Shown here piece by piece: positions 1-64,000 of a stretch of DNA of 64,000 bases. Within the stretch, counting starts at the first letter, position 1. Each line of letters begins with the position of its first letter. The notes under the pieces were generated by a model. That model did no database searches. It was not told where the DNA came from and saw only the letters and a program-made list of their open reading frames with translations. The translations under genes and the position numbers were made by a program. Origin of the DNA: an uncultured Thermoplasmata archaeon (GTDB lineage Archaea; Thermoplasmatota; Thermoplasmata; UBA10834). Location of the stretch: the NCBI GenBank assembly GCA_963719945.1, contig CAVRDX010000001.1, forward strand, positions 832,001 through 896,000, given 5' to 3'.

Positions 1-669
1 GAGCAGGAAGCCGATGTAATACTCTGGGATGGCGGCAACAACGACACTCCATTCTACTCAGCGGACCTTCACATCGTAGTGGCTGACCCGCACAGGGCAG
101 GCCACGGCAAGCTATACCACCCCGGTGAGACTAACATGAGGATGGCAGATGTCATCATCGTGAACAAGGTCGACACAGCGGACCCGAAGAATGTCGAGCT
201 CGTGAAAGAGGTTGCAAAGGAGCTCAACCCCAACGCGAAGGTCGTGTTGGCAGATTCACCTGTCACGGCAGAGAAGCCCGAGATGATCATGGGCAAGAGA
301 GTGCTCGTAATAGAGGACGGCCCTACAGTCACCCATGGAGACATGGCCTTCGGCGCAGGCCTTATAGCCGCCCAGAAATCCGGTGCAAAGGAGATCATAG
401 ACCCGAGGCCTTTCGCGGTCAACTCCATCAAGCAGACCTTCGAGAAGTACAAACATCTCGAGAAGGTACTTCCTGCGATGGGCTACGGAAACGAGCAGAT
501 CAAGGATCTCCAGGAGACCATCAACAGGGCGGACTGCGACTTGGTTGTCTCTGGGACACCGATCGACCTGAACAGGGTCCTGAAGGCTAACAAGCCCATT
601 GTCAGGGTCAGCTACGAACTCAAGATCAGGGAAGGAGCTTCTCTGGCAGACATACTGAAGCAATTCTGA
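1..669 (+). CDS. COG2403 P-loop protein (cyclic 2,3-diphosphoglycerate synthetase-like 'GTPase'; possibly arginine synthetase ArcE type), 5'-truncated
   Basis: Frame open from base 1: DVILWDGGNNDTPFY, DPHRAGH..YHPGETN.RMADV, NKVD, VIEDGPTVTHG.M.FGAG, LPAMGY. Confidence 0.75.
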   Translation, partial: EQEADVILWDGGNNDTPFYSADLHIVVADPHRAGHGKLYHPGETNMRMADVIIVNKVDTADPKNVELVKEVAKELNPNAKVVLADSPVTAEKPEMIMGKRVLVIEDGPTVTHGDMAFGAGLIAAQKSGAKEIIDPRPFAVNSIKQTFEKYKHLEKVLPAMGYGNEQIKDLQETINRADCDLVVSGTPIDLNRVLKANKPIVRVSYELKIREGASLADILKQF

Positions 670-710
670 CCTCGAAAAGGGTTAAGGAGCCCCTCGAAGA
701 TAGGGGCGCT

Positions 711-817
711 GCGGGAGTAGCTAAGCCTGGACAACAGCGCAGGACTTAAGACCCTCCAGATGAGGATAGGAAATCCTGTCTCGAAGGAGTCCGGGGGTTC
801 GAATCCCCTCTCCCGCA
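711..817 (+). tRNA. tRNA-Leu(TAA) with 22-nt intron (751-772) at 37/38
   Basis: Acceptor GCGGGAG/CTCCCGC, anticodon stem CAGGA/TCCTG, anticodon TAA 747-749, long variable arm, GTTCGAATCCC T-arm; BHB-like junction CTTA/TAGG with 3-nt bulges. Confidence 0.95.
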
Positions 818-838
818 CATTTTTCATTCATCCATCGG

Positions 839-2068
839 TCATGAGCGACTGATGAGCTCTCGGACCAGCTCGTAATAGGCATTGGCAGCCGGCCCCAACT
901 GGGCCACGCTTATAGCTTCTTCCGGCTGATGATAGCGAGCAAGTTTCCCAGTCTCTCCCGGGCCCATGCATATTGTAGGTATCTTGAGAGCATGGGCAAT
1001 CAGATTATCGTCCGCTTCTGATACACCACAAACTAGCGTTGGTTCAGTGCCGACTATTCCTTTTAGCACTTTGGAGGCCGCCTGTACCAGGGGAGAATTC
1101 GCAGGGGTCATGTAGGGATGGTATAGCTCCTTGGGGTCTGTGTTCAACCGCAAGCTGACCTTGCTTTTCAAGCCGAGGCGGTCTATGACAGAAACGAACT
1201 CGTCGCTGATGTCTACCTTGCCCCCCGGTATGGTGCATCTGACAACCCGTATGGAACACTTCTCAGGAACGCTCAGGCTCCACGAACCACCGGATATTCT
1301 GAGCACAGTCTGAGACTCCGATAACGGTCGCAGCTCGTCTGAGAGGACACCGTCAGTCTTGCTCATCGGCATGTCAGAGATGGCGGTTACAACCTTCGAA
1401 GCGTCCTCGATGGCATTCACGCCCCTGTGCGGTATTGCTCCGTGCGAAGATATGCCTTGGACATCGATATCGTAATATGACCCGCCCCTTCTGCCGATCG
1501 TGGCCACCTTTAGCCCGCCGAAACCTTCGCCGACTATTACAGCGGAGGCACCGTCGAGCTCTCCAGATTCTATCAATTTCCTGGTCCCGTCTCCAAGCCG
1601 TTCCTCGCCGGACACCGCCTGGAAACACACATGTGCATGATCCGCCAAATCGGATTCCGCCAGATGTCGGAATGCAAGCATCATGGCGGCCAGACCACAT
1701 TTCATATCAAGAGAGCCGAGACCGTACAGAAACCCGTCTTCGACAACAGCTCCGAACGGGTCGTGCCGCCATCCATTCATGACCTCAACGGTATCCATAT
1801 GACCAGTGAGTACGATCTTTGGATTGGATCTTGAACCGAAAGATGCGATGACGTCAGGACCATGATCTGCAACATCTATCTTCTTGGTAGTGAAACCGTT
1901 CTCCTCCAACCATGAACCAATGAATCCTGCGATAGCCGCTTCCTTGCCATACATACTCGGTATCTGTATGAGCCTCTTGGAAAGGTCCAGCACGTCTCCG
2001 CCTTCGATAGTCTTCTGCGTGGCCACGAACAACAACTCCGATGAGATCGTCGAGACGACTGTCCTCAT
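839..2068 (-). CDS. M20 family metallohydrolase (ArgE/DapE-like)
   Basis: GHMDTV, LYGLGSLDMKCG, GEE, GE, SHGA.P..GVNAI, YHQPEE; true start may be about 25 codons downstream. Confidence 0.9.
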   Translation of the reverse strand: MRTVVSTISSELLFVATQKTIEGGDVLDLSKRLIQIPSMYGKEAAIAGFIGSWLEENGFTTKKIDVADHGPDVIASFGSRSNPKIVLTGHMDTVEVMNGWRHDPFGAVVEDGFLYGLGSLDMKCGLAAMMLAFRHLAESDLADHAHVCFQAVSGEERLGDGTRKLIESGELDGASAVIVGEGFGGLKVATIGRRGGSYYDIDVQGISSHGAIPHRGVNAIEDASKVVTAISDMPMSKTDGVLSDELRPLSESQTVLRISGGSWSLSVPEKCSIRVVRCTIPGGKVDISDEFVSVIDRLGLKSKVSLRLNTDPKELYHPYMTPANSPLVQAASKVLKGIVGTEPTLVCGVSEADDNLIAHALKIPTICMGPGETGKLARYHQPEEAISVAQLGPAANAYYELVRELISRS

Positions 2069-2181
2069 GCGACTTTAACCTTACTCAAAGAAAAGACATT
2101 CAGATTACATTCAGATAATTGGGTAATAACCAAGTATCATCAGCCCATTTACACGAGCGCATACCAGTTCGAGGGACCATC

Positions 2182-3795
2182 ATGACGGAGATATCTGAGG
2201 AGACGTCAACGAAGATCGAGGAATATCTGAGCAAGTGGATGGCATTCAACGGCACCCCTGGACTCTCGATGGCAATAACGGACAGAGACAAGACGATGGC
2301 TACATTCTGCACCGGAGAGGCAGATATTTCGAGCCATCAGCCAGTATCCCCCAAGACGCTTTTCCAGATAGGGTCGGTCAGCAAATCGTTCACGTGCATA
2401 GCCATACTTCAGCTCGTGGAGAAGGGCATCATCGACATCAACGAGAAGATCACCACATATCTTCCATGGTTCCGGACGAGGTCGGGATATGATGAAATAA
2501 CCCTCCATCATCTGATGACACATACCTCGGGCCTGATGATTGGATCGGACACCATTCCGACTGCAGAATCAGAGGTATGGTCACTCCGATTTTCAGATGC
2601 CACTTCTCCGAAGGGATCCTATTTTCACTACTCAAATTCCGCGTACAAGACACTGGGAGTGATGTTGGAGACCGTAACAGGCGGCAGCTACGATACGATT
2701 TTGAATGATCACATAATGCGCCCGCTGGCGATGGGATCGACCGAACCGGTCATCAATAACGGTTCGAGAGGACTTCTGGCAGTCGGATACACACCATTGC
2801 ATGATGATAGACCGTTCATCGCAGGCTCAGAGTTGGCGCCGGCCACTTGGTTCGAGAGCAACACAGCCGATGGATCAATATCATCCACAGGAACTGACAT
2901 GTGCATCTACATGCGCATGCTGCTCAACCAAGGCAGACATCCAGAGGGAAGAATCCTCTCAGACGAAAGCTTTCGGAAGATGACTTCGCCATTCGTGGAC
3001 ACCAACGATGGAGTCCATGGACGGAACTACGGATACGGACTCAATATAGAGGATATCGACGGCAACCTATGCCTAGGGCATCAGGGAGGGATGGTCGGTT
3101 ATTACACGTCGATGCTCATGGATACCGTGAACGGCGTCGGAGTGATCGTTATGATAAACGGTCCTGGTGAACCATATGAGGTGGCCAAGGCGGTGCTAGG
3201 GATCGTGGTGTCTGGTAGAGAGGGGGAATCCCCAGTACCAAAGGACCCGATCAAGATCAGAAACCCGATGGATTGGCCTGGCAGATTCACCTCAAAGGAC
3301 GGAGCGATTGAGTTCGTCACCAGGGACGGAGAGGTCTTCCTAAGAAGTGAGGGAGAGGAGCATCAGATGACCGAGATCGATGTAGACCTCATCTATGTAA
3401 ACACGATCAAGACAGAATTGTTCCCGTTCAGACTGGTGAGGAAAGAGAACAAGGTCGTTGGGGTGACTCACGGACCATCTGAATACTCCAAGCATGGAGA
3501 AGAGATTCCATCTGGCATCACACCACATGAGGAGTGGAAAGCATATTCGGGGCATTATAGATCGCACAATCCGTGGCTGAACAACTTCAGAATCGTGCTC
3601 AGGCATTCAGGATTGGTCATGATATCCCCAGGCGGACAAGAGGAACCGTTGATTCAACTGAATGACGGTGAGTTCCGGATAGGCGCAGACCCAAGGTCCC
3701 CTGAGAGGATATCTTTCGACGCTATCGTCGAAGGCAGAGCGCTCATTTCGAACATGTCGATCGGGGGTACATACGGCAGGGCTTTCACTTCCTAG
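2182..3795 (+). CDS. Serine hydrolase, beta-lactamase class C/PBP family, with C-terminal beta domains
   Basis: FQIGSVSK (SxxK), LMTHTSGL, YSN, GHQGG; GAGGG upstream of ATG 2182. Confidence 0.9.
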   Translation: MTEISEETSTKIEEYLSKWMAFNGTPGLSMAITDRDKTMATFCTGEADISSHQPVSPKTLFQIGSVSKSFTCIAILQLVEKGIIDINEKITTYLPWFRTRSGYDEITLHHLMTHTSGLMIGSDTIPTAESEVWSLRFSDATSPKGSYFHYSNSAYKTLGVMLETVTGGSYDTILNDHIMRPLAMGSTEPVINNGSRGLLAVGYTPLHDDRPFIAGSELAPATWFESNTADGSISSTGTDMCIYMRMLLNQGRHPEGRILSDESFRKMTSPFVDTNDGVHGRNYGYGLNIEDIDGNLCLGHQGGMVGYYTSMLMDTVNGVGVIVMINGPGEPYEVAKAVLGIVVSGREGESPVPKDPIKIRNPMDWPGRFTSKDGAIEFVTRDGEVFLRSEGEEHQMTEIDVDLIYVNTIKTELFPFRLVRKENKVVGVTHGPSEYSKHGEEIPSGITPHEEWKAYSGHYRSHNPWLNNFRIVLRHSGLVMISPGGQEEPLIQLNDGEFRIGADPRSPERISFDAIVEGRALISNMSIGGTYGRAFTS

Positions 3796-6700
3796 CAGCA
3801 CCTAGGTCCCTGAACTTGCCAGGCGGAACAACGATTTCGAACCTCGCCCCTTTGCCGTATTCACCTACTTCTTGTATCGTGATATTGGTCATACTTAGGA
3901 TTTCACGGCACAGGAACAACCCAAGACCGGTATTGCGTCCATATCCCTTGTCGAATATGAGTTCTTTCGATTCCGGAAGAACTCCAGCTCCATCATCCTC
4001 ATACGTGATGAAAAGACGCTTCCCTCTGATGACGGCATGAACGCCAATTCTATTCACATTCTTCCCATGACGCAATGAATTGTCGATGAGATTGAACATC
4101 ACCTTCTCAAACATGGGATCCGCCCAGATCTCGATATTGCCTAAGTCTTGTTCGACTCTAACATCACCGATGTCGAGCGAGCTCAACGCGCCTGCGAGGT
4201 CGAGTCGCATATGAACCCATTCGGGAGCCTTCGTCCCGGCCTTCTGATATGAACCAGCGAACTCCAGCTGCATGATGACTGTTGAACAGGCATCCCTGGC
4301 CAAACGATGATGATTGATCCTATCTCTTTCGTTCTTATCGTCCTCCATGAGTGTGAGTGCACCCATGATTATGCCTATCTGATTCATCACATCGTGACGG
4401 GTGATACTGCCCATGAGATTCAGCTTCTCGTTAGCCAGTCTCAGCGCTTCCTCCGCCTGCTTCCTGGCAGTGATGTCCATCACGATGCCCTGGTGGTAAT
4501 CGATGCCGCCCTTGTCTCCAGGACGGACAGTCGTTCGATCATCAACCCAGCGAACGTTTCCATCCTTCGTGATGACCCTATATTCAAGAGTGAACTCGCG
4601 ATCCGAATTCTTATGATGATCCATCAGCTCCCCGAGGATTCGCCCACGGTCTTCTGGCAGGATAATCGATGAATAGGATGGATTACCAGCGAGCAGCTCA
4701 GAAGGCGGATAGCCGAACTGTCGAACGCTATTGGTCACGAACTGAACTTTCCTCTCGCCATCGAAGGTCCATCGGAATACCACTGCAGGGCTAGCGTTGA
4801 CAATCGTCTCCAACTCCTCGAGGCTCGCCATGACGGTCCGCAAGGCATCCTCAGCCATCTTCCGCTCGGTCGTATCACGGGCGATCGCCAGCAGTGCAGG
4901 TCTCCCAGAATAATCGATCAGTCTGACATTGATCTCAAGAGGCAGCTCAGATCCATCTTTGCGAATCAGGACGAACTCATATGAATCTTCACCGATTGAT
5001 TCAATCTTATCCCGACGCTCATTGAATGAAGATGCCAAATCTGGCCTTTCGAGATCGAAGATTGTCTTTGTCATCAGCTCATATCGCGAATAGCCTGTAG
5101 ATGTGACCGCTGTCATGTTCACATCGAGGAATCGTCCGTCCAAGTCGATTATGAATATACCATCGCTCGCATTGTCGAATAGCGTTCTGTATTTCCGTTC
5201 AGATTCGGAAACCTGTTCCTCGGCCTCTTTCCGACTAGTTATGTCAAAGATAACTCCATGGAGACGAACGACAGCACCCTCAATATCTCGCACAGCGGTT
5301 GTCCGCTCGTCCACCCAACGGATTTCGCCAGTCGTGGTCATTATCCTGTATTCGTGATGCCAATTGCGAATTCCCTTGCCCGTCTTGCTTCTTATCTCGG
5401 CCTCCAATCGAATGACGTCATCTGGATGGATCAGATCGGAGTATTTCAAGCGACCAGACAGCAAATCATCCTGGGAATAGCCAAATCGAGATATGTTCTT
5501 GGAAACGAATCGAACTGGCCAGCCAGGTTGATCTGACCAAATAAGGACCGTCACCGGGCTCGAATCTATTATTTCGTCAATCTCCTCTAGTCTAGCCATA
5601 GTATCGCGAAGCGCCTGCTCGGTCTTTCTCCGCTCAGTGATGTCGAAGCCAATGAACACGGCATCAGATTCCCCACCAAGAAGCATCCTGCTTATCTGCC
5701 ACGAAACAAACTTCTCCTCACCGGTCTTCGACCTCATCGAAGCCTCGAGATAAGGGACGGATGGTTCATTCCAGATTCGTTCATCACCAAGGATGCTGAA
5801 CATCGAAGTCTCAGATGATTCATCCGCGAAAACATCGCGCCAGTTTCGACCCTGGACATCATCACGCAGATATCCTGTGAGTTTCTCAGCTTCATCGTTG
5901 AAAAATCGAATTAGTCCATCGTTCTGAACTGCGACCACGATAGCGTTCGCATTCTGTATCAGATTCTCTGCGTGTTCCTTCGCCATCCGGAGCAGATTCT
6001 CTGCAGTTTTGCCCTCCGTGATGTCGAGGATCACACCCTGAACGAGATATGGTCGACCGCTCTCATCAACCACATTATTCGCGATTTCGTGCACCCATCT
6101 GATAGCACCATCCTTTCTCACTATTCGATAAAGCCGACTCTCAGAGTGGCCGGGAGTCGCCTTGAACTTATCAGCGAGTTCATGGAGAGACCGCACATCA
6201 TCTGGATGGACCAACTGATCCCATCGCAATCGAGACGCGGTGAAATCTTCCAGAGGGTAGCCAGTGATCTCCTCTACAGGACCATGCATGAATCTAGTTT
6301 CGAAATCCAGATTACCCTGGTAAGAAATCCCTGGAAACTGTTGGACAAAAGTCCGATACATGTCCTCGTTCGTCCTCAGAGACTCCTCCGCCCTCCACCT
6401 ACGCACAGACTCACGTAAGATTGTCGGGAGAATTGAACGAACCATTGCATCAGTGGTGTCTGATCTGATGTATGCATCAGGTCCGTCCTCAGATAGACCC
6501 GTGTCAGAGCCCACCGGTACCTCGGATGCTAATGCGATGAATGGAATGTGCCCATACTGGCCTCTGACGGACCTTAACAGGCGATGGCCATCGATTTCTG
6601 ATACGGAATAATCACATAGGACTGCGTCAAAACCTGATGTGGCCAACTCTCTGAGTGCCTCGTCCTCGGAAGATGCACGCACAAGCTCAAGCCCAGGAAT

Positions 6701-6823
6701 CATCTCGATAAGTCGCATGCGCATCTCGTTGAAGCATCTGTCATCACATACGCATAGAACTCGAACGGTGCCAAGATTGGCAACACCCGATTCGATGATC
6801 TCTGCATCGTTTTCACGGACCAT
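3785..6823 (-). CDS. Sensor histidine kinase: degenerate REC, about 5 PAS/PAC, HisKA, HATPase
   Basis: Repeated HPDD/RWV/DITERK PAS-PAC motifs; ITRHDVMNQ H-box; NLIDNS, EDDGAG, GLGL. Confidence 0.92.
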   Translation of the reverse strand: MVRENDAEIIESGVANLGTVRVLCVCDDRCFNEMRMRLIEMIPGLELVRASSEDEALRELATSGFDAVLCDYSVSEIDGHRLLRSVRGQYGHIPFIALASEVPVGSDTGLSEDGPDAYIRSDTTDAMVRSILPTILRESVRRWRAEESLRTNEDMYRTFVQQFPGISYQGNLDFETRFMHGPVEEITGYPLEDFTASRLRWDQLVHPDDVRSLHELADKFKATPGHSESRLYRIVRKDGAIRWVHEIANNVVDESGRPYLVQGVILDITEGKTAENLLRMAKEHAENLIQNANAIVVAVQNDGLIRFFNDEAEKLTGYLRDDVQGRNWRDVFADESSETSMFSILGDERIWNEPSVPYLEASMRSKTGEEKFVSWQISRMLLGGESDAVFIGFDITERRKTEQALRDTMARLEEIDEIIDSSPVTVLIWSDQPGWPVRFVSKNISRFGYSQDDLLSGRLKYSDLIHPDDVIRLEAEIRSKTGKGIRNWHHEYRIMTTTGEIRWVDERTTAVRDIEGAVVRLHGVIFDITSRKEAEEQVSESERKYRTLFDNASDGIFIIDLDGRFLDVNMTAVTSTGYSRYELMTKTIFDLERPDLASSFNERRDKIESIGEDSYEFVLIRKDGSELPLEINVRLIDYSGRPALLAIARDTTERKMAEDALRTVMASLEELETIVNASPAVVFRWTFDGERKVQFVTNSVRQFGYPPSELLAGNPSYSSIILPEDRGRILGELMDHHKNSDREFTLEYRVITKDGNVRWVDDRTTVRPGDKGGIDYHQGIVMDITARKQAEEALRLANEKLNLMGSITRHDVMNQIGIIMGALTLMEDDKNERDRINHHRLARDACSTVIMQLEFAGSYQKAGTKAPEWVHMRLDLAGALSSLDIGDVRVEQDLGNIEIWADPMFEKVMFNLIDNSLRHGKNVNRIGVHAVIRGKRLFITYEDDGAGVLPESKELIFDKGYGRNTGLGLFLCREILSMTNITIQEVGEYGKGARFEIVVPPGKFRDLGAARK

Positions 6824-7025
6824 TGTCCTCCGAGTACAATCATGGAGTCATGGTATCAAACTTTCGCACCGAAACTCTGCTTTTGAAAATAGACCGTATC
6901 CTGCACGGTGATTGATCCAGCTGTAACCTAAGATATCTCCGGAGAGCTAACTCATCAATAGATGGAGACTCCGGATAGGTCTGACATTCCGCACTGGCAC
7001 CAATGCCCATCCATAGAGAATTGAT

Positions 7026-7175
7026 CTATCGGCGGATCATATGAGTGTAATGGCATTCGGGACACTCGAGTACCTTGCCATTTGCCTCCACCAGCTTCAC
7101 GTGCTTCTTATGCTTCTCACATTCAGGGCACATAGTGTCCTTCTCAGATTTCTTCATATAATCGAATATCCCCAT
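7026..7175 (-). CDS. 49-aa zinc-ribbon microprotein (two CPEC motifs)
   Basis: MGIFDYMKKSEKDTMCPECEKHKKHVKLVEANGKVLECPECHYTHMIRR; GGTGA SD before ATG. Confidence 0.7.
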   Translation of the reverse strand: MGIFDYMKKSEKDTMCPECEKHKKHVKLVEANGKVLECPECHYTHMIRR

Positions 7176-7242
7176 GAAATCACCCGTTAAAGTATCCGTG
7201 ACTTCAGTATATAATCTTGTGACGTGCAGGTTTGGTTTTGCC

Positions 7243-7980
7243 TCATACGGAGTGCGCTGCTTCAATCACATGCTCGAGCCGAGACTCATAAGCGCCATTC
7301 TCAACGAGGGTCCCAGTCACGATGATATCTCCACCAGCCCTCAGAACGGATGCAGCATGTTCCGAAGAAGTTATTCCGCCACCTATTATGATCGGGATCC
7401 GGACACTCTCCCTCACGGCCCTGATCATTTCGCTCGGAACGGGTTCAGGCGCTCCTGATCCCGCCTCCAAGTAGAGAAGATCCATGCCCAACATCTCGGC
7501 GGTCAAGGCATATCCGATTGCCGTCTTGATATCGCCTCGGGAGACGAGGTCTGCTTCCCCGACCTCACCCACTTTCATGCCAGGGTCCACGATGATATAA
7601 CCCATGGATATCGTCTCGAGTCCGAGTCTTCTGATCGCCGGTGCACCCTTTGACTGTTCCCCGGTGACATTCCGTACATTGCGCGAATTCAACATGCTCA
7701 TGAAGTATATCGCATCGCATTTCTGGGCGATGGCATTGGCTCCTGAAGGGAAGTAGATCACCGGAAGGCTCGTCACGCCCTTTATGCACTCAATCGTCTT
7801 ATCGAGTTTCTCCTGCGTGATCCCAGTCGATCCTCCGACCATTATCGCATCCGTCTTGAACGCCGCCGCTCGCTCTGCGATTTTGGCGGACGCCTCGGGC
7901 AGCTGTTTATCCGGGTCAATCAGCGTCATATGCATCTTGTGATCATTCAATGTCTCGAGGATGTATTGTTTGACGCTCAG
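7243..7980 (-). CDS. Geranylgeranylglyceryl phosphate synthase (GGGPS, group II)
   Basis: HMTLIDPDK, IMVGGS, FPSG, YLEAGSGA, IIGGGI, IVTGT; probable CTG start at 7980 overlapping the upstream TGA. Confidence 0.93.
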   Translation of the reverse strand: MSVKQYILETLNDHKMHMTLIDPDKQLPEASAKIAERAAAFKTDAIMVGGSTGITQEKLDKTIECIKGVTSLPVIYFPSGANAIAQKCDAIYFMSMLNSRNVRNVTGEQSKGAPAIRRLGLETISMGYIIVDPGMKVGEVGEADLVSRGDIKTAIGYALTAEMLGMDLLYLEAGSGAPEPVPSEMIRAVRESVRIPIIIGGGITSSEHAASVLRAGGDIIVTGTLVENGAYESRLEHVIEAAHSV

Positions 7981-8825
7981 ATTATCCCTCCGAAAAGGAA
8001 TGCGATCAATGCGACAAGCATGGCCAGCTTGGCCACCTTCTGACCTCTTTTTGGGTCGGCGAAATGAACCATAGCGCAATATATAAAGATTGCATCCGAA
8101 ACAAGCACGATGGGCACATAGTATATCGACAGGAGCTCCTGCAGATAGGGAACCGGACTGAGCAGCACGGCACCGATGAACGACAACGATGCCGCGAATC
8201 CTGCCTTCCGTACTCCAATCCTCATCGGCAGAGTGAGTCGGACCCCTTTATCGCCCTCCACATCCTGAATGTCCTTTATGACCTCTCTACCTAGCGTTGC
8301 CAGGAACGCCAACGCAGCCAATATCCATGCGACTTCCATCCGCCCCACCGCTGCGCCACCGAATAGGAAGAGAGCACCTGTCAGCCAACTGATTGCGAGG
8401 TTGCCCGCAATCCCTTCGCGCTTCAGGCTCACCTCGTATGAAATCATGAATAGTATCGATGTGAGGACTATACCGAGGGACCATAGATTGATGAACGAGC
8501 TGAAGATGACCGCTATCGAGAAGAATACAATTGAGAGTATCAATGCGGATCGTGGCGATACCAACCCTTGGGGTATCGGGCGCTCAGGGTGCGCAGTCTT
8601 GTCGATATCCCGGTCGAAATAGTCGTTCAATGAATTGCCCGCGCCCGTGAAGAATATGACCACTAGCAATGAGAAGAGCACCTCCAATCCATAATCAAGT
8701 AACCCATCGGGACCCGCGCATATGATCGACGCGAGCAGTGTCCCCGCCGCACCCATAAGGCAATTCGCGGGCCGGAGCAGATGGAATAGACCCGTTATGG
8801 GATTCCGCTCAATCCGATTCGCCAT
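7977..8825 (-). CDS. Digeranylgeranylglyceryl phosphate synthase (UbiA family)
   Basis: LRPAN, NDYFDRDID..AHPERPIP, REVIKDIQDVEGD; multi-pass membrane protein; coupled to GGGPS. Confidence 0.92.
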   Translation of the reverse strand: MANRIERNPITGLFHLLRPANCLMGAAGTLLASIICAGPDGLLDYGLEVLFSLLVVIFFTGAGNSLNDYFDRDIDKTAHPERPIPQGLVSPRSALILSIVFFSIAVIFSSFINLWSLGIVLTSILFMISYEVSLKREGIAGNLAISWLTGALFLFGGAAVGRMEVAWILAALAFLATLGREVIKDIQDVEGDKGVRLTLPMRIGVRKAGFAASLSFIGAVLLSPVPYLQELLSIYYVPIVLVSDAIFIYCAMVHFADPKRGQKVAKLAMLVALIAFLFGGII

Positions 8826-8927
8826 CAATGATGTCAGATAATGCCCGGATATAAGACTTTTCTCAAATGCTGGCTGCGGGATTACGTACAAAGTCTTATG
8901 TAGTGATGCCATGTTGGGCAGAATACC

Positions 8928-10760
8928 ATGGTACAATCCGCCCCACCAGATGCTTCAAAAGAGATAGAATTTGTGAAGGGTCTGGTGGCCAGACACTTTC
9001 CTGTCTACGATGTTCGCATCAGCTATGACGTCGTGCAATTCTTCTGCAAGATTGACGAATCCATACTCGAAGCGGAATTTGAGACATTACGAGAGGAGAT
9101 GGCCCCTCACGGATTCATACCGATGGTCACCTACGAGAAGGGCGAGCACATAATCATGGTGGGGAGAAAGCCCCCGGCGAAGTACAAGAGCATCTACGTG
9201 AACCTGGCGATGTTGATCATCACATTCCTCGCGATGATGCTCGCTGGAGTCCTGGATTGGACTTCCTATGCAGATGTGCCTGGAAACGAGACTTTCTCCA
9301 TGGAAAATATACTCATGGGAACACTCGTGTTCACCTTGCCATTGATGGCCATCTTGGGAGTCCATGAGCTCGGCCACTTCTTTATGGCACGCAGGAGAAA
9401 GGTCGCCGCGTCACTGCCATTCTTCATACCTTCGATCCCACCATTGGGAACATTTGGAGCGTTCATATCCCTGAGGGACCCGATACCGAACCGGAAAACC
9501 CTATTGGAGATAGGTGTCGCAGGACCGCTTGCAGGATTGGCAGTAGCGATACCATTGGCAATCCTTGGCCTCATACTCACGAATGCAGAAGCTCGTCCTA
9601 TTCCAGAGGACCTGGGCACGGGCAGTGTGGCAAGCATCTCGTTTCCTATGATATACCTCTGGCTCGAACAATTATTCCCAATCAAAGGAGACTATCTCCT
9701 TCATCCGACTGCATTTGCAGCATGGGTAGGATTCCTCGTGACCGCCTTGAACCTCCTCCCTGCAGGTCAACTCGATGGCGGACACATCGCAAGGGCTCTC
9801 CTCGGCAACAAGGCCAAGTATGCGAGTTGGGTCACAATCATAGCACTAATCGCGATTTCGATGTTCTACATATCGTGGTTATTCTTCGCGATCCTGATAC
9901 TATTCTTGGGTTCGAAACACCCACCGCCCCTCAATGACATCAACAAGCTCGATCTCAAGAGGAAGGTCATTGGCGCTTTCGCGTTCGTCGTATTGATCAT
10001 CGCGTTCGTCCCTGTGCCCATGGCGATTATAACTCCAGATTACACATATGGCATGGAATCAATGGATGATTCGACGAACGTCACTATCATACCAGGCGAA
10101 TCCGTGATATTCACAATCTTCGTCGAGAATCTAGGCAACACGAAGAACAACATCTCATTCGAGAAGGCATCGTCACCCCAGGGGTGGGCTGTCTCGTTCA
10201 AATTATCCACCGACTCCGACGATGCATACTCTGAGGTCTACCCGCTCGTACTGAACAACTCGCAGAATGCCACGATGAACGTAATGATCGAGTCGGCTTC
10301 GAGCACTCCCATCGGCAACTACACGGTATCGATCGAAGGATCGGCACCGGCATCTGAAGAAGTAGCAAGCTATACGGGTTCAATGGACTTCCACTTCGAT
10401 GTCATCCTGCCATCATTGACATTCTCGCTGCAGGACGACGGACAGACGGTACCGATCGGATCCAGTGGCAATTATACGATCCAGGTCAACAACACTGGCA
10501 TCGTTGATGTCACGATAACCATATCCGTAAGAGACCTGCCAGCATATGTCGCTGCGGTGATCGGCGTTGTCGACTCAGAAGAATCGACCTGGACCTCAAC
10601 AAGCTTGGAGGTCACGGTCCCTGCGGAGGGAAACATCACACTCATAGCCGAGTTCATCGTATTGAATGATGCAACCCCGGGAACACAGTATGCAACTATA
10701 GAATCGACCTACCAGGACTTGCTGCTCGAAGAGACGATCATATCCATTGTAATCGAATGA
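8928..10760 (+). CDS. Site-2 protease (M50) with C-terminal Ig-like domains
   Basis: HELGH, GTFGAFI, AGPLAG, NLLPAGQLDGGH; acidic beta-rich C-terminal region of about 240 aa. Confidence 0.9.
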   Translation: MVQSAPPDASKEIEFVKGLVARHFPVYDVRISYDVVQFFCKIDESILEAEFETLREEMAPHGFIPMVTYEKGEHIIMVGRKPPAKYKSIYVNLAMLIITFLAMMLAGVLDWTSYADVPGNETFSMENILMGTLVFTLPLMAILGVHELGHFFMARRRKVAASLPFFIPSIPPLGTFGAFISLRDPIPNRKTLLEIGVAGPLAGLAVAIPLAILGLILTNAEARPIPEDLGTGSVASISFPMIYLWLEQLFPIKGDYLLHPTAFAAWVGFLVTALNLLPAGQLDGGHIARALLGNKAKYASWVTIIALIAISMFYISWLFFAILILFLGSKHPPPLNDINKLDLKRKVIGAFAFVVLIIAFVPVPMAIITPDYTYGMESMDDSTNVTIIPGESVIFTIFVENLGNTKNNISFEKASSPQGWAVSFKLSTDSDDAYSEVYPLVLNNSQNATMNVMIESASSTPIGNYTVSIEGSAPASEEVASYTGSMDFHFDVILPSLTFSLQDDGQTVPIGSSGNYTIQVNNTGIVDVTITISVRDLPAYVAAVIGVVDSEESTWTSTSLEVTVPAEGNITLIAEFIVLNDATPGTQYATIESTYQDLLLEETIISIVIE

Positions 10761-10762
10761 TC

Positions 10763-11755
10763 TCAGAGACGCTCGAGGATCGAGAAATATCGGGTCAATG
10801 AACGATGCACCCATAGAGGATGCGTTTCCACCGTCGCAAATCCGTCTACAGATGAGATCATAGATTCTTCCGGTTTGGCGAGTACCACGCGTGAACCCCG
10901 TTCAATTACTTCTCCGAAGGACGCGACTGATCGGGCAAACAACGAATCGAGGCTTTCCCCGTTGGTGCTTGTGGAACGACCATATGGAGGGTCGGTTGCG
11001 ATACCATCTACAGGACCGACGACATCTCTCAGATGGCCGACATCGCATACGAAGAATTCCGCACTTACGCCCAAATGAGCCATGTTCTCCTTGGCTCCAG
11101 ATATCATGTCCTCTGACAGGTCTGAACCAAGTGCGTTCTGACCAGCTAATGCAGCCTCAGTAACGATAGCGCCCGTCCCGCAGAACGGATCAAGGACAGT
11201 CCCTCCATCTCCGACACGAGTGAGATTGACCATCGCCCTCGCGAATTTCGGATGGACCGAGATGGGATATGTGAAAGGGAGGTATCTGTTCTTGCGCCTC
11301 TCGAACGAGGGACGATCAATCGAGCCAAGCAGCCGTCCCATGTACAATCGATTCGATGAAACGATTCGAAGCTCGGATCGAGGGGAGTGTAAATCGACGC
11401 CCCGGCCCTTGCCGATTATCCCCCCGATCCTGCGGGACAGTTCCTGCAGATCAAGTCCTTCCTTGGGCAGGCCCACCTTGGTCGCCCTCACCCGGATAGG
11501 ACCCTCGACTTCGGTCGCCTCCGCCAATGCATCGATATCCGCAAGGTCAGAAGATCCCTTGAACTCGGATATGTGATGGCATAGCGCGAGCCTATCAACC
11601 AAGCGCTTGGGATCAGCACACGTTTCCAGCACCAGTATGCCGTCATCCTCTGCTATCACTCGAGGAGGATCTGAGTCCATGATCGAGGCAACAGCCTTTG
11701 CCTCTGAACGGGCGAGAGACTCGCATTCCAGGGACAGCTCGAACAGCAGCTTCAC
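10763..11755 (-). CDS. tRNA (guanine-10-N2) methyltransferase, Trm11/TrmG10 type
   Basis: THUMP-like N-terminus; ARAMVNL, LDPFCGTG, IATDPPYGRS. Confidence 0.88.
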   Translation of the reverse strand: MKLLFELSLECESLARSEAKAVASIMDSDPPRVIAEDDGILVLETCADPKRLVDRLALCHHISEFKGSSDLADIDALAEATEVEGPIRVRATKVGLPKEGLDLQELSRRIGGIIGKGRGVDLHSPRSELRIVSSNRLYMGRLLGSIDRPSFERRKNRYLPFTYPISVHPKFARAMVNLTRVGDGGTVLDPFCGTGAIVTEAALAGQNALGSDLSEDMISGAKENMAHLGVSAEFFVCDVGHLRDVVGPVDGIATDPPYGRSTSTNGESLDSLFARSVASFGEVIERGSRVVLAKPEESMISSVDGFATVETHPLWVHRSLTRYFSILERL

Positions 11756-11794
11756 GCATCTGCCAGATGCGCACGTATGCTTTAATCCTTCGAC

Positions 11795-13258
11795 CTAGTC
11801 AGATATCCCGCCCTCTGAGACCATGAACACTGCCTCGGCCTCCGGCAGGTTGGGTGAGTCGATGAGTCTGGCGATCCTCTTGCCGCCTTTGCTCTTGCGC
11901 AGGTATATCCTGAATGTCGCGGTGTGGCCCACAATATGACCGCCTATAGGCCTCGTCGGGTCTCCGAAGAACGCGTCAGGTTTTGCGGACACCTGGTTGG
12001 TGACCGCTATCACCGAGTTGTTCAGATCTCCGAACCTCAGAAGGTCGTGCATGTGCTTGTTCAGCATCTGCTGTCTCTCCGCAAGCGCACCCCTACCTAT
12101 GTATTCCGCGCGGAAATGCGCGGTCAGAGAATCGACTACGAGCAGACGGACAGGGTATTCCTTTGATAGTTCAGTCGCCTTGTCGACCAATAGAGTCTGA
12201 TGGTGGCTGTTGAAGGCCCTCGCGACATGTATCTTCTTCAAGATCTCTTCGGGGTCGAGGTCCTGCGCCTCGGACATCTGGACGATCCTCTCCGGCCTGA
12301 AGGTCTGCTCCGTATCTATTATCATTGTGTGACCATCCAACCCCCCGTCTTCCACGGGCTTCGTGGTGTTCACAGCCAGCTGATGACAGAGTTGAGTATT
12401 GTGAAGCACCGTTGGAAGATTGCCCCCTATGAACGAATGCGTCTTCGGGACGACGAGGTCGTACACATAATCTTCGTGAATGAACGGGCGCACTGCTCTG
12501 ATCTCGTCCCATGAAAGAAGGTCCCGACGCTCGATGAATCCATCATCATCGTAACAGTCCTTGCTCGCTGGAGTCGCGATGAGATCTCCGGGCCTCAGTG
12601 CGGAAGTCGGAGTCCACGCTATATCACTATCCCTCATCGCAAACAACCTATGGGGACCCGTGAGTTCCAGCACTCGCCCGCCCTGGGTGACTACCTCGAA
12701 CATGCGGGATACGCGTTCGCGATATATCGCCGCAGCGGGCACCTTCGCCAACGCGCCTTCAGACAGGCTGGGCACGCGGATGTCGTCCAGCGACGCCATC
12801 TCGCCGGAATCGAACGGCCTCGATCTATCGCTCGCGTAGCGTTCGTACATCCTAGCAATCGATTCGACACGCACAGTGTCCGAGCAGGAGTATACCAGCT
12901 CGGTCTGGCCTGAGACGCACTTGCCTGATCCGAACTCGCCGAAGAACTCTGTGATGGCGCGACTCTCGAACCCGCCACCCATCAGCTCGTCCAATGCCTT
13001 CGAGTTCGAGCCTAGCTTGGAGATGCTCTTCCTGCGCTCGAGGAGGATGTCCCCTGTCTCGAATCCGCCCACATCGGCAGCTTTCTTGGCGGCCGCGATT
13101 ATCTTTGCGGCGGTGGACTCCCCTATCTCGGCGACCTCTGCCAGGTTCTTAGGTGAATCTACGGCAATCGTCATGACATCTGTATAGCCCGCCTCTCTGA
13201 GCTTCTCAAAGATCGCTGGGCCGACACCAGGAAGCTTTTCGATATCCTCCTCGGACAT
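11795..13258 (-). CDS. radA: DNA repair and recombination protein RadA, intein-containing
   Basis: HhH LPGVG; GEFGSGK|intein|[10 protein letters not shown]; [11 protein letters not shown]; [15 protein letters not shown]; LIDSP.LPE. Confidence 0.97.
12398..12919 (-). mobile_element. 174-aa mini-intein in the RadA Walker A motif, no homing endonuclease
   Basis: Starts CVSGQT, block B LTGPHRL, block F VYDLVV..THSF, ends VLHN followed by Thr+1; removal restores GSGKT. Confidence 0.95.
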
Positions 13259-13430
13259 AGTGATCAAACACCTTCTGAATCAAAACCAGCTGGACTGTTT
13301 ATAAGCATATTGATTGGAGGTATGCGAAAATGGTCGCATACCATGTGCCGTGGGTCGGTCCAGTCATCTTGAATACGTTAGAAATGGTCACCGAAAGGTA
13401 TTAAACCAGATTCGTTCTTCGAGGGAAAGA

Positions 13431-14177
13431 ATGGCCAAGAAGAGGAAGAAAGAGGAGAAAGAGGAATACGAGTTCAAGCCTCCTACATTCGATGAGAAGG
13501 AGTTCCTGCAGAAGGAACTCCGAGACACGAGGACCGTGCTGTTCACTATCGGATATGGCGCGCTGGCCGGACTCATCGCAGGACTGATATCCGACTTCAA
13601 CCAGGATCTCGTGTTCATCGGTTTGATCATAGTCATAGCCGGTCTGGTCTCCCTCAAATACTTCTACTCGGTGATCAAGGTAGATACATCCCAGTTCCAG
13701 AAGAAGAACTGGGCGGGCAATGTTGTGTGGTTCTTCTTCACGTTCCTGGCCATATGGGTGCTACTATTCAATTTTCCGTTCGCTGACCATGCAAACCCTT
13801 CGGTCAGGGATGTGGTCGTCTGGGTCTATGACGGGGACAGCTACACTGCGGTCGACTACAAATATGTGGACTCGTCCGGAAGCTATGAATGGGTACCAAG
13901 GGACGATGTCATACTCAGCACCCTTGTCCATGCATCATCCAACTACACGGTCAATATAACCGCCAGGATAGCTGATAATGGCAATCTAGCATCGGCGAGG
14001 ATCGTCATCGGCAGCGGCACATACGTTCCGATGACCTACGAAGGGAATCACAGATATGGGTATCAGATAGATGGTGCCGACCTTCCTTCTGGCGGGCTGT
14101 CATTCTCGATCGAGGCAATTGACGAAGTCGATAACATCACCATCTTCGAGCCTGTCTCTGCGATACCTGTGGTCTGA
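13431..14177 (+). CDS. Membrane protein with an archaeal EMC6-like three-TM domain and a C-terminal beta domain
   Basis: Three TM helices ending KKNWAGNVVWFFFTFLAIWVLLFN; family resemblance judged from memory. Confidence 0.5.
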   Translation: MAKKRKKEEKEEYEFKPPTFDEKEFLQKELRDTRTVLFTIGYGALAGLIAGLISDFNQDLVFIGLIIVIAGLVSLKYFYSVIKVDTSQFQKKNWAGNVVWFFFTFLAIWVLLFNFPFADHANPSVRDVVVWVYDGDSYTAVDYKYVDSSGSYEWVPRDDVILSTLVHASSNYTVNITARIADNGNLASARIVIGSGTYVPMTYEGNHRYGYQIDGADLPSGGLSFSIEAIDEVDNITIFEPVSAIPVV

Positions 14178-14200
14178 TGAACCCACGATGGGAACACTCA

Positions 14201-15535
14201 TCATTCATCTCTTTCCCAGGGCATGCGATCGTCAAAGTGTTGCGTCAGCGCCGCCATATAATCTTTTGATGCGAGCGTCTTGCCGCTGACGACCGAGATA
14301 TCATCCAGCTTCTTGACGTCCTTGCCCAGCCTCAGGTTCCTTATATTGCTCCGAAGGATGGCATCGGCGCGGGTGAACTCGCGCTTCACATGAACGAACC
14401 ATCTGCCGTCTTCGATATACGGCTCAGAGAGTCCGCTCGAGCGCCACTTCTCCAGAAACTCGGAAGCGTTCTCAGAATACTCCGGCGGCCCTTTGTGTAC
14501 CCTCATATCCTGCAGCCTGCTCGACGAGAGCTCGATGAGAAGATCCACTCTACTATCCTGGACGAAGACTGATGCCTTCTCCACCTCGAAATCGTTCCTC
14601 TTGAGCAATGATTCTGCAGCGACCAGCGATTTCCTCAACTGAGGGTACAGGACATCGTCGATGAGGTCCAGTTTGGGCATGCTGATGGCCACCATCTCGT
14701 CTAATCTCTTCCCTGCCACCTTCATAAGCCTATCGGATCGCCAGGTCTTCCGCTCAGCGGGATAGAAGAATCTTGCAGAGGGATGGCCCATGTACTCCCT
14801 GCTGGCCCTGACGAAGCGGACCAGAGACTCGAGCGAGACCGCAGATGCCACGTTCCTGCCATGGTCGACCGGGTCAATGAACGTCAAAGGCTCCCTGAAG
14901 GGTTCCCCTGAGTGTTCAGACAACTCGATATGCTGTCCCGAGGTCCATCCCGTCGCCGACTCGAGCACCTCACGGAAGCCTCCGAAGCGAATGATCAGCA
15001 GTTCGCACAGATAGCCTGAGAAGCCCTGGACCTTCGCTTCGGCACCGTAGCACTCTATCCCTTTCATGAACCGCTTCAGAAGGCGGACCTGGTCGGTCTG
15101 CTCCTTGGACAGATTGTCATTTATGAACCTCGTATGGAATGGCGTGCGGTCGACCGCGCTCATCTTCATCCTGGTGTCGCGTATCTTGAATGCTGGAACG
15201 AGGTCCACCTGGAACCCCATGAAATGCCCTCGCACGTAAGGGTGCTGCGCATAGTGCTCCCTCCCGGTGATGACATTCCTCGCGATCTCCAGCCCCTTCT
15301 CCTTGAGCGTCTCCAACGGGGTGCTCTCCGGGAACAGCATGAACAGGTCGATGTCAGGGTCCTTCAGATGGGTCCCCTTGGCCACAGAGCCTACGAGCAT
15401 GACCTCGATGTGCGCGTGTCTTCTACGCGCCTCGTTCAGAACCATCTCCGTAAGCTCGCTGGCGGCATCATGTACCTTGCGGTCCTGGACCGCAGTGGGC
15501 CTGCACTTCGTAAGGATCTCCGTCTCGATGGACAT
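14201..15535 (-). CDS. cca: CCA-adding enzyme (archaeal class I)
   Basis: VGSVAKGT.L...DIDLF, YAQHPY, VDLVP, SAVDRTPFHT, YGAE....GFSGYLCEL, DPVD..RNVASA. Confidence 0.96.
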   Translation of the reverse strand: MSIETEILTKCRPTAVQDRKVHDAASELTEMVLNEARRRHAHIEVMLVGSVAKGTHLKDPDIDLFMLFPESTPLETLKEKGLEIARNVITGREHYAQHPYVRGHFMGFQVDLVPAFKIRDTRMKMSAVDRTPFHTRFINDNLSKEQTDQVRLLKRFMKGIECYGAEAKVQGFSGYLCELLIIRFGGFREVLESATGWTSGQHIELSEHSGEPFREPLTFIDPVDHGRNVASAVSLESLVRFVRASREYMGHPSARFFYPAERKTWRSDRLMKVAGKRLDEMVAISMPKLDLIDDVLYPQLRKSLVAAESLLKRNDFEVEKASVFVQDSRVDLLIELSSSRLQDMRVHKGPPEYSENASEFLEKWRSSGLSEPYIEDGRWFVHVKREFTRADAILRSNIRNLRLGKDVKKLDDISVVSGKTLASKDYMAALTQHFDDRMPWERDE

Positions 15536-15659
15536 TGCCCAGTTATTGGCCCATGAGATAATAAAGAGAGACGGGCGACCCCGATTGAAAATTCTTTAAC
15601 GAATATCGGACCTGCATGAATCATGCACATTCGTGCCCTATCGTTTTGTCACAAAATCA

Positions 15660-15757
15660 GGATGGAAAGGAAGGATGGTGTCTTTCGGTCGGTGTGGTGG
15701 GGATTGTCAAAACTTCTTGCTTAGGAGGAAAGTTGAGCCACCAACCTAAGACACCGA
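15660..15757 (-). ncRNA. Candidate structured small RNA of unknown family
   Basis: Nested stems 15677-84/15748-55, 15687-94/15739-46 and 15711-15/15730-34; TATATA about 25 nt upstream and a pyrimidine tract downstream on the minus strand. Confidence 0.45.
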
Positions 15758-15848
15758 AAATAGCCTAGTCGAGACGGTATATATGAGCGTTTCTGCCATA
15801 CTTACCCAGATAGGCCGGGATTAGTATCGAAAGGATGTATTTCGTATG

Positions 15849-16205
15849 TCAGAGGCCGTCCCTGATAGTGGACGACTGGATATTTGAGGCGGATATCGAA
15901 TCCTCGAGTTCCTTCAGGTGGATTTCATCGATCTCTGATACGCTTACGAGTTCCGTATTCGTCCCTCCGAGATACAACACTACGACGATTCTTCCGTTCG
16001 AATATAGTTCAGCGAATCCGAAATCGGAAGCCGGGGCCCACATGTTCCTCCTAAAGGACAGCGAGCATGCTGACGCTATGCTTTCGAACAGAGGGACCAA
16101 CTCCCTCGGTGCCTCGTCGGTGCGGATGATCGCCAAAGTCATCGCCGATTTCATGCAATGAGCGCTTATCTCGGCGATTTCGTGGTCCGCCAATTTGGCT
16201 GGCAT
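15849..16205 (-). CDS. Hypothetical protein (118 aa)
   Basis: ORF fills an intergenic gap; globular-like composition; no motif recognised. Confidence 0.5.
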   Translation of the reverse strand: MPAKLADHEIAEISAHCMKSAMTLAIIRTDEAPRELVPLFESIASACSLSFRRNMWAPASDFGFAELYSNGRIVVVLYLGGTNTELVSVSEIDEIHLKELEDSISASNIQSSTIRDGL

Positions 16206-16333
16206 CAGCCGCGCCTATCCCGCGGATGTTAGATAATCCTTCCGCAGGAAGGGCATACACAGATTCTGGACGATGTCTCAAGATTTAATATCCCAAACCG
16301 CAATCACGCGATTCAAGGGGATGGGGTCACACA

Positions 16334-16471
16334 ATGTGTTCTGATAGAGATTGCCAGATATTCCGAGGGATGATCATCGCATGCGACCTGTGCATGAAGA
16401 ACGACAAGAACGGTTCCCAGAATGCCGTCGCCGGCATTCCGGATGAGAGGACAAGCGCTCGGATGCTTTGA
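16334..16471 (+). CDS. Putative 45-aa Cys-rich microprotein
   Basis: MCSDRDCQIFRGMIIACDLCMKNDK...; GGGGT upstream; stop codon abuts the stop of the convergent gene. Confidence 0.4.
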   Translation: MCSDRDCQIFRGMIIACDLCMKNDKNGSQNAVAGIPDERTSARML

Positions 16472-17284
16472 TCACTTCTCAGGCGACAGCCTTATCCTGT
16501 CGCTGACCTCGATGCCGTCCTTCTCGAACTCGAGGCACATGAAATCGCGGGCGGCGACCGTCCTGACGCCAGAGCTGTTCTCGATCCATTTGGCCTGTGT
16601 CTCCGGGTTCTCCTGTATCACGCGCATGCCGAAGTGCGTGATGACCGCCATCTCAGGACGTATCTTCTCGATGAGGTATCCAGCATCCTCGGTGCTCAGG
16701 TGGTGCGGTATCCTCTGCCCGAGCGGGCGCGTGACGCACGCTATGAGTATCCTGCACTTCTTATGGGCCTTGATGACCTGCTCCAGGAGCTGCGTGTCCG
16801 ATATGTATGACACGATACCGCCGGAGGTCTGTATCCTGAACCCCACAGAGCTCGTGTCGGAATGAGCCGACGGGGTCGCCCATACCTCGAACGGTTTCAG
16901 TGTCATCTTGGAGAACGGCTCCATTATCTTGACATGCTTTGGCTTGGCCAGATGATACTTGGATATCGCAGGGCCAAAACCGCCGTCGCCTTCGATGACG
17001 CTCCTGCTGCCGATCAGTATGCCCTGCTTCCTGGTCCCGCCCTCGGTCATCGCCTCGATGAGTATCTCCGCGTCCATGTAATGGTCTGGGTGGCAATGGG
17101 ATACGAGGATGGCATGGGTCTTCATAGGGTCTAGCCCTATCGAACGCATTTGCACCAGGGCTCCAGGACCCGGATCGACATGCAGGTTCCTCTCGTCCTC
17201 TATATATATGCCGCCCGTCGCCCTGGCCTGATAAATCGTAGCGAACCGTCCTCCGCCAGTCCCCAGAAAAGTGATACGTACCAT
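16472..17284 (-). CDS. MBL-fold metallohydrolase
   Basis: ITFLGTGGGRF, HVDPGPG, SHCHPDH, SDT, ITHFG. Confidence 0.9.
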   Translation of the reverse strand: MVRITFLGTGGGRFATIYQARATGGIYIEDERNLHVDPGPGALVQMRSIGLDPMKTHAILVSHCHPDHYMDAEILIEAMTEGGTRKQGILIGSRSVIEGDGGFGPAISKYHLAKPKHVKIMEPFSKMTLKPFEVWATPSAHSDTSSVGFRIQTSGGIVSYISDTQLLEQVIKAHKKCRILIACVTRPLGQRIPHHLSTEDAGYLIEKIRPEMAVITHFGMRVIQENPETQAKWIENSSGVRTVAARDFMCLEFEKDGIEVSDRIRLSPEK

Positions 17285-17344
17285 GACTGACAAACCTTAA
17301 TGCTTGGTCCCTTTAATACCCTTCCGCAGCCAGAGGTGAGCCAT

Positions 17345-18634
17345 CTGTCGACCCTGATCAAGAACGGAATCGTCGTGACCCAGAATGCGAGCAGGCAGAT
17401 ACTGAGAGGAGATGTTCTCATCGACGGGGACAGAATAGTCCAGGTGGGAAAGGTGGACCGAAAGGCAGATGACATCCTGGACGCCAGCGGATGCATCGTT
17501 ATGCCCGGGCTCATCAACTGTCATTCGCATGTCTCGATGGCGCTCATGCGCAGCGTAGCGGACGATGTGAAGCTAGAGGGGTTCCTTGCGCGCACATTCG
17601 CAGTAGACTCCAAACGCACGGCGGAAGACGTCGGCATCGGAGCGAGTCTGGGATGCCTCGAGATGGCGAGGACCGGCACCACGACTTTCCTGGACATATA
17701 CTATCACCAGGATGTAATTGCGAAGAGCGTCGAAGAGGTCGGGATAAGAGGATATCTGGGATGGGCTGTCCTGGACGAGCAGTTCACCACGCAGGATGGT
17801 GTGCCGGTCGAGAACTGCGAGAAGTTCATACGAGGCCATGAGGGAAGGAAGCTCATCACCCCAGTGGTAGCGCCTCAGGGCGTCTATGTCTGCTCAGACG
17901 AGACGCTAATGAAATCAAAGGAGCTCGCAGCCAGGACCAAGACCTTCTGTCACTTTCACTTGTCCGAGACGAGGTACGAGGTGTACGAGTATCAGAAGGT
18001 CAAGGGGAAGAGACCATGCGATCATCTCGCAGACATGGGCTTCTTCTCGAAGGGGGATGTCGCCGCCCACGGAGTCTGGCTCACGATCAACGAGATAAGG
18101 AAGCTGGCCAAGGCCGGAGTGGCAGTCGCCCATTGCCCCACATCCAACATGAAGCTCGCGAGCGGGGGAGTCGCACCCCTTCCAGAGATGTTCGAGAACG
18201 GCGTCACCGTCGCCTTGGGCACGGACGGATGCTCGTCAAACAACGGGCTCGACATGTTCCTGGAGATGAAGTTCGCATCCCTCATGCACAAGGCGCACAA
18301 ATGGGATGCGTCCGTGCTGCCTGCTCAGAAGGTCCTCGATCTCTCGACCATAGACGCGGCCAAGGCATTGGGCGCGGAGAAGGATCTTGGCTCGATCGAA
18401 CCTGGAAAGAAGGCGGACATCGTCATAATCGACTGCGACACTCCAGGCATGACGCCCACCACTCTAGACAACGCTGTCGCGAACCTCGCCTACGCATCTG
18501 CCGGCTCGGCGGTCAGGGATACGATAGTAGATGGAAGATTTGTGGTGCTCAACCATGAGGTCGTGACGGTCGACGAGAAGAAGGTGCTTCAGAGCGCCCG
18601 AGAGGCGGCAGAGGACCTGCTCTCAAAGTGTTGA
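17345..18634 (+). CDS. Amidohydrolase, MTA/SAH or 5'-deoxyadenosine deaminase family
   Basis: PGLINCHSH, HLSET, AAHGVW, HCPTSNMKLASG, LGTDG..SNN, GSIEPGKKAD; probable CTG start after GAGGTGA. Confidence 0.9.
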   Translation: MSTLIKNGIVVTQNASRQILRGDVLIDGDRIVQVGKVDRKADDILDASGCIVMPGLINCHSHVSMALMRSVADDVKLEGFLARTFAVDSKRTAEDVGIGASLGCLEMARTGTTTFLDIYYHQDVIAKSVEEVGIRGYLGWAVLDEQFTTQDGVPVENCEKFIRGHEGRKLITPVVAPQGVYVCSDETLMKSKELAARTKTFCHFHLSETRYEVYEYQKVKGKRPCDHLADMGFFSKGDVAAHGVWLTINEIRKLAKAGVAVAHCPTSNMKLASGGVAPLPEMFENGVTVALGTDGCSSNNGLDMFLEMKFASLMHKAHKWDASVLPAQKVLDLSTIDAAKALGAEKDLGSIEPGKKADIVIIDCDTPGMTPTTLDNAVANLAYASAGSAVRDTIVDGRFVVLNHEVVTVDEKKVLQSAREAAEDLLSKC

Positions 18635-18690
18635 AATGGATAGAAAGCAAGGGGTTTAGCGGAAAGGGTTTGACTCCTCACCAAGAAGAC

Positions 18691-19812
18691 CTATTCGTCG
18701 TCAACCGCCTTCTGGCCGACCCTTGCCATCTTGTCCTTCTTGGCGATATCAGCGATCTTCTCGGCATCGATCTTCTCCTGGATCAGAACATCCTCGATGG
18801 CTTTCATGTCCCTTCGGAGTTCCTCCGGCTTCGGGATAGGACCGAGGACGTCGTCGGCCTTGCCTACCGATCGCTCAATGTCTGCGATGTTCGAGACCTC
18901 ACGCTGCGGGGTGAGACGACCTACGCCCAGGTACTCGGAAACACCATCCATAAGTCTCGTCATCTCGAACGGGAAGATGATCTTGGTCGCCTGTCCGTTG
19001 CTCAGATGCTTGAGGGCCTCAAGGGACAGCACGGTCAATGCTTTCGAGTCGAGCGGGGCTGCACCGACGGATATCACCCTCAGTTTCTGGGCCTCACCCT
19101 GAGCCTCCAGTATTATCGCTAGCCTGGCGCCTTCGGCCTCGAGTATCCTCGACTGCCTCAGGCCTTCGGCCTGCAATATGCGGGATTGCTTGTCACCCTC
19201 GGCGTTGAGGATAGAGGCGCGCTTCTGGCCGTCCGCCTTCAGGATCGCCGCCCGCCTCAACCTCTCCGCGGATGTCTGCTCCTCCATCGCATCCTTGACC
19301 TTGCCTGCGGGGTCGACCTCTCTGATCTCAACCGCCTCGACCTTCACGCCCCACTTATCAGTGGCCTCGTCCAGAACGTCCCTCAGGTGAGTATTGATCC
19401 TCTCCCTGTTGGAGAGTATCTCATCCAGCTCCATGTCACCGATGACGGATCTAAGGGTTGTCTGCGCGAGGTAGATGGTCGCTGTGCGATAGTTAGTGAC
19501 CTCGAAGAACGCCTTCTTCGGGTCGATGACCTTGATGTAGATGATTGCATCGACGTTCGTAGGCGAGTTGTCCTTTGTTATGACCTCCTGCCTCGGGACG
19601 TCGAGCACCTGGGTCCTCAGGTCGATCTTGATGACCTCGTTTATCAACGGACGGACCCAATTGAAACCCTGGTCCAGTATCTTCATGTACCTACCCAGGC
19701 TCATGTAGATACCCTGCTCGTACGGTCTGATGATCTTGATCCCGTTCGTCAATATGACCAGGGCTACGATGACCATCAGTATGACGAATGCTATGATTGT
19801 CCCTACTGCCAT
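18691..19812 (-). CDS. SPFH/band-7 (stomatin/QmcA-like) membrane protein
   Basis: N-terminal TM; QEVITKDN, AQTTLRSVIG.MELD, WGVKV..VEI; coiled AEG repeats. Confidence 0.93.
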   Translation of the reverse strand: MAVGTIIAFVILMVIVALVILTNGIKIIRPYEQGIYMSLGRYMKILDQGFNWVRPLINEVIKIDLRTQVLDVPRQEVITKDNSPTNVDAIIYIKVIDPKKAFFEVTNYRTATIYLAQTTLRSVIGDMELDEILSNRERINTHLRDVLDEATDKWGVKVEAVEIREVDPAGKVKDAMEEQTSAERLRRAAILKADGQKRASILNAEGDKQSRILQAEGLRQSRILEAEGARLAIILEAQGEAQKLRVISVGAAPLDSKALTVLSLEALKHLSNGQATKIIFPFEMTRLMDGVSEYLGVGRLTPQREVSNIADIERSVGKADDVLGPIPKPEELRRDMKAIEDVLIQEKIDAEKIADIAKKDKMARVGQKAVDDE

Positions 19813-19854
19813 TCCAAATCCTCCTCCAATATCGATATTACATATTCAGAAGGC

Positions 19855-20325
19855 TCACTTAGCCTTCTCGACTACCTCGGGCAGCTCCTCCACTACCACA
19901 TGGACGCCCATGCTGTCCCGAACGATGACCTTCTTCCCAACAGGGATGACCTTCGGCGACGTGGCGCTCCAAGTGTCGTTGGCCACGCGCACCTTGCCCT
20001 TCAACGAATCCGGAAGCACCTCCCTCTCAACGATGCCCACCTTACCGATCAGCGATGTCGCGACGGTGGTCTCAGGGGGTCCGGGTGGGGCCAGGTTCTG
20101 GTAGAGCTTGATCGTGACCAGTGTCATCGGCACCAACACCACGAGTGCCAGGACCGGTGCGTACCAGGTGACCAGCCAATCGGGATACAGCAATCCCACG
20201 CCACCTAGGACGACGAGTACCGTCGCCGGCACGATTATGAATGACCCTGGCGACATTGCCTCTGCCAAGAGCATGAAGATTCCCACGACGAGAATTACCA
20301 GAGCCAATTCGAATTCGATGGCCAT
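19855..20325 (-). CDS. NfeD-like membrane protein (C-terminal OB fold), SPFH partner
   Basis: Three TMs; LIGKVGIV, GKVRV...TWSA; directly upstream of the SPFH gene. Confidence 0.88.
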   Translation of the reverse strand: MAIEFELALVILVVGIFMLLAEAMSPGSFIIVPATVLVVLGGVGLLYPDWLVTWYAPVLALVVLVPMTLVTIKLYQNLAPPGPPETTVATSLIGKVGIVEREVLPDSLKGKVRVANDTWSATSPKVIPVGKKVIVRDSMGVHVVVEELPEVVEKAK

Positions 20326-20422
20326 ATTCAACAACACTTCATTGTGCCTATATATTGTTTATGTAGGAAAACCAGAACGGCACTTCCGCTGAGATCAAAC
20401 GATTTCGAGAGGGTTCACACCA

Positions 20423-20800
20423 TCACCTAAGTCTCATCCTGGCGACATGGTAGCACCAGAGGCCGTGTCTCCTAAGCGCGTCATTAGTGTTCTCGGGTGT
20501 GACTCTCTGAGGCTCCGTCCTGTATTTCAGGACGTCCTCGATGGGATAGCCGATGTAATCCGAGAGCTTCAGAAGGCGCTCGTAAGGGAACGGCTGCTCA
20601 CCCACGAGTATCTGGCGCACGCTCCAGCCGGGGTGTATCCTCGAGCGGTACCCCATCTCTCTGGCGAGTCGGTTGATGCTTCCAGCCTTCTCGATCCCAG
20701 TCTTGATTAAAAACACTCGGAACGACGATGCTATCCAAACGCGCGCATCGTTGGCCTGAGCCCTAATGTGTCTACCGCCATATACGTCCGCGGGACCCAT
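20423..20800 (-). CDS. Hypothetical protein with Cro/XRE-like HTH
   Basis: AGSINRLAREMGY...SVRQIL.G...FPYERLLKLSDYIG. Confidence 0.55.
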   Translation of the reverse strand: MGPADVYGGRHIRAQANDARVWIASSFRVFLIKTGIEKAGSINRLAREMGYRSRIHPGWSVRQILVGEQPFPYERLLKLSDYIGYPIEDVLKYRTEPQRVTPENTNDALRRHGLWCYHVARMRLR

Positions 20801-20840
20801 GTGAGGGCACTATTGCAATCATTCATTATATATCTCTGCC

Positions 20841-20883
20841 TGAGATGTACATCACACTCGCGGTACGTACCAATTTATTTGGT
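20841..20883. promoter_or_regulatory. Cluster of palindromes in a divergent promoter region
   Basis: TGAGATGTACATCACA (20841-56), GGTACGTACC (20862-71), ACCAA-N5-TTGGT (20869-83) next to TTATATA. Confidence 0.4.
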
Positions 20884-20958
20884 CGTTAATCTAGTACAGT
20901 TATCAAACTATGCATCATTTATCAGTATTGGCACCGTTATAGTTGATGAGGAAAGACC

Positions 20959-21381
20959 ATGACTGTTTTTTCGGACAGGATCAAGCTGCAGACCAAGGCT
21001 CGCGACGACATCGTCGACATCACGGGTAGCGTGCAGGAGATCGTTACGGAGTCCAAGGTATCGGATGGCTTGGTGTGCGTGTTCGTCGCAGGCTCCACCG
21101 CCGCCATAACCACGATAGAATATGAGCCTGGATTGGTCATGGACATCCATAAGGCGATGGACAGGCTGTACCCCAAGGACGAGGAATACGAGCATCACAA
21201 CCGATGGGGTGACGGCAACGGACATTCGCACGTTAGGGCGTCATTCATGGGACCGTCGTTGACGGTCCCAGTCGAGGACGGGAAGCTCATACTCGGGACC
21301 TGGCAGCAGATCGTTTTCCTTGAGCTGGATGTGAGGGCCAGAACAAGGGAGATCGTCGTCAAGGTTCTAGGAGAACCTTGA
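20959..21381 (+). CDS. yjbQ: YjbQ/UPF0047 family protein
   Basis: GSTAAI...E, GNGHSH, LGTWQQI.F.ELD. Confidence 0.92.
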   Translation: MTVFSDRIKLQTKARDDIVDITGSVQEIVTESKVSDGLVCVFVAGSTAAITTIEYEPGLVMDIHKAMDRLYPKDEEYEHHNRWGDGNGHSHVRASFMGPSLTVPVEDGKLILGTWQQIVFLELDVRARTREIVVKVLGEP

Positions 21382-21439
21382 AGTCGACCATTTCGACATG
21401 GGCGCAAGCATATTATAGATGAGACCGTTGGCCTGCACT

Positions 21440-22675
21440 ATGCCGATCGAGTGTGAATTCCTGGGCGGTGGCGATGAGGTCGGAAGGCTCGGGATATATC
21501 TGAAGAAGGAAGGAGCGCGCATGCTCTTCGACTACGGCATGACGGCGGCGGACCCGCCGAAATACCCGAAGCCTGCGCCACCGATCGACCGTGTATTCCT
21601 GACACACTCGCATCTGGACCATTGCGGTATGATACCGTGGCTGACAGCACGATACGACATCGACATAACTGCCACCAGGGCGTCCAAGATGGTCGGTCAG
21701 CTCCTTATGGAGGACAGTATCAAGGTCGCTGCTTCCGAAGGGTACCCGGAGATGTACGGGAAGGGCGAGGTCAGGATCGCATCTAGGAGATTCAACGACA
21801 TCACTTTCGGAGAGGAGGTGGTCGTCGGTTCCACTCATATCACCGCGCACACGGCCGGACACATCCCGGGTGCGACCATGTACGAGATAAGCGGCAAGAG
21901 GACCACGCTCGTGACAGGTGACCTCCACACGATCGACACCCGCCTGGTGGGCGGAGCGAAACCCGTCAAATGCGACAACCTCATCATGGAATCCACCTAC
22001 TCGGGCAGGAACCATCCGAACAGGAACAAGACGGAGTACGAGTTCATCAAGAAAGTCCACGAGGTCGTAGACCGGGGAGGGAAGGCGATCGTGCCTTCGT
22101 TCGCGGTCGGCAGGACCCAGGAGATACTATTGCTCCTGAAGGACAGCAAGCTCGAATACTGGCTCGACGGCATGGGCAAGTCCGTGAACAGTATCTACCT
22201 CGACAACCCCGAATATGTGAAGTCGGTCAAGAGGCTGAGACAGGCGATCACGAGGACCAACGAGGTCAGGAACTACAAGGCCCGCGAGCGGGCGCACAAG
22301 GGCCAGGTGATCGTGACCACGAGCGGGATGCTAGACGGAGGGCCTGTGCTCGGGTACGTCGAAGGGGTCAGGAGCGATCCGAAGAGCGCCATATTGCTCA
22401 CTGGCTATCAGGTCGATGGCAGCAACGGCAGACAGCTGCTGGATACGGGCACGATGGAGTTCCAGGGAGTCACTGAGAAGGTGGCGTGCGAGGTCGTCAA
22501 ATTCGATTTCTCTGCCCATGCGGGACACGACGACCTGTTCAAGTTCGCCAAGGAGTGTTCCCCGGAGAAGATAGTCCTGTGCCACGGGGACAACAGGGAA
22601 CCGCTCGCTGAGGACCTCACCAAGGAAGGGTTCGAGGTACTTCTCCCGAAGGACGGCGAGAAGTTCAAGCTCTGA
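21440..22675 (+). CDS. Beta-CASP MBL ribonuclease (aCPSF-like, no KH domains)
   Basis: THSHLDH, AGHIPG, TGD, MESTY, PSFAVGRTQE, TSGML.GG, FSAHAG. Confidence 0.92.
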   Translation: MPIECEFLGGGDEVGRLGIYLKKEGARMLFDYGMTAADPPKYPKPAPPIDRVFLTHSHLDHCGMIPWLTARYDIDITATRASKMVGQLLMEDSIKVAASEGYPEMYGKGEVRIASRRFNDITFGEEVVVGSTHITAHTAGHIPGATMYEISGKRTTLVTGDLHTIDTRLVGGAKPVKCDNLIMESTYSGRNHPNRNKTEYEFIKKVHEVVDRGGKAIVPSFAVGRTQEILLLLKDSKLEYWLDGMGKSVNSIYLDNPEYVKSVKRLRQAITRTNEVRNYKARERAHKGQVIVTTSGMLDGGPVLGYVEGVRSDPKSAILLTGYQVDGSNGRQLLDTGTMEFQGVTEKVACEVVKFDFSAHAGHDDLFKFAKECSPEKIVLCHGDNREPLAEDLTKEGFEVLLPKDGEKFKL

Positions 22676-22724
22676 ACCTATGGATGAAAGGATTATTAGG
22701 GGTCATATCTCTACGACAGAATGC

Positions 22725-23549
22725 ATGAGGTCCAAGATCCACGAATACCTGCGAGAGGACATCGGGTCAGGTGACATCACATCCGAGCTCCTCATACCCC
22801 CGGATCAGAAGGCTCGGGGTAGGATAATCGCGAAGGAGCGGTGCATCCTTGCCGGAGCCGCAGAGGCGTCCGAGGTGTTCAAGGAGCTGGGCGCTAAAGC
22901 AGTGATGCGCAGGAGCGACGGCGCCCCGGTCAAGAAAGGGGATTTCGTGCTGAGCGTGTCTGGGCCTGCGAGGTCCATACTCGCGGGCGAGAGGTTGGCA
23001 CTGAACTTCCTGATGAGGATGAGCGGCATAGCCACAGTCACGAATGAGTTGCTGGAGAAATGCCGTGCCAAGAACCCGCACATCAGGATAGCCGCGACGA
23101 GGAAGACCACGCCTGGGTTCAGGGAGTTCGAGAAGAAAGCAGTGGTCCTCGGAGGCGGCGACCCGCACAGGTTCGGGCTGAGCGATGCGATCCTGATCAA
23201 GGACAACCACATCATGCTGGCAGGTAGTGTCAAGGAAGCGCTCAGGAGAGCCAGGAAATCGAGCTTCACGAAGAAGATCGAGATTGAGGTCGAGAACGAG
23301 AAGGATGCGTTCACTGCGCTGGATGCAGGAGCGGATATCATAATGTTCGACAACTTCTCACCTTCCGATGCGAGAGCCCTGTACATGGTGTTGAAGGACA
23401 AGTGCCCCGACATAATCATCGAGGCTTCGGGAGGCATGAAGCCAGACAACATAGCGCTCTACGCGGACGCCGCGGACATCATATCCGTTGGCTGGTTGAC
23501 CCACTCCGTCAGATCCATAGACTTCTCGATGTCCGTCGAGAAGGTATAG
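22725..23549 (+). CDS. nadC: Nicotinate-nucleotide pyrophosphorylase (carboxylating)
   Basis: EDIG.GDITS, ERLALN...RMSGIAT, TRKTTPG, HRFGLSD.ILIKDNH, MFDN, EASGG. Confidence 0.96.
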   Translation: MRSKIHEYLREDIGSGDITSELLIPPDQKARGRIIAKERCILAGAAEASEVFKELGAKAVMRRSDGAPVKKGDFVLSVSGPARSILAGERLALNFLMRMSGIATVTNELLEKCRAKNPHIRIAATRKTTPGFREFEKKAVVLGGGDPHRFGLSDAILIKDNHIMLAGSVKEALRRARKSSFTKKIEIEVENEKDAFTALDAGADIIMFDNFSPSDARALYMVLKDKCPDIIIEASGGMKPDNIALYADAADIISVGWLTHSVRSIDFSMSVEKV

Positions 23550-23598
23550 CACAGAGCACAGGTTTTTCTAGACGCCGATTGCTCCATGTAGTGTTAGC

Positions 23599-24297
23599 AT
23601 GGATGCGAAACAGGCATGGGGAGCGTTCTCCCTGATACTCGTCCTAGCGGTGGTCACTGTCGCAGCCATGCTCATCAGCACAGGACGCAACTCATATCAG
23701 ATATCCGCGTTCGCAGCCATCGTGTTGATGGTATACCTCTACATATTGTACAAGAGGTACCACATCGAGGTCGTGACCGAGGGTGATGTCCTCCTGTTCA
23801 ACGATGAGGACGACCTGAAGATCCTGTGCGAGATATACGGACTAGGTGATTCCGGCAGAGCATACATAAACAGACAAAGGCTGCGCAATTTCGCGAGGGA
23901 GAACAAGGACACGGACTTCGTCTGGATAGCTCCCGGGTTCGTACATTCATTCAGCTCGGCGCTGGAGGTCGAGTTGCCCGCAGAAGAGGCGAAGGAACTC
24001 AGCGTGCCCGATCTGATCAAGCGGCTGGTGTCGGATGCGCCATCCAAGGACAGGCTCACGAGTCCCCTCACATGGGGTGTATCCAGGGATTCCAAGAGAC
24101 TGTCGACCATTGATTCCTGTCCGGTCTGCGAGGCCGATGTGAAAGGATCGACCGGAGTATGCAAGGAATGCGGCGCAGACCTCGAATTCTATTCGGTCCT
24201 GGCGGAGTCGAAGCTGGGCAGAAGGCTCCTGTCGGCGAAGGCAGTGGCGGGCAAGAGGAAGCTTAGATATTCGGTCGCCATGATACCGGACAAGTGA
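23599..24297 (+). CDS. Hypothetical two-TM membrane protein with a C-terminal zinc ribbon
   Basis: N-terminal TMs; CPVC...CKECG. Confidence 0.7.
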   Translation: MDAKQAWGAFSLILVLAVVTVAAMLISTGRNSYQISAFAAIVLMVYLYILYKRYHIEVVTEGDVLLFNDEDDLKILCEIYGLGDSGRAYINRQRLRNFARENKDTDFVWIAPGFVHSFSSALEVELPAEEAKELSVPDLIKRLVSDAPSKDRLTSPLTWGVSRDSKRLSTIDSCPVCEADVKGSTGVCKECGADLEFYSVLAESKLGRRLLSAKAVAGKRKLRYSVAMIPDK

Positions 24298-24309
24298 GGA
24301 GGCAGGCAG

Positions 24310-24483
24310 TTGATCAAGGACGAGACTTGTCAGATATGCGGGAAGCCAGCAAAGAGATTCCTGTTCGCAGCCTTCGTTTGCGATGACGAGAAATGCATCG
24401 AGAAGGCTCGCATTGATAGAGGAGGACCAGGCGGCCATAAGAAGCAGGATTTCCTGAAATTCTCGCGAGACGATAAGTGCTGA
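24310..24483 (+). CDS. 57-aa zinc-finger-like microprotein
   Basis: TTG start after GAGGAGG; MIKDETCQICGKPAKRFLFAAFVCDDEKCIEKARIDRGGPGGHKKQ... Confidence 0.7.
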   Translation: MIKDETCQICGKPAKRFLFAAFVCDDEKCIEKARIDRGGPGGHKKQDFLKFSRDDKC

Positions 24484-24529
24484 CTGCGCCTGGAGAAGTA
24501 TTATACGACTATCATCATTCCCTGGACCC

Positions 24530-25687
24530 ATGAAGGGAAGTGCATTTGCGGGTCTCATGTTGATCGAGACCATGCTCGCATTCGGCAACACGTTTGCCGC
24601 ATCCTTCAGCATGATCTACCTCTACAACGAGCTCGATATGCCCTTGTGGTCTGGGCCGATCTACATCTGCCTGGGCTTCGCGATATCCGCAGTCATCAGC
24701 CTCTGGATGTCGCGTAGGCCGAGGATGGATCCGAGGAACGCCATAATATTCGCGCTCGCTTGGCTGATAATAGAATACTCGCTCTTCCTAGTGGTCCATA
24801 ACGGCTGGATGATCGGCCTGCTCGTGGGCATAGCCTTCGGGATATACTATCCGTTCTTCTGGACGCCCATCAACATGCTGATGGCGCAGATGACCGAGAA
24901 GAACGACCGAGGGGTGAAGTACGGCGCGTTCTTCTTCGTCTGGCCCCTGGCAGGATTCATAGCTCCACTCCTTGGCGGCATCGTGATCAGCTTATGGAAC
25001 TACAGGATCCTGTACCTGGTCGGAATCGCGATCATATCGTTGACGGCACTGCTCGTGGTCGCGTATAGGAACCATATACCAAAGGACCAGGTCATGAAGA
25101 TACGAATGGAGGCTGTCGGGCGCAGGAATGTCATCGCACTCATCGGCGAGGGGGGGTTCGAAGGGATATTCTGGATAGATGTCACGCTCGTAGCCTACAT
25201 GTTCTCCCAGGACGAGGTCTCGCTTGGAGCGCTGTTCTCCCTATTCGGGCTCTGCGCAGGCATAATGGGAATCATCCAAGGGAAGGTGTCTGATAAGATC
25301 CAGAACAGGTCATTCTTCCTGAAGCTGAGCGTGATCGGTTCGATCCCGTGCATCTTATTGATAGCGTTGGTGACCAACATGGACGAGTTCATCCTGGCAA
25401 ACGGACTCCTCGAGTTCGCATGCTTCGTCCTCCCGGTCTTCATGTTCGCGATACTGACGGACACCATGGAAGATAAGAAGAACGATTCAGTCATCACCAG
25501 GGAATACATACTCGACATCGCAAGGGCAGGGGCCATAGGACTCCTGATGCTGGTGATCTACCTTGGAGTCTCACCGCAGGAGGCATTCCTTCTCGCCATA
25601 CCGTTCCTGATACTCATGCTTCTCGCGAAGGAGAAGAAGAAACATGAAGAGACGGCTCATGAGAGTATCATCGACAAGAACCAGTAG
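24530..25687 (+). CDS. MFS transporter
   Basis: About 12 TMs; DRG..YG, IAPLLGG, GKVSDKI.NR. Confidence 0.85.
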   Translation: MKGSAFAGLMLIETMLAFGNTFAASFSMIYLYNELDMPLWSGPIYICLGFAISAVISLWMSRRPRMDPRNAIIFALAWLIIEYSLFLVVHNGWMIGLLVGIAFGIYYPFFWTPINMLMAQMTEKNDRGVKYGAFFFVWPLAGFIAPLLGGIVISLWNYRILYLVGIAIISLTALLVVAYRNHIPKDQVMKIRMEAVGRRNVIALIGEGGFEGIFWIDVTLVAYMFSQDEVSLGALFSLFGLCAGIMGIIQGKVSDKIQNRSFFLKLSVIGSIPCILLIALVTNMDEFILANGLLEFACFVLPVFMFAILTDTMEDKKNDSVITREYILDIARAGAIGLLMLVIYLGVSPQEAFLLAIPFLILMLLAKEKKKHEETAHESIIDKNQ

Positions 25688-26142
25688 CCCAAGACGACGA
25701 ATATTCCGGTGACGATTATTCCGACAGCCGCTGCCCACTTGCCGAAATCGTCTCTGATGAGGTCGTCACCCGCGAGCATGAACATCGGACTCAGTATTAT
25801 GTCTGGACGGTCGAGCGTTGTGAGCATACGTGGGTCCGATCCATAGGTCTTAACATACCTCTTCTTGAAGCCCACGAACCGGTAGTACATGCCCCACGAG
25901 AACGCGATGAAACCCAGCAGTACGAACACCACGGACATCGTCTCGCTGTCCAGTATCATCGCGATTATCGACAGGAAGAAGCCGACGAAGAGCGCAGCGA
26001 TGCCTAGAGCGAAGGCGACTATGCCTATCGCCCTGTTCTGCATGAGAAGGAAGTGCCGTGGGTCCACTGGCCTCTGGTTTCTGGAACGGTTGATGGCCCG
26101 ATCGGACGGGCGATCCCCTGGTGGTGGCGATGTCTCGGTCAT
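25657..26142 (-). CDS. Hypothetical membrane protein
   Basis: Three hydrophobic segments; downstream of the HdrD-like gene. Confidence 0.55.
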   Translation of the reverse strand: MTETSPPPGDRPSDRAINRSRNQRPVDPRHFLLMQNRAIGIVAFALGIAALFVGFFLSIIAMILDSETMSVVFVLLGFIAFSWGMYYRFVGFKKRYVKTYGSDPRMLTTLDRPDIILSPMFMLAGDDLIRDDFGKWAAAVGIIVTGIFVVLGYWFLSMILS

Positions 26143-26149
26143 GAACTCA

Positions 26150-27370
26150 TCAATCCTTGCAGGCCGATGCGACCAGCTCCATGAGATCGGTCATCTTGAG
26201 CCTGGAACCTCTTGCGTCAATCGAGGTCTTCAGGCTCTGATAACAGAACGGGCAAGAAGTGGTCAGAATATCCGCACCAGACGCCTCGGCATCGTCTGTG
26301 CGCAGGTCAGATATCTTCTGCGCGAGGTCTGGAAATGCGGTCTTGACGCCGCCACCGGCTCCGCAGCATCTCGACTCCGATCTGTTCCGCTCCATCTCGA
26401 CGAGCTCGAGCCCGGGCACATATCTCAGGATCCTCCTCGGCTCCTCGTACAATCCGTTGTGTCGGCCGAGGTGACATGGATCGTGGAATGTCACCTTCTG
26501 ATCGATCCTCTTGTCGAGCACCAGCTTTCCGGAATCGAGCAGCTCGTTCACCATCTCGGTTATGTGCATCACCTTCGGCTGCACCTTGCCGATCTTCGGA
26601 TAATCCTGACGGATAGTCTTGTAGCACCCAGCACAACTCGTGACGATGATGCTCGGAGAGGCCCTCTCGAACATCTCGATGTTCTTCTCGGCCATCTTGC
26701 GCGCATTGTCGATCAAACCTGTCCTCAGAAGAGTGGAGCCGCAGCATCCTTCCTCGTTTCCGAGGGTCCCGAAATCAACCTTCGCCTTGGAGAGTATGCG
26801 CGCCGTGTTGAGAGCCATCTCCTTGATGTTGGGATCATAGGCTGCCGTGCACCCAACGAAGTAGAGCACCTCGCACTTCTCCTTCAATACATCCTTGACC
26901 TTGATATCCTTCTCGAGTCGACGAGCCCACCGGGAACGCTGAGTCCTGGGCTGCATCCACGGATTATCGTAGTTCTCGATGCTCTTAATCAACTGGTCAT
27001 GCTCGGGCATAGGTCCGAGACCGTTATGGACCAAGAACTCCCGCATGTTCTCCCACATCTCGATAGTATCCAGATGCGCCGGACACACCGTCTTGCACTG
27101 CCCGCAAATCGTGCACTCATATGCTCGCTTGGATAATTCGGCCAATTGATCCTGAGGTATCTCCTTCGGACCGAACAACTTGGCCTTCAGCCCGTACTGC
27201 GCTTTGTAGAACTCCCTGAGCCTCAGTATCTTGCCCCTCGGCGTGACGAACTCGTCCTCCTGCGCTTCACCGCCCGTGGGGCATGTGGTCGTGCACTCGC
27301 CGCACCGAGTGCACGCATCGTACCTGATGAGCGAGAGCACATCCAGCTTGGATATGTCCAGCTCCTTCAT
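26150..27370 (-). CDS. Fe-S oxidoreductase, HdrD/GlpC-like (2x 4Fe-4S plus 2 CCG domains)
   Basis: CTRCGECTTTCP, CTICGQCKTVCP, GCCGS, SCAGC, HDPCHLGR, CCGAGGG, SCPFC. Confidence 0.92.
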   Translation of the reverse strand: MKELDISKLDVLSLIRYDACTRCGECTTTCPTGGEAQEDEFVTPRGKILRLREFYKAQYGLKAKLFGPKEIPQDQLAELSKRAYECTICGQCKTVCPAHLDTIEMWENMREFLVHNGLGPMPEHDQLIKSIENYDNPWMQPRTQRSRWARRLEKDIKVKDVLKEKCEVLYFVGCTAAYDPNIKEMALNTARILSKAKVDFGTLGNEEGCCGSTLLRTGLIDNARKMAEKNIEMFERASPSIIVTSCAGCYKTIRQDYPKIGKVQPKVMHITEMVNELLDSGKLVLDKRIDQKVTFHDPCHLGRHNGLYEEPRRILRYVPGLELVEMERNRSESRCCGAGGGVKTAFPDLAQKISDLRTDDAEASGADILTTSCPFCYQSLKTSIDARGSRLKMTDLMELVASACKD

Positions 27371-28281
27371 GCGCTCCCCTCCTTGTCGGTCATCATGCGT
27401 TCCAGTTCGATCGCGATCGGGGTCGCGATCATGTGGAAGAGCTTGCTGAACGGTATGTAGGCGATCAGGAGGGCGCTCATCACACCATGCACGAGCCACG
27501 CAGCATCGTACCAGTCACCGCTCGAAGCTGGCACCAACAACGAGAACGCATACCCGACGAACGAGTATTCTACATTCTGGTCATGGCCAGGTATGCCACC
27601 TGCAATACCCATGCCTTCGAGTATGAACCCACCCAGAACGACTGCTAACAGGAACAGGATTGATGCGGCGTCGGGAAGCTCGGTCCTCACAATCTTGGGC
27701 TTCAGAATCGACCGTCGGATAGCTGCCAGGACCAGGCCGATAAGCATCATCAGACCTACGAGGTCGAAGCCGAAGTCACGCAGCCATAGTTTGGCCCAGC
27801 CAGTCTCGTCAATCATAGGTTGATATCTTAGGATGTCCAGCGAGAATGTGACTATGAGATCGAGAATGAACATTAGTATGAATCCGCCCAGGATCATGAT
27901 GTGCATGAACCATCGTGAGACGCTCCTTTCCTTCAGCTTGGACAGATAGAGAGCATCCATCAGGAGAGAGCGCGTGGCCTTCATCAAGCGGCCGTGAACC
28001 AAGGAGACAATGGCGAGCTTGGCGAATCCCATGAGCCTACGCTCGGGAGTGGTGGTCAGACCTTTTCCTCGCATCCACATGAGGAAGTTGTAGAGAGTGC
28101 CGAGCAAGAACACCACGACGCTCAGCACTATCACGACAAGGAACAGGGACAGGTAGGTCCGGTCGCGTACGTACACCGTCTCGTACGGCAGGAGAAGGAT
28201 CACGGCGCAAAGCAGCACGATGAATGAGAAGAACGGCACGTACAGAGTCGCCCTCTCGCTCAGGTATCCGTCCGTTGCCAT
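27367..28281 (-). CDS. Membrane b-type cytochrome, NarI/HdrE-like
   Basis: RWFMH..I..GF, WLVH, YIPFSKLFHM; stop/start overlap (ATGA) with the HdrD-like gene. Confidence 0.85.
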   Translation of the reverse strand: MATDGYLSERATLYVPFFSFIVLLCAVILLLPYETVYVRDRTYLSLFLVVIVLSVVVFLLGTLYNFLMWMRGKGLTTTPERRLMGFAKLAIVSLVHGRLMKATRSLLMDALYLSKLKERSVSRWFMHIMILGGFILMFILDLIVTFSLDILRYQPMIDETGWAKLWLRDFGFDLVGLMMLIGLVLAAIRRSILKPKIVRTELPDAASILFLLAVVLGGFILEGMGIAGGIPGHDQNVEYSFVGYAFSLLVPASSGDWYDAAWLVHGVMSALLIAYIPFSKLFHMIATPIAIELERMMTDKEGSA

Positions 28282-28316
28282 CGCGGCTCTAATCAGATTC
28301 GGGCGATATATATTCG

Positions 28317-29429
28317 TTACCTTCTGGAGGAGAAGTGCTCGTTGACCGTCAGTCTTGCGGCCTCGACCAGGTTCGACGGGGCGCTTTCGACCTCCTGCGC
28401 GTTGCTTGATGACGATTCGAGTATCTCGTCTCTGGCGATCCCAAGGAGACTGTCGACCCGATCTGATACGGATCCATCGATACTTGCTTTCCTGATCTCG
28501 ATCGCATTGAGGAGTTCCATGAGTCGGCCGCCGTCCCACAACTTCGAACCGACGACGAACGACCTATGCTCGAGGCCCAGAATGGCCACTTTAAGATCGG
28601 CGATCGATCTGTCAAGATTCGTCTTCCGTTGCTCATGGGTACGAGTCGATTTGTCATTACCAGCCATGTGCATAAGGTCGAGCATGACATCGTTCGCTTC
28701 CGGGAAATCGGGATGCTCGAGATGAGGCCCGAGCAATAACAGCTCTCCTGATCCGAAGCGGCATCTTATGACGGCAGGTGCGCGGTCCAATACATTTCTC
28801 ACCTCGTCATGCGACATATTCATCGTGGCTTGCTCTGCCATTCCAGCATATCTGATCAAGACTTCGTCATCATCCGGCTCAGTGAATACCGGTCCTCCGT
28901 ACAATGGGGCGACCATCGAAGAGCCGTTTATGTCCAATAGGACACTTCCCCGTACAGGATGGAATATGCTGCAGCTTCCGTATCGCACGGCATATCTCGT
29001 AGTCGATGATTCGGCCATAGAAATGCCAGGTCGGATGTTGGTGATCCTGGTCTTCGAGATGTTGAACTGCTGAAATGGGGGTATCGAAGAGGGCAGCGGA
29101 AGATAGGCGCCCGCGCATATGCCTATGTACTGACCGCCGCTTCGGATGAATCCCTTCAGGTTTGAGAAACCTTTGCCGTTGAGGGCTTCCGCGATCTCAA
29201 AGCCGTCGCCCCCGGATATGATCACTCTCGAATAGGAACCTTCGATATCGCGCTGAAGATCGCTCTCGCTCGCGAACACTACGTTGAATATACCGCGATT
29301 CTCGAACAGGTCCGCGAGCCATGTCCAAGAGTGCGAGGAACCCGAGCCCGCGTAGACCATTGTGCTGCGACTATTCCTGGGCACGAACACCGAAATGCTC
29401 CCTGGGCCCATAAAGGGAGCGCAGAACAC
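28317..29429 (-). CDS. Stand-alone BPL-N (GATase1-like) domain protein
   Basis: VYAGSG, ISGG, FIRSGGQYIGICAGAY, YGGP.F, G.G.LLL.GPHLE; exact start uncertain. Confidence 0.8.
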   Translation of the reverse strand: MFCAPFMGPGSISVFVPRNSRSTMVYAGSGSSHSWTWLADLFENRGIFNVVFASESDLQRDIEGSYSRVIISGGDGFEIAEALNGKGFSNLKGFIRSGGQYIGICAGAYLPLPSSIPPFQQFNISKTRITNIRPGISMAESSTTRYAVRYGSCSIFHPVRGSVLLDINGSSMVAPLYGGPVFTEPDDDEVLIRYAGMAEQATMNMSHDEVRNVLDRAPAVIRCRFGSGELLLLGPHLEHPDFPEANDVMLDLMHMAGNDKSTRTHEQRKTNLDRSIADLKVAILGLEHRSFVVGSKLWDGGRLMELLNAIEIRKASIDGSVSDRVDSLLGIARDEILESSSSNAQEVESAPSNLVEAARLTVNEHFSSRR

Positions 29430-29492
29430 TGGCCCGAGCTTGGGGGCATAGAAAGTGTTATAGAACCCCTTGCCTTATCTCGCTCCCCACAA

Positions 29493-29593
29493 GGGCCCAT
29501 GGTCTAGCGGTTATGACACCTGCTTGACATCGCTTTTCCTCCGGGAAGGCGTCAAATTGCAGGTAATCACCGGTTCGAATCCGGTTGGGCCCA
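29493..29593 (+). tRNA. tRNA-Val(GAC) with 28-nt intron (29530-29557) at 37/38
   Basis: Acceptor GGGCCCA/TGGGCCC, anticodon stem CCTGC/GCAGG, GAC 29526-28; canonical BHB (TTGA/TCAA helix, 3-nt bulges, 9-bp intron stem); T-arm ACCGG TTCGAAT CCGGT. Confidence 0.96.
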
Positions 29594-29623
29594 CTATCTT
29601 CCTTCTGGCTATTTTCCAATCAG
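29581..29623 (+). repeat. att-like repeat copy 0 (tRNA-Val 3' end plus 27-bp trailer)
   Basis: CCGGTTGGGCCCACTA-N7-TCTGGCTA-TTTTCCAATCAG. Confidence 0.85.
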
Positions 29624-29798
29624 GGTCTTTTTGTACCGGGATATGAACCTTTTCATCGCCTTTCCTCGTGAAATCGATGGTTCAGGTTGCAACGCATGCA
29701 GAACCCGACAGACTGGCTGATTTCTATCGCAGGAAATTGACGACGATCTGGACCCCTTCTCAGCTTCTTTTCCTGCTATTGCTACAGAGGAATTAATG

Positions 29799-29826
29799 GG
29801 TGGACCGAAAGGGATTTGAACCTCTG
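29799..29826 (-). other. Degenerate tRNA 3'-end fragment (tRNA-Ala-like)
   Basis: Minus strand reads CAGAGGTTCAAATCCCTTTCGGTCCACC: T-loop plus acceptor 3' strand with U70 and A73. Confidence 0.55.
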
Positions 29827-29877
29827 AAGTGCCAGTGTGTCAAGACTCGGATTCAATCAACGGGGAATTGGCCGGAG

Positions 29878-30060
29878 CTAACCCCCTTTCTTTTCCTTCA
29901 AATTCTTGTTCGGAGTGAAGATTCCAGCAGATGAACTAATCAAACCGATTCCGATAATGCCCACAACAGCTGCCACACCAGGTTCAATCTTACCCATCAA
30001 CAATAGCCCTGAAGCGATTCCACAAATCACCAATCCAGTGATGAAAAGAATCTTAATCAT
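29878..30060 (-). CDS. Small two-TM membrane protein
   Basis: 60 aa, two hydrophobic helices, basic tail; GAGGG SD. Confidence 0.6.
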   Translation of the reverse strand: MIKILFITGLVICGIASGLLLMGKIEPGVAAVVGIIGIGLISSSAGIFTPNKNLKEKKGG

Positions 30061-30227
30061 TGCCAGTCCCTCTCTTGGTCGAATCGCCTCAGGTGGTTTA
30101 AGGGTTTCTCCGGAGTCCCGCTCCTATGGCATTTTCCGAGGCGAGGCTCAACCCCCCCCCCCCTTCCCTGTTTTCAGAACGGTACGAATTCTTATCTATG
30201 AAGAACTCGATGAACAAAACGAAGGAA

Positions 30228-30572
30228 ATGATGCTATATCTGACAAGCTACAATCTGAAAGATGGGCGTGCTGGGGAATACTCTGCTTGGGTGAAGAAGA
30301 ACAAGAAGAGCATACAGGACCATGCACCTCCGGGATGGAAGTTTCGCGGGATTTATGGATCTGTTCTGGGCTTTGGTCGGTATGATGTCACCGAGATATG
30401 GGAGCTCAGGAAGTACGCTGACTTCGACACCTTCCGCGACTGGGACGACAAGGTCAGTCTCCGATTGCAGGCGGAAGCGCAAGACTTCATGCTACCCGGG
30501 GCGAATGAATCGACATTGCTTAGAGAAGTCAGCGATGTTGTGGTCATCGATCACAAGAAGCCGAAGAAGTGA
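30228..30572 (+). CDS. Hypothetical protein, dimeric alpha+beta barrel-like
   Basis: YNLK.G...EY..W...GWKFRGIY....G.YDVTEIWE...YADFD; start uncertain (30198-30231). Confidence 0.65.
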   Translation: MMLYLTSYNLKDGRAGEYSAWVKKNKKSIQDHAPPGWKFRGIYGSVLGFGRYDVTEIWELRKYADFDTFRDWDDKVSLRLQAEAQDFMLPGANESTLLREVSDVVVIDHKKPKK

Positions 30573-30916
30573 ATCTAGTCGTCCTAAACCTTTTGGTCTT
30601 TCCGCCCCTATGGCCTTTTGCGCGCTCTCAGATGCGGTTCGAGGCGGGATTCGCCAAGACCGAATAACGACCGGTTCCAACGTCGTTGTCGCGACCGGTT
30701 ACGACCTATCGTGACGCTCTATCGTGAAACACGATCTTCAAAGAGCTGTACTGGCGCCACCTGCTCGTCTGTAGCTCGTCTCATCTCGTGAGAACGGTGC
30801 GAGTGCCGGCACGCGCTTCGGACGCCTATTGATGCAAGGAATCATGAAGAGGAACAAGAAGGAGGAAAAGAAAAAGATCAAGAGGTTTCTCGGACTGGCC
30901 TTCTGCTATCGATAAT

Positions 30917-31005
30917 GAATTAGAATCCGAGCCGCACTATCTGGCCGCGCACGAGTTCAGGCCCGGTTGGGCCCACTACATCTTATCTGGCTAAATTCTA
31001 ATCAG
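30917..31005 (+). repeat. att-like repeat copy 1 (89-bp site with tRNA-Val core at 30963-30978)
   Basis: 16/16 core match; same N7-TCTGGCTA-..AATCAG trailer; terminal inverted repeat ATTAGAAT/ATTCTAAT. Confidence 0.85.
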
Positions 31006-31111
31006 CGTTTTGGGTTTTTCGCAACAGGTGCTTCCCAGGCTGTCGCATGAGGGAGAACGCGGGTTCGAATTTAATCAGTGACAGAGCGTCTATATTACCA
31101 CGGACACCATT

Positions 31112-31723
31112 ATGGGTCCGAGGGGAAAAATGGCGGGGTCGTCGGGAAACTCGAAGAGCAGTGTAATTCTGACGTTCGTCGCAGTGTTCTTCGTTATGGC
31201 ATCAGCATGGATGACATGGTACACCATCTCCAACGAGCATACGACTGTGTCCGAGTATTGGCTGGACCACTTCGATCCGGAATGGGGCAATTATGGAGTC
31301 GAGACATATGACATCTATGACCAGGTTGACGAAGTGATGTTGGGACTGAAGTTTTTCACCATTCTGTGGTTCCTTGCAGCTCTATTCTTTGTGGGTCAAA
31401 TCATGACAGACAAATCCGGTCCTATCAGGGAAATCATCGCGGGTGCAACTCCTATTGCTTTGGGCATTGGGATGCTGGCATACTTTGCACTAGCGTTCCC
31501 TGGAGCTTGTCCTTCACCGTTAGTCTCAGGATTCTTTTCGAGCACAACGGTCGGCGGCGTCGTGTATACAGGAAGCCCCGGAGGAGGATTTTATCTGGTT
31601 GCAGTAGCCTGTGTATTTCAGGCATTGGCAGTAACGCTTCGTTTCAAATCAGTCTTCTCAAAACCGCGTTCGCCTGAACCCACCGCATGCGAGGCTCGCG
31701 TTGGCACGGAACCCCCGAAGTGA
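31112..31723 (+). CDS. Four-TM membrane protein (cassette cargo)
   Basis: Four hydrophobic segments; W.WY and PGGGFYL motifs. Confidence 0.7.
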   Translation: MGPRGKMAGSSGNSKSSVILTFVAVFFVMASAWMTWYTISNEHTTVSEYWLDHFDPEWGNYGVETYDIYDQVDEVMLGLKFFTILWFLAALFFVGQIMTDKSGPIREIIAGATPIALGIGMLAYFALAFPGACPSPLVSGFFSSTTVGGVVYTGSPGGGFYLVAVACVFQALAVTLRFKSVFSKPRSPEPTACEARVGTEPPK

Positions 31724-31848
31724 GCTGCATCATATCCGACGGATCAGACCTAATGAAATTTCGTGCAGAGAAGGTTTGAGGAAGGAAAGAAGAAAATGAT
31801 CTGCTGCGTTCCACCTCGAAATCCCCAGATTGCAGATTAGATTACAGC

Positions 31849-31883
31849 TAGTGTGCCCTACTCGAATCGGGTTGGGCCCACTA
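31849..31883. repeat. att-like repeat copy 2, palindromic (inverted plus direct tRNA-Val 3' end)
   Basis: TAGTGTGCCCTACTCG-AAT-CGGGTTGGGCCCACTA; 13 Watson-Crick pairs plus 1 G-T out of 16. Confidence 0.8.
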
Positions 31884-32125
31884 CATATTCTTGCCAGATA
31901 ATGGACTACAGGATTCAGACCGCATGATTTCGCATACTTCGAAGTCTTGAGCCTTTATGCTGAATGACGCTTGGTTCGGGACCAAATAGACCCACTCTTG
32001 AGACGTTTTGAATACATAGAGAATGCGAGCCGAGAACCATGGAATTCAAGACCATTCCACGATGGTCGTATGTTTCGATGCAAATAGAGGCACATTAATG
32101 CACAACAAGTGATAGGGAATCGACA

Positions 32126-32665
32126 TCAAATCACAAGATCATCCCATATCTCAAGGAACCCGTCAGTCAGGCTTGTCAGCTGTGGATTGAATCGCAATAG
32201 TATCTTCTCGATTCTTGCGGGATCAGAAATGAGATACTCAGAAGTGTTGCCATTCCTGGAAACCACACCGACTGCAAGGAGTTTCTCAAGGTGGTGACTA
32301 ACCGTGGATGGTGATTTCCTGACGCCATGAACAATCTCTCCGTGAGTCATAGCTCCATTCCTCAGGATTAGAATCGTGATTCTGAACGGGACCCGTTGCC
32401 TCAGAAGACTTACAATGCGCTTATCAGGGGCACTGAAATGGCTCCAGTCTGCACCAATGGCGTCCCTCGGAAAGTAACGCTTGTACTGTCCATCCTGAAT
32501 GGAATATACAAGCTCGCGCTTCTCAAGATAAAGGAGATGATAGTCGACCAGGTTCGCGGAGAGTCTGACCTCCCTGCCAATCTCCCTGAGATGCATGCCA
32601 GGATACTTGCAGACTGCATCGAATATCCGGCGACGACTATCCAGTTCAAGCGCGAGCTCGTTCAA
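32126..32665 (-). CDS. Tandem winged-helix transcriptional regulator
   Basis: RRRIF..V...PGMHLREI...VDYHL..LE; second HTH SPSTVSHHLEKL. Confidence 0.88.
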   Translation of the reverse strand: MNELALELDSRRRIFDAVCKYPGMHLREIGREVRLSANLVDYHLLYLEKRELVYSIQDGQYKRYFPRDAIGADWSHFSAPDKRIVSLLRQRVPFRITILILRNGAMTHGEIVHGVRKSPSTVSHHLEKLLAVGVVSRNGNTSEYLISDPARIEKILLRFNPQLTSLTDGFLEIWDDLVI

Positions 32666-32675
32666 GAGAAACCTC

Positions 32676-32936
32676 CTAGGGTTTCAATGTCGCCAGAAAG
32701 ATTGATGCAAGAATGCCAATATCCAATAGCCCAGATGTAATCCATAGGTTGGTATCATTGAGGACGTCGGTGAACAACTGGACGGACAACAGAATACCTT
32801 TCGCGAAGAACAACATGAATGCGAAAACAATCAGCAGAGTCTTCGATTTCCCAGATTCTCTAAATGCCTTGGCCGCAATGATAGCCAGTGTGAGCGAGAA
32901 GATCACGATAAACGCATAGACCAAATTCTCAAGCAT
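32676..32936 (-). CDS. Small three-TM membrane protein
   Basis: AFRESG..K.L....AF.LFF.KG; GGAGG SD; in operon with the wHTH gene. Confidence 0.75.
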   Translation of the reverse strand: MLENLVYAFIVIFSLTLAIIAAKAFRESGKSKTLLIVFAFMLFFAKGILLSVQLFTDVLNDTNLWITSGLLDIGILASIFLATLKP

Positions 32937-32973
32937 AGAAACTCCTCCATATCAAGGGGAATGTGGTTGCTCC

Positions 32974-33990
32974 TTAATGATTCCTTGAGCTACGATCACG
33001 TTTCACAAATGCAATGGACATAACAACGATACCAGAGGCTACTCCGAGACCAGACAGATAGAGCACTGGATCTGGACTTAGATCATCTGAATCCGAATAG
33101 TAGGTCATGTTGCTTCGAACCTTGAAAACAACATCCTGGATCAGAGTATTCGCCTTCGGATAGGACAACGTGAGATTTCCTTCATCCCAACTACCTGCGG
33201 CTCCCAATCCTATTGTGCTGCCATCAACGCACATGCTATTCCTCCACTGGATAGACCCGCCTGCGAAAGGCTGAGCTGTCGTTATGTTCAATAATATGCC
33301 AGTATTAGATTCAAGATATGACATTCCCGCGCTTGACTGGGACCGGATCAATATCCTTACTCCAATCGCATTGCTCTCATCCGAGAAGTTGTAACGCGAG
33401 ATTCTCAGACTCATATGAATCTCAGTTGGATCAATATCACCGCCTAAAGTGAAGAACACATAATTCGAATTTGTGACGAAGACCAGCGTAACCAGCCCGT
33501 CCTCGGATATTGCAGTGTAGGTGGTTCTAGTTCCCCAATCCGGCGTATTCTCGCATAATGGTTGGGACAGTGTGAATCTCTCATTCGAGATATCAACGCT
33601 GGAGATCACAGAGTCCTCAGGACCAAAGGAAGTGCTTCCATTGTTCTGGAATTCGAAGACCGACAATATCGAGAAACTCATGCTCCAATTTAGCGGGCCA
33701 GGCACATAGATACCGTTGGCCAATTCATTGAAGTCGCTGGGGATCAGAATAGGGGAGCTTTGACGGATATAATCGATATCGAAGGTCCCATCAGAAAATG
33801 ATGCGAGAAATGCATCAGGACTATTGGATTTTGACTGTGTCGATAATGCATAGAACTCGTCTGAAGTTGAAACAGCAACGCCAGATCGTCCTGCAGGCAG
33901 ATCACTCGCAGCAACCGAGCAGGATACCATGATAAGAACTGCCATTGTAACAACCGACATGCAGCCAAATGCCCCATTTCTTCGAACCAT
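32974..33990 (-). CDS. Secreted/cell-surface protein with a C-terminal membrane anchor
   Basis: Signal peptide, Ser/Thr-rich beta body with N-x-S/T sequons, C-terminal TM plus basic tail. Confidence 0.7.
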   Translation of the reverse strand: MVRRNGAFGCMSVVTMAVLIMVSCSVAASDLPAGRSGVAVSTSDEFYALSTQSKSNSPDAFLASFSDGTFDIDYIRQSSPILIPSDFNELANGIYVPGPLNWSMSFSILSVFEFQNNGSTSFGPEDSVISSVDISNERFTLSQPLCENTPDWGTRTTYTAISEDGLVTLVFVTNSNYVFFTLGGDIDPTEIHMSLRISRYNFSDESNAIGVRILIRSQSSAGMSYLESNTGILLNITTAQPFAGGSIQWRNSMCVDGSTIGLGAAGSWDEGNLTLSYPKANTLIQDVVFKVRSNMTYYSDSDDLSPDPVLYLSGLGVASGIVVMSIAFVKRDRSSRNH

Positions 33991-34151
33991 ATATAACATG
34001 AAAAACAGGGGGCTCGTGAATATAATACGGTTATTGGACAACGGTCGAATTCGAACGAACTTGATAGGCTATATGAGCGACCCTTCACGCGAATATATTC
34101 GTTTGATAGAAATATGAAAGGGTTTATGGGCTGGCCCTGGAAATTCAGATT

Positions 34152-34240
34152 GGATTGGAATCAAAAATACACTGCCTGGCCTACGGTTTGTTCAGGCCCG
34201 ATTGGGCCCACTATAGCCCTTCCAGCCATTTTTCAATCAG
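34152..34240 (+). repeat. att-like repeat copy 3 (89-bp site with tRNA-Val core at 34198-34213)
   Basis: 15/16 core match; ungapped alignment to copy 1 (58/89 by hand count); terminal inverted repeat GATTGGAA/TTTCAATC. Confidence 0.85.
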
Positions 34241-34421
34241 ACGGTATCGCGCGCCGAGAAGAATGACTATTGCGCATTCATCGTCCATAGCGCTTGGAGA
34301 CCCTCAGACAACTCCTGACGTCGGCTATCTCGTCGGACCATTCAATCTGAATCATTGTCCAGATCGCAGCGTTTCGAGAAATGATCCTGGCACGCCAATA
34401 GGAATGCTGAGCCCATTCTTC

Positions 34422-35129
34422 TCAATTCCACCAGTGGATATCATCATTCAACTCTTCGCTATGCCAAGAATAGAATTTGCCATCGTGCAGCGCGCAACTA
34501 TACTCGCCCCAATATGCGTACACCGACTGAGGTGGCGCATAGACGAGGGCAAATCGATAGATGACATCGTTCCAGATAGATGGTGATTCGAAGAGAATAC
34601 TATCCCCTTGATTGAATTCCCCATCCCCGATGATATCGGTAATGATGAAACTATGGATATCGGCAGATACTTGCGTTCCTGAACTCAGCATTTCTTGAAT
34701 TGTGAGATTCGCAAGAGGAAATACGGTATATCCGATTGCACCATCGCTGATTGCCCCGCAATAACATTGCATATATGTGTAGTTAGTAGCGATGGACGGA
34801 TCCAAATTCGAGACCCATTCAATTCCTTCATCGGTCAGGATTAGTGGCGTATCTTCGGAGGGATATGGTGGCCAAATGTAACTCTCAAGGTTCCATGAAT
34901 ATGCGAGAATGCAGCTCAGCACCAACATGGCAGCGATTGCGAGAATAATAGTCCGTCGAGGACCACTCTTCAGATTCTCTCGGATGAATTCACGAATGAC
35001 TTCGGTGTCAGACATCCGTTTCTGAGATGATTCATTCGTCACAAATAGGAGCGCGCCGCATGATATGCAGAACTCCATAGCATCATGATTCTCAGTAGCG
35101 CATCTCGGGCACTTTATCAGACTTCCCAC
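34422..35129 (-). CDS. Zinc-ribbon, single-TM protein with an extracellular domain
   Basis: KCPRCATEN....FCISCG; TM; D..GDG.FNQGD loop; start GTG 35129 or CTG 35120. Confidence 0.7.
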   Translation of the reverse strand: MGSLIKCPRCATENHDAMEFCISCGALLFVTNESSQKRMSDTEVIREFIRENLKSGPRRTIILAIAAMLVLSCILAYSWNLESYIWPPYPSEDTPLILTDEGIEWVSNLDPSIATNYTYMQCYCGAISDGAIGYTVFPLANLTIQEMLSSGTQVSADIHSFIITDIIGDGEFNQGDSILFESPSIWNDVIYRFALVYAPPQSVYAYWGEYSCALHDGKFYSWHSEELNDDIHWWN

Positions 35130-35285
35130 AACCGTATGTGGAATGTCATCGAGCAATATCTTCTTTTCTCTCTATCTGTACCAAAGAGAGTGGCTCTGAT
35201 CATCAACTGGTTCACACCTATCCCAGTTCGCGCACACATTCTCGATTGTGGCTGCGGAATCCCACAAGAAAGGAGATATCCATCC

Positions 35286-35801
35286 ATGATAGTACAGGAA
35301 GATGCGATGGAAGACACAATCACGTGCCCAGCCTGCGGCACATTAATCAGGTCGGATTCAACGTTCTGCAGATCCTGCGGAAAGTCGATCAGGAAATGCC
35401 CGAGCTGCAGCTCCATCATCCTTGAGGGGGTCATGTTCTGTCCGAATTGCGAGACGCCGCTTTTTCAGACAAATGAACATTCGGAGACTTCACCGCAGAA
35501 TGTCGATTCGGAGACTACACACCTCATATGGGAAGGGGTTCCGTTTTCCGGGCTGCAAAAGACATCCCAGACCAAGCGCCAGTGGAGGATAACAGTCGTG
35601 ATATTCGCGACATACGCGATCGCCTGTATATTGATGATCGCATGGATCATGCTGAAGAAATCCACTGAAGACGTGTGCTGTATCTCGGGGTTTGTCATCG
35701 GATTGGCATTCTTCAGTGCATTCACCTTGTGGGTCAGATATTGGGTTGGTCGAAGCGGGGCTGAACACGAAGAGCGCAAGAAGTGGAAAGATCCATTGTA
35801 G
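35286..35801 (+). CDS. Double zinc-ribbon membrane protein
   Basis: CPAC..FCRSCG, CPSC..FCPNC; two TMs; AGGAG SD. Confidence 0.75.
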   Translation: MIVQEDAMEDTITCPACGTLIRSDSTFCRSCGKSIRKCPSCSSIILEGVMFCPNCETPLFQTNEHSETSPQNVDSETTHLIWEGVPFSGLQKTSQTKRQWRITVVIFATYAIACILMIAWIMLKKSTEDVCCISGFVIGLAFFSAFTLWVRYWVGRSGAEHEERKKWKDPL

Positions 35802-35905
35802 GCAAATTGAGCCACCGCACAGCCTACGACTTCTCGTGTCGGCGGGAGATACGATTCAGCCATGAACGCACAGGTTGAATCCTTCCAAGAAGATCAGGCG
35901 ATGAT

Positions 35906-36421
35906 TCAGAGGAAGATGCTATCGAGTTCCTGCAGACTCGCGGTATCGCATATCTCTTCCGCGAACCGTACATGCTCCTCATTAGCCGACGCCACGCCCC
36001 CTTTTAGCAGGTAGGGACGGATGTCCCAGTCAGGAGCGCTGAAGTAAGTCGCCAGCACACACCCGCTCGCACTAAGCCCCACAATCACCAGAGCGTCACA
36101 TCCTTCTTTCTTGAGCATAGCTCCAAACTCGGGATTGCCAAAGGCGCTCGCATGAAGCTTCGTGGCCTTCAGGTCGGTCTTCTCGATCTTGACCGTCTCC
36201 GGGACTTCGAAACGTCTTGTCCCTGGCAGCAATCCGTCCTCCTTATCCTCGGTATATCCCACGACGATAGGGAACTTGTTCCTTCTGAACCAAGCGATCG
36301 CGTCGTTGATGACATCAAGGCGCATCTCCACGGACTTCCTCAAGTCCTGGTTGCTATCAGGGTCGTACAACCAGACATTCTGTATATCCTGGACGAGTAA
36401 TGCGGGTTTCATTTCACTCAT
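35906..36421 (-). CDS. Isochorismatase-family cysteine hydrolase
   Basis: ALLVQDIQN, K.HASAF, VGLSASGCVLAT. Confidence 0.88.
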   Translation of the reverse strand: MSEMKPALLVQDIQNVWLYDPDSNQDLRKSVEMRLDVINDAIAWFRRNKFPIVVGYTEDKEDGLLPGTRRFEVPETVKIEKTDLKATKLHASAFGNPEFGAMLKKEGCDALVIVGLSASGCVLATYFSAPDWDIRPYLLKGGVASANEEHVRFAEEICDTASLQELDSIFL

Positions 36422-36576
36422 CCTTGAAATGCGTCTGCCATTAATATTGATTATTGATATGTCTGGTCAGGCAATAGTCGCATCTCAATTGAGGAAAAGA
36501 GGAGACGTCCAGACGATACTCGTTTTACTAACATGAGCATGCTCATGACTTCAATTGAAGATAGAAATTGCAGCCG

Positions 36577-37635
36577 CTAACAATTGATATCCCTTCTATA
36601 GAGAGAGATAACGGTTATGCCAACCAATATGCCTGTCAGTACTGCCAGGAATAATGCACTCAGCAATGGATCAGGATAAAATTCATAATACGGGACAGAC
36701 CCGTTCAGATCGATGATATCCTGAGGATAGTCATCGAGAAGAAGCGATCGATTGATTGTCTCCGCAGCGAATGATGGTAGGAACCATGGTTTGACACCAC
36801 CTGAGATTAGAATCTGCTGAAGGATCGGAAACAATGCGATGAGGAGCAGAAAAGCGAATACGATAGATCCTGTTGAATTCTTCGAAATAGAACTGATGGC
36901 ATAGGCAAAGGCCAGGCATGCTGCGAAATATAGCAATGACAATGCCAACGAGATCAGAAGGTAATCAGGGAGAGTCCCGAGCCCAGAGTATATTAGAGCA
37001 GACATTGCCAGATAGAATGAGACGATTGCCACTATTCCAACCATCAGGCTTGCGATGAATTTGCCAATCACGATAGCGATTCGTTTCACAGGATTCGGAT
37101 ATACAAGATATGCAGTTCGATTCTGTATCTCGCCTGCGAGCGAATCCGAGCCAACGAGAATCGCGATTATCACAATCATATAAGGGAGAATGATCATCAG
37201 CTTATCGGCCATTTCGATTGGATAGTACCCCCAATCATAGGTGACTTCGAGCATATTATCACTGAGGTCTGATTTAAACAATATCGGACCATCTGCATAT
37301 AGCCAATCATCTACTGAAATCAGAGTGCCGTTGAGCCTGATTTCGATGCTCTCTGGAAAGATCCGCCAATTGAGATAATAGATCATTGAATGATATCCGG
37401 TGGAGTATTCGCTCTCAACAGGAGCAGGCATTATGAATTCGACAGAGTGACCGGAATACTCGTCGCCAAATGCAAGAGGCAAGTAGTACAGCATCAGGAC
37501 GATACCGACGGAAAGTGCCATGATTGAGACGAACCTGAACCCTTTGATATATCTGATGAGTTCGAGACGGGCAATCACAGAGATCTGTGCCAAATCGGAG
37601 GGAACTCTTGATCCAGGAACCTTCCGGTCAGTCAT
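36577..37635 (-). CDS. ABC-2 type transporter permease
   Basis: DSLAGE...RTAYL....PVKR..IVIGKF; multiple TMs; ends YRRDI. Confidence 0.88.
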   Translation of the reverse strand: MTDRKVPGSRVPSDLAQISVIARLELIRYIKGFRFVSIMALSVGIVLMLYYLPLAFGDEYSGHSVEFIMPAPVESEYSTGYHSMIYYLNWRIFPESIEIRLNGTLISVDDWLYADGPILFKSDLSDNMLEVTYDWGYYPIEMADKLMIILPYMIVIIAILVGSDSLAGEIQNRTAYLVYPNPVKRIAIVIGKFIASLMVGIVAIVSFYLAMSALIYSGLGTLPDYLLISLALSLLYFAACLAFAYAISSISKNSTGSIVFAFLLLIALFPILQQILISGGVKPWFLPSFAAETINRSLLLDDYPQDIIDLNGSVPYYEFYPDPLLSALFLAVLTGILVGITVISLYRRDINC

Positions 37636-38581
37636 ACTGCTCAGCCTCCGACTCGGCGATCCTGTCGAGGTATATGCTCTCGAGAGAGGGACCGCGAGGG
37701 ACGAACGAACTGACGGATAATCCCAACGACATCAATAAGCGCAAGATATTGTGCCTATTCGCAACATCTCCGTTCGAGCAGCTGATCCTGAATATCGTCG
37801 GAGACAACGATTCAACGGAGATAATCCCGTCCAGCTCATTGATTCGGCCTCGAACTTCAGGAGATGGAGCGGTGGCGAATTCGACTTCGATAATGCAGGA
37901 TTTAGATATCTGTTTTAGATTCTCGATGTCATCATAGAGAAGGAGCCGCCCATGATCGATTAGCGCTATGGAATCGCATATCTCCTGCACCTCATTCAGC
38001 ATATGGGAGTTCAGGAGAATCGTGATCTTCATGGATCTCAGAGTCTTCAGGATTCCCCTGATGTGAACCATACCAGTCGGGTCGAGCCCGCTCGTGGGTT
38101 CATCGAGAATCAGTACGGTAGGTTCGTGAAGCAATGCCTGAGCAAGGGCCAGTCTCTGCTTCATCCCCTTTGAGAATCCGCCCACCCTCGAATCTGCCCT
38201 ATCCGACAGCTTGAATTCTTTCAGCAATTCGGTTGTTCTGCTACGGATGAGGACATCATCCATACCTCTGAGCTGGCCAAGGAATCTCAGAATCCTCACA
38301 GGTGTGAGCTGAGGGTAGAACTCAGGGCTCTCAACGACCGAACCTACATCGGACAGAGCAACCTTGGGTTCCTTCCGAACCTCGATGTCATTGATATACG
38401 CAGTCCCTGAGGTCGGCGAAACCAGATTCGTCAGTATCTTGGCGGTGGTCGTCTTCCCCGCTCCATTCGGCCCGAGAAATCCTAAGACCGAACCATGAGG
38501 AACATTCAAAGATAGATGATCGACGGCGACCAGCGATCCAGAATATACCTTCGTCAGATTCTCTATCCTTATCGAACCCAT
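37628..38581 (-). CDS. ABC transporter ATP-binding protein
   Basis: GPNGAGKTT, FSKGMKQR, ILDEPTSGLDP, SH. Confidence 0.95.
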   Translation of the reverse strand: MGSIRIENLTKVYSGSLVAVDHLSLNVPHGSVLGFLGPNGAGKTTTAKILTNLVSPTSGTAYINDIEVRKEPKVALSDVGSVVESPEFYPQLTPVRILRFLGQLRGMDDVLIRSRTTELLKEFKLSDRADSRVGGFSKGMKQRLALAQALLHEPTVLILDEPTSGLDPTGMVHIRGILKTLRSMKITILLNSHMLNEVQEICDSIALIDHGRLLLYDDIENLKQISKSCIIEVEFATAPSPEVRGRINELDGIISVESLSPTIFRISCSNGDVANRHNILRLLMSLGLSVSSFVPRGPSLESIYLDRIAESEAEQYD

Positions 38582-38848
38582 CCCATCAGCCCGAGATACA
38601 TGCCTTGAGCTACATGAGAGCAACATCGTGAGGATATTATGCTTTCGGGATGTAGATTCCAGGGACTGGGAAGTGCTAGCCCTTGCATCAGGATTCTGAG
38701 GAGAATCCTGTGTAGATCGAAGGCGTTAGAGCATGATGATTTTAGATTGAAAGTCCCGAAAGAATCATATCGCGCGATTGTGCTATTTGACCTCGGTCAG
38801 CGTCCGATCTTCGACCTTTGGGGGGGTCTGATTAGACGCTGAGGGGGA

Positions 38849-40084
38849 ATGACAAGAATGAGGAGTGGTTCGAGTTTAGGAGCGGTAGCGGTCCTTGTGA
38901 TCATGCTCGCCCTAGGCCTTTCTTCACCGATGTCTGCGGGCGACGGCGAGAAGGCCTGGACGGTTATGATATACCTGGACGCGGACAACAATCTCGAAGA
39001 CGCTGCATGGATGAACATGGAGTGGCTCGAGAGTGTTGGGTCGGATGAGAATGTGAACTTCTTGGTACTGTTGGATACGCTCTCAGGCAAGACTGACCTC
39101 CTGTATGTGGAACACGAAGTGTCCACACCAGTGGGGAAGGACTATGGCTATCCAAAAGAAGAGAATATGGGAGATCCTGCGGTGCTTCAGAAGTTCATAG
39201 AGATCGGCATCGAGGATTATCCTGCGTTGTACTACGCGGTCATCCTGTGGGATCATGGTGGCGGATGGAGAGGAATCTGCTGGGATGATTCATACGAGGA
39301 AGACACAGGAATAGAGGATTGCATCACGATGTCGGAGATGAGAGAGGCGTTCGCAGGCGCTTGCGATGCAAAGGATGAGATCATAGACATCGTCGGATTC
39401 GATGCATGTCTGATGGCGATGCCTGAGGTATCCTACGAGTTGAGAGACTACGCAAAATACGTCATATTCAGCGAGGAGACGATCTACGGAACCAGCTTCC
39501 CGTACGAGATGATTGCGCAGGACCTCGTGGACGAGCCGACGATGGACCCACTGGCATGCGTCAGAATGATGGCCGAGGATTACAGCGAATTCTATCTGAC
39601 CAACAACGGGTACCCGGACTGGACGATCAGCATCATGGACATGGATTATATGAGTGAGGTCACAGCGGCTGTGGACTACCTCGGGGAGGAGCTCCTCGAG
39701 TCCCTGCCATACTACTTCAACGCTTACCAGAACGCGAGGGTCATGTCTGACGAATACTACTACTTCTACAACATAGATCTGCGCAACTTCGTGGACAATC
39801 TGTTGGTGGACCCAGTCATCAAAGACAAAGGCATCAGGGAAGCCGCGATGCAAGTGGATAAGGCGATCGGTGACAGCATAATACTGTGCCTGAACAGCTT
39901 CCACAACCGCGATTCCGAAGGTCTCGCAATATACTTCCCATACGCGCCTGGAAGCACTATTGCAGGCCTGAAGCCCGAGTATGAAGACATATCCTTCGCG
40001 AAGACGGGTACCAGCTGGTACGACTTCGTCGAGGCGTTCTCCAAGTTCACGGGACGCGCATGGGGAGGGGCGAAATTCGCCTAG
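38849..40084 (+). CDS. Clostripain-related cysteine peptidase (C11), secreted; paralog 1
   Basis: Signal peptide; WTVMIYLDADNNLE, WDHGGGW (His), GFDACLM (Cys), GLAIYFP. Confidence 0.92.
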   Translation: MTRMRSGSSLGAVAVLVIMLALGLSSPMSAGDGEKAWTVMIYLDADNNLEDAAWMNMEWLESVGSDENVNFLVLLDTLSGKTDLLYVEHEVSTPVGKDYGYPKEENMGDPAVLQKFIEIGIEDYPALYYAVILWDHGGGWRGICWDDSYEEDTGIEDCITMSEMREAFAGACDAKDEIIDIVGFDACLMAMPEVSYELRDYAKYVIFSEETIYGTSFPYEMIAQDLVDEPTMDPLACVRMMAEDYSEFYLTNNGYPDWTISIMDMDYMSEVTAAVDYLGEELLESLPYYFNAYQNARVMSDEYYYFYNIDLRNFVDNLLVDPVIKDKGIREAAMQVDKAIGDSIILCLNSFHNRDSEGLAIYFPYAPGSTIAGLKPEYEDISFAKTGTSWYDFVEAFSKFTGRAWGGAKFA

Positions 40085-40228
40085 ATGAGCCCATGGAAAC
40101 CGGTCAAACCATTTCCATCACTTTTCCATCATGAACAGGTTTCAATCGATATTCGGGATAACCTGAAAATGCTTTCATGCGCATGATATGAAAGAGATGA
40201 TTCGGAAAGACCCTAGGAGGGCTTTCGT

Positions 40229-40708
40229 ATGAGTGAGATAGCGACATTTGCAGCGGGGTGCTTCTGGGGCGTCGAAGCAATATTCAGAAAGGTCCATGGA
40301 GTCATATCCACCCGTGTCGGATACACGGGTGGGAAGACGGATCGGCCTACATACAATCAGGTCTGTTCGGACAGCACAGGCCATGCTGAAGCGGTCGAAG
40401 TCGAATTCGATCCGAGTATGGTCGCATACGGTCATTTGCTGGAGATATTCTGGGACATGCACGACCCGACTACCCTGAACAGGCAGGGACCCGATAGAGG
40501 GACGCAATACAGGTCAGCCATATTCTTTCACAATCCGGAACAGAAGAGGCTAGCCGAAGAATCTCTGAGCGCGCTCGCGCGATCAGACCGATTCACTCGG
40601 AGGAAGATAGTGACTGAGATCGCGGAAGCGGAAGTCTTCTGGCCTGCAGAGGAGTACCATCAACGGTACTTCGAGAAGACTGGAAGAAACAGTTGCGGGA
40701 TCCATTGA
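40229..40708 (+). CDS. msrA: Peptide methionine sulfoxide reductase A
   Basis: GCFWGVE, TGHAE, HDPT..NRQG.D.GTQYRS, AEEYHQ. Confidence 0.97.
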   Translation: MSEIATFAAGCFWGVEAIFRKVHGVISTRVGYTGGKTDRPTYNQVCSDSTGHAEAVEVEFDPSMVAYGHLLEIFWDMHDPTTLNRQGPDRGTQYRSAIFFHNPEQKRLAEESLSALARSDRFTRRKIVTEIAEAEVFWPAEEYHQRYFEKTGRNSCGIH

Positions 40709-40821
40709 TGCCCTATGTGCATGCCATTTTGACTATCTTTGTTCAGAAAGAACTATTTGACTGATGCTTTTAACCCTGGCAGAGGCATGCCGATTCAGCC
40801 TACTGACGGATTCGAGGCCGT

Positions 40822-42615
40822 TTGATGTTCAGTGACATCCAGAAATCATTGCGAGGCTACATTCGGAGCGAGTTCCTGGGAGAATACGCCAGGCTCAACA
40901 TAATCGCGGCCATGATCGGAGCATTTGCCGCGCTCATCGCAATAGGTTTCAGATGGCTCATCCTGGCATTCCAGGAATTCTTCTTCGTTGGCGGAAACCC
41001 ATTGAACAACGAACTCGGGCTCTGGGTCTTCGCGGTCCCCATGATTGGGGCGGTGTTCGTCGGCATGATCGCCTACTGGCTCGCACCTGAGGTCAAGGGG
41101 GCAGGCGTGGCAGAGGTCATGCGAGGCCTGATGGCGGACAAGGGGAGGTTCAGGGCGAGGGTGCCTGCACTCAAGGCGCTCGCTTCCGCGATCACGCTTG
41201 GTTCGGGTGGCTCCGCAGGCAGAGAAGGGCCGATAGTCCAGATAGGGGCGTCCTTCGCGTCAGTGGTCGGTCAGAAGTTCAAGATGACCACGACCGAGGT
41301 GAGGATAATGGTGGCTTGCGGTGCAGCTGCGGGTATAACGGCCACGTTCAACACTCCCATTGCTGGTGCTGTCTTCGCACTCGAGCTGCTTCTGCTGGAG
41401 TTCAGGACGAGATCGTTCATCCCACTCGTCATATCGACGGTGTTTGCGACACTCGTCTCGAGAGTGTTCCTAGGCGACTATCCCACCTTCTCGGTCGAAT
41501 TGACATACTCGCTCGTGAGCCCTTACGAGCTAGCGTTCTATCTGGTGCTCGGGTTGCTCGCAGGGGTCGTTGGAGTAATATTCATCAAGATGCTCTACAA
41601 GATGGAGGACGTGTTCGATGCGCTCTCAGTGCCAGGCTATGCCAAACCGGTCATAGGCGTCGCGATGGTAGGCGCCATCGGTCTGTTCTATCCGAGTGTG
41701 TTGGGCGTCGGATATGATACGGTAACAGCAGCACTCAACGGACACCTCGACCAGCTGTTCGACGTCAGGATGCTCGGACTGTTCGTCGTCGTTGTGCTCA
41801 TACTCAAACTTATTGCCACATCTCTGACGATATCATCCGGGAACGCAGGTGGCGTATTCGGCCCGTCATTGTTCCTTGGTGCCATGCTCGGTGCAGCATT
41901 CGGGATTGCTGCCAACCAGTTCTTCCCGAACATGACAGCGGAGTACGGCGCATATGCGCTCGTCGGAATGGCTGCGGTATTCGCGTCCACCGCAAGAGCG
42001 ACTCTAACAGCCATATTGATGCTGTTCGAGATGACATCGAGCTACGAGATCATCCTGCCCCTGATGTTCGCGTGCGTCGTCAGCGATGCCGTGAGCAGCA
42101 TGCTGTCCAAAGAGACGATATACACTGCGAAGCTGGCCAAGCAGGGGATACGGTATGTCCATGATCTATCGGCGAACATATTGGAGGCCGCGAAGGTCAA
42201 GGAGGCGATGGATATCAAATTCGTCTCGCTGGCCCCGGACACGCCACTCAGGAAGGTCGTGGACCTTCAGCTCTACAGCGGCAAGAAAGGATATCCAGTG
42301 GTCTCATCAGATGGCAAGTTAAAGGGCATAGTCACTCTGACGGACGTGCGGAAAGCATTCGAGAGCGGCAAACAGGATTCGACCGTGAGCGACATCATGA
42401 CCAAGAGGATAGTGACCGTGTATCCCGAAGAGACGCTTCAAGTGGCGATGGAGAAGATGGTCCTGAGGAAGATAGGTCATCTGCCAGTGGTGGATCCGGC
42501 CAAGCCTAACAGGATCATCGCCATGATAGATAGGGAAGCCATCCTTGACAGGTACAGAGGCGTCCTGGCAGAAGAGGTATCGGAGGAGTCCCTCCAGGGC
42601 AGACTCATGGAATGA
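40822..42615 (+). CDS. ClC chloride channel/antiporter with a CBS pair
   Basis: GAGVAE, GREGP, FNTPIAG, GGVFGPSL, LFEMT; two CBS domains. Confidence 0.94.
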   Translation: MMFSDIQKSLRGYIRSEFLGEYARLNIIAAMIGAFAALIAIGFRWLILAFQEFFFVGGNPLNNELGLWVFAVPMIGAVFVGMIAYWLAPEVKGAGVAEVMRGLMADKGRFRARVPALKALASAITLGSGGSAGREGPIVQIGASFASVVGQKFKMTTTEVRIMVACGAAAGITATFNTPIAGAVFALELLLLEFRTRSFIPLVISTVFATLVSRVFLGDYPTFSVELTYSLVSPYELAFYLVLGLLAGVVGVIFIKMLYKMEDVFDALSVPGYAKPVIGVAMVGAIGLFYPSVLGVGYDTVTAALNGHLDQLFDVRMLGLFVVVVLILKLIATSLTISSGNAGGVFGPSLFLGAMLGAAFGIAANQFFPNMTAEYGAYALVGMAAVFASTARATLTAILMLFEMTSSYEIILPLMFACVVSDAVSSMLSKETIYTAKLAKQGIRYVHDLSANILEAAKVKEAMDIKFVSLAPDTPLRKVVDLQLYSGKKGYPVVSSDGKLKGIVTLTDVRKAFESGKQDSTVSDIMTKRIVTVYPEETLQVAMEKMVLRKIGHLPVVDPAKPNRIIAMIDREAILDRYRGVLAEEVSEESLQGRLME

Positions 42616-42630
42616 TTCCGAAGACGCATC

Positions 42631-44718
42631 TCACTTAACCTTCGATTTCCTGGCGATGATCTCCTTCAGCTCGGAAAGGTCCTGACCGGAGCTAACCGTA
42701 TGAGTGATATTACCCGATTCATCGCGCATATAGGTGTTGTGCCAGGATATCTCTCTGATCGCACCACCCTTCGTCATTATCTTGTCCACGACATGTTCGT
42801 GTTTCGCAATATTTCCGCTGATTATAGCTGAGAATATCTCATGCACATGTTCTCTCGATTCTGGGGGAAGGAAATTGTCGAACCAGTTCTTTCCGACCAA
42901 CTCTGACTCGTCATAGCCCAATATCTCGCAGCCCTTGCGATTTACCTGAGAGACCGTCCCGTCCCTGTTGATGATGACGATCATCACATTGACGGCCTCC
43001 AGATGATTCCTGGCCGCGTCTCGCTCCTGCTTGAGTTCTCGACCGATCTGCTCGCGATGAAGCGTTTCACCAATCTTGCGAGCGATTGCCTGGACGAGTC
43101 GCACTTCATCACGGACGATCGAATCCGAACCCGCCCATTGAGCTTCCGCGAGATAATACACATCGATGCGTCCAATGGTCATTCCAGACAGGACTATATC
43201 CGAAGACATCACGTTTGGAGTCTCCTTGAATCCCTCTGAGGAAAACACCTCATCACGGACGATTATTCTGATTGATGGACTCTCGTACCTCTGCAATGCG
43301 TCTGTGAGAGCATCGACGACTCCGGTGCAAAATCGCATCAAGTCGAAATCATCCTGGTAGTTCAGCTCAGAGACCGCGTACACGCACGTGAGCTCATTCA
43401 TCCTCCGCGTCAAGTCGAGAGTCCTCTGGTTCAGTCGGTCTTCAACATCATATGCATCCAGGGCGTATGATATGTCGGAAGCGATCTCCGTCAGTAGCCC
43501 ACGGTCATCTTCGACGAAATGATCAGGTTTCTTGGAGTACAGGTTAAGGGAGCCTATCACATGGCCCTTTCTGCGCAAAGGAATCGCTGCCAATGAGCTA
43601 TAGCCGAGGGAGCGGGCCAACTCTGGCAAGTGCGCATGATTCTTGATCTGCGCTCTAGGACCATGAATGACGATTCGATCCTCAATTATTGCCGAAATCA
43701 ACGAACCTGGCCCAAGCGGATCACCATCTAGAGGGGCCCTGAGCTTGGATATATCAGGATTATCAGCCGGAGCCCAAGCCTCAGGAACTACGACATGCGA
43801 AACGGAATCGACGAGACCAACCCATGCTAGATCGAATTTTCCAGAATCGATTGCGACCTTGCACATTCTTGGGAACAATTCATGGGCACTCTTGCTGCGG
43901 ACAATAGATTCATTGACTTGGCTCAGGAAGGCATACATCCGGTTCATGCGCATCAGGCCGTGCTCTGTCTCCCGAAGATGGGTTATGTCGATGAAAGGAC
44001 AGGTGAGCAACTTCATTGATGGGAGGAACCGAGGACGAGCTATGACCAGAGCCTTGGACCCATCTGGTCGCTTCAGCCATACCTCATAGCTCTCAGGAGC
44101 GTTTGCAGGGTTTTTCTTGCGAGTCTCGAAGTTGTCTCGGACTCTGTCCATTGAACTCTCGTCGACGAAGACGGTCCACATCTTCCCCTCTACATCCGTC
44201 TTCTTGAACCCAGACAAATCTTCGAACTCTCTGTTTACCACGACGATTCTGCCCTCGATATCGGTTACTATCATGGCAGAACCGGAGTTCTCGAAGATTC
44301 CACGGTATCGTTCTTCGCTCTCGGCCAATGCGACTTCCGCAACCCTCCGACCTAACAGTTGCTCGATCATATTGGATAATTCCGCGAAAAGTGCCTTCGT
44401 ATCCGCACCTTTCTGCAGATAGAAATCTGCCCCAAGGTTGAGTGCCTCGATGGCGACCTCTTCACGACCCTTCCCAGTGAATACGATGAAAGGCGTGTTG
44501 TCCCCCTGCTCTCGAAGAATCTTCAGAAACTCAAGACCATCCATTACTGGCATCTGATAGTCGGAAACGATAGCGTCATACTTGCGGGAAGGAATCTTGT
44601 CCAGAGCGGCCTCTGCGGAATCTGCTATGTCGATCTCGTAGCCATTAGAACGGCTCAAGTAGCTCCTTGTCAGATCAAGGAATGCAGGTTCATCGTCTAC
44701 GCAAAGGATGACGGCCAT
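42631..44718 (-). CDS. REC-PAS-GAF-PAS signalling protein lacking an output domain
   Basis: VDDE, SDYQMP.MDG, FTGKG, YLQKG; PAS; GAF (AAIPL...GSLNLYS); terminal PAS/PAC. Confidence 0.88.
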   Translation of the reverse strand: MAVILCVDDEPAFLDLTRSYLSRSNGYEIDIADSAEAALDKIPSRKYDAIVSDYQMPVMDGLEFLKILREQGDNTPFIVFTGKGREEVAIEALNLGADFYLQKGADTKALFAELSNMIEQLLGRRVAEVALAESEERYRGIFENSGSAMIVTDIEGRIVVVNREFEDLSGFKKTDVEGKMWTVFVDESSMDRVRDNFETRKKNPANAPESYEVWLKRPDGSKALVIARPRFLPSMKLLTCPFIDITHLRETEHGLMRMNRMYAFLSQVNESIVRSKSAHELFPRMCKVAIDSGKFDLAWVGLVDSVSHVVVPEAWAPADNPDISKLRAPLDGDPLGPGSLISAIIEDRIVIHGPRAQIKNHAHLPELARSLGYSSLAAIPLRRKGHVIGSLNLYSKKPDHFVEDDRGLLTEIASDISYALDAYDVEDRLNQRTLDLTRRMNELTCVYAVSELNYQDDFDLMRFCTGVVDALTDALQRYESPSIRIIVRDEVFSSEGFKETPNVMSSDIVLSGMTIGRIDVYYLAEAQWAGSDSIVRDEVRLVQAIARKIGETLHREQIGRELKQERDAARNHLEAVNVMIVIINRDGTVSQVNRKGCEILGYDESELVGKNWFDNFLPPESREHVHEIFSAIISGNIAKHEHVVDKIMTKGGAIREISWHNTYMRDESGNITHTVSSGQDLSELKEIIARKSKVK

Positions 44719-44879
44719 CCACTTCCTCCCACAGGTATTACAGTGGGCAGAGTATTTCTAATTCATGGCGAAATAAGAACAAATCAGTCAAATCTAAAAT
44801 CAGAGGCGACAAAAAATGCTGATTGTCAAGTCATCCTGAGGAATATTTGCCAATGCAGATTAGAAGTCACTCACAATTG

Positions 44880-46286
44880 TCAGTTAGCATGAGCATGGTC
44901 ATGCTCAGCCTGGAAATTCACGGGCTGCAACCTGCCGAAAGCTGCTGCGAGCACTTCGGATAGAGTGGGATGTATGATCTGCGCACGGGCGAGCGGGGCG
45001 TATGTCTGAGATTCGGAGACCATCAGGTTGACGACCTGCTGTATCAGGATTGCTGCCTGAGGACCCACTGCAGTCGCACCGAGTATCCTGCGGGTAGGAT
45101 ATTCGACCATCACCTTGACGAAGGCGTCCTCGTCGCCGTAGGCGAAACCCATGGCAGTATCATGATACTTGGCAACTCCGACCATGACCTTCCTGCCCGC
45201 GACCGCCTCCTGCTCGGTCATTCCCACCTGACCGACCTGAGGATTGGTGAATACCGCATGAGGGACCGCATGGAGATCCAGCGCACGCTTATCCTTCGAG
45301 TATAGGTTGTGGCCGACTATCGATGATTGGTAGTTCGCGGTATGCCTGTACATGTTCCGTCCAAGGGCGTCTCCGAGCGCATAGATGCCCGGCTTCGATG
45401 TTTCAAGATACTGATTGGTCTGAACCCAGCCGCGTTCGTCCGTGTGTACCCCCGTGTTCTCTGGCTTGAGCCAATCGGAGTTCGATCTGACACCGGTGGC
45501 AACGAACAGGTGCTGAGCATCGATAACGCGTTCGTGCTTCCCGTCAGAATCACGCACCTTCACGGAGATGGATCCGTCATGACCTTCGACGGAAACGGTA
45601 TCAGTCCCCGTATGGATCTCGACATGTCTGGAAAGCCTCTTCTTCACGAGCGCGCTCGTCTCCGGTTCCTCGTGTGGAAGCAGGACGGGGTTGCGGCCGA
45701 TCATGACGACGCGTGTGCCGATCGCAGAGAAGAAGTGGGCGAATTCACAGCCGATGTAACCGCCGCCCAATATGACGATGCTCTCAGGCTGCTCCTCGAT
45801 ATCATATATCGTTCTGTATGTGTGATATTTGACCTTGTCAAGCCCGGGTATCCTCGGTATGCTGGCCCTCGCACCCGATGCGATGACTATCTTCTGTGCA
45901 CTGATGGTCTCGTCGCCCACCTTGAGGGTGTAATCCGATACGAAGCTGCCGATGACGCTGTATAGATCGACGCCTGAAGTCGCCTTGACTCCGTGTTCCA
46001 TCTCGTGCCTTCCGCTCAGGACGATATCCCACATCCTTTTCTTGATAGTCGGGAAATCAAGCTTGTCCAGGCGCAGATGCACCCCGATGCTGGCGGCATC
46101 CTCTGCCTCACGGATCACATCCGCCGCATGTATGAGCACCTTTGATGGTATGCACCCCCGGTTCAGACAGGTGCCGCCGAGCGGCCCTTCCTCGACGACG
46201 GCCACCTTCTCCCCTCTCTGGAGTGGGAGGTCCACTACGTTCATCCCTGCCCCCGATCCAATCACAATCAGGCCATACTCCTTCAT
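44880..46286 (-). CDS. Pyridine nucleotide-disulfide oxidoreductase (dihydrolipoamide dehydrogenase/mycothione reductase-like)
   Basis: GGTCLNRGCIPSK, GGGYIG.E, YALGD, HPTLSE. Confidence 0.92.
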   Translation of the reverse strand: MKEYGLIVIGSGAGMNVVDLPLQRGEKVAVVEEGPLGGTCLNRGCIPSKVLIHAADVIREAEDAASIGVHLRLDKLDFPTIKKRMWDIVLSGRHEMEHGVKATSGVDLYSVIGSFVSDYTLKVGDETISAQKIVIASGARASIPRIPGLDKVKYHTYRTIYDIEEQPESIVILGGGYIGCEFAHFFSAIGTRVVMIGRNPVLLPHEEPETSALVKKRLSRHVEIHTGTDTVSVEGHDGSISVKVRDSDGKHERVIDAQHLFVATGVRSNSDWLKPENTGVHTDERGWVQTNQYLETSKPGIYALGDALGRNMYRHTANYQSSIVGHNLYSKDKRALDLHAVPHAVFTNPQVGQVGMTEQEAVAGRKVMVGVAKYHDTAMGFAYGDEDAFVKVMVEYPTRRILGATAVGPQAAILIQQVVNLMVSESQTYAPLARAQIIHPTLSEVLAAAFGRLQPVNFQAEHDHAHAN

Positions 46287-46414
46287 TCGGACACCCTGGA
46301 CCGTCAACGCGATGGTGAGCCATTAAACTTCTCGGCAATAGCGTCGAAAACTGTCATATCGCATGGTCGCACCATTTGAATAGTATGCTCACGATATCTG
46401 GATTAGGTGATTTT

Positions 46415-46642
46415 GTGGGGAGAATCGATCTGCCAATGCCCGAACTAGGGCGTGGCACTCAATTTCTTGATGCATCAGCCGATGATCTGCAGGCGAAGAT
46501 ACGATCGAAAGTGCCTAAACAGTACAGGAGTTCTGTTGTGGTCAGGCCGTTCAAGAGGAGGGGTTCTACGGGCCTGTCAGTCGAATATGAGGACATCATC
46601 GAGGCCGAGGTCATGGCCGCCATCGAGAGCAGGTTTGGCTGA
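46415..46642 (+). CDS. Hypothetical small protein
   Basis: GTG after AGGTGA; 75 aa. Confidence 0.55.
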   Translation: MGRIDLPMPELGRGTQFLDASADDLQAKIRSKVPKQYRSSVVVRPFKRRGSTGLSVEYEDIIEAEVMAAIESRFG

Positions 46643-46700
46643 ACGTCCGCCTGTTCAGATGCGATATTGCAGATACATTTAATGACAGGACTTGCGATTA

Positions 46701-46907
46701 ATGCAATCCAGGATGTCGACCCCAGTGCCCCGAACACCCGTACCCAGAAAGCTGACGGAGAAGGAGATGGCCCTGATCAGGGACCGCGACGACAGGCTTG
46801 AGCGGTATGTCAGGACGGCTCAATTCATTCAGTCGAAGTGGTTCATGCTGATAGGGACCGCCGCGATAGTCGTCTTCCTGCTAATGATCTATCTTGTGTC
46901 AAGATGA
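46701..46907 (+). CDS. Small single-TM protein
   Basis: Charged N-terminus, C-terminal hydrophobic helix. Confidence 0.55.
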   Translation: MQSRMSTPVPRTPVPRKLTEKEMALIRDRDDRLERYVRTAQFIQSKWFMLIGTAAIVVFLLMIYLVSR

Positions 46908-46911
46908 TGAC

Positions 46912-47022
46912 TCACTTCTTCTTGTGGATAGGGCAGGTGTAACCCAGCTTGCAGTACCTGCATTTCTCCTCGGGCGTCGGGGGTATCACCTTTCTCAATC
47001 GGCCATACTTACGCCTGGGCAA
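46912..47022 (-). CDS. Putative 36-aa basic CxxC/CxxH microprotein
   Basis: TTG start; MPRRKYGRLRKVIPPTPEEKCRYCKLGYTCPIHKKK; TTTTAT upstream. Confidence 0.55.
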   Translation of the reverse strand: MPRRKYGRLRKVIPPTPEEKCRYCKLGYTCPIHKKK

Positions 47023-47081
47023 TGTCTACCACGGGTCGATAGGAACGCGGCCATCATACATAAAATCAGTCAGGGGTCCGT

Positions 47082-49232
47082 TCAGGGCGCCCTCGGCAAC
47101 GATATGTTGAACACACAGCCTTTGGAAGGGTCACCGGGCACCATGTCCGTGATCCACATGCTCCCGATGTAGCGTTCCGCGATGGCTCTCGAGGTCGCCA
47201 AGCCCATTCCGAAGCCGCCCGATAACTCAGATTTGGCGGCCTTGGTCATCCGCAGCACCTCCCGCTTGAGATTGTCGGGAATGCTTCTGCCAGGCTGAGA
47301 TATCTTGATCCACCACATCTCGTTTCTGCCCTCGAGTCTGGGCTCCACGTGTACAAGGAGCCTGACCGGGTCCTGTCTCGTGGACCTTGCCGCCGTGACG
47401 AAGAGGTTCACGAAGAGACCTACGAGGAGATCGTCGGCCATCACACGGACCGGTTCTCCTGAGTTCCGAACCTCGATATCCAACGACTTGTCGTGTACTC
47501 TGCGCTTGGTCTCGCTGATGGCGCGGTGCATCGCATCCTCCAGATTGAGCGGCATGATCCTGACCGAACCGTTGTGCCGCACCTTGTGCATGGTCCGCAC
47601 CATGTCCACCATCTGCATGATGTTGTCCATCTGAGACGAAATGGTCTTGACGGCAGAACCGATCTGCGGATCGAGGTCCTTCCTGGCGCCTATAGAATCG
47701 ATGTACGCAATCATGGGGGTCGTATAATTCGCGATGTCATGGGTCATCAGGTCCATGTACAGCTCCATCTGGTCCCTTGTGCGAGAGACCACTTTCAGGA
47801 GCTGTGCATTCTCCATGGCCACCGCCGCGTGGTTGGCGAACATCGTGGCCACCTCAAGGTCCTCCTTCGAGAAGGTGTCTGGAGGATATTTCGTGAGCTC
47901 GATAACCCCAAGGACATCCTTCCGGCCGAGGATAGGGATCACGAGCATACGACAGTGCATCACTGGAGTCCCGGGGATCTGGTCCCCCCTGGGGTCATCC
48001 TCCGTGTCCAGGATGATCTCCGCCTTCTTCGTCCGTGATACATGACCGATATAACCCACATCGACCGGGAAGTTCCTGTCCTCCATTATCTCGGAAGCGT
48101 ACGGTCCGGTCGCATATGCCGGATTGCAGACGTTCCTGCTCCAATCGAACACATAGAATGAGAGTTCGTTGCACGGGATGAGTCCGGACATCTTGTCGCC
48201 TATGATCCTGAAGACCTCGCTGGATTCTATCTCCTGCTGCAGGCTGGCAGCAGTCTCTATGAGGACCTTCTGCGCCCGCGACATCATGCTCATCCGCTCG
48301 AACATATCGACGTTGTTGATGAGCTTCATCACGTCCACGCCGATCTCCTCAGCAAGGCTCACTTCGTCCGATGTGAACGGGCCAGGCCCGGTATTGTCTC
48401 CGATGAAGAGTAGCCCCTCGACCTCGTTTTCGTGAATCAACGGAACGGCGATGCAGTGCTCGAAACTGAGATTGCCCAGGATCTTCTTCTTCTGCAAAGG
48501 GGACCAGTGATTGGATATGCATGTCTTCGTCGTCTTCTGCTCGATCGCCTCCGCGGCCATGGTGAATCTGTTCAACGAGACCATCGTGCCACGCGAGAGC
48601 ACCACGCCCTTCGCTGCACAGCTCAGACAGATCATATCGTTGGCGTCCTCCAGCAACCTGAAGACTGAGACGAAGTCAGCATCGAAGTAATCCATGGCGT
48701 TCATGCAGAACTTGGCGAAAGCATGGTCGAGCTCCGACCGTACGCCAGGGGTCGATGACATACAGTTGATCAGAACTGATTGAAGCTGTGTATATTCACC
48801 CATCAATACTGAGGTTTCCAGTACGCCTAGGTCCACTATCGAGCACACTTGTTCCTTGGCCACATCCTTGGATTCGGACGGGACCTTGGCATCGACGGTG
48901 TCATAGAGCACCTTCCGCAGCGCATGCTGGTTCATGACCACGCTGCTCAGGTCAAGCGTGCGCAGATGCTCTGACCTCAGAGCGCTCCTGAGCGATTTCC
49001 TGGCCTTCGATGACGATGGGTCGGTGGCATATTCGATGAGGGAGTCGAAGTAGTTCCGGAACCTGTCGCTCCTCACGCTCACTGGCGATGTGAACTCGGA
49101 GACCTTTGAGAATGGGACGCGGTTTATCTCCGATACCCACGCGTGGACTATGTTCTCGGACTCATTCCTCAATATACCGATGAGCGGCCCAGAACCCAAA
49201 GGCTGAGATGCAGCTCCAGATTTATGATGCAT
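47082..49232 (-). CDS. GAF-GAF sensor histidine kinase with a helical (RsbR-N/globin-like) N-terminus
   Basis: Two GAF domains; LMTHDIANY H-box; divergent HATPase (NLFVTA, GGFGMGL). Confidence 0.82.
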   Translation of the reverse strand: MHHKSGAASQPLGSGPLIGILRNESENIVHAWVSEINRVPFSKVSEFTSPVSVRSDRFRNYFDSLIEYATDPSSSKARKSLRSALRSEHLRTLDLSSVVMNQHALRKVLYDTVDAKVPSESKDVAKEQVCSIVDLGVLETSVLMGEYTQLQSVLINCMSSTPGVRSELDHAFAKFCMNAMDYFDADFVSVFRLLEDANDMICLSCAAKGVVLSRGTMVSLNRFTMAAEAIEQKTTKTCISNHWSPLQKKKILGNLSFEHCIAVPLIHENEVEGLLFIGDNTGPGPFTSDEVSLAEEIGVDVMKLINNVDMFERMSMMSRAQKVLIETAASLQQEIESSEVFRIIGDKMSGLIPCNELSFYVFDWSRNVCNPAYATGPYASEIMEDRNFPVDVGYIGHVSRTKKAEIILDTEDDPRGDQIPGTPVMHCRMLVIPILGRKDVLGVIELTKYPPDTFSKEDLEVATMFANHAAVAMENAQLLKVVSRTRDQMELYMDLMTHDIANYTTPMIAYIDSIGARKDLDPQIGSAVKTISSQMDNIMQMVDMVRTMHKVRHNGSVRIMPLNLEDAMHRAISETKRRVHDKSLDIEVRNSGEPVRVMADDLLVGLFVNLFVTAARSTRQDPVRLLVHVEPRLEGRNEMWWIKISQPGRSIPDNLKREVLRMTKAAKSELSGGFGMGLATSRAIAERYIGSMWITDMVPGDPSKGCVFNISLPRAP

Positions 49233-49453
49233 GGTGGATTTATTCTCCTCCAGTGTGTAATGTAAGAGGATTCGTAATATGGCACTCAGGGAATATATCG
49301 CTTTGGTCCTTGGTGCGTACTACGTGAAACCATGCCCAACACCGTAATCATTTGACCAGTTTTTAATCGACAATATCAGATAACGTTTCCCTTTAGGTCA
49401 AATATCCTTATATTCGGGCACCCAATAGCACGCTCCAGAGTGGTGTATTAAGG

Positions 49454-50476
49454 ATGCCCACACAACATGCTCCGGTCAAGACCATGCTTCTGACAGGGAA
49501 GCAGGTCATGAAGCTCCTGGACATGAAGGACGTACTCGCAGCCGTCGAGAACGCCTTCAAGCACAAGGGGCTTGGAAAGGTTCAGATGCCGCCAAAAGCC
49601 TATCTTTTTTACGAGAAATTCGACGGCGACTTGAGAACGATGCCCTCGTATGTGGAGGACATGGATGTATCGGCTGTCAAGATCGTGAACGTGCACCCGC
49701 AGAATGCGAAGAACCACGGCATGAGGACCGTCATGGCCCTCCTTGTCCTGGTGGACCCGCACACGGGCGCCCCGCTCGCAGTCATGGACGCAACTCACAT
49801 CACCGACATGAGGACCGGTGGCGCGAGCGCGATAGCGTCCAAGTACCTTGCAAGGCCGAATCCGAAGATCGTAGGAATAATCGGCGCAGGCAACCAGGCG
49901 AAGACGCAGATGCTCGCGTTGATCACCCAGTTCGGCTCGTTCGACCAGGTCAAGGTATACGACCTGTACCCTGACAAGGCCAAGGAACGCGTCAGGGAGT
50001 TCAGGCGGAAGTACAAGGAGAACGTTCCGAAGATCAAGGCAGTGGCAACCGCCAAGGATGCGGTCGTCGACTCCGATATAATCGTCACATGCACATCGTC
50101 CCGCGCACCCATCGTCATGGACGAATGGGTCAAGGACGGAGCACATATCAACTGCATAGGCGCGGACGCGCCCGGGAAGCAGGAGATGGACCCGAAGGTG
50201 CTCAAGCGTGCTTACCTGGTAATAGACGACTGGGAGCAGGCCAGCCACTCGGGAGAGATCAACGTGCCCCTCACCAAGGGAGAGCTGACCCGTGAGGATG
50301 TCAATGCCGAGATAGGAGAGGTCGTCGCTGGGCTCAAGACGGGCAGGGCGAACGACGAGCAGGTGACCGTATTCTGCTCGACTGGCCTCGGCGTACAGGA
50401 TTCCCTGACCGCGAAGATCGTCTACGACATCGCGAAGAAGCAGGGGATCGGCCGTTCGATGCAGATCGTCCTGTGA
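49454..50476 (+). CDS. ala: Alanine dehydrogenase, archaeal OCD/mu-crystallin family
   Basis: MPPK.YL, GDLRTMP, KIVNVHP.N, TDMRTG, GAGNQA, IGADAPGKQE, STGLGVQD. Confidence 0.88.
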   Translation: MPTQHAPVKTMLLTGKQVMKLLDMKDVLAAVENAFKHKGLGKVQMPPKAYLFYEKFDGDLRTMPSYVEDMDVSAVKIVNVHPQNAKNHGMRTVMALLVLVDPHTGAPLAVMDATHITDMRTGGASAIASKYLARPNPKIVGIIGAGNQAKTQMLALITQFGSFDQVKVYDLYPDKAKERVREFRRKYKENVPKIKAVATAKDAVVDSDIIVTCTSSRAPIVMDEWVKDGAHINCIGADAPGKQEMDPKVLKRAYLVIDDWEQASHSGEINVPLTKGELTREDVNAEIGEVVAGLKTGRANDEQVTVFCSTGLGVQDSLTAKIVYDIAKKQGIGRSMQIVL

Positions 50477-50721
50477 ACCGACAACGGCGTAGAAGCCCCG
50501 CGTGTCTTCGAAAAACCTTCAACCCCTTTCCCTTGTTTTCATCTTTTCTGCCACCGACCTCCGGTTCGACTGGAACTCATAGCCAGTGTCAGAGAAATGG
50601 ATACCGTTAAGTGCGCACAATGGGATATCGCGCAACATCCTTGCGGACGACCCAATGAACTGATTCTTTCGGATGGGAGACTGCGGGATAGAGCGGCAAA
50701 GATGTTTAGGGGGAATGTGAA

Positions 50722-51861
50722 CTGAGAAAGAGCGTGATAGGGATAGCTGCGGCGATGCTGATGATCCTGCCCGCGCTGGTGTTCGCGACACCCGTGCGTG
50801 CAGAGGGAGACGCATGGACCGTGATGGTCTACATGGATGGGGACAATAGCCTCGAGAGCGCCGTCCCTGTGGATCTGGGAGAACTGGAAGCCGTAGGCTC
50901 GACCGCGGACGTGAACTTCGTCGTCCTGGCGGACACGCTGGATGGTCCAGCGTATCTGTACTATGTGAACCAGGGTGGCTCGACCGTGATAGCTTCGTGG
51001 GGTGAGGTCAACATGGCCGATCCCGCGACCCTGACGAGGTTCATCACGGACGCGAAGACGCTGTACCCGGCGAACAACTACGCGCTGGACTTCTGGAACC
51101 ACGGAGGAGGCATCATGGGCGTCTGCTGGGACGACACGTCCGGCGACAAGCTCACCATGCTCGAGATGAGGACGGCGATCGTGAACGGCGGCGTGAGCTT
51201 CGCGAACGTCTGGTTCGACGCGTGCAACATGGCGCAGGCGGAGATCGCCCACCAGTTCCAGGGATACGCCAGCTACATAGTGTTCAGCGAGCAGACCGTT
51301 TGGGGACAGGGCTTCCCGTACGACGCAATCGCGACGCAACTAGTAGCAAGCCCGGCGATGGACGGCAGGACTTTGTCGCTGATCGCGGCGGACGAGTTCA
51401 CGGTGTTCTATGCGGATCTTGGGTGGAACACGTGCACGATTAGCGTGTACGACATGGCGTACCTGACGACTGTGTCCGGAGCAGTGAATACTTTCGCCAG
51501 CGCGATGGTCTCGACGATGAGCCTGTACTACAAGACGTACAAGTCCTGCAGGGGTTCAGCCGAGGCGACAGCCGGAGCTGTCGATCTGATGGGCTTCGCG
51601 CAACTGGTGTCCGTGAACACGAAGCTCAGCACGACCGTGAGGAGCGCCGCGAGCGCGACTGTGACCGCCGTGGACCTGGCAATCATCTACGAGTGGCACT
51701 CGAAGGACTGCGCGGGCATGAACGGCCTCGGGATCTGGTACCCGACGAGTTCCGTATCGTACTACTGGAGCGCGTCGGTGGAGACCATGTACCGCGGGAT
51801 GCTGTTCGACACGGCCACGGGCTGGGCGAACTTCCTGGACGCGTACTACAACAAGGGATGA
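50722..51861 (+). CDS. Clostripain-related cysteine peptidase (C11), paralog 2
   Basis: Signal peptide; WTVMVYMDGDN, WNHGGG, FDACNM; probable CTG start (alternative GTG 50734). Confidence 0.92.
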   Translation: MRKSVIGIAAAMLMILPALVFATPVRAEGDAWTVMVYMDGDNSLESAVPVDLGELEAVGSTADVNFVVLADTLDGPAYLYYVNQGGSTVIASWGEVNMADPATLTRFITDAKTLYPANNYALDFWNHGGGIMGVCWDDTSGDKLTMLEMRTAIVNGGVSFANVWFDACNMAQAEIAHQFQGYASYIVFSEQTVWGQGFPYDAIATQLVASPAMDGRTLSLIAADEFTVFYADLGWNTCTISVYDMAYLTTVSGAVNTFASAMVSTMSLYYKTYKSCRGSAEATAGAVDLMGFAQLVSVNTKLSTTVRSAASATVTAVDLAIIYEWHSKDCAGMNGLGIWYPTSSVSYYWSASVETMYRGMLFDTATGWANFLDAYYNKG

Positions 51862-52058
51862 ACGCAGTTGGACAAACCCTTTCCCCATTTTTGATCATTC
51901 GATGCTCGGGCAAGCATACTGACCGTCGAGTACTTTCATGAATGAACTATAAGTCTAAAATGCTAGACATACGATGTGGGGGGTTATCCGGTCTTTCGAG
52001 CAGGTCAGTATTGCGCTCGAGACCTGGGAATCAAGAGATTGATGAGGGGGGAAAATAT

Positions 52059-53210
52059 CTGAGAAAGATAGCATTGGCATCATTGATGGCCGTGTTGATC
52101 GTGGTACCCGTCATGCTTGTCTCCGCGCCCGCACGTGCGGACGTGGTTCCGGACAGCTGGACGGTCATGGTCTACATGGACGGTGACAACAACGTGGAAT
52201 CGTACGCGCTCAGAGACCTTGCGGAACTCAAAATCGTTGGGTCCAGCGACAATGTGAACTATGTTGTCCTTCTGGACACGCTTGAAGGCCCCGCGGACCT
52301 CCTGTACGTGAACGAGGGAAGCACGACGGTCTTACAGGCGTGGGGAGAGGTCCCGATGGACGACCCGGCGACCCTGACGAGATTCATAGACACGGTCGAA
52401 GCTCTCTACCCGGCGACGAACTACTGTCTGGACATATGGGACCATGGCGGTGGCATCGCAGGCATATGCTGGGACGACACTTCAGGCATGAGCCAGTGCC
52501 TGACGATGGCCGAGCTCAGGACAGCGCTGGTCGATGCAGATTGCGTGTTTGACTCGATCGTGCTCAACGCATGCGTCATGGCGCAGGCAGAGGTCGCGCA
52601 CCAGATGAACGGGTACGCCGATTACATGGTCTTCAGCCAGCTGAACATGTACGCCCTCGGGTTCCCGTACGACATCGTCGCAGCCAACCTGAACGCCGAG
52701 CCGACGATGGACGGCAGGGCGCTCTCGTTGATGATGGTGGAAGAGTACACTGTATACTACCAGGCGATAGGCTACAAGGATGTCACCATCAGCGTGTTCG
52801 ACATGGCGTATCTCGGAGGACTCGCGAACGCGGTCAAGGACTTCGCGAGCTCACAGATAGCGGCCATGGGCACATACCAGAAGGGATTCAAGTTCGCGAG
52901 GATGGACACCGAATCGGCGTCCAACGCGGCTGACATCATCGGGTATGCCGAGAACGTCATCGCGAGCGACAAGATCCTCGACCAGAACGTGAAGAATGCG
53001 GCTCAAGCGGTCATATTCGCTGTCGATGCGGCTATCATAGCTGAATGGCACAGCAGCGATGTAGAAGGCATGAACGGCCTGGGCATCTGGTTCCCGACCA
53101 AGTCCGTGACATACTACTGGGGCGACACCTACGAAGCCAGGTACAGGGCCCTGACATGGGATGCGGCCACTGGTTGGGCGAACTTCCTCGATGCGTACTA
53201 CGCGAAGTAA
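52059..53210 (+). CDS. Clostripain-related cysteine peptidase (C11), paralog 3
   Basis: Signal peptide; WTVMVYMDGDNN, WDHGGG, LNACVM; probable CTG start. Confidence 0.92.
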   Translation: MRKIALASLMAVLIVVPVMLVSAPARADVVPDSWTVMVYMDGDNNVESYALRDLAELKIVGSSDNVNYVVLLDTLEGPADLLYVNEGSTTVLQAWGEVPMDDPATLTRFIDTVEALYPATNYCLDIWDHGGGIAGICWDDTSGMSQCLTMAELRTALVDADCVFDSIVLNACVMAQAEVAHQMNGYADYMVFSQLNMYALGFPYDIVAANLNAEPTMDGRALSLMMVEEYTVYYQAIGYKDVTISVFDMAYLGGLANAVKDFASSQIAAMGTYQKGFKFARMDTESASNAADIIGYAENVIASDKILDQNVKNAAQAVIFAVDAAIIAEWHSSDVEGMNGLGIWFPTKSVTYYWGDTYEARYRALTWDAATGWANFLDAYYAK

Positions 53211-53273
53211 GGCCCAGATCGCGACAGACCAAAACCCTTTTCGAAACCCATTTTCCCACCATACTCTTTTTAG

Positions 53274-55627
<2,354 letters not shown>

Positions 55628-55634
55628 CGAAGCA

Positions 55635-56090
55635 TCACTCGACCTGGAGCGCAGCCTTTGAGAGTGTGTAGTGCCACGTCTCTGGGATAACGCCTTCCCG
55701 CTTGTAATACTTCACGAGCCTGCGTATCTTCGATTCTATGAGCATCAATCCTCGGGCGTTGTGAAGGTCCTTCTTGTTGGTCTTCAGGTGCCCGCTGAGA
55801 GAGACTGCCCCGCGCATCAAGCAGGCCAGATCCTCTGGCAGCTCGAACTTGATGCCCTTCTCGGTGCATATCTCCTTCATGCTCATCCCGGTCGCGAGCC
55901 TCACGTTCGGTATGGCGTGCTGGTCTCTGAGGATAAGGCCGATCTTGGCCATAGAAACGCCTTCGCCTGCCATCTTGGCCACAAGTTCCTTGATCTCTTC
56001 TGGCGACTGCTGAACCCATGTGGGATTCTTTGCCATCACGGGGCGCTTCGAACCCGAAGACCCCCTTCTGCTGCTGTGCATCCTTGACAT
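55635..56090 (-). CDS. rps15: 30S ribosomal protein S15P (uS15)
   Basis: MSRMHS.RRG.SGS.RP, IG.ILRD, PEDL, IESKIRRLVKYY. Confidence 0.97.
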   Translation of the reverse strand: MSRMHSSRRGSSGSKRPVMAKNPTWVQQSPEEIKELVAKMAGEGVSMAKIGLILRDQHAIPNVRLATGMSMKEICTEKGIKFELPEDLACLMRGAVSLSGHLKTNKKDLHNARGLMLIESKIRRLVKYYKREGVIPETWHYTLSKAALQVE

Positions 56091-56106
56091 CGTCGATCTA
56101 CTCCGA

Positions 56107-56514
56107 TTATGGTTTGACCTGTGGCGAGGCAGTGCCGTTTATACCCTTCCTTCTTTTAAAGCTTTCTACCGTTCCGCTAGCAATGGCCACCATCTCCCTG
56201 TATTCCACCGCGGGGAACGACAGGTCGTTCGGAAGCTGCTCGAATGCCCTCACCTCGACTATCTCGTGCGGTCGGGTGCAGGTGGGATTTCCATCGGCGA
56301 TGCCTGCGAACACGGTGCCTCCGTCGACCGCTATCGCACCGGCGATGGTCAGGGACATGCCGGTCTCCTCGAGGAACTCGCGTTTCGCTGCTGCCTCCGG
56401 GGTCTCGCCAGGTTCGATCCCACCACCGGGCATCTCCCACGCCCGTCGGCTGTGCCGTACCATGACGAACGAATCATCGATGAACGCGATGACATACACG
56501 AACGGCTCGGCCAA
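56107..56514 (-). CDS. NUDIX hydrolase
   Basis: [27 protein letters not shown]. Confidence 0.92.
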
Positions 56515-56520
56515 AGGATA

Positions 56521-57195
56521 TCACGCCTCTATGATGAAGGCTGCGTGGTCTTTTGAGTAATCGTCGAGCCTCATCATGGCCTTGATCGTCATGCCTTTCG
56601 ACAAGAGCTCCTTCCGCACCTCTTCGTACACGGACCCGGGATCCCTGTTGACGTCCACGCTCCTGGACTTGATCATCAGTATGCCACGCTTCGCGCCGAA
56701 GTGCTTCATGTTGCGTACGAATATCTCCGCCTGGTCCCTCTGTGCGATATCCTGGTAAATGAAATCCACATCTTCGACCATGTGTGCGTAATCCTCCGGC
56801 CTTGAGGCGTCCGCCATGATAGGCACCATGTTCTTCCTGGTCTCGCACACGCCCACCAAGTCCCTGAACGACCGTTGTGAGAACTCCACGCAGAAAACGA
56901 ATCCATCCTTCACGATATCGGACACGTGCGACGCGGTGGTTCCGGACGCTGCCCCGAGATAGAGCACCCTGGAAGAAACCTCCAGCCCGAAATCCTTCGC
57001 CCCCATGAGTATCATCGCAGCCAGCTTGGATCGGTCAGGGTCCCACGCCCTGTACTGGGTCATCCCGAACTCCACCAACCGCTCGCCATACACGCTCTTG
57101 TCTAGCGCGCCGTTGATGGTCACGAGGGTTCTGCCAGTCGTGTACGCTCCGGGAACTCCGTCGACCTGTTTGAAAGGATTTTGGAATGTGGCCAT
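56521..57195 (-). CDS. flpA: Fibrillarin-like rRNA/tRNA 2'-O-methyltransferase
   Basis: VYGE, YRAWDP.RSKLAA, LYLGAASGTT.SH, YQDIAQ.DQ. Confidence 0.96.
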   Translation of the reverse strand: MATFQNPFKQVDGVPGAYTTGRTLVTINGALDKSVYGERLVEFGMTQYRAWDPDRSKLAAMILMGAKDFGLEVSSRVLYLGAASGTTASHVSDIVKDGFVFCVEFSQRSFRDLVGVCETRKNMVPIMADASRPEDYAHMVEDVDFIYQDIAQRDQAEIFVRNMKHFGAKRGILMIKSRSVDVNRDPGSVYEEVRKELLSKGMTIKAMMRLDDYSKDHAAFIIEA

Positions 57196-57255
57196 GTAAA
57201 GGCCTATGCACAACCAAATAAAAGAGTTATATGCCAAACATCATACAATCATGCG

Positions 57256-57738
57256 ATGGCGGAAGAGGACCTCAAGGAGCAGATAACCTCGCTCTCGCAG
57301 AAGATGGAGAGCCTGGAAGAATCTGTGAGGATGGTCGCTGGACCGTACTCGCAGCTCGTGGAATACATCGAACGGTTCCAGAAGATCTCCTCGAGCTACT
57401 TCCGCCTGATAGACCTCTATCAACGGTACGGCGAGATATCCCCCGACCTGCTGGTGCCTGGGGTGAAGGATTCCATATCGAAGGAGGTCGTCAAGATACT
57501 CTTCGAGAGGGACGGGCAGAACATATCACAGATAACCGAGAAGCTCAAGGACAGGAGGGGGAGCTCCTCGCGCAGGATCGTCAGGGAGCGTCTGAAGATG
57601 CTCGAGGCGAAGGGCGTGGTCCAAGCCAAGGGGAGCTCGAGGGCGAAGACCTACTGGCTCACAGAAGAGTATGTGAAGAAATGGTACGACCTGCTCGGTG
57701 TCGGGTCAGGGAAGCCCAACGATGGCAAGAAAGATTGA
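57256..57738 (+). CDS. Coiled-coil plus winged-helix transcriptional regulator
   Basis: NISQIT..LK..RGSSSRRIVRERL..LE.KGVV. Confidence 0.78.
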   Translation: MAEEDLKEQITSLSQKMESLEESVRMVAGPYSQLVEYIERFQKISSSYFRLIDLYQRYGEISPDLLVPGVKDSISKEVVKILFERDGQNISQITEKLKDRRGSSSRRIVRERLKMLEAKGVVQAKGSSRAKTYWLTEEYVKKWYDLLGVGSGKPNDGKKD

Positions 57739-57831
57739 GTGTCGGCCACTTTTTTCCAGTCGAGTAATATACTGATATCAATCATTATTAGACCACAATG
57801 GGCAGGAGAATGCTCAGAATAGGTGACCAAA

Positions 57832-58176
57832 ATGGGAGATGACATGAGCCCGCAAGAGATCAAGGAGCTCCTGCAGGCAGTAGGGACTGAGATACCGAAA
57901 CTGATTGAATCGATCATGAAGACTATGTACAACGCGGAGAACGCCGATAACATGGCGAAGGCCGTCGCGCAGTTCTACAAGTCCATGAAGGACGCGGGGA
58001 TGGACGACAAGCAGGCATACGACCTGACCCAGCAGTTCATGTCCAGCTTCAACCTCGGCGGGATCATATCGAAGGCGATCGACAGCGGGGACGACACCGA
58101 GGGCTTGTCGGAAAGGATAGAAGAGATGGAAGAGAGACTCGAGAAGAGGCTCAAGAAGCTGGATAAGGATGACTGA
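57832..58176 (+). CDS. Hypothetical acidic helical protein
   Basis: AGGTGA SD; FYKSMKDAGM....A..LT. Confidence 0.75.
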   Translation: MGDDMSPQEIKELLQAVGTEIPKLIESIMKTMYNAENADNMAKAVAQFYKSMKDAGMDDKQAYDLTQQFMSSFNLGGIISKAIDSGDDTEGLSERIEEMEERLEKRLKKLDKDD

Positions 58177-58450
58177 GATGGACAAGGACAGAGGGGATCT
58201 GCCGAAGATCGTCGCCACGGTCGGCGTGAAGGTCCCTGGGCTGATGCTGAGGTTCGGGGTCGCATACCTGAGGATGAAGAGAGACTCGAACAGAGCGTCC
58301 AAGAGGTTCACTAGCAGGTTGGAGCGTGAGGGCATACCCCCGGAGCTTGCGAAGAAGCTGGGGGAGTCCTACGGCTCCGAGCTCAGCATCAGGAAGATCT
58401 TGTCCGGAGGGAAAGGCCTCTCACTCGTATCTTCTTTCAAGGATCGGTAG
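58169..58450 (+). CDS. Hypothetical basic helical protein
   Basis: Overlaps the upstream stop; F...L..EG.P.ELA..L...Y. Confidence 0.7.
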   Translation: MTEMDKDRGDLPKIVATVGVKVPGLMLRFGVAYLRMKRDSNRASKRFTSRLEREGIPPELAKKLGESYGSELSIRKILSGGKGLSLVSSFKDR

Positions 58451-58489
58451 CTGAGCCAGGAAAATAATATAGTCGTAGCGTCTGATACG

Positions 58490-59269
58490 ATGGTTGTGAA
58501 AGCCGTCCTGAACAAGATCGCGAACGAGATAATGGAGAAGTACCGCGGGCTGCCAAAGGATTTCGCAGGGCACATAGCGGTCGGCAAGGGCGCGAGCGGT
58601 TCCGACACGTCCAAGATAGACAAGTTCGCGGAGGACGCCGTCTTTGAGTTCCTGGACAGGGAGGACGTGAAGATAAACGTCCTCAGCGAGGAGATAGGGT
58701 TCGTAGACAGGGGAGCCGATAAGGTGCTCATCCTGGACCCTATAGACGGCACTGTGAACTGTGTTCGGGGCATTCCGTTCTTTTCCATATCGATGGCAGT
58801 CGCCACCAAATCCATGAGCGACGCCGACCACGCACTCGTGAAGAACCTGTACACGGGCGACACATACTACGCACGGAGAGGAGGAGGCGCGGACCTGAAC
58901 GGACACAGGATAGGAGTCTCGAAGTACAACAGGAACGATTCCGTGTTCCTCATGTTCGACGGCAGGGATGCAGCGCCCGAATCGGCCAAGGTGAAGGAGC
59001 TGGCTACAAGGGTGCGTACGATGGGCTGCGCGTCCCTGGAGATGTGCCTCGTGGCGCAGGGCGCGGTCCAGGCGCATTACATGAACTGCCTGAGACACGA
59101 GCGTAAGATCAGGATTGTGGACATCGCCGCGAGCACGCTCATACTGCGCGAAGCCGGTGGAGACGTGTGCGACCTGAAAGGTAAGAGGCTGGACATGGAG
59201 CTTACCCTGGACGACAGGAGGAATTTCCTCGCGTACGGGGACCCAAAGATCAAGGAGCTGGTCTTGTGA
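58490..59269 (+). CDS. Inositol monophosphatase/FBPase family (probable NADP(H) phosphatase role)
   Basis: SEE, LDPIDGT.N, R.MGCASL, DIAAS.LI.REAGG. Confidence 0.9.
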   Translation: MVVKAVLNKIANEIMEKYRGLPKDFAGHIAVGKGASGSDTSKIDKFAEDAVFEFLDREDVKINVLSEEIGFVDRGADKVLILDPIDGTVNCVRGIPFFSISMAVATKSMSDADHALVKNLYTGDTYYARRGGGADLNGHRIGVSKYNRNDSVFLMFDGRDAAPESAKVKELATRVRTMGCASLEMCLVAQGAVQAHYMNCLRHERKIRIVDIAASTLILREAGGDVCDLKGKRLDMELTLDDRRNFLAYGDPKIKELVL

Positions 59270-60093
59270 GAATCGGTATTGTAGGCACTCCCGAACTCGA
59301 GAATTTCAAGGGCGTGGCAGAGAAGGTGTTGAAGGAGCTCAAGGGCCAAGACATCGTGTTCGAGGAGAACACCGCGAAGGCGCTGGGAAAGAAAGGGATA
59401 CCATTGGGCATAATCGATGCCGACTTCCTCATATCCATAGGCGGGGACGGCACCATATTGAGGACTCTTCAGAGGAGCAGCCTGCCCATCCTGGGCGTGA
59501 ACGCGGGCGTGCTCGGCTTCCTGACGGAGATAGAGCCCAAGGAGATACCGGCGTCGTTCAAGCAGCTGCTCAAGGGAGAGTTCACGGTCGAGAAGAGGGC
59601 GAAGCTCAAGATCGTATGCAACGGAAAGAGGCTCATGGACGCCACGAACGAGGCGGTCATACATACGGCACATATCGCGAAGATGCGGCAGTTCGTGATA
59701 TCCGTTGATGGCATGCCCGCGACGAGCATGCGCGCAGACGGCATCATAATCGCCACAGCAACCGGCTCGACCTGTTACGCGATGAGCGTCGGCTCGTCTA
59801 TCATAGACCCGAGGGTGCAGGCTCTCGTGATAGCGCCTATCGCGCCGTTCAGACTATCCGCCCGGCCGCTCGTGGTCCCTGCCAAGAGCCATGTGGCCGT
59901 GACGGTCCACGACCCTATGCCTTGCATCATGGTGCTGGACGGACAGGAGGAGCAGATGTTGACGGGCAAGGAGAAGATGACTTTCACATCGTCCGAGCAC
60001 AACGCCAAGTTCGTGATACTCCGGAGCGAGTTCTACAAGAACCTCGAGGAGAAGCTCATGGCATCCTCACCGCTTGTAGGGCACAGACATTGA
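59266..60093 (+). CDS. nadK: NAD kinase
   Basis: GGDGT.L, GVNAG.LGFL, NE, DGII.ATATGSTCY.MS. Confidence 0.94.
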   Translation: MRIGIVGTPELENFKGVAEKVLKELKGQDIVFEENTAKALGKKGIPLGIIDADFLISIGGDGTILRTLQRSSLPILGVNAGVLGFLTEIEPKEIPASFKQLLKGEFTVEKRAKLKIVCNGKRLMDATNEAVIHTAHIAKMRQFVISVDGMPATSMRADGIIIATATGSTCYAMSVGSSIIDPRVQALVIAPIAPFRLSARPLVVPAKSHVAVTVHDPMPCIMVLDGQEEQMLTGKEKMTFTSSEHNAKFVILRSEFYKNLEEKLMASSPLVGHRH

Positions 60094-60105
60094 CGACATT
60101 ATAGA

Positions 60106-60654
60106 GTGGTTCATGAGATGCGCACGCTAGCAGTGACCGCCAACAGGTTGCCATATCCGAAGATATGGTTCGTGATCAGCACGATCGTGATCGCGATCAT
60201 CGTATCCGCCATGATATACCTGGCGTTCGATTCGCTCGAGACTTTCACCAGGTACTTCTGGATAGCCGCAGCGATACTGGTCGGCGTGCCTCTCTTCCTC
60301 TTGCACATACCACCGATATTCACGGACCACTACCAGGGAGAGAAGGGATTGAGGCTCAGGATGGGGCTGTTGATGAACTCCACGGTACCGTATGATTGGA
60401 TCAAGGGAGTATCGGACGCCACAGTCAGGTTCGGAAGCGTGAGGATAGGCATCGGCGTGAAGTACGCCCCCAAGCTGAAGACAGTGTTCGTCACATCATC
60501 CTTCGACGACCTCGTCACTCTGCACCTGGACGGACCGAGGAACCTCGGAGGCATCATGAGGCCGGATGTGGAGAAGATAATCTTGAGCGTGAAGGACAAG
60601 GAGCATTTCGTATCATCGGTCAAGGCAAGGGCGGGCATAATCGAGGAGGAATGA
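60106..60654 (+). CDS. Hypothetical membrane protein (two TMs plus a PH-like domain)
   Basis: Two TMs followed by a beta-rich domain. Confidence 0.7.
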   Translation: MVHEMRTLAVTANRLPYPKIWFVISTIVIAIIVSAMIYLAFDSLETFTRYFWIAAAILVGVPLFLLHIPPIFTDHYQGEKGLRLRMGLLMNSTVPYDWIKGVSDATVRFGSVRIGIGVKYAPKLKTVFVTSSFDDLVTLHLDGPRNLGGIMRPDVEKIILSVKDKEHFVSSVKARAGIIEEE

Positions 60655-61058
60655 GCACGCCGCTGTTCGACTTCACGAAGAATAGGCAGCAGGTCAAGTC
60701 CATCAGGAAGCGTACCCTGAAGATGATACTGGAAGCGTCCAAGTCCAGCTATCCCAACGAGTTCGGGGCGATCCTGAGAGCGGAGAAGGGCGTCATCACC
60801 GAACTCATACTGCTGCCGGGCACGATATCCGGTGAGAGGTCCGCGCTTTTCAAATTGCACATGCTGCCCGTTGATTCATCAGTCGTAGGCACTGTGCATT
60901 CGCACCCCTCTGGTAGCTGCAGACCTTCGGATGCTGATCTTGACCTATTCAGAAGGTTTGGATACTGCCACATAATCGCGTGCGAGCCATATGACATGAA
61001 GAGCTGGGCGTGCTACGACGGCTTTGGCGACAGAAGACCCCTTGAAATCGTCAAGTGA
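60651..61058 (+). CDS. JAB1/MPN (JAMM) metalloprotease
   Basis: PNE...L, GTVHSHPS...PS.AD. Confidence 0.9.
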   Translation: MSTPLFDFTKNRQQVKSIRKRTLKMILEASKSSYPNEFGAILRAEKGVITELILLPGTISGERSALFKLHMLPVDSSVVGTVHSHPSGSCRPSDADLDLFRRFGYCHIIACEPYDMKSWACYDGFGDRRPLEIVK

Positions 61059-61070
61059 GCGTGGGTCGGG

Positions 61071-61550
61071 TCAAGCCGGGCGCTTGAAGATATAGTTCAG
61101 CAGCAGGTATCGGTCCGGCTTCTTGGTGTTGACAAACACTGCGACTTCTTCCCCCAGGGATATCTTCTTCTTGTACAAGGGGAGCAATCCGATGATCGTC
61201 TTGCTTGTCGTTATCTCCCGACCCTCACAGGCATATGTGATCTTCAGCTCCACGGAATCACCGACTGCTTCGATATCGACCACTCGTCCACGGAGTTCGA
61301 TACCGTTGTTCAAGAGTTTTGACCAAGTCATGTATCGCCAGACAAACAAGCCGACATTGGCAATGCTAATGAGCGAGAATATGAACCCAAGATACTCAAT
61401 ATCCTCAGGTGTCATCTGTTCTTCAGCAGGAATCGTAGGATCGTCCGTGGCCCATAGGGACATCACCAGGAACAATGCCCATATCATGATGATCACGCTG
61501 ATAGCCGAGATGATAAAAACATCCCTTATCATCAGAGATCCTATCTTCAG
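61071..61550 (-). CDS. Hypothetical membrane protein (DUF3592-like)
   Basis: Two TMs; G.E..G.VV...Y...G.E; G..V.V.V....P; start uncertain. Confidence 0.65.
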   Translation of the reverse strand: MKIGSLMIRDVFIISAISVIIMIWALFLVMSLWATDDPTIPAEEQMTPEDIEYLGFIFSLISIANVGLFVWRYMTWSKLLNNGIELRGRVVDIEAVGDSVELKITYACEGREITTSKTIIGLLPLYKKKISLGEEVAVFVNTKKPDRYLLLNYIFKRPA

Positions 61551-61659
61551 TTCTCTGCCACCCAGGTAATCCAACTGCAAACGAATGCACCCACCTATTA
61601 TCCGGCGGGAATCGGTAATGGTGATAATATACTTCGTCCAAGGCACGGCATATCAGGAC

Positions 61660-62886
61660 TCAGAACACCTTGCTCCGAGGAGAAATGGTACCCCTCGCAT
61701 TGGCTCCCATGCCTATGAAAGAATTCTCTCCGATGATCGTGCCCGCATCGATGGTCGCATTGATGCCAGTCTTGACATCATCGCCCATAATGACCCCGAG
61801 CTTCCTCCGACCCGAGCCGATCTTCTTGCCGTTGATGACGACGTACACTTCCTTCTCATCCAGCCGCAGGTTCGCGACCTTCGTGCCCGCGCCGAAGTTG
61901 CATCTCTCGCCTATGACGCTGTCGCCCACATAGCTCAGGTGCGGTATCTTCGTGGAATTCATGATGACGGAGTTCTTGACCTCTGCGGAGTTGCCCACTT
62001 TGCACCCATCGCCTATGGAAGTGCTCGGCCTGAGATACGCGTTCGGGCCTATCACCGTGTTCTCCCCGATCACGACCGGGCCGACGACATAGCTGCCAGC
62101 GAGTATCTTGCTCCCGGCACCGATCTGCAACGGACCTTCCACAGTCGCCTTCTCGGACACTTCACCATCGATCTTCGTCTCGAGACCTTCCATCAGTATC
62201 CGGTTGGCCTCCAGTATGTCCCATGGCCTCGCGACATCTATCCAATCGCCCTTGAGCATGTGAGTATAGATATGACTCTTGGACATGAGTATCCTGAACG
62301 AATCGGTTATCTCGTACTCCCCACGGACCGACTTCTTCGTCTCGGCTATCGCGTCGAATATCTGTGGCTCCAGTATGTATGCGCCCGCGTTGACCATATT
62401 CCCTTCGGGCACCTCGGGCTTCTCCACAATGTCCATGACGACGCCGTCCTCTACCTTGATGCACCCGTACCGTCTGGGATCAGGCACTGATGCCAGAGCC
62501 ATCACGGAACCCTTGACCTTGAGGTGATGTTCCATGAGTCCCTTGACCGATTCCTTGGTCAGGACGACATCCCCGTAAAGACAGAAGAACGCGGAGTCGA
62601 CCTTGTTCTTGATCATGCCTATGGCATGGGCCGTCCCGAGACGCTCCTTCTGCTCGACATACTCCACCCGTATGCCGAACTCCGAGCCGTCCCCGAAATG
62701 CTCCCTGATCCTTCCGGCCTTCCAGCCTATGAGCAGTATGATGTCCTTGATGCCTGCGCTCTTGAGCGCGTCTATGTTATGCTCCAGGAACGGTTTTCCC
62801 GCGACCGGCAGCAAGGGCTTCGGAATGTTCGATGTGAGCGGGCGCATGCGCATGCCCTCGCCCGCGGCTAGTATGTATCCCTTCAC
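61660..62886 (-). CDS. glmU: Bifunctional sugar-1-phosphate nucleotidyltransferase/acetyltransferase (archaeal GlmU)
   Basis: LAAGEG.RMRPLT..PKPL, LGTAHA, EKP, RGEYEITD; hexapeptide repeats, HLSYVGDS. Confidence 0.92.
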   Translation of the reverse strand: MKGYILAAGEGMRMRPLTSNIPKPLLPVAGKPFLEHNIDALKSAGIKDIILLIGWKAGRIREHFGDGSEFGIRVEYVEQKERLGTAHAIGMIKNKVDSAFFCLYGDVVLTKESVKGLMEHHLKVKGSVMALASVPDPRRYGCIKVEDGVVMDIVEKPEVPEGNMVNAGAYILEPQIFDAIAETKKSVRGEYEITDSFRILMSKSHIYTHMLKGDWIDVARPWDILEANRILMEGLETKIDGEVSEKATVEGPLQIGAGSKILAGSYVVGPVVIGENTVIGPNAYLRPSTSIGDGCKVGNSAEVKNSVIMNSTKIPHLSYVGDSVIGERCNFGAGTKVANLRLDEKEVYVVINGKKIGSGRRKLGVIMGDDVKTGINATIDAGTIIGENSFIGMGANARGTISPRSKVF

Positions 62887-64000
62887 TTCACACACCTCTT
62901 GACAGCATCGTTTATGACCTTCATTATGTCAGCGGCCCTTTCGGGCTTTCTAGCCTCTGCGAGCATGCGTATCTTGGGCTCGGTGCCCGATGGGCGTACC
63001 AACGCCCATCCGTCCTCGAACTGCAATCGGAAGCCGTCCACGGTCAGGAGTTCCTCGCACTCGATCGCACGCATCTCCTTGGACAGACGCGATATCACGG
63101 AGGCTTTCTGACTCACCTCGAAATCGATCGCCTTCCTGAGGGTCGGATACTTGGGTATGGATTTCCTCAGCTCTGACAGCTTCTTCTTGGAGGCTATCTC
63201 CACGATCTTAGCAGCCGCCAGTATGCCGTCCGGACAGTATGATTGCTCGGGGAAGATCCAAGTACCAGAAGGTTCGCCTCCGAAATCCGCCCTGATACGC
63301 TTGACCTCCTCGCTCACGAACACGTCGCCCACGCGCACGCGCGTTATCTTAGCGGATATGTAATCGTCGATGGCCATCGATGCATCCACCGTGACGACCG
63401 CCTTCTTCTTCGCGTACCGTTTGGCGAATAGTGCCAGGAGATGATCCCCGCCAAGGAATACGCCCTTGTCGTCGATGGCGACCATCCGGTCAGCATCCCC
63501 ATCGTGGGCGATGCCGAGGTCCGACTTGGTCGATACTACCGTGTTCTTGAGATCCGTCAGGTTCTCATCGGTGGGCTCCGGCATCCTTCCAGGAAAATGA
63601 CCGTCGGGATTGGAATTGATGGTGATGACCTTGCAGCCCATGCGCTGGAGCACGAGCGGAGTGATGTTGAACGCTGGGCCGTTCGCGCAATCGACCACGA
63701 CCTTCAACTTCGCGTGACCGACGCCCGCCAGTATCCTCTCGAGATGCCGGTCAACGGCATCCATCATGATATGGCTCGTGCCGACCTTGTCCCAGGATCT
63801 GCTCTTGAACTTGTTACTCGCAACCAGCTTCTCGATCTTCTTGGACTGTTCGGCCCCGAACCCCATGCCGTCCGGGTTCCACAGCTTGATGCCCGCATAC
63901 TCCGGTGGATTGTGACTAGCTGTCAGCATGACACCGCAACTCATCTCTCGCGCAGCCTCAGCCAAGGTAGGTGTGCTGACGATACCTGCCGAATACACAT
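62883..64000 (-). CDS. glmM: Phosphoglucosamine mutase/phosphohexomutase, 5'-truncated
   Basis: TASHNP, HDGDADR, GGEPSG, RPSGTEP..R; coupled to glmU. Confidence 0.9.
   Translation of the reverse strand, partial: VYSAGIVSTPTLAEAAREMSCGVMLTASHNPPEYAGIKLWNPDGMGFGAEQSKKIEKLVASNKFKSRSWDKVGTSHIMMDAVDRHLERILAGVGHAKLKVVVDCANGPAFNITPLVLQRMGCKVITINSNPDGHFPGRMPEPTDENLTDLKNTVVSTKSDLGIAHDGDADRMVAIDDKGVFLGGDHLLALFAKRYAKKKAVVTVDASMAIDDYISAKITRVRVGDVFVSEEVKRIRADFGGEPSGTWIFPEQSYCPDGILAAAKIVEIASKKKLSELRKSIPKYPTLRKAIDFEVSQKASVISRLSKEMRAIECEELLTVDGFRLQFEDGWALVRPSGTEPKIRMLAEARKPERAADIMKVINDAVKRCVK

Follow-up and report, generated by a model that had tools for sequence, protein, structure and literature searches.

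Three small gene units stand in tandem behind the tRNA-Val(GAC) gene of an uncultured Thermoplasmata archaeon. We consider it probable, at roughly 60%, that they are a stack of non-autonomous cargo units inserted into the 3' end of this tRNA gene by tyrosine-recombinase-catalyzed site-specific recombination, with the recombinase acting in trans. The window, i.e., the whole stretch of DNA analyzed here, comprises 64 kb of contig C1 of the assembly (G000), and coordinates refer to it unless stated otherwise. The features are as follows.

29493..29594, + strand: tRNA-Val(GAC) gene with a 28-30-nt intron (Rfam, ARAGORN -i), the integration target and attB side of site 0
29581..29596, + strand: core copy 0, the tRNA 3' end (16/16)
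29597..30962, + strand: unit 1, nearest the tRNA, core-to-core length 1382 bp, apparently moved recently
29605..29780, + strand: left-arm module of unit 1, beginning with the 19-nt motif CTGGCTATTTTCCAATCAG
29800..29896, - strand: second att-like site within unit 1, inverted, a type-B arm followed by a tRNA-Ala(TGC)-like 3' end
29878..30060, - strand: 60-aa hydrophobic membrane ORF, cargo of unit 1
30198..30572, + strand: 124-aa ORF, cargo of unit 1 (148 aa with a start at 30126)
30891..30962, + strand: type-B arm at the right end of unit 1 (14-site alignment; nhmmer E 1.7e-22)
30963..30978, + strand: core copy 1 (16/16)
30979..31867, + strand: unit 2, 905 bp
30987-31005: left arm of unit 2, motif CTGGCTAAATTCTAATCAG
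31112-31723: 203-aa multi-TM ORF, cargo of unit 2
~31824-31851: right arm of unit 2, the inverted motif
31868..31883, + strand: core copy 2 (15/16)
31884..34197, + strand: unit 3, 2330 bp
~31894-31925: left arm of unit 3, GCCAGA-N13-CAGGATTCAGA
32126-32665, - strand: wHTH gene of unit 3, encoding a 179-aa double-wHTH protein (operon)
32676-32936, - strand: 86-aa TM ORF of unit 3 (same operon)
32974-34041, - strand: 355-aa surface protein of unit 3, secreted or anchored (same operon)
34126-34197: type-B arm of unit 3 (nhmmer E 3e-17)
34198..34213, + strand: core copy 3, the right end of the array (15/16)
34214..40240: rest of a variable, lower-GC island, starting with the motif-like CCAGCCATTTTTCAATCAG at 34222

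The target gene is identified by two methods. Specifically, Rfam model RF00005 matches 29493-29593 (58.2 bits, E 6.9e-11), and ARAGORN, run with introns allowed, reports an intron-containing tRNA-Val(GAC) at C1:861493-861594, which is window 29493-29594; at default settings ARAGORN does not call it. Upstream lies a gene for a BPL_N-domain protein that is kept in relatives. The original prediction described four direct copies of the tRNA 3' end, the match score of each, three units with the core-to-core spacings given above, and whole genes within every unit. All of this was borne out, and all four cores lie on the + strand. A shuffle control puts the number of matches to the 16-mer expected by chance at 0.01. 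Across the whole 1.78-Mb assembly, with up to two mismatches, the only other matches are the 3' ends of tRNA-Ile(GAT) and tRNA-Val(CAC). Thus, the repeat is local and tied to tRNA genes; no copy lacks tRNA linkage at this threshold.

The repeats have the architecture of attachment sites. As in autonomous elements that target tRNA genes, the core repeat is the 3' part of the gene itself. Similarity among the copies extends past the 16-mer on both sides, and each site is a tRNA-derived core flanked by conserved arms, an attL/attR-type hybrid. The four cores bound the units as attL and attR direct repeats, with element-type arms on their inner sides; the 19-nt motif is carried by arms on the side facing away from the tRNA body. 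Sites 1 and 3 possess a block-structured type-B arm of about 70 nt, in which CTGGCC, ~N17, GAATTRGAATC, ~N12, TCTGGC, ~N10, and GTTCAGGCCC follow one another. The spacing of these blocks is fixed across an alignment of 14 sites from genera g1, g2, and g4, and the partner arm repeats the sequence in inverted form. At the junctions of the window itself, inverted repeats are weak or lacking; the repeat finder returned only an 11-nt pair at site 3.

Could such repeats arise without site-specific recombination, by homologous recombination, local duplication, or an assembly error where tRNA ends are alike? The genomes are metagenome-assembled, and the tRNA-Val isoacceptors have about 30 nt of their 3' ends in common. 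We nevertheless regard this origin as very improbable. Unit ends and tRNA are identical over only 14-16 nt, a length insufficient to allow efficient homologous exchange or assembler collapse, and the contigs in question measure 906 kb and 455 kb. Moreover, the sequences to the left and right of each core differ in the manner of attL and attR, and the conserved arms point to recognition by a protein.

Evidence for movement comes from unit 1. Window 29566-30977, which spans the unit core to core, shares 99.65% identity across 1412 bp with a segment of contig C2 of another species (G005). There, the unit sits behind a different gene, tRNA-Val(TAC) (L038, 5343-6753). Orthologous chromosomal flanks of the two genomes are 88.5%, 86.6%, and 82.9% identical. 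The near identity of the unit at another tRNA gene, in another species, and between diverged flanks therefore argues for recent movement with an integrase supplied from elsewhere. In G005, the unit's sequence CCCACTA is found at the site adjoining the tRNA body, and CCCACTC, the sequence to be expected of the native flank, at the far site. This pattern fits a crossover inside the core. The tRNA-Val(GAC) end of G005 immediately abuts the sequence equivalent to window 34214-34240; thus, the 4.6-kb array is precisely absent there. Five other relatives (G006, G010, G022, G060, and G020) carry other content behind tRNA-Val(GAC), in line with the expectation that cassette content at this gene would differ between relatives: it holds other units, or none. 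Marine-sediment metagenomes add to the picture. There, pieces of unit 1 match the window at 99% identity or more, against 90-95% for the flank at 27.5-29.4 kb, and one contig follows unit 1 precisely to position 30977 and then continues into another flank.

The original prediction held that the units are non-autonomous modules moved by a recombinase acting in trans. They are free of integrase and bounded by att sites, and at least unit 1 has moved; that it did so as a precise core-to-core unit makes a recombinase in trans a sensible inference. A near-identical copy was found for unit 1 only. None exists for units 2 and 3, or for two units of G021, among the 46 species genomes searched. The circular junctions and precise core-to-core deletions proposed as further signs of excision were not seen in the short assembled contigs that covered the region, and the attP-junction pattern gave no match in two collections.

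Six-frame searches of the window revealed no PF00589 tyrosine recombinase, no PF00239 serine recombinase, and no significant match to PF07282 (TnpB). Within the three units, tblastn and local alignment with family integrases detected no integrase remnant, of the kind by which decayed large elements would be recognized. Six-frame searches and Pfam searches of the ORFs likewise found no integrase, excisionase, or transfer genes in the units. We rejected two familiar classes on these grounds. An integrase inside the element and adjoining an att site occurs in none of the three units (0/3), so they are not autonomous integrative elements; no integrase fragments flank any core copy, so they are not elements of the SSV type, with its suicidal integrase.

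The statement that no integrase accompanies the array holds for the 64-kb window and fails for the genome. The search for a co-occurring tyrosine recombinase led to a 365-aa full-length integrase on contig C2, the only full-length candidate in this genome. It probably closes, on the right, an element at tRNA-Leu(CAG) that would span at least 28 kb and start about 4.6 kb past the end of the window, across the unassembled join of C1 and C2. It resembles the integrase of G022 (76% identity by protein alignment; 71% by tblastn over the longer frame). Throughout the family, R205, K230, R312, H335, and Y344/Y345 are invariant and align to Pyrococcus abyssi XerA (PDB 4a8e). The arms connect this family to the array. 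In relatives, the 19-nt motif lies between the tRNA end and a full-length family integrase at tRNA-Leu (G022, L076), tRNA-Ile (G023, L017), and tRNA-Pro (G021, L098), and it also adjoins the integrase on contig C2. The resident integrase itself is associated with a tRNA-Leu core, not a Val core, and the longer block pattern of type B is missing from its own arm. Searches of G005 (65% complete) and G010 (91% complete), which both contain units, found no intact integrase of the family.

These connections also bear on the possibility that the units are inert scars, i.e., dead remnants of successive large integrase-bearing elements that were mostly deleted, that nothing moves now, and whose repeats are young or neutral. 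Behind tRNA-Val(GAC) in seven relatives (G010, G060, G020, G016, G056, G015, and G045), the motif arm is contiguous with C-terminal remnants of the integrase. Arms of the unit 2 type thus run into decayed integrases, which suggests that unit 2, at least, arose when an integrase-bearing element decayed. Small units with type-A arms mostly contain integrase fragments, units 2 and 3 have no near-identical copy elsewhere, and tandem integration with loss of the integrase is already known in archaea (PMC8371274). Nonetheless, we think it unlikely that the units are inert scars. The identity of unit 1 at a different tRNA, 99.65% against 83-88% in the flanks, requires recent movement of the small unit itself; in at least 10 type-B units, ordinary genes are present intact and fragments of backbone or integrase are absent; and the block spacing of the arms is kept across three genera.

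The mechanism that we favor, a stack of cargo units served in trans, would work as follows. Each unit would act as a small integrative element in which both attachment-site arms persist and the integrase is missing. The reconstructed attP would consist of a tRNA-derived core (14-16 identical nt) plus a degenerate T-arm, positioned between arms that form imperfect inverted repeats. Integration into the intact tRNA gene would regenerate the tRNA and displace older units outward; by this logic, unit 1 would be the newest. Movement would be catalyzed by the C2 integrase or by a relative on a visiting element. The units presumably derive from integrase-bearing elements by deletion. Descent from such an element with the same att sites seems traceable for unit 2; units 1 and 3 possess type-B arms. 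An intact parent element with type-B arms was looked for and not found, and the tRNA-Ala(TGC) island of this genome contains an integrase remnant and a type-B arm together.

A more ambitious notion is that tRNA-Val genes are dedicated capture sites, where a recombinase encoded by the chromosome or by an element would insert cargo-only cassettes with a composite site, remove them, and change their order, as a functional analogue of the integron. In the 46 genomes, at least 13 contigs contain pairs of cores on the same strand at spacings of 754-2646 bp, and a control with the pattern reversed yielded one match in total. The cargo of type-B units consists of single unrelated genes, encoding a GNAT acetyltransferase, a PLP-dependent decarboxylase, a prenyltransferase-like protein, PKD surface proteins, a radical SAM enzyme, a class-V aminotransferase, and an Opp-type transporter, none accompanied by an integrase; the block structure of the arm is conserved. 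Yet the arrays have no linked integrase gene, there is no primary site distinct from the cassette sites, genes point both ways and are presumably transcribed from promoters of their own, ordinary integrase-bearing elements possess the same arms, and recent movement is documented in one case only. We therefore judge dedicated capture sites quite improbable. We also entertain, as a doubtful proposition, that this Thermoplasmata family keeps a shared pool of cargo-only mini-cassettes that tyrosine integrases insert in trans and exchange between tRNA-Val isoacceptors and species, a system integron-like and unrelated to integrons. Its composite att site, of about 110 nt, would be a tRNA-derived core between inverted GCCAGA-N12-GATTYCAATTC arms.

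The original prediction of a new integron-like system was not supported by comparison with integrons proper. The two have in common small units of unrelated genes, each ending in a recombination site, gathered at one chromosomal site, and a tyrosine recombinase that the units do not encode. Here, however, the 64-kb window contains no tyrosine recombinase and thus no intI beside the array, nor is there an adjacent attI. In place of hairpin-forming attC sites there are direct copies of part of a tRNA gene, with weak or absent inverted repeats at the junctions, and the genes, which lie on both strands, share neither a promoter nor an orientation. The sites themselves are ordinary attL/attR hybrids belonging to a family of tRNA-targeting integrative elements.

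Closer likenesses exist. Cis-mobilizable elements (CIMEs) have lost integration and transfer genes and have kept attL and attR (PMC5704250). In Firmicutes, those related to ICESt1 of Streptococcus thermophilus undergo tandem accretion at tRNA genes: like the present units, they are stacked at the 3' end of a target gene, and they rely on the integrase of a related element, as the present units probably do. The present units differ in having an archaeal host and in being very small (0.9-2.3 kb), with whole cargo genes and no backbone fragments. The occurrence of one unit alone, at a different tRNA in another species, suggests that the small unit itself moves and is not only co-transferred with a conjugative partner. 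We know of no conjugation system in this lineage. The tycheposon-shaped tRNA islands of Prochlorococcus also contain tyrosine-recombinase elements at tRNA genes, older material displaced outward, scattered partial tRNAs, and niche-type cargo (bioRxiv 10.1101/2020.12.28.424599). By definition, tycheposons possess an integrase and a replication module; the units here have neither and are an order of magnitude smaller. Among archaea, elements with non-suicidal tyrosine integrases at tRNA genes have been reviewed (PMC8371274), and cryptic integrated elements are described in Thaumarchaeota (PMC6563490). These resemble the units in their tRNA 3' end target, bounding core direct repeats, tandem integrations, and reported loss of the integrase after integration, but by definition they encode an integrase, even the smallest described (2.6 kb). 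The reviewed literature on archaeal integrated elements describes no population of integrase-free mini-units with conserved arms.

The locus shows that single-gene packets between recombination sites can form arrays at a tRNA gene, and that at least one packet crossed between species and tRNA isoacceptors without an integrase of its own. To our knowledge, no conjugation or transformation system has been reported for uncultured sediment Thermoplasmata. If movement indeed depends on the integrase, these units would be an archaeal counterpart of bacterial cis-mobilizable elements and would offer a simple route to small adaptive genes, such as those for surface proteins, transporters, and modifying enzymes. 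The compact att site and its integrase would also be a candidate genetic tool.

The cargo and surroundings offer several further observations. In unit 3, the 179-aa protein matches HTH_5 (2e-12) and the HVO_0163 N-terminal HTH (1e-10) in Pfam. In unit 1, a Pfam search with the 60-aa ORF returned no match, and the 124-aa ORF belongs to an archaeal family of hypothetical proteins. The direct repeat CCGCYCCTATGGCMTTTT, at 30108 and 30603, brackets the 124-aa ORF, and this gene is absent from metagenome contigs that join 30107 to 30601. The second copy of the inverted att-like site of unit 1 closes the tRNA-Ala(TGC) island at C1:88690-88790. The left-arm module of unit 1 is multi-copy in the archaeal family and in sediment metagenomes, and the depth of metagenome contigs over 29605..29780 is several-fold to about 10-fold above that of adjacent bins. 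Finally, variable sequence does not stop at 34240, where the array had been taken to end; conserved sequence returns only at ~40240, and the intervening island contains genes for zinc-ribbon proteins, an isochorismatase, an ABC-2 transporter pair, and a clostripain-family peptidase.

The tRNA gene at 29493-29593 (58.2 bits, Rfam) is a tRNA-Val(GAC) with a 28-nt intron, as identified by ARAGORN with introns allowed. Because of the intron, default ARAGORN calls no tRNA in the window. The last 16 nt of the gene, the core, recur downstream in direct orientation and cut the adjoining DNA into three units:

29493-29593: tRNA-Val(GAC), its 3' end (29581) serving as core 0
29581 to 30963: unit 1, 1382 bp, closed by core 1 (16/16)
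29800-29896: inside unit 1, an inverted type-B arm (described below) with a tRNA-Ala(TGC)-like end
30963 to 31868: unit 2, 905 bp, closed by core 2 (15/16)
31868 to 34198: unit 3, 2330 bp, closed by core 3 (15/16)

The chance expectation for such matches is 0.01; together with the tRNA calls, the three copies bear out the original prediction that the tRNA-Val 3' end is reiterated here. Across the whole 1.78-Mb assembly, in which the window is C1:832001-896000, the core recurs elsewhere, with up to two mismatches allowed, only at the ends of tRNA-Ile(GAT) and tRNA-Val(CAC); the repeat is thus local and linked to tRNA genes, in agreement with the prediction. The genes anticipated in each unit were all found. 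G+C content (~0.54-0.58) drops to 0.44-0.50 from tRNA-Val(GAC) onward. Genus g1 has the intron (29530-29557), as does G045 of genus g2; in G020, G022, and G060, all of g4, this tRNA lacks it.

Comparison with relatives, whose genomes, like that of the window, are metagenome-assembled, reveals that the tRNA-Val(GAC) locus is a variable island and that the array is an insertion. Specifically, G005, a congeneric species, is collinear with the window on the left side up to tRNA-Val(GAC) (88.5% identity), and conserved sequence resumes at window position 40240 (86.6% identity). The G005 tRNA end abuts the counterpart of 34214-34240; thus, the 4.6 kb from core 0 to core 3 is precisely absent. Other relatives display the variation in content that had been predicted behind this tRNA: G006 carries 2.8 kb of other content, G010 carries a unit of 9.8 kb that encodes an Opp-type ABC transporter and PKD proteins and has a second core after it, and G022 and G060 carry units of 13.1 kb and 2.65 kb, respectively. 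One contig from a marine-sediment metagenome run is identical to 31819-32438 (spanning core 2 into the beginning of unit 3) and then proceeds to the isochorismatase gene at 36045-36412 and to conserved flank at 40244-40408. This contig, with its joints from 32438 to 36045 and onward to 40244, may represent either a variant form of the island or a chimeric assembly, and we do not count it as evidence.

Sequence comparison indicates that unit 1 moved recently as a unit. The stretch that begins within the tRNA T-arm and closes with core 1 (29566-30977) matches contig C2 of G005 at 99.65% identity over 1412 bp, and the copy there sits behind tRNA-Val(TAC). In G005, the core adjoining tRNA-Val(TAC) reads CCCACTA, as in unit 1, and the far core reads CCCACTC, followed by unrelated DNA, a pattern that would be the expected outcome of crossover within the 14-16-nt core. 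The left flank of tRNA-Val(TAC) is 82.9% identical between G005 and the window's genome, G000, and synteny is absent on the right, so the locus offers no clean empty-site comparison. The rightmost 380 bp of this unit also occur in G010 and in a marine-sediment contig, ending exactly at the core, beyond which lies yet another flank. In short contigs from three marine-sediment runs, identity to the window is at least 99% for pieces of unit 1 and 90-95% for the chromosomal flank, a contrast that hints weakly at movement. One public run, X2, seems to derive from the window's own strain. No excision product was observed: the short Logan contigs of public runs placed on the region contain no circle junction or core-to-core joint, and an exact pattern for the unit-1 attP junction has no match in two contig collections (metagenome_contigs and genome_contigs).

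Unit 1 has internal structure of its own. A direct repeat, CCGCYCCTATGGCMTTTT, at 30108-30126 and 30603-30621 brackets its 124-aa gene. This gene is missing from metagenome contigs of two runs, in which 30107 is joined to 30601, and homology of G010:C93 to unit 1 begins exactly at 30600. The repeat looks like a second, nested exchange point. Upstream of the same gene, a poly-C tract (30150-30163) has 4 or 5 nt fewer in contigs of three metagenomes.

The cores are embedded in composite sites. In multi-site alignment, the arm that we call type B is present at 14 sites across genera g1, g2, and g4; within G000 it is strong only at sites 1 and 3. The arms are as follows:

Sites 1 and 3, ~70 nt left of the core: type-B arm, with fixed blocks CTGGCC, GAATTGRAATC, TCTGGC, and GTTCWGGCCC
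Opposite end of type-B units, including the left end of unit 3: GCCAGA-N12/13-CAGAATYCAGA, an imperfect inverted copy of the type-B arm
Start of units 1 and 2: a 19-nt motif, CTGGCYAWWTTYYAATCAG
Close of unit 2 and of the G010 site: the 19-nt motif, inverted

At the G010 site, the 25-nt arms are 72% complementary. Inverted symmetry is weak within the window's own junctions; an inverted-repeat finder returned nothing at sites 1 and 2, and the inverted arrangement is therefore drawn from the multi-site alignments and the G010 arms.

Similar arrangements exist among the 46 family genomes searched. Exact 12-nt core copies outnumber tRNA genes in many of them, and same-strand core pairs 754-2646 bp apart lie on at least 13 contigs; a reversed-pattern control yields one match in total. 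Two arm families can be distinguished. Type-B units of 1.2-13 kb contain no integrase by tblastn or six-frame PF00589 search. Their cargo consists of unrelated, apparently intact genes, encoding a GNAT acetyltransferase, a PLP-dependent decarboxylase, a prenyltransferase-like protein, PKD and beta-helix surface proteins, a radical SAM enzyme, a class-V aminotransferase with cupredoxin, and an Opp-type transporter. Two type-B units of G021 have no near-identical copies among the 46 genomes. Type A (loci L079-L091, for example L090, G014:C9:36800-40000) accompanies a different integrase (348 aa in G022) at tRNA-Val and tRNA-Ile, and its arms are CTGGCAC..AAAGGTACA paired with TGTACC..GAGCCAG. 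Most small type-A units hold the type-A integrase, either in fragments or whole: one unit of 2.4 kb at tRNA-Ile consists of scarcely more than the integrase gene, and several of 1.0-1.9 kb retain only a C-terminal fragment.

Which recombinase could serve the array? Six-frame searches of the window detected neither a tyrosine nor a serine recombinase and gave no significant match to TnpB, and the left ends of all units contain no integrase remnants by tblastn or shuffled-control local alignment (z below 1.5). The predicted lack of an integrase thus holds for the window and fails for the genome: besides an Xer-like gene, G000 encodes one other full-length tyrosine recombinase (C2:21651-22745; PF00589 at 32.9 bits plus a SAM-like domain, Pfam). 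Its protein is 76% identical to a G022 integrase encoded immediately after tRNA-Leu(CAG) and the 19-nt motif. In G000, the motif likewise follows tRNA-Leu(CAG) (C1:900492-900577), and behind the C2 integrase come the inverted motif and 21 nt of a tRNA-Leu end. We infer that the two ends probably constitute one element of at least 28 kb spanning a contig break. The putative element (C1:900492-906198 plus C2:1-22832; loci L077, L078, and L002), outside the window, would have the 365-aa integrase at its right end, and it encodes a C5 cytosine DNA methylase, a DUF7002 protein, and an adenylosuccinate-synthetase-like protein fused to an AAA domain. Near tRNA-Leu, it repeats a unit 1 module composed of a tRNA-like fragment, a tiny membrane gene, and an arm.

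More distant family integrases lie, in G023, behind tRNA-Ile(GAT), the 3' core of which equals that of tRNA-Val, and behind tRNA-Pro(CGG) in G021, in both cases with the motif between tRNA and integrase. Behind tRNA-Val(GAC) itself, a unit-2-type arm runs into C-terminal remnants of family integrases in G010, G060, G020, G016, G056, G015, and G045. The family is common in Thermoplasmata metagenomes, with matches in 38 of the 46 genomes. A phmmer search of the PDB with the C2 integrase alone found no match; a family profile then produced an alignment to Pyrococcus abyssi XerA in which R, K, R, H, and Y are retained. We infer that the C2 integrase acts on Val-type sites. Units and intact family integrases do not strictly co-occur across genomes, and their distribution favors no one explanation over another.

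The array is best read as a tandem accretion of non-autonomous, att-bounded cargo units. These units would belong to, or parasitize, a tRNA-targeting integrative-element family of Thermoplasmata, with the integrase presumably supplied in trans. The definition of a cis-mobilizable element (PMC5704250) fits such units, and accretion at this tRNA resembles island-building by tycheposons (10.1101/2020.12.28.424599). The original prediction of an integron-like system survives as an analogy in outcome, not in membership. In archaea, tandem integration and integrase loss are already known (PMC8371274). The smallest reported cryptic integrated element of Thaumarchaeota, at 2.6 kb, retains its integrase (PMC6563490), unlike the array units. 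The units are unusual in being small, in their clean cargo-only content, and in their conserved composite arm; also unusual is the one recent jump documented, that of unit 1, between species and isoacceptors.

Finally, related sites exist at other tRNAs. In G021:C18 (L098), two inverted Val-type type-B sites (256-336 and 3995-4081) flank 3.7 kb with no tRNA-Val nearby, adjoining the integrase at tRNA-Pro(CGG). We rejected that integrase as owner of the nearby type-B arm because the core of the distal site is Val-like, not Pro. In G000, outside the window, decayed elements lie at tRNA-Ala(TGC) and tRNA-Ala(CGC) (C1:84832-88790 and C1:479914-480171). Integrase C-terminal remnants adjoin both tRNAs, and a type-B arm with a degenerate Ala-like core closes the tRNA-Ala(TGC) island.
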